Positions 1 to 8,526 of a DNA stretch of 8,526 nt are shown one piece after another. Under the pieces are notes generated by a model that searched no databases, was not told where the DNA came from, and worked only from the letters and a program-made list of their open reading frames with translations. Position numbers and translations under genes: made by a program. This DNA is from a virus. How positions within the stretch are numbered: the stretch's first letter is position 1; each line of letters opens with the position of its first letter. The DNA is taken from the UHGV virus genome UHGV-1374314; one strand, written 5' to 3'.

Positions 1-6496: not shown

Positions 6497-7762
6497 ATGC
6501 GCTCTGTTATTGTTGCTTTTTTATTTGCCTGTTCATTCTGCGTTTCTGCTGAAACTGTTAATTTAAATAATTCATCTATTCGCTCATTTGTTCAGTGGTA
6601 TTCTTCAAAAACTGGCAAGCCTGTTATTGTTAATCCTGATATTAAAGGAAACGTAACCGTATTTAATGCTGATGTTAATCCAACAAATATTGATGATTTC
6701 TTTAAGTCTGTTCTGAATGCTAACGGTTTTGTCATGCTTTCTGGCAATCCTGCGGTAGTCTCTTTGCCGTCTAAATTACCTTCACAGATGGTTTCGGATT
6801 CCGATGATTCTGATAACCAGTCTTATGATACTTTTCCTTCTGAGCCATCTTACCAGCCAGTACCTGTGGCGCTTACGGTCAGAAATTTTAAGCTGACAAA
6901 AGTTAGATCGTCCGATGTTCAGCAACTGATTAAAATTTATCTTGATTCTAATGGTGGTGGTAATGTCGTGGATTATCCAGGCAATAACTCGCTGATTGTT
7001 TCTGCGCCTGACGAGCTGCTGCCGGTTCTGTCCGATTTTATCAATTCTGTGGATGTTGCCCGCGATCAGGTTCTCATTCAGTCGCTGATGTTTGAAACCA
7101 GCTTGTCTGATGGCGTTGATTTATCGTTTGCGGCAGGTTCTGCATCCGGTCATAAGGTTGCGGGGGGCTTTAATACTTCTGCACTGGGTAGCGCTCTTTC
7201 TACGGCGGGCGGTTCTTTTGGTATTTTTGATGGTAACGTGTTGGCGCTGTCTCTGCGTGCTGTCCAGAGTAATTCACGCTCTAAGGTGATTTCAACGCCG
7301 CGTATTCTTACTCAGTCTGGTCAGACTGGTTACATTTCCGTAGGTAAGAATGTGCCGTTTATCACCGGAAAGGTAACGGGCGAATCTGCCGGGGTAAATA
7401 ATCCGTTTCAGACTATCGAGCGTCATGATGTTGGCGTTTCTCTCAAGGTAACGCCTGTTGTCATGGGTAACGGGCAACTAGTTCTGACTATCGACACTCG
7501 CGCTGATTCAATCAGCAATGATGATCAGGCATCCGATATTATTACTAATCAGCGCCAGATTCAGACGACAGTCCAGATTAAGGATGGTCAGACGTTGTTA
7601 TTGGGGGGGCTTATCGATTCATCGTTCAGCAATGCCGAGCGTTCAGTTCCAGTTATAAGTAAAATTCCTCTTATAGGCTGGATTTTCAGTAGCAAGGCAG
7701 ACAGCAATGAACAGCGTATTATGTATATTTTGCTTACAGCACATATCATTCGTCCACTTTGA
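6497..7762 (+). CDS. gIV: Secretin gpIV (outer-membrane export channel for virion extrusion)
   Basis: Start at ATG 6497 (MRSVIVAFLFACSFCVSA, signal peptide); the track ORF 6404.. is an upstream extension overlapping gI. Strong similarity to Ff pIV throughout, e.g. GGSFGIF, NVPFITG(K/R)VTGESA, NNPFQTIER, DGQTLLLGGL, SKIPLIG. Confidence 0.95.
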   Translation: MRSVIVAFLFACSFCVSAETVNLNNSSIRSFVQWYSSKTGKPVIVNPDIKGNVTVFNADVNPTNIDDFFKSVLNANGFVMLSGNPAVVSLPSKLPSQMVSDSDDSDNQSYDTFPSEPSYQPVPVALTVRNFKLTKVRSSDVQQLIKIYLDSNGGGNVVDYPGNNSLIVSAPDELLPVLSDFINSVDVARDQVLIQSLMFETSLSDGVDLSFAAGSASGHKVAGGFNTSALGSALSTAGGSFGIFDGNVLALSLRAVQSNSRSKVISTPRILTQSGQTGYISVGKNVPFITGKVTGESAGVNNPFQTIERHDVGVSLKVTPVVMGNGQLVLTIDTRADSISNDDQASDIITNQRQIQTTVQIKDGQTLLLGGLIDSSFSNAERSVPVISKIPLIGWIFSSKADSNEQRIMYILLTAHIIRPL

Positions 7763-7803
7763 TGGATAGCGGGTAGGTGCGTGAGCCCTGCTCGCTATCC
7801 ATC
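7761..7803. other. Perfect 11-bp inverted repeat (hairpin) overlapping the gIV stop codon
   Basis: GATGGATAGCG (7761-7771) / CGCTATCCATC (7793-7803) with a 21-nt G-rich loop. No T-tract follows on the + strand. Confidence 0.5.
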
Positions 7804-7831
7804 AAATGGACATTATTGATTGGGGTAACTA

Positions 7832-8140
7832 ATGGATTCTTATGGGATTTTATCTGCTCTGGCAGAACGAACGATTACAGCGGAAGAAGCAAAAACAATG
7901 ACACTTGCAGCCAGAAGTTCTTCGGCTCAGGTAAATGAAGCATCACTTGCTCTGTTACTGATTGATAATACTCTGGATGCGATCAAAGCAGCTGCCAGTG
8001 AAGGGAAAGGATACACTTTACTTCCTTCTTATGAGATTTCTGTAAAAGCCATTGATTTAGCAGAAGAATTTTTAAGGAAACAATGCGGCTATGTTATTGA
8101 TAACCAGAATGGCGTAAGGACGGTCTATTGGTTTATATGA
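7832..8140 (+). CDS. Hypothetical protein, 102 aa, predicted largely helical
   Basis: Intact ORF with a plausible G-rich RBS upstream and balanced composition. No recognisable family. Phage or host origin uncertain. Confidence 0.5.
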   Translation: MDSYGILSALAERTITAEEAKTMTLAARSSSAQVNEASLALLLIDNTLDAIKAAASEGKGYTLLPSYEISVKAIDLAEEFLRKQCGYVIDNQNGVRTVYWFI

Positions 8141-8257
8141 TAACCCCGGACAATGACAAAACTTGCTTTTGTTAGTGTCAGGGGTTGGCCAAGCCGAACA
8201 ATTCTGTTTTTTTAGCGTTATTGCTGATTCGGCGCGGCAGCATTACGAGGAGATAAA

Positions 8258-8491
8258 ATGCAATTTTTCACATCCAGCGATACTGTAATGTTATGTGCGA
8301 AGACCTGCGATCGCTGTGGTCGCCATGCGAAGACGGTGGTAGATGACATTGAGTTCAATGAGTTTCTGTCTGTTAATCACTTAGCTGGATACGGTTCAAT
8401 TTTTGGTGACAGTAATCGCTTAAAACTGGATTTATGCCAACATTGCCTGAAAGACGTCCTGGGCCAGTGGATTACGGTCTGTGACCAATGA
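8258..8491 (+). CDS. Hypothetical small Cys-rich protein, 77 aa (possible zinc-ribbon: CxxxCxxC ... CxxC)
   Basis: Strong RBS GAGGAG 6-11 nt upstream of the ATG. Cys pattern CAKTCDRCG ... CQHC. Confidence 0.5.
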   Translation: MQFFTSSDTVMLCAKTCDRCGRHAKTVVDDIEFNEFLSVNHLAGYGSIFGDSNRLKLDLCQHCLKDVLGQWITVCDQ

Positions 8492-8526
8492 CGCCACCGG
8501 TAACGCCAGTTCCCGCCATCCTTACC

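Follow-up and report, generated by a model that had tools for sequence, protein, structure and literature searches.

At the stop codon of the secretin gene (gIV) of a filamentous prophage, the DNA carries a perfect 11-bp inverted repeat without a T-tract, which raises the question of what this hairpin does for the phage. The window, meaning the whole stretch of 8,526 nucleotides that was analyzed, corresponds to a single unit of a CUS-1/YpfPhi-type inovirus prophage integrated at the E. coli dif site. The original prediction offered three readings of the repeat: a packaging signal, an origin-type hairpin, or the right-hand recombination junction of the prophage. Only the first of these is supported. 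We consider it highly probable (roughly 85%) that a CUS-1/YpfPhi-type filamentous phage uses the hairpin as its packaging (morphogenetic) signal, and that this signal is homologous to those of phages IKe and I2-2.

The repeat is present as described, with GATGGATAGCG at 7761–7771 and CGCTATCCATC at 7793–7803, and it forms the core of a larger hairpin of 60 nt, with 27 pairs and a 4-nt loop (Table 1). Perfect pairing extends to 14 pairs (7758–7771/7793–7806), and the main stem reaches 20 pairs (7758–7777/7787–7806) when two G·T wobbles on the + strand, G7772·T7792 and T7774·G7790, are counted. A GTGA loop is closed by two apical G–C pairs (7779–7780/7785–7786), and at the other end, beyond the bulged C7757, a 5-bp basal stem joins GTCCA (7752–7756) to TGGAC (7807–7811). 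The hairpin straddles the gIV stop: the TGA at 7760–7762 lies within the ascending limb, and the last gIV codons make up the base. The original prediction called for folding both strands as ssDNA, and the 60-mer reaches −23.7 kcal/mol on the + strand (z = −8.9, with 0 of 200 shuffles as good) and −20.1 kcal/mol on the − strand (z = −7.3), a difference of 3.6 kcal/mol in favor of the + strand. The hairpin at 7752–7811 is far beyond chance. It has no curated Rfam family, as a scan of the whole window with E values up to 1 gave no Rfam match at the hairpin.

Table 1. Features of the window that bear on the hairpin at the gIV stop.
Feature	Position	Strand	Basis or content
Complete hairpin, candidate packaging (morphogenetic) signal	7752–7811	+	Basal stem, bulged C7757, main stem, bulged T7778, apical pairs, loop
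Main stem, ascending (5') arm	7758–7777	+	Contains gIV stop TGA
Main stem, descending (3') arm	7787–7806	+	
Motif CGGGTAGGTG, CGGGT closely followed by GGTG, ascending limb	7770–7779	+	
Conserved apex GGTAGGTGCG-NN-AGCCCTGC	7772–7791	+	Pattern scan and sequence comparison
Gene IV (secretin)	6404–7762	+	phrog_1012, 2e-153; Secretin Pfam
Gene VII, 28 aa, MDDVIQILIASGIVISFGLGAITAGVFR	3343–3429	+	RefSeq homologue 'tail virion protein G7P-2'
Gene IX candidate, 31 aa	3429–3524	+	57% identity to IKe pIX
pI	5395–6489		
orf102, first attR-proximal cargo ORF, position of YPO2280a	7832–8140	+	phrog_4115, function not known
Forked hairpin with two inverted dif-like sites (CTX-type attL/attP)	1–100	+	Fold −33.1 kcal/mol, z −9.9

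We examined how far this structure is conserved. The secretin has 72% amino acid identity to that of I2-2, 67% to that of IKe, and about 49% to that of the Ff phages (f1/M13/fd); its RefSeq homologues begin at an ATG equivalent to window position 6497. When loci were fetched via pIV alone, the same hairpin was found at the gIV stop in all relatives with a pIV identity of at least 69%. This rule stops short of the Halomonas, Vreelandella, and Chromohalobacter inoviruses (pIV identity 41–43%), in which no comparable post-gIV hairpin was found. In an alignment of 11 distinct sequences that followed the model structure and is accordingly biased toward it, 88.9% of cells were paired versus 33–49% for slid partners, and compensatory changes on both sides were seen in 15 of 26 stem pairs; none of 500 shuffles reached the observed values. 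A plain MAFFT alignment had already placed eight of these 11 rows in structural register. Plain MAFFT with RNAalifold on all 15 variants left five out of structural register and gave a weak consensus, and the covariance-model alignment was used instead. The structure of the hairpin, beyond its sequence, is maintained in evolution. Because G·T cells outnumber A·C cells by 27 to 2, we conclude that it folds on the + (viral) strand.

Covariance model R1, built with the window and I2-2 among its inputs and with IKe left out, gave the window hairpin 72.2 bits on the + strand and 28.6 bits on the − strand, and scored I2-2 at 78.5 bits and IKe at 57.0 bits. Relatives with the near-invariant apex scored 57–78 bits on the + strand and 20–34 bits on the − strand, and the more divergent loci L004, L108/L113/L115, and L118 scored 20–40 bits on the + strand. 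The relationship to known signals would escape plain DNA similarity: a megablast search of phage records with the whole window yielded nothing beyond short gIV matches and a single If1 intergenic match, and blastn of the 76-nt hairpin sequence against phages gave a marginal I2-2 match (E = 0.6), which lies under the 'morphogenetic signal' feature. A blastn match of the same 76 nt to a Mycobacterium phage was attributed to chance. The original prediction named conservation at the same locus in phage-free hosts as the observation that would speak against it, and we instead found the hairpin to be phage-specific, since only 49 of 5426 complete E. coli genomes contain the 76-nt sequence, which sits at the end of a gene IV (secretin) homologue in every record listed.

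Apart from two loop bases, the prophage shares its apex unchanged with IKe, I2-2, PEar1, and several uncultivated inoviruses, despite an identity of only 64–85% in the flanking gIV DNA and unrelated DNA downstream. The ascending segment of the apex is GGTAGGTG (7772–7779). The T7774·G7790 wobble is invariant, with U·G at model pair 24–40 in 11 of 11 sequences. The motif CGGGT closely followed by GGTG, which belongs to Ff/IKe signals, has a single match in the window, against 0.07 expected by chance; the same order of elements on the ascending limb of the Ff packaging signal is credited to Russel & Model 1989 in bioRxiv 10.1101/2023.12.30.573655, and the f1 sequence (L009) shows it as CGGGTGTGGTG. 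One high-GC contig (L101) bears the apex pattern only, at 23.7 bits over model positions 21–41 and in an unrelated context, and we regard this as a chance match. A near-invariant 20-nt apex with a fixed T·G mismatch offers a ready target for mutational study of recognition.

The closest parallels are annotated features. In I2-2 (NC_001332), a 'morphogenetic signal' spans 2260–2330 and the gIV stop ends at 2273; in IKe (NC_002014), a 'stem loop ... morphogenetic signal' spans 6141–6196 and gIV ends at 6151, so that in both phages gIV ends inside the feature, as it does here. These two members of the genus Lineavirus share with the prophage the position and strand of the element, the apex with its T·G wobble, a comparable stem length, and an identical pVII C-terminus (13 residues, SFGLGAITAGVFR, in the case of IKe pVII). 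Comparison with the packaging signals of related inoviruses, which was also part of the original prediction, thus reveals homology to the IKe and I2-2 signals and bears out the packaging-signal reading in position, strand, structure, and apex sequence. The lower stem differs with compensation, as GATGGATAGC/GCTATCCATC in the prophage versus GAGGGTGCGG/CCGTATCCTC in I2-2. Compared with IKe and I2-2, the prophage has a more regular stem, whose 27 pairs are interrupted by a single bulged base in the lower stem and another close to the apex. On the 3' side, the prophage hairpin is followed by cargo ORFs and the Xer attachment site, whereas replication origins follow in IKe and I2-2; the phage studied here is also integrative (CTX-type), unlike the other two.

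More distant systems share fewer of these features. The signal of the Ff phages (f1/M13/fd) is hairpin A after gene IV (f1 5511–5564), which is likewise the first structured element after gIV and a long imperfect + strand hairpin bearing CGGGT and then GGTG. The f1 apex differs, having GCGCAGCG in common with If1 and Photorhabdus-type phages, and similarity at the level of the model is marginal: the f1 signal is detected on the correct strand, though faintly, at 17.7 bits (E = 0.014). In If1, the hairpin after gIV has another apex, and pVII is divergent. For what the IKe and f1 signals contain, we relied on GenBank annotations and on a citing preprint, the primary works being Peeters 1985 and Russel & Model 1989. 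The stem lengths stated in that preprint are 24 bp for f1 and 22 bp for IKe (bioRxiv 10.1101/2023.12.30.573655). [quoted passage not shown] They too are cis-acting DNA hairpins of integrative inoviruses, but the element described here is of the Ff/IKe type.

A mechanism can be transferred from Ff and IKe by analogy. Rolling-circle replication would release the + (viral) single strand, on which the 60-nt inverted repeat would snap back into a duplex hairpin; coating of the ssDNA by pV would leave this hairpin exposed at an end of the rod. At the inner-membrane pI assembly complex, pVII and pIX would then read the G-rich apex of the hairpin (CGGGTAGGTG..., with the fixed T·G mismatch) through their C-terminal ends, and this recognition would start coat assembly and fix the orientation of the DNA in the virion. 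Signal orientation is reported to be critical in Ff and IKe, and the Ff signal is read by pVII and pIX. Cognate pVII, pIX, and pI are all encoded in the genome analyzed here, and pVII and pIX are the presumed recognition partners. We infer from these parallels that the hairpin functions in packaging, that encapsidation probably requires it in cis, and that its likely readers are pVII and pIX.

With this assignment, the CUS-1/YpfPhi group, which comprises filamentous prophages integrated at dif in extraintestinal E. coli and Yersinia pestis, gains a packaging signal as a cis element. The literature that we searched for this group contains no mention of such an element, and for integrative filamentous phages in general, packaging signals are described as largely unknown (bioRxiv 10.1101/2023.12.30.573655). 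Judged from its sequence, this CTX-type integrative phage plainly appears to combine a signal of the classical Ff/IKe type with IKe-like pVII and pIX. The 60-nt element and a replication origin, for which the segments 1043–1090 and 1561–1589 are candidates, should suffice for building phagemids or for predicting which helpers mobilize which satellites. The hairpin is an ordinary, well-supported feature that brings another phage group under a known mechanism and leaves current understanding unchanged.

Since the + strand of the hairpin has the same sense as the mRNA, the strand bias fits a role in RNA equally well, and such a role could coexist with packaging. A dual function is conceivable, if rather improbable in our judgment: the hairpin would serve as the ssDNA packaging signal and also as a T-tract-less barrier in the RNA that reads through from gI–gIV, dependent on Rho or on processing, that meters orf102 and orf77 and marks a boundary for swaps of the cargo module. 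If true, this would tie expression of the cargo (orf102 and orf77, homologues of YPO2280a and YPO2281) to phage production. That the hairpin, at the end of the gI–gIV transcript, is a terminator, an attenuator, or a 3'-end stabilizer, which would stop or pause RNA polymerase or shield the 3' end and so limit read-through into orf102 and orf77, is unlikely. The very stable RNA fold and the excess of G·T over A·C, which suits + sense RNA as well as ssDNA, are consistent with it, and the IKe record labels the homologous hairpin 'pot. transcription termination'. Moses and Model are said to have placed, in 1984, a Rho-dependent terminator in the same post-gIV region of f1.

Several observations weigh against termination as the purpose of the hairpin. 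An intrinsic (Rho-independent) terminator would have a U/T-run directly after the stem, and here, as the original prediction correctly stated, the tail (ATTATTGATTGGGG) has no T-run; the hairpin is also absent from the terminator scan listing. Most relatives lack a U-tract as well, none is consistent among them, and their tails are unrelated (ATTATTGATT, CCCTGAACAG, CCCCTGACCC, CTCTCCGTGT). The start of orf102 lies 20 nt downstream of the hairpin, leaving no room for a promoter of its own, and no promoter-like site was detected nearby, so transcription probably must pass the hairpin. A terminator needs no invariant 20-nt apex, and the conserved sequence suggests that a specific protein recognizes it. 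Relatives moreover keep the hairpin whether an intergenic region (IKe, I2-2) or ORFs lie downstream.

An origin-type hairpin was the second reading of the original prediction, and comparison with IKe does not support it. As a minus-strand origin, the hairpin would mimic a promoter on the incoming ssDNA, at which RNA polymerase or primase primes the second strand. It is a large, + strand-specific ssDNA hairpin, and the minus origins of Ff and IKe lie in the same intergenic region downstream of gIV, but the minus-origin hairpins of IKe (6333–6385 and 6410–6438) are separate from the element homologous to ours (6141–6196). Neither these nor the viral-strand origin hairpins have a counterpart here: the IKe origin features (6333–6438 and 6554–6599) gave no match at the hairpin, and nothing in the IKe origin region was matched here. 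We therefore rejected this identity as very improbable. The sole nucleotide-level matches to the If1 and I2-2 intergenic regions lie elsewhere, at window positions 1043–1090 and 1560–1592.

Inverted-repeat symmetry directly upstream of orf102 would also suit a palindromic operator in dsDNA, bound by a dimeric regulator of orf102 and orf77. This proposal is very improbable and was rejected: the two arms vary freely in sequence but covary as stems, the opposite of what is expected of an operator, the asymmetry of G·T versus A·C is meaningless for dsDNA, and the element is kept in IKe and I2-2, both of which lack orf102.

The last of the three original readings, the right-hand junction of the prophage or an Xer recombination site, has almost no probability and is refuted by the mapped junctions, although the apex does contain GGTGCG, the first six bases of the dif XerC arm. 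Tandem-copy and attR junctions in NCTC9104 put the prophage ends at window position 1 and about 8526; a search allowing up to 3 mismatches found no dif-like site at the hairpin, and IKe and I2-2, which do not integrate, share the apex. Because the host dif lies just 4 nt past the end of the window (window-equivalent 8530–8557) and the attP/attL hairpin with its paired dif-like sites occupies positions 1–100, the packaging-signal hairpin is an interior element, about 720 bp inside the prophage. The attP(+) forked hairpin of CTXphi is likewise a large structure formed in the ssDNA of an inovirus that integrates at dif, and the hairpin at 7752–7811 differs from it in having no XerC/XerD binding arms and in its distance from the junction. 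The counterpart of the CTXphi structure here is the forked hairpin at 1–100, which is the real recombination site and separate from the packaging signal.

The perfect 11-bp inverted repeat of the original prediction was borne out (GATGGATAGCG at 7761-7771 and CGCTATCCATC at 7793-7803), but it is the mere core of a larger structure, which the earlier description understated. The repeat finder returned 20-nt arms at 7758-7777 and 7787-7806 with 90% complementarity and a 9-nt spacer; the two positions that lack complementarity, G7772.T7792 and T7774.G7790, each form a G.T wobble on the + strand. Folding revealed two apical G-C pairs that close a GTGA loop and a 5-bp basal stem (GTCCA 7752-7756 with TGGAC 7807-7811) beneath a bulged C7757. 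As ssDNA, 7752-7811 has a folding energy of -23.7 kcal/mol for the + strand (z = -8.9, equaled by 0 of 200 shuffles), versus -20.1 kcal/mol for the - strand. The predicted lack of a T-tract also held, with no T-run 3' of the hairpin, and the site was absent from the terminator scan output.

The window pIV shares 72% identity with that of I2-2, 68% with Erwinia phage PEar1, 67% with IKe, and ~49% with Ff and If1. In the I2-2 record, where gIV ends at 2273, positions 2260-2330 are labeled a 'morphogenetic signal'. In the IKe record, where gIV ends at 6151, the label for 6141-6196 is 'stem loop structure pot. transcription termination, morphogenetic signal', and minus-strand and viral-strand origin hairpins are listed as separate features farther downstream. 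A hairpin astride the gIV stop is therefore the shared layout of the window, I2-2, and IKe, and comparison of the apices (see table) shows direct homology, as judged from sequence, across these three phages and PEar1. Scanning viral contigs with the pattern GGTAGGTGCGNNAGCCCTGC picked out 16 contigs, 15 of them inoviruses with the pattern in the same context and one a chance match.

For a hairpin-independent sample, loci were retrieved via pIV alone, and 150 nt around each gIV stop was folded. Every relative sampled in this way whose pIV is at least 69% identical has a hairpin at the gIV stop, with the core GGTGCG-N2-3-AGCCC (one variant, GGGGCG). Relatives with 48-50% identity (Ff, If1, and Photorhabdus/Xenorhabdus types) carry a large hairpin just past the stop, in most cases with a differing apex (CTGCGCAGCGGGG; f1, GCGCAGCG). 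Within the same 150 nt, no comparable hairpin was found in one Xenorhabdus locus (L006) or in any of the relatives with 41-43% identity (Halomonas group).

We examined selection on the structure with a covariance model of 8 sequences that were already in structural register under plain MAFFT. On the + strand, the model scored 57-78 bits for relatives with a near-invariant apex and 20-40 bits for divergent relatives (fetched loci L004/L109 and L108/L113/L115); - strand scores were just 20-34 bits, and the window has a single + strand site. With filters off, the model also gives + strand hits at the gIV stop of the divergent loci L118, L108, L111, and L115 and weakly detects the f1 packaging signal (17.7 bits, E 0.014). 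Among 11 distinct high-scoring sequences, in an alignment fitted to and so leaning towards the model structure, standard pairs occupy 88.9% of cells, versus 33-49% once partners are shifted by 1-3 columns, and 15 of 26 pairs show pair-preserving changes on both sides. The observed pairing, covariation score, and covarying-pair count were matched in 0 of 500 shuffles. Two clean double substitutions distinguish locus L112 (GATGGCTGGC/GCCAGCCATC) from the window (GATGGATAGC/GCTATCCATC). The apex T.G pair occurs in all 11 sequences, and the pairs taken together include 27 G.T cells versus 2 A.C cells. Such a bias is unexpected for a duplex-DNA or - strand element; therefore, within an alignment that leans towards the model structure, the hairpin folds on the + strand. 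All structural genes have this sense, and, if Ff and CTXphi are a guide, the + strand would be the packaged one.

A preprint on Xanthomonas phage signals that summarizes the classical f1/IKe work (bioRxiv 10.1101/2023.12.30.573655) describes both signals (f1, 5511-5564; IKe, 6141-6197) as long stem-loops that sit between gIV and the origin and whose orientation is critical; the stem is 24 bp in f1 and 22 bp in IKe. Their ascending-limb motif (CGGGT closely followed by GGTG; Russel & Model 1989, quoted in the preprint) is matched by CGGGTAGGTG at 7770-7779 (f1 counterpart, CGGGTGTGGTG). Neither strand of the 8.5 kb has another match, and the chance expectation is 0.07. The window pVII shares 70% identity with the pVII of IKe and I2-2, its last 13 residues being the same as in IKe, and the pIX candidate is 53-57% identical to IKe and I2-2 pIX. 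If1 differs in having another apex class and a clearly more divergent pVII. In this small sample, signal class and recognition-protein class co-occur.

Overall, the hairpin is a strongly selected + strand structure whose position, folding, and apex sequence make it a homologue of the morphogenetic signals annotated in IKe and I2-2, and on these grounds the packaging-signal reading of the original prediction stands. Its main function is very probably (roughly 85%) that of a packaging signal with an Ff/IKe-like mechanism. The f1 cryo-EM paper states that the signal hairpin stays exposed on the pV-ssDNA complex. By homology, the repeat in fresh viral ssDNA would form a duplex hairpin left uncoated by pV, and the pI complex would meet this hairpin at the tip of the pV-DNA rod. 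There, pVII and pIX would bind the G-rich apex through their basic C-termini, nucleating coat assembly and fixing DNA polarity in the filament.

Action as a terminator or RNA barrier could coexist with packaging. The IKe annotators proposed transcription termination for the IKe stem loop, and f1 has a Rho-dependent terminator in the region after gIV. However, the U-tract is missing in most hairpin-family members, orf102 starts 20 nt 3' of the hairpin and leaves no promoter space, and the invariant 20-nt apex exceeds the needs of a terminator.

The origin-type reading of the original prediction found no support, and a minus-strand origin here is unlikely. The origin hairpins of IKe are separate from its signal, and the sole nucleotide-level matches of the window to phage intergenic regions are at 1043-1090 and 1560-1592. 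The former (48 nt) is 95.8% identical to the If1 'major intergenic region' (If1 5058-5105) and is the sole nucleotide-level similarity to If1 apart from a weaker intergenic match at 1629-1756 (70% over 129 nt, overlapping a 60-aa - strand ORF). Lying between two - strand ORFs and forming small hairpins, 1043-1090 may be an exchanged origin module, perhaps a minus-strand origin. The region 1560-1592 matches the I2-2 intergenic region (I2-2 2666-2699) at 91% identity over 34 nt and precedes the replication gene in the window phage and I2-2 alike. At 1561-1589 lies an almost perfect palindrome of 13 bp around a 3-nt loop (AACGTGCAGTGTT GGT AATACTGCACGTT; ssDNA fold z -4.3), a candidate hairpin for the plus-strand origin or nick site.

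A dsDNA operator is contradicted by the covariation and the G.T/A.C asymmetry. The last reading, a right-hand recombination junction of the prophage or a Xer site, is ruled out by the mapped prophage ends. In UM146, the host dif GGTGCGCATAATGTATATTATGTTAAAT starts 4 nt beyond the point that corresponds to the window end. The first bases of the window are ATTGGTGCGCATAATG, and its positions 1-100 form a forked hairpin with two inverted dif-like sites (ssDNA fold -33.1 kcal/mol, z -9.9). This is a CTX-type attP/attL, consistent with the published grouping of CUS-1 and YpfPhi with CTXphi (XerC-mediated ssDNA integration; PMC4246890; PMC4266046). The tandem-copy junction and final attR of NCTC9104 show that the window spans precisely one unit of the phage. 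With these ends mapped, the hairpin lies ~720 bp inside the right end. Conservation in phage-free genomes, the refuting outcome named in the original prediction, was not found: the 76-nt hairpin segment occurs in just 49 of 5426 E. coli genomes and, in every record listed, lies at the end of a gene IV (secretin) homologue. The hairpin is phage-specific.

Features of the window and apex sequences of the hairpin in four phages
Feature	Coordinates	Strand	Remarks
Outer arms of forked hairpin	1-16 / 85-100		ATTGGTGCGCATAATG / CATTATGCGAACCAAT
Inner arms of forked hairpin	24-47 / 60-83		CGTTATGTTGAAAAGGCCGCTGCG / its complement
attL-side cargo ORFs	100-471, 517-984	-	neither with Pfam match
gII-type replication protein	1917-3011	+	PHROG/Pfam
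105-aa ORF at gene V position	3023-3340	+	phrog_1547, unknown function
pVII, 28 aa	3343-3429	+	MDDVIQILIASGIVISFGLGAITAGVFR; G7P-2 in RefSeq homologues
pIX candidate, 31 aa	3429-3524	+	overlaps pVII ORF; apparently unannotated in RefSeq homologues
Major coat protein	3544-3786	+	PHROG/Pfam
Attachment protein	ends 5053	+	PHROG/Pfam
gVI	5050-5394	+	PHROG/Pfam
gI/Zot	5395-6489	+	PHROG/Pfam
gIV secretin	ends 7762	+	PHROG/Pfam
gIV stop TGA	7760-7762	+	within ascending limb of hairpin; ORF 6404..7762
Apex, window	7772-7791	+	GGGTAGGTGCGTGAGCCCTGCTC
Apex, I2-2			GGGTAGGTGCGTTAGCCCTGCCC
Apex, IKe			GGGTAGGTGCGCTAGCCCTGCCC
Apex, PEar1			GGGTAGGTGCGCCAGCCCTGCCC

PHROG and Pfam scans recovered a full inovirus gene set on the + strand. 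The right-hand 1.1 kb of the window is present at at least 99% identity in 49 complete E. coli chromosomes, and the insertion locus has hipBA on one side and the ydeP/fimbrial region on the other. The prophage is often tandem (median 2 places per genome, maximum 16, in one genome), which fits the CTX-type need for adjacent copies in rolling-circle production. Examples are NZ_CP092647.1 (EC5502) and fetched locus L150. The organization of the window is the same as that of CUS-1 (E. coli O18:K1:H7) and YpfPhi (Yersinia pestis), 8.7-kb phages with two unknown attR-side ORFs (PMC4266046).

Similarity between the window and its relatives stops where the hairpin ends on its 3' side. The upstream 290 nt are 64-85% identical, and past the hairpin (7812-7831) identity drops to background, the closest relative excepted. 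The hairpin is thus the final conserved element of the assembly module and delimits this core from variable cargo. The ORFs 3' of it differ from phage to phage, marking it as a breakpoint of cargo-module exchange. At the attL side, cargo varies among otherwise near-identical prophages (window 100-984; fetched loci L001 4842-5596 and L150 3612-4541). UM146 carries an ECs_2282-family zinc-binding gene and a hypothetical gene there, and NCTC9104 carries an STM4504/CBY_0614 family gene. This variation agrees with the published difference between CUS-1 and YpfPhi at the attL-side end.

As a packaging signal, the hairpin is of the IKe type, in the CUS-1/YpfPhi group of dif-integrating prophages. It is undescribed in the searchable literature on CUS-1/YpfPhi-type phages, and a packaging signal here is what any inovirus specialist would expect. 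Its value is modest: it would show a CTX-type integrative phage using the classical Ff/IKe signal, and it offers a compact, testable recognition motif.

Several public 'genomes' (fetched loci L003, L009, L012, and L021) contain enterobacterial inovirus DNA foreign to them. The gIV product of a Candidatus Nanosynbacter MAG contig is 100% identical to that of the window, an Actinomadura contig carries an If1-like phage, and a 96% gIV fragment lies on a Paenibacillus contig. A SAR11 single-cell contig contains the origin and packaging-signal sequence of f1, which probably derives from a vector. These misplaced contigs probably reflect mis-binning or contamination.

Follow-up and report, generated by a model that had tools for sequence, protein, structure and literature searches.

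The virus genome analyzed here, UHGV-1374314 (8,526 nucleotides, the whole of which we refer to as the window), carries two short open reading frames after the secretin gene gIV, a position in which, as the original prediction had stated and the literature bears out, Ff and IKe genomes contain no genes (PMC7307601). This arrangement raises the questions of whether the two frames are genes, whether they belong to the phage or to its host, and what their products may do. The features on which the first of these questions turns are the following.

Positions 6497-7762, plus strand: gIV secretin gene, the last morphogenesis gene ahead of the cargo slot.
Positions 7761-7803, plus strand: perfect-stem hairpin GATGGATAGCG...CGCTATCCATC, overlapping the gIV stop codon, read from the sequence.
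Positions 7832-8140, plus strand: ORF-A (h1), 102 aa, ATG start, predicted to encode an acidic (pI 4.7) cytoplasmic alpha/beta protein.
Positions 8247-8252, plus strand: strong Shine-Dalgarno sequence GAGGAG of ORF-B, 5 nt before the ATG, read from the sequence.
Positions 8258-8491, plus strand: ORF-B (h2), 77 aa, ATG start, encoding an acidic (pI 5.4) stand-alone putative four-Cys zinc-finger domain.

Both frames were found where the original prediction had put them, each with a ribosome-binding site, the Shine-Dalgarno sequence of ORF-A (GGGG at 7822-7825, 6 nt 5' of the ATG) being weaker than that of ORF-B. The gIV call derives from the RefSeq annotation of the identical UM146 prophage mapped onto the window and from the ORF list, and gIV shares 79% nucleotide identity with part of IKe gIV. 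The hairpin overlapping its stop codon has no T-run after the stem and was not called by a terminator scan; it is kept in the Salmonella relative L007 via a compensatory change (GATGGCTAGCG...CGCTAGCCATC). At the protein level, ORF-A matched phrog_4115 (E 2e-68, residues 1-102 of 102) and ORF-B matched phrog_5435 (E 4.5e-46, residues 1-77 of 96), both of which carry the PHROG label 'unknown function'. Comparison with a 71%-identical plasmid copy of ORF-B yielded a pS of 0.73 and a pN of 0.16 (dN/dS ~0.06), and comparison with a 61%-identical Salmonella copy of ORF-A a pS of 0.68 and a pN of 0.21 (dN/dS ~0.14). Because diverged copies are under purifying selection, ORF-A and ORF-B are real protein-coding genes and, given this selection and the PHROG family matches, more than chance.

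The original prediction had left two options for their origin, namely additional phage cargo, with the prophage extending past the window, or flanking host genes. Of 5426 complete E. coli genomes, only 49 contain the segment 7763-8526 at ≥99% identity, in a median of two places per carrier genome and in up to 16, and 47 E. coli genomes have ≥80% of the whole phage together at one place. In EC5502, an array of 16 tandem units, each including the segment with both ORFs, adjoins hipBA, and in HUM3355 a copy of 7763-8526 that stops at 2258980 is immediately followed by a complete unit from 2258981 on. A 7938-bp circular Salmonella record labelled 'plasmid' (L012), in which gIV-h1-h2 is followed by attP and window position 1, is the replicative form of the phage. 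Because the end of the window joins its start both in this circular form and in the tandem arrays, the window is exactly one prophage unit and the two ORFs are the last genes ahead of attP. The phage cargo option is thus upheld by the tandem units, the replicative form and the rarity of the segment among E. coli genomes, and the suggested extension of the prophage past the window is not. The comparison with prophage-free strains that had been proposed as a check did not overturn this result, as the segment is confined to the 49 carriers and 47 genomes hold most of the phage in one place; a dif-like site downstream of position 8526, also proposed, was found in UM146, where the prophage adjoins hipA: a perfect 28-bp dif (GGTGCGCATAATGTATATTATGTTAAAT) begins there 4 nt past the equivalent of position 8526. 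We give next to no credence to the reading in which h1 and h2 are flanking host genes or spurious ORFs, which could draw on their position at the window edge and on nothing else, and which is already refuted by the tandem repetition, the circular replicative form, the 99% of E. coli genomes that do not carry them and the purifying selection described above. The two genes are therefore almost certainly phage cargo and not host genes.

The attachment region at the two ends of the unit is organized as follows.

Positions 1-100, plus strand: attL/attP forked hairpin, a hybrid dif/attP.
Window start and positions 4-14, plus strand: ATT, then the XerC arm GGTGCGCATAA of the hybrid site 4-36.
Between the XerC arm (4-14) and the XerD-like arm (26-36), plus strand: long central region TGTACGACTCG of the hybrid site 4-36.
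Positions 26-36, plus strand: XerD-like arm TTATGTTGAAA of the hybrid site 4-36.
Positions 37-70, plus strand: GC-rich loop hairpin within attL/attP.
Positions 71-100, plus strand: inverted dif-like arm within attL/attP.
Positions 8492-8526, plus strand: phage-side flank into attP/attR, ending …GCCAGTTCCCGCCATCCTTACC; ATT and dif come next in UM146.

As single-stranded DNA, the attP region folds at -31.1 kcal/mol (z -7.9) into a computed structure of the CTXφ-style forked hairpin type, which is 99% identical in a Y. pestis YpfΦ-type prophage. A stretch similar to the flank 8492-8526 precedes dif in the Salmonella prophage L007, and in the circular record L012 the flank is joined to window position 1. 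The phage integrates at dif through XerCD.

The order of its genes (gII, gV, gVIII, gIII, gVI, gI, gIV; ORF list and RefSeq annotation) is that of Ff. Among annotated phages, gIV was matched by IKe and the Erwinia PEar phages and a 48-nt stretch by the intergenic region of If1, with nothing else found. What the window has in common with the Y. pestis prophage L027 is limited to gII/gV (window 1960-3347, 80% nucleotide identity), the attP hairpin and a short intergenic element, and comparison of the morphogenesis genes with this prophage returned no match. ECONIH2 (CP014667), in which 88% of the window is found at 98.7% identity in three places, has been named as a UPΦ tandem triple (PMC7307601). 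The UPΦ viruses were described by Shapiro and Putonti (2020, Virus Evol 6:veaa030; PMC7307601), and the window resembles UPφ901/UPΦ in its IKe/I2-2-like core, its gII/gV shared with YpfΦ and its dif-like site at the genome start, as well as in ORFs of reverse orientation beside dif and in two novel genes that follow gIV on one strand. Together with integration at dif, tandem copies and near-identity to a named UPΦ genome, these features make the window phage a UPΦ virus, that is, a Lineavirus-like, dif-integrating inovirus, the comparison having been made via ECONIH2. ORF-A and ORF-B are accordingly h1 and h2 of UPΦ, which are already published as genes of unknown function (PMC7307601); a literature search found no later characterisation of either. 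UPΦ is enriched in urinary isolates, and urinary and other clinical Enterobacterales commonly carry its prophages (PMC7307601).

Both h1 and h2 are present in each of the 229 complete UPΦ genomes (PMC7307601), a co-occurrence that is compatible with joint function.

In relatives of the window, the two genes were found apart. An h1-like gene is kept and h2 is absent in four Salmonella prophages (L007, L008, L009 and L036), in which dif lies ~400 nt after the intergenic element; in three further loci (L033, L038 and L054), a UPΦ-like gIV is accompanied by an 82-aa YPO2280a-like ORF that replaces h1, and h2 is lacking. Conversely, an h2-like gene occurs without h1 on a plasmid contig (L003) and likewise in a Providencia inovirus, and in L037 an intact h2 follows an h1 that is truncated and fused to gIV. 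h1 and h2 are thus separable, exchangeable cassettes. A reading in which they work as a joint module could appeal to their adjacency on one strand, to their joint presence in the 229 UPΦ genomes (PMC7307601) and at every window-type locus here, to the fusion of h2 relatives to antitoxin toxin-binding domains, and to the lack, in a small sample, of mixed pairs (h1 with a YPO2281-like ORF, or the 82-aa ORF with h2). We nevertheless consider it doubtful, since the h1-like gene is under purifying selection without h2 in the Salmonella prophages, h2-like genes persist without h1, h2 has stayed intact beside the truncated h1 of L037, and the 117-nt gap between the genes holds a conserved structured element and leaves no translational coupling; moreover, both proteins are acidic and the window h2 is devoid of a C-terminal toxin-binding extension. 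An obligate h1-h2 toxin-antitoxin pair is unlikely.

The gap between the two cassettes is occupied by two hairpins.

Positions 8142-8186, plus strand: hairpin 1, a ~20-bp stem with G-T/G-U pairs and a loop around ACTTGC; 17 pairs nearly invariant in 14 versions.
Positions 8188-8238, plus strand: hairpin 2, a long-range stem GGCC..GCCG / CGGC..GGC; 7 pairs.

Folding of 8142-8238 as two hairpins is supported by a z of ~-4 as either DNA or RNA. The element (~100 nt) was found in 29 further loci, comprising 24 viral contigs and 5 genome stretches, with 82% mean column identity over 14 distinct versions and all 24 pairs kept. In hairpin 2, both partners of two pairs differ in the L007/L036 lineage, and in L003 a change of one partner turns three pairs into U-G; because of its G-U pairs, the structure is specific to the plus strand. 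The element stays in place as its surroundings change: it is preceded by h1, by the 82-aa ORF or by no gene, and followed by h2, by a YPO2281-like ORF of 58-145 aa, by a 57-aa ORF or by no gene. In most cases, the start codon downstream lies ~70 nt past the core matched in hairpin 1. With ~85% identity to other phage versions, the element looks markedly better conserved than h2, which is 72% identical at the nucleotide level between the window and L003 with synonymous sites saturated, the figure for the element coming from those other phage versions. An Rfam scan of the region and a comparison of the element with annotated phages returned no match. Candidate roles for the element include a processing site, a minus-strand origin, a packaging signal and a cassette junction. 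As a scan for consensus promoters and terminators detected none, transcripts reading through from the morphogenesis operon would carry h1 and h2, each with a Shine-Dalgarno sequence of its own for translation.

The cysteines of h2 follow the pattern C13-x3-C17-x2-C20 ... C60-x2-C63, plus C75, and a GYGSIFGD motif lies at residues 44-51. The CxxxCxxC...CxxC pattern that had been read as suggestive of a zinc ribbon is therefore present, and its four core cysteines are conserved over 155 family domains (C17 96%, C20 99%, C60 100%, C63 100%), whereas C13, like C75, is not. The family signature reads CDxC...GYGSxFGDG...CQHC, with conserved positions C17, D18, C20, E32, E35, G44, Y45, S47, F49, G50, D51, D58, C60, Q61 and C63 (155 domains). 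The plasmid homologue P0008 carries C17S and thus misses the first family cysteine, yet its protein is conserved. What stands of the zinc ribbon is a conserved four-Cys, putatively metal-binding site; as to the fold, the AF2 model of h2 (pLDDT 64.6) shows a knuckle at the N-terminus, a beta-hairpin and, at the C-terminus, a helix beginning at the second CxxC, and at this modest confidence looks more like a treble clef. Comparison of this model with PDB structures gave no match.

A word-indexed search retrieved 14 close relatives of h2. An exhaustive HMMER profile search retrieved 1238 representative clusters (50% identity) at E ≤1e-3, 611 of them at ≤1e-10, and a second profile search retrieved 1881 clusters at 90% identity. 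h2, a stand-alone domain of ~75 aa, is thus not an orphan and belongs to a very large unannotated family of four-Cys putative zinc fingers of phages, plasmids and genomes. Its domain had no significant match in Pfam, NCBIfam or the PDB; profile searches of PDB sequences returned spurious C2H2 or PAAR matches only, and a search with PADLOC returned Cas8b only (E 0.023), which we treated as noise. Comparison with TIGR03831 (YgiT_finger) and the MqsA N-domain structure did not place h2 with either. Kinship with the zinc-binding protein ECs_2282 from the left cargo of UM146 was considered and rejected (hhalign probability 5%).

Among the longer members of the family (n=85), 10-11 carry a C-terminal Xre/MbcA/ParS antitoxin toxin-binding domain (Xre_MbcA_ParS_C), and further fusions comprise one TacA1, one VapB-like, one weak CcdA and two DUF4926. 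These fusions may not be real antitoxins, because no toxin gene was found alongside the two that were placed in context (P0211 and P0236). A CcdA-like C-terminal tail had been considered for the 102-aa Klebsiella/Salmonella relatives (P0173) and was dropped: no CcdB lies nearby, the downstream gene encodes SRAP-DUF2971, and the Pfam CcdA match in one family member reached only E 0.007. As for h2 itself, attP is directly next to it and the upstream h1 has no toxin-family match, so that no adjacent toxin of the kind that accompanies type II antitoxins was found; the protein ends 14 residues past the last Cys of its four-Cys site, and no antitoxin model of Pfam or NCBIfam matches it.

In line with the original prediction, which had pointed to small phage regulators, one could read h2 as a small zinc finger that binds DNA and regulates transcription in the phage or the host. 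The operator-binding domain of ParS, MbcA and TacA antitoxins, of HTH or RHH type, is normally N-terminal, and it is this place that the h2 domain takes in the antitoxin-like fusions; the conservation of the four-Cys site would fit such a role as well. The charge of the family argues against it, with a median pI of 5.0, 85% of 129 short members below pI 6, and Asp/Glu as the best conserved polar residues, as does the lack of any match to DNA-binding families in Pfam, NCBIfam and the PDB. Furthermore, the gene is missing in close relatives that are still lysogenic at dif (L007), and other small regulator candidates lie by gII (a 60-aa ORF at 1607-1789). We therefore regard a DNA-binding regulator as rather unlikely. 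Better placed, if still short of even odds, is the possibility that h2 is a putative metal-binding interaction or regulatory module of conflict systems.

The genomic contexts of the family are diverse. A search of IMG/VR with a 7-sequence alignment placed it in 51 contigs, from inovirus-sized (7 kb) to 460 kb, and the contexts of h2-like genes include the following.

Plasmid: h2-like gene, then a 77-aa coiled-coil ORF.
Providencia inovirus with a Rep_trans replication protein: h2-like gene, then DUF2158.
Large phage-like contig: h2-like gene, then cpYpsA.
Klebsiella plasmids: h2-like gene, then an SRAP-DUF2971 protein.
Pectobacterium chromosomes: h2-like gene.

No recurrent neighbour of the family emerged in 37 loci (33 IMG/VR contigs and four other loci; 37 downstream and 32 upstream neighbours, nearly all from viral contigs). 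In the Providencia inovirus, the h2-like gene (59% identity) and DUF2158 are the final two genes ahead of attP/dif. Genes for recombination directionality factors often adjoin att sites, and so does h2, stopping 38 nt short of the XerC arm of attP; the h2-like gene of the unrelated Providencia inovirus is likewise nearest to attP. One or both proteins might on these grounds be taken for Xer recombination accessory factors, helping integration or excision in the manner of XafT of TLCφ. We hold this to be very improbable: the h2 family is widespread in contigs of tailed and jumbo phages and at plasmid and chromosomal loci away from inoviruses, relatives without h2 are integrated at dif, neither protein is similar to known recombination factors, and the CTXφ-type forked-hairpin attP needs only host XerCD (PMC4266046).

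h1 was found only in UPΦ-type inoviruses. It has no significant match in Pfam or NCBIfam, none to a toxin family and none in PADLOC; its AF2 model is of modest confidence (pLDDT 70.7), and fold searches with the models of h1 and h2 were uninformative.

What is observed, then, is that h1 and h2 lie on the phage plus strand in a variable cargo slot between gIV and the attP hairpin. The explanation that we favour, at a probability of roughly 0.6, is that they are accessory ('moron') genes of a UPΦ phage that combines IKe/I2-2-like morphogenesis with YpfΦ-like gII/gV and attP, and that they encode putative cytoplasmic regulators or inhibitors. Virion production would require neither, given that one or both are missing from relatives that have the same core. 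Their products would be small cytoplasmic protein-binding regulators or inhibitors in conflicts between host and phage or among mobile elements, and would be neither virion parts, secreted toxins nor recombination factors; h2 in particular may be stabilised by metal and bind a partner in the way of the N-terminal modules of modular antitoxins. A much wider proposal combines two parts: that the h2 domain is a new, widespread, metal-stabilised protein-binding module of mobile elements, directed at host toxin-antitoxin or defence systems either alone or fused to antitoxins, and that the two-hairpin element is a functional element of the plus strand (an RNA processing site, ssDNA origin or packaging signal) at a fixed cargo-swap junction of the dif-integrating inoviruses of Enterobacterales. 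We think this proposal unlikely.

These genes matter because they are the only ones of UPΦ without an assigned phage function and sit in the slot that holds the cholera toxin genes ctxAB in CTXφ, which makes them obvious candidates for an effect of the phage on its host. The placement of h2 in a large unannotated family links it to a general module of mobile elements that can be studied in many systems, and the antitoxin fusions of this family point towards conflict biology. Given separable genes and a conserved spacer, single deletions and tests of the element make sense, instead of treating the region as one operon.

Among known systems, YPO2280a and YPO2281 of YpfΦ/CUS-1 offer a comparable arrangement (Derbise and Carniel 2014; PMC4266046), being a pair of short ORFs, likewise of unknown function, that lie after the secretin gene and ahead of attR/dif. 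The same two-hairpin element (~85% nucleotide identity) lies between these ORFs, and the 99%-identical attP hairpin follows. Four loci of the YpfΦ/CUS type (L010, L011, L027 and L046) carry an 82-aa ORF and a 65-69-aa ORF. An early lead, in which h1 and h2 were equated with YPO2280a and YPO2281, was given up, since the same slot holds unrelated proteins in Y. pestis and in the L010-type loci: h1 compared with the 82-aa ORF gave a BLASTP E of 3.8, and the h2 profile compared with the 65-aa ORF an hhalign probability of 0.5%. Judged by sequence similarity, the two pairs of genes are positional analogues only.

CTXφ resembles the window in that its accessory genes, ctxAB, follow the morphogenesis and secretion genes beside an Xer attachment site (PMC4266046). 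By analogy, h1 and h2 might be exported host-directed virulence or fitness factors, a reading to which the equivalent genome position (PMC4266046, PMC7307601) and the enrichment of UPΦ in urinary isolates (PMC7307601) lend themselves. The product of ctxAB, however, is a secreted AB5 toxin, and these genes have regulation of their own, whereas the N-termini of h1 and h2, in a by-eye reading of the translations, do not resemble signal peptides or membrane segments, and neither protein showed a toxin-like domain. Both proteins are also small and acidic, and the h2 family occurs in environmental phages and plasmids, so that export appears highly unlikely.

Modular type II antitoxins (ParS/MbcA/Xre-RES, TacA and VapB) provide a third point of comparison, in that the h2 domain is N-terminal to Xre_MbcA_ParS_C in the 10-11 of 85 longer relatives described above and to TacA1 or VapB-like regions in single cases. 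Antitoxins can employ a four-Cys finger, as exemplified by the MqsA/YgiT zinc finger.

Finally, our results differ in two respects from the published description of UPΦ, which reported no homologues outside UPΦ and suspected an interaction between h1 and h2 (PMC7307601): h2 belongs here to a family of at least 1238 clusters, and each of the two genes occurs apart from the other in relatives. Although the remainder of the analysis is largely a rediscovery of UPΦ, three things are added here, namely the family to which h2 belongs, the finding that h1 and h2 are separable, and the conserved element in the gap.

The spacer between h1 and h2, the two ORFs located 3' of the secretin gene gIV, contains a two-hairpin element of approximately 100 nt with 82% mean column identity across the 14 versions compared, which is shared by UPΦ-type and YpfΦ/CUS-type inoviruses, other inoviruses and one plasmid contig:

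Window 8142-8238: two-hairpin element between h1 and h2
L003 (plasmid contig carrying an h2-like gene) 3845-3945: further copy
L007 (Salmonella prophage relative carrying an h1-like gene) 10313-10420: further copy
L010 (YpfΦ/CUS-type locus) 3001-3102: further copy

The genes flanking this element are exchanged between relatives while the element itself persists. Its G-U pairs are specific to the plus strand, and no match to Rfam, a promoter or a terminator was obtained.

Genes resembling h2 were also found in other elements, as listed below:

L003 3962-4195: plasmid-borne h2 homologue P0008
L013 (Providencia inovirus) 3590-3660 and 4548-4575; L015/L016 4548-4690: sites of the h2-like/DUF2158 region

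In P0008, the first zinc-ligand Cys is changed to Ser (KISDRCGRH), and despite this change selection on the gene is strongly purifying (dN/dS 0.06); a 77-aa coiled-coil ORF follows 29 nt 3' of it. In the Providencia inovirus, which encodes a Rep_trans replication protein, the h2-like gene is paired with a DUF2158 gene; the pair is flanked on one side by an additional forked hairpin whose arms resemble dif and on the other by the attP/dif junction of the phage. It may constitute a mini-element of its own or, alternatively, a second att structure.

A YpfΦ/CUS-type inovirus was observed inside the large Klebsiella IncFIB/IncHI1B plasmid NZ_CP132684 (L011), with the following site 3' of its last ORF:

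L011 4467-4494: dif-like site GGTGCGCATAA-TGTACG-TTATGTTAAAT

In E. coli EC5502 (NZ_CP092647), the segment is matched in 16 places arranged in tandem, with many genes frameshifted, which looks like a real, high-copy array blurred by noise in the long-read assembly.

The left part of the window holds three ORFs:

100-471, minus strand: cargo ORF, phrog_22661 (family of unknown function)
517-984, minus strand: cargo ORF, phrog_6723 (family of unknown function)
1096-1665, minus strand: 189-aa ORF as called mechanically, phrog_4174 matching residues 50-189

The two cargo ORFs are probably h4/h5 of UPφ901, and other genes replace them in relatives, namely Doc toxin in the circular Salmonella replicative form (L012), ECs_2282 zinc-binding protein and hypotheticals in E. 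coli UM146, and further STM4504/CBY_0614, a PD-(D/E)XK nuclease and a 'mobilome CxxCx(11)CxxC protein'. The third ORF is likely h3 of UPΦ; its true start is probably later than called, because phrog_4174 covers only residues 50-189 and the UM146 counterpart is a 140-aa protein in RefSeq. Homologues of the left cargo (27-1000, ∼82%) are present in two large plasmids.

Adjacent to these ORFs, a 48-nt stretch (1043-1090) containing the short hairpin GTTCGGG...CCCGAAC is 96% identical to the major intergenic region of phage If1, where its counterpart lies ∼225 nt 3' of the If1 gIV stop; it is a candidate origin or packaging element. A second structure is found at gIV of the window:

7761-7803: perfect hairpin overlapping the gIV stop codon

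In the Salmonella relative, compensatory replacement of A-T by C-G preserves this hairpin. As it is not followed by a T-run, it is not a canonical terminator.

The window corresponds precisely to a single prophage unit, bounded as follows:

1-100: forked attP/attL hairpin, ssDNA fold of -31 kcal/mol
8492-8526: end segment, with the chromosomal dif just beyond it in UM146

In UM146, dif starts 4 nt beyond the equivalent of the window's final base. The inner attP hairpin (27-98) has a ∼94% identical site in ∼400 plasmids, mostly conjugative and, in the single record examined, IncF-type. In pKOr019_1 this site adjoins an STM4504/CBY_0614 gene in reverse orientation; cargo of this type also occupies the left end in other UPΦ variants. 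The forked hairpin at the window start resembles that of CTXφ.
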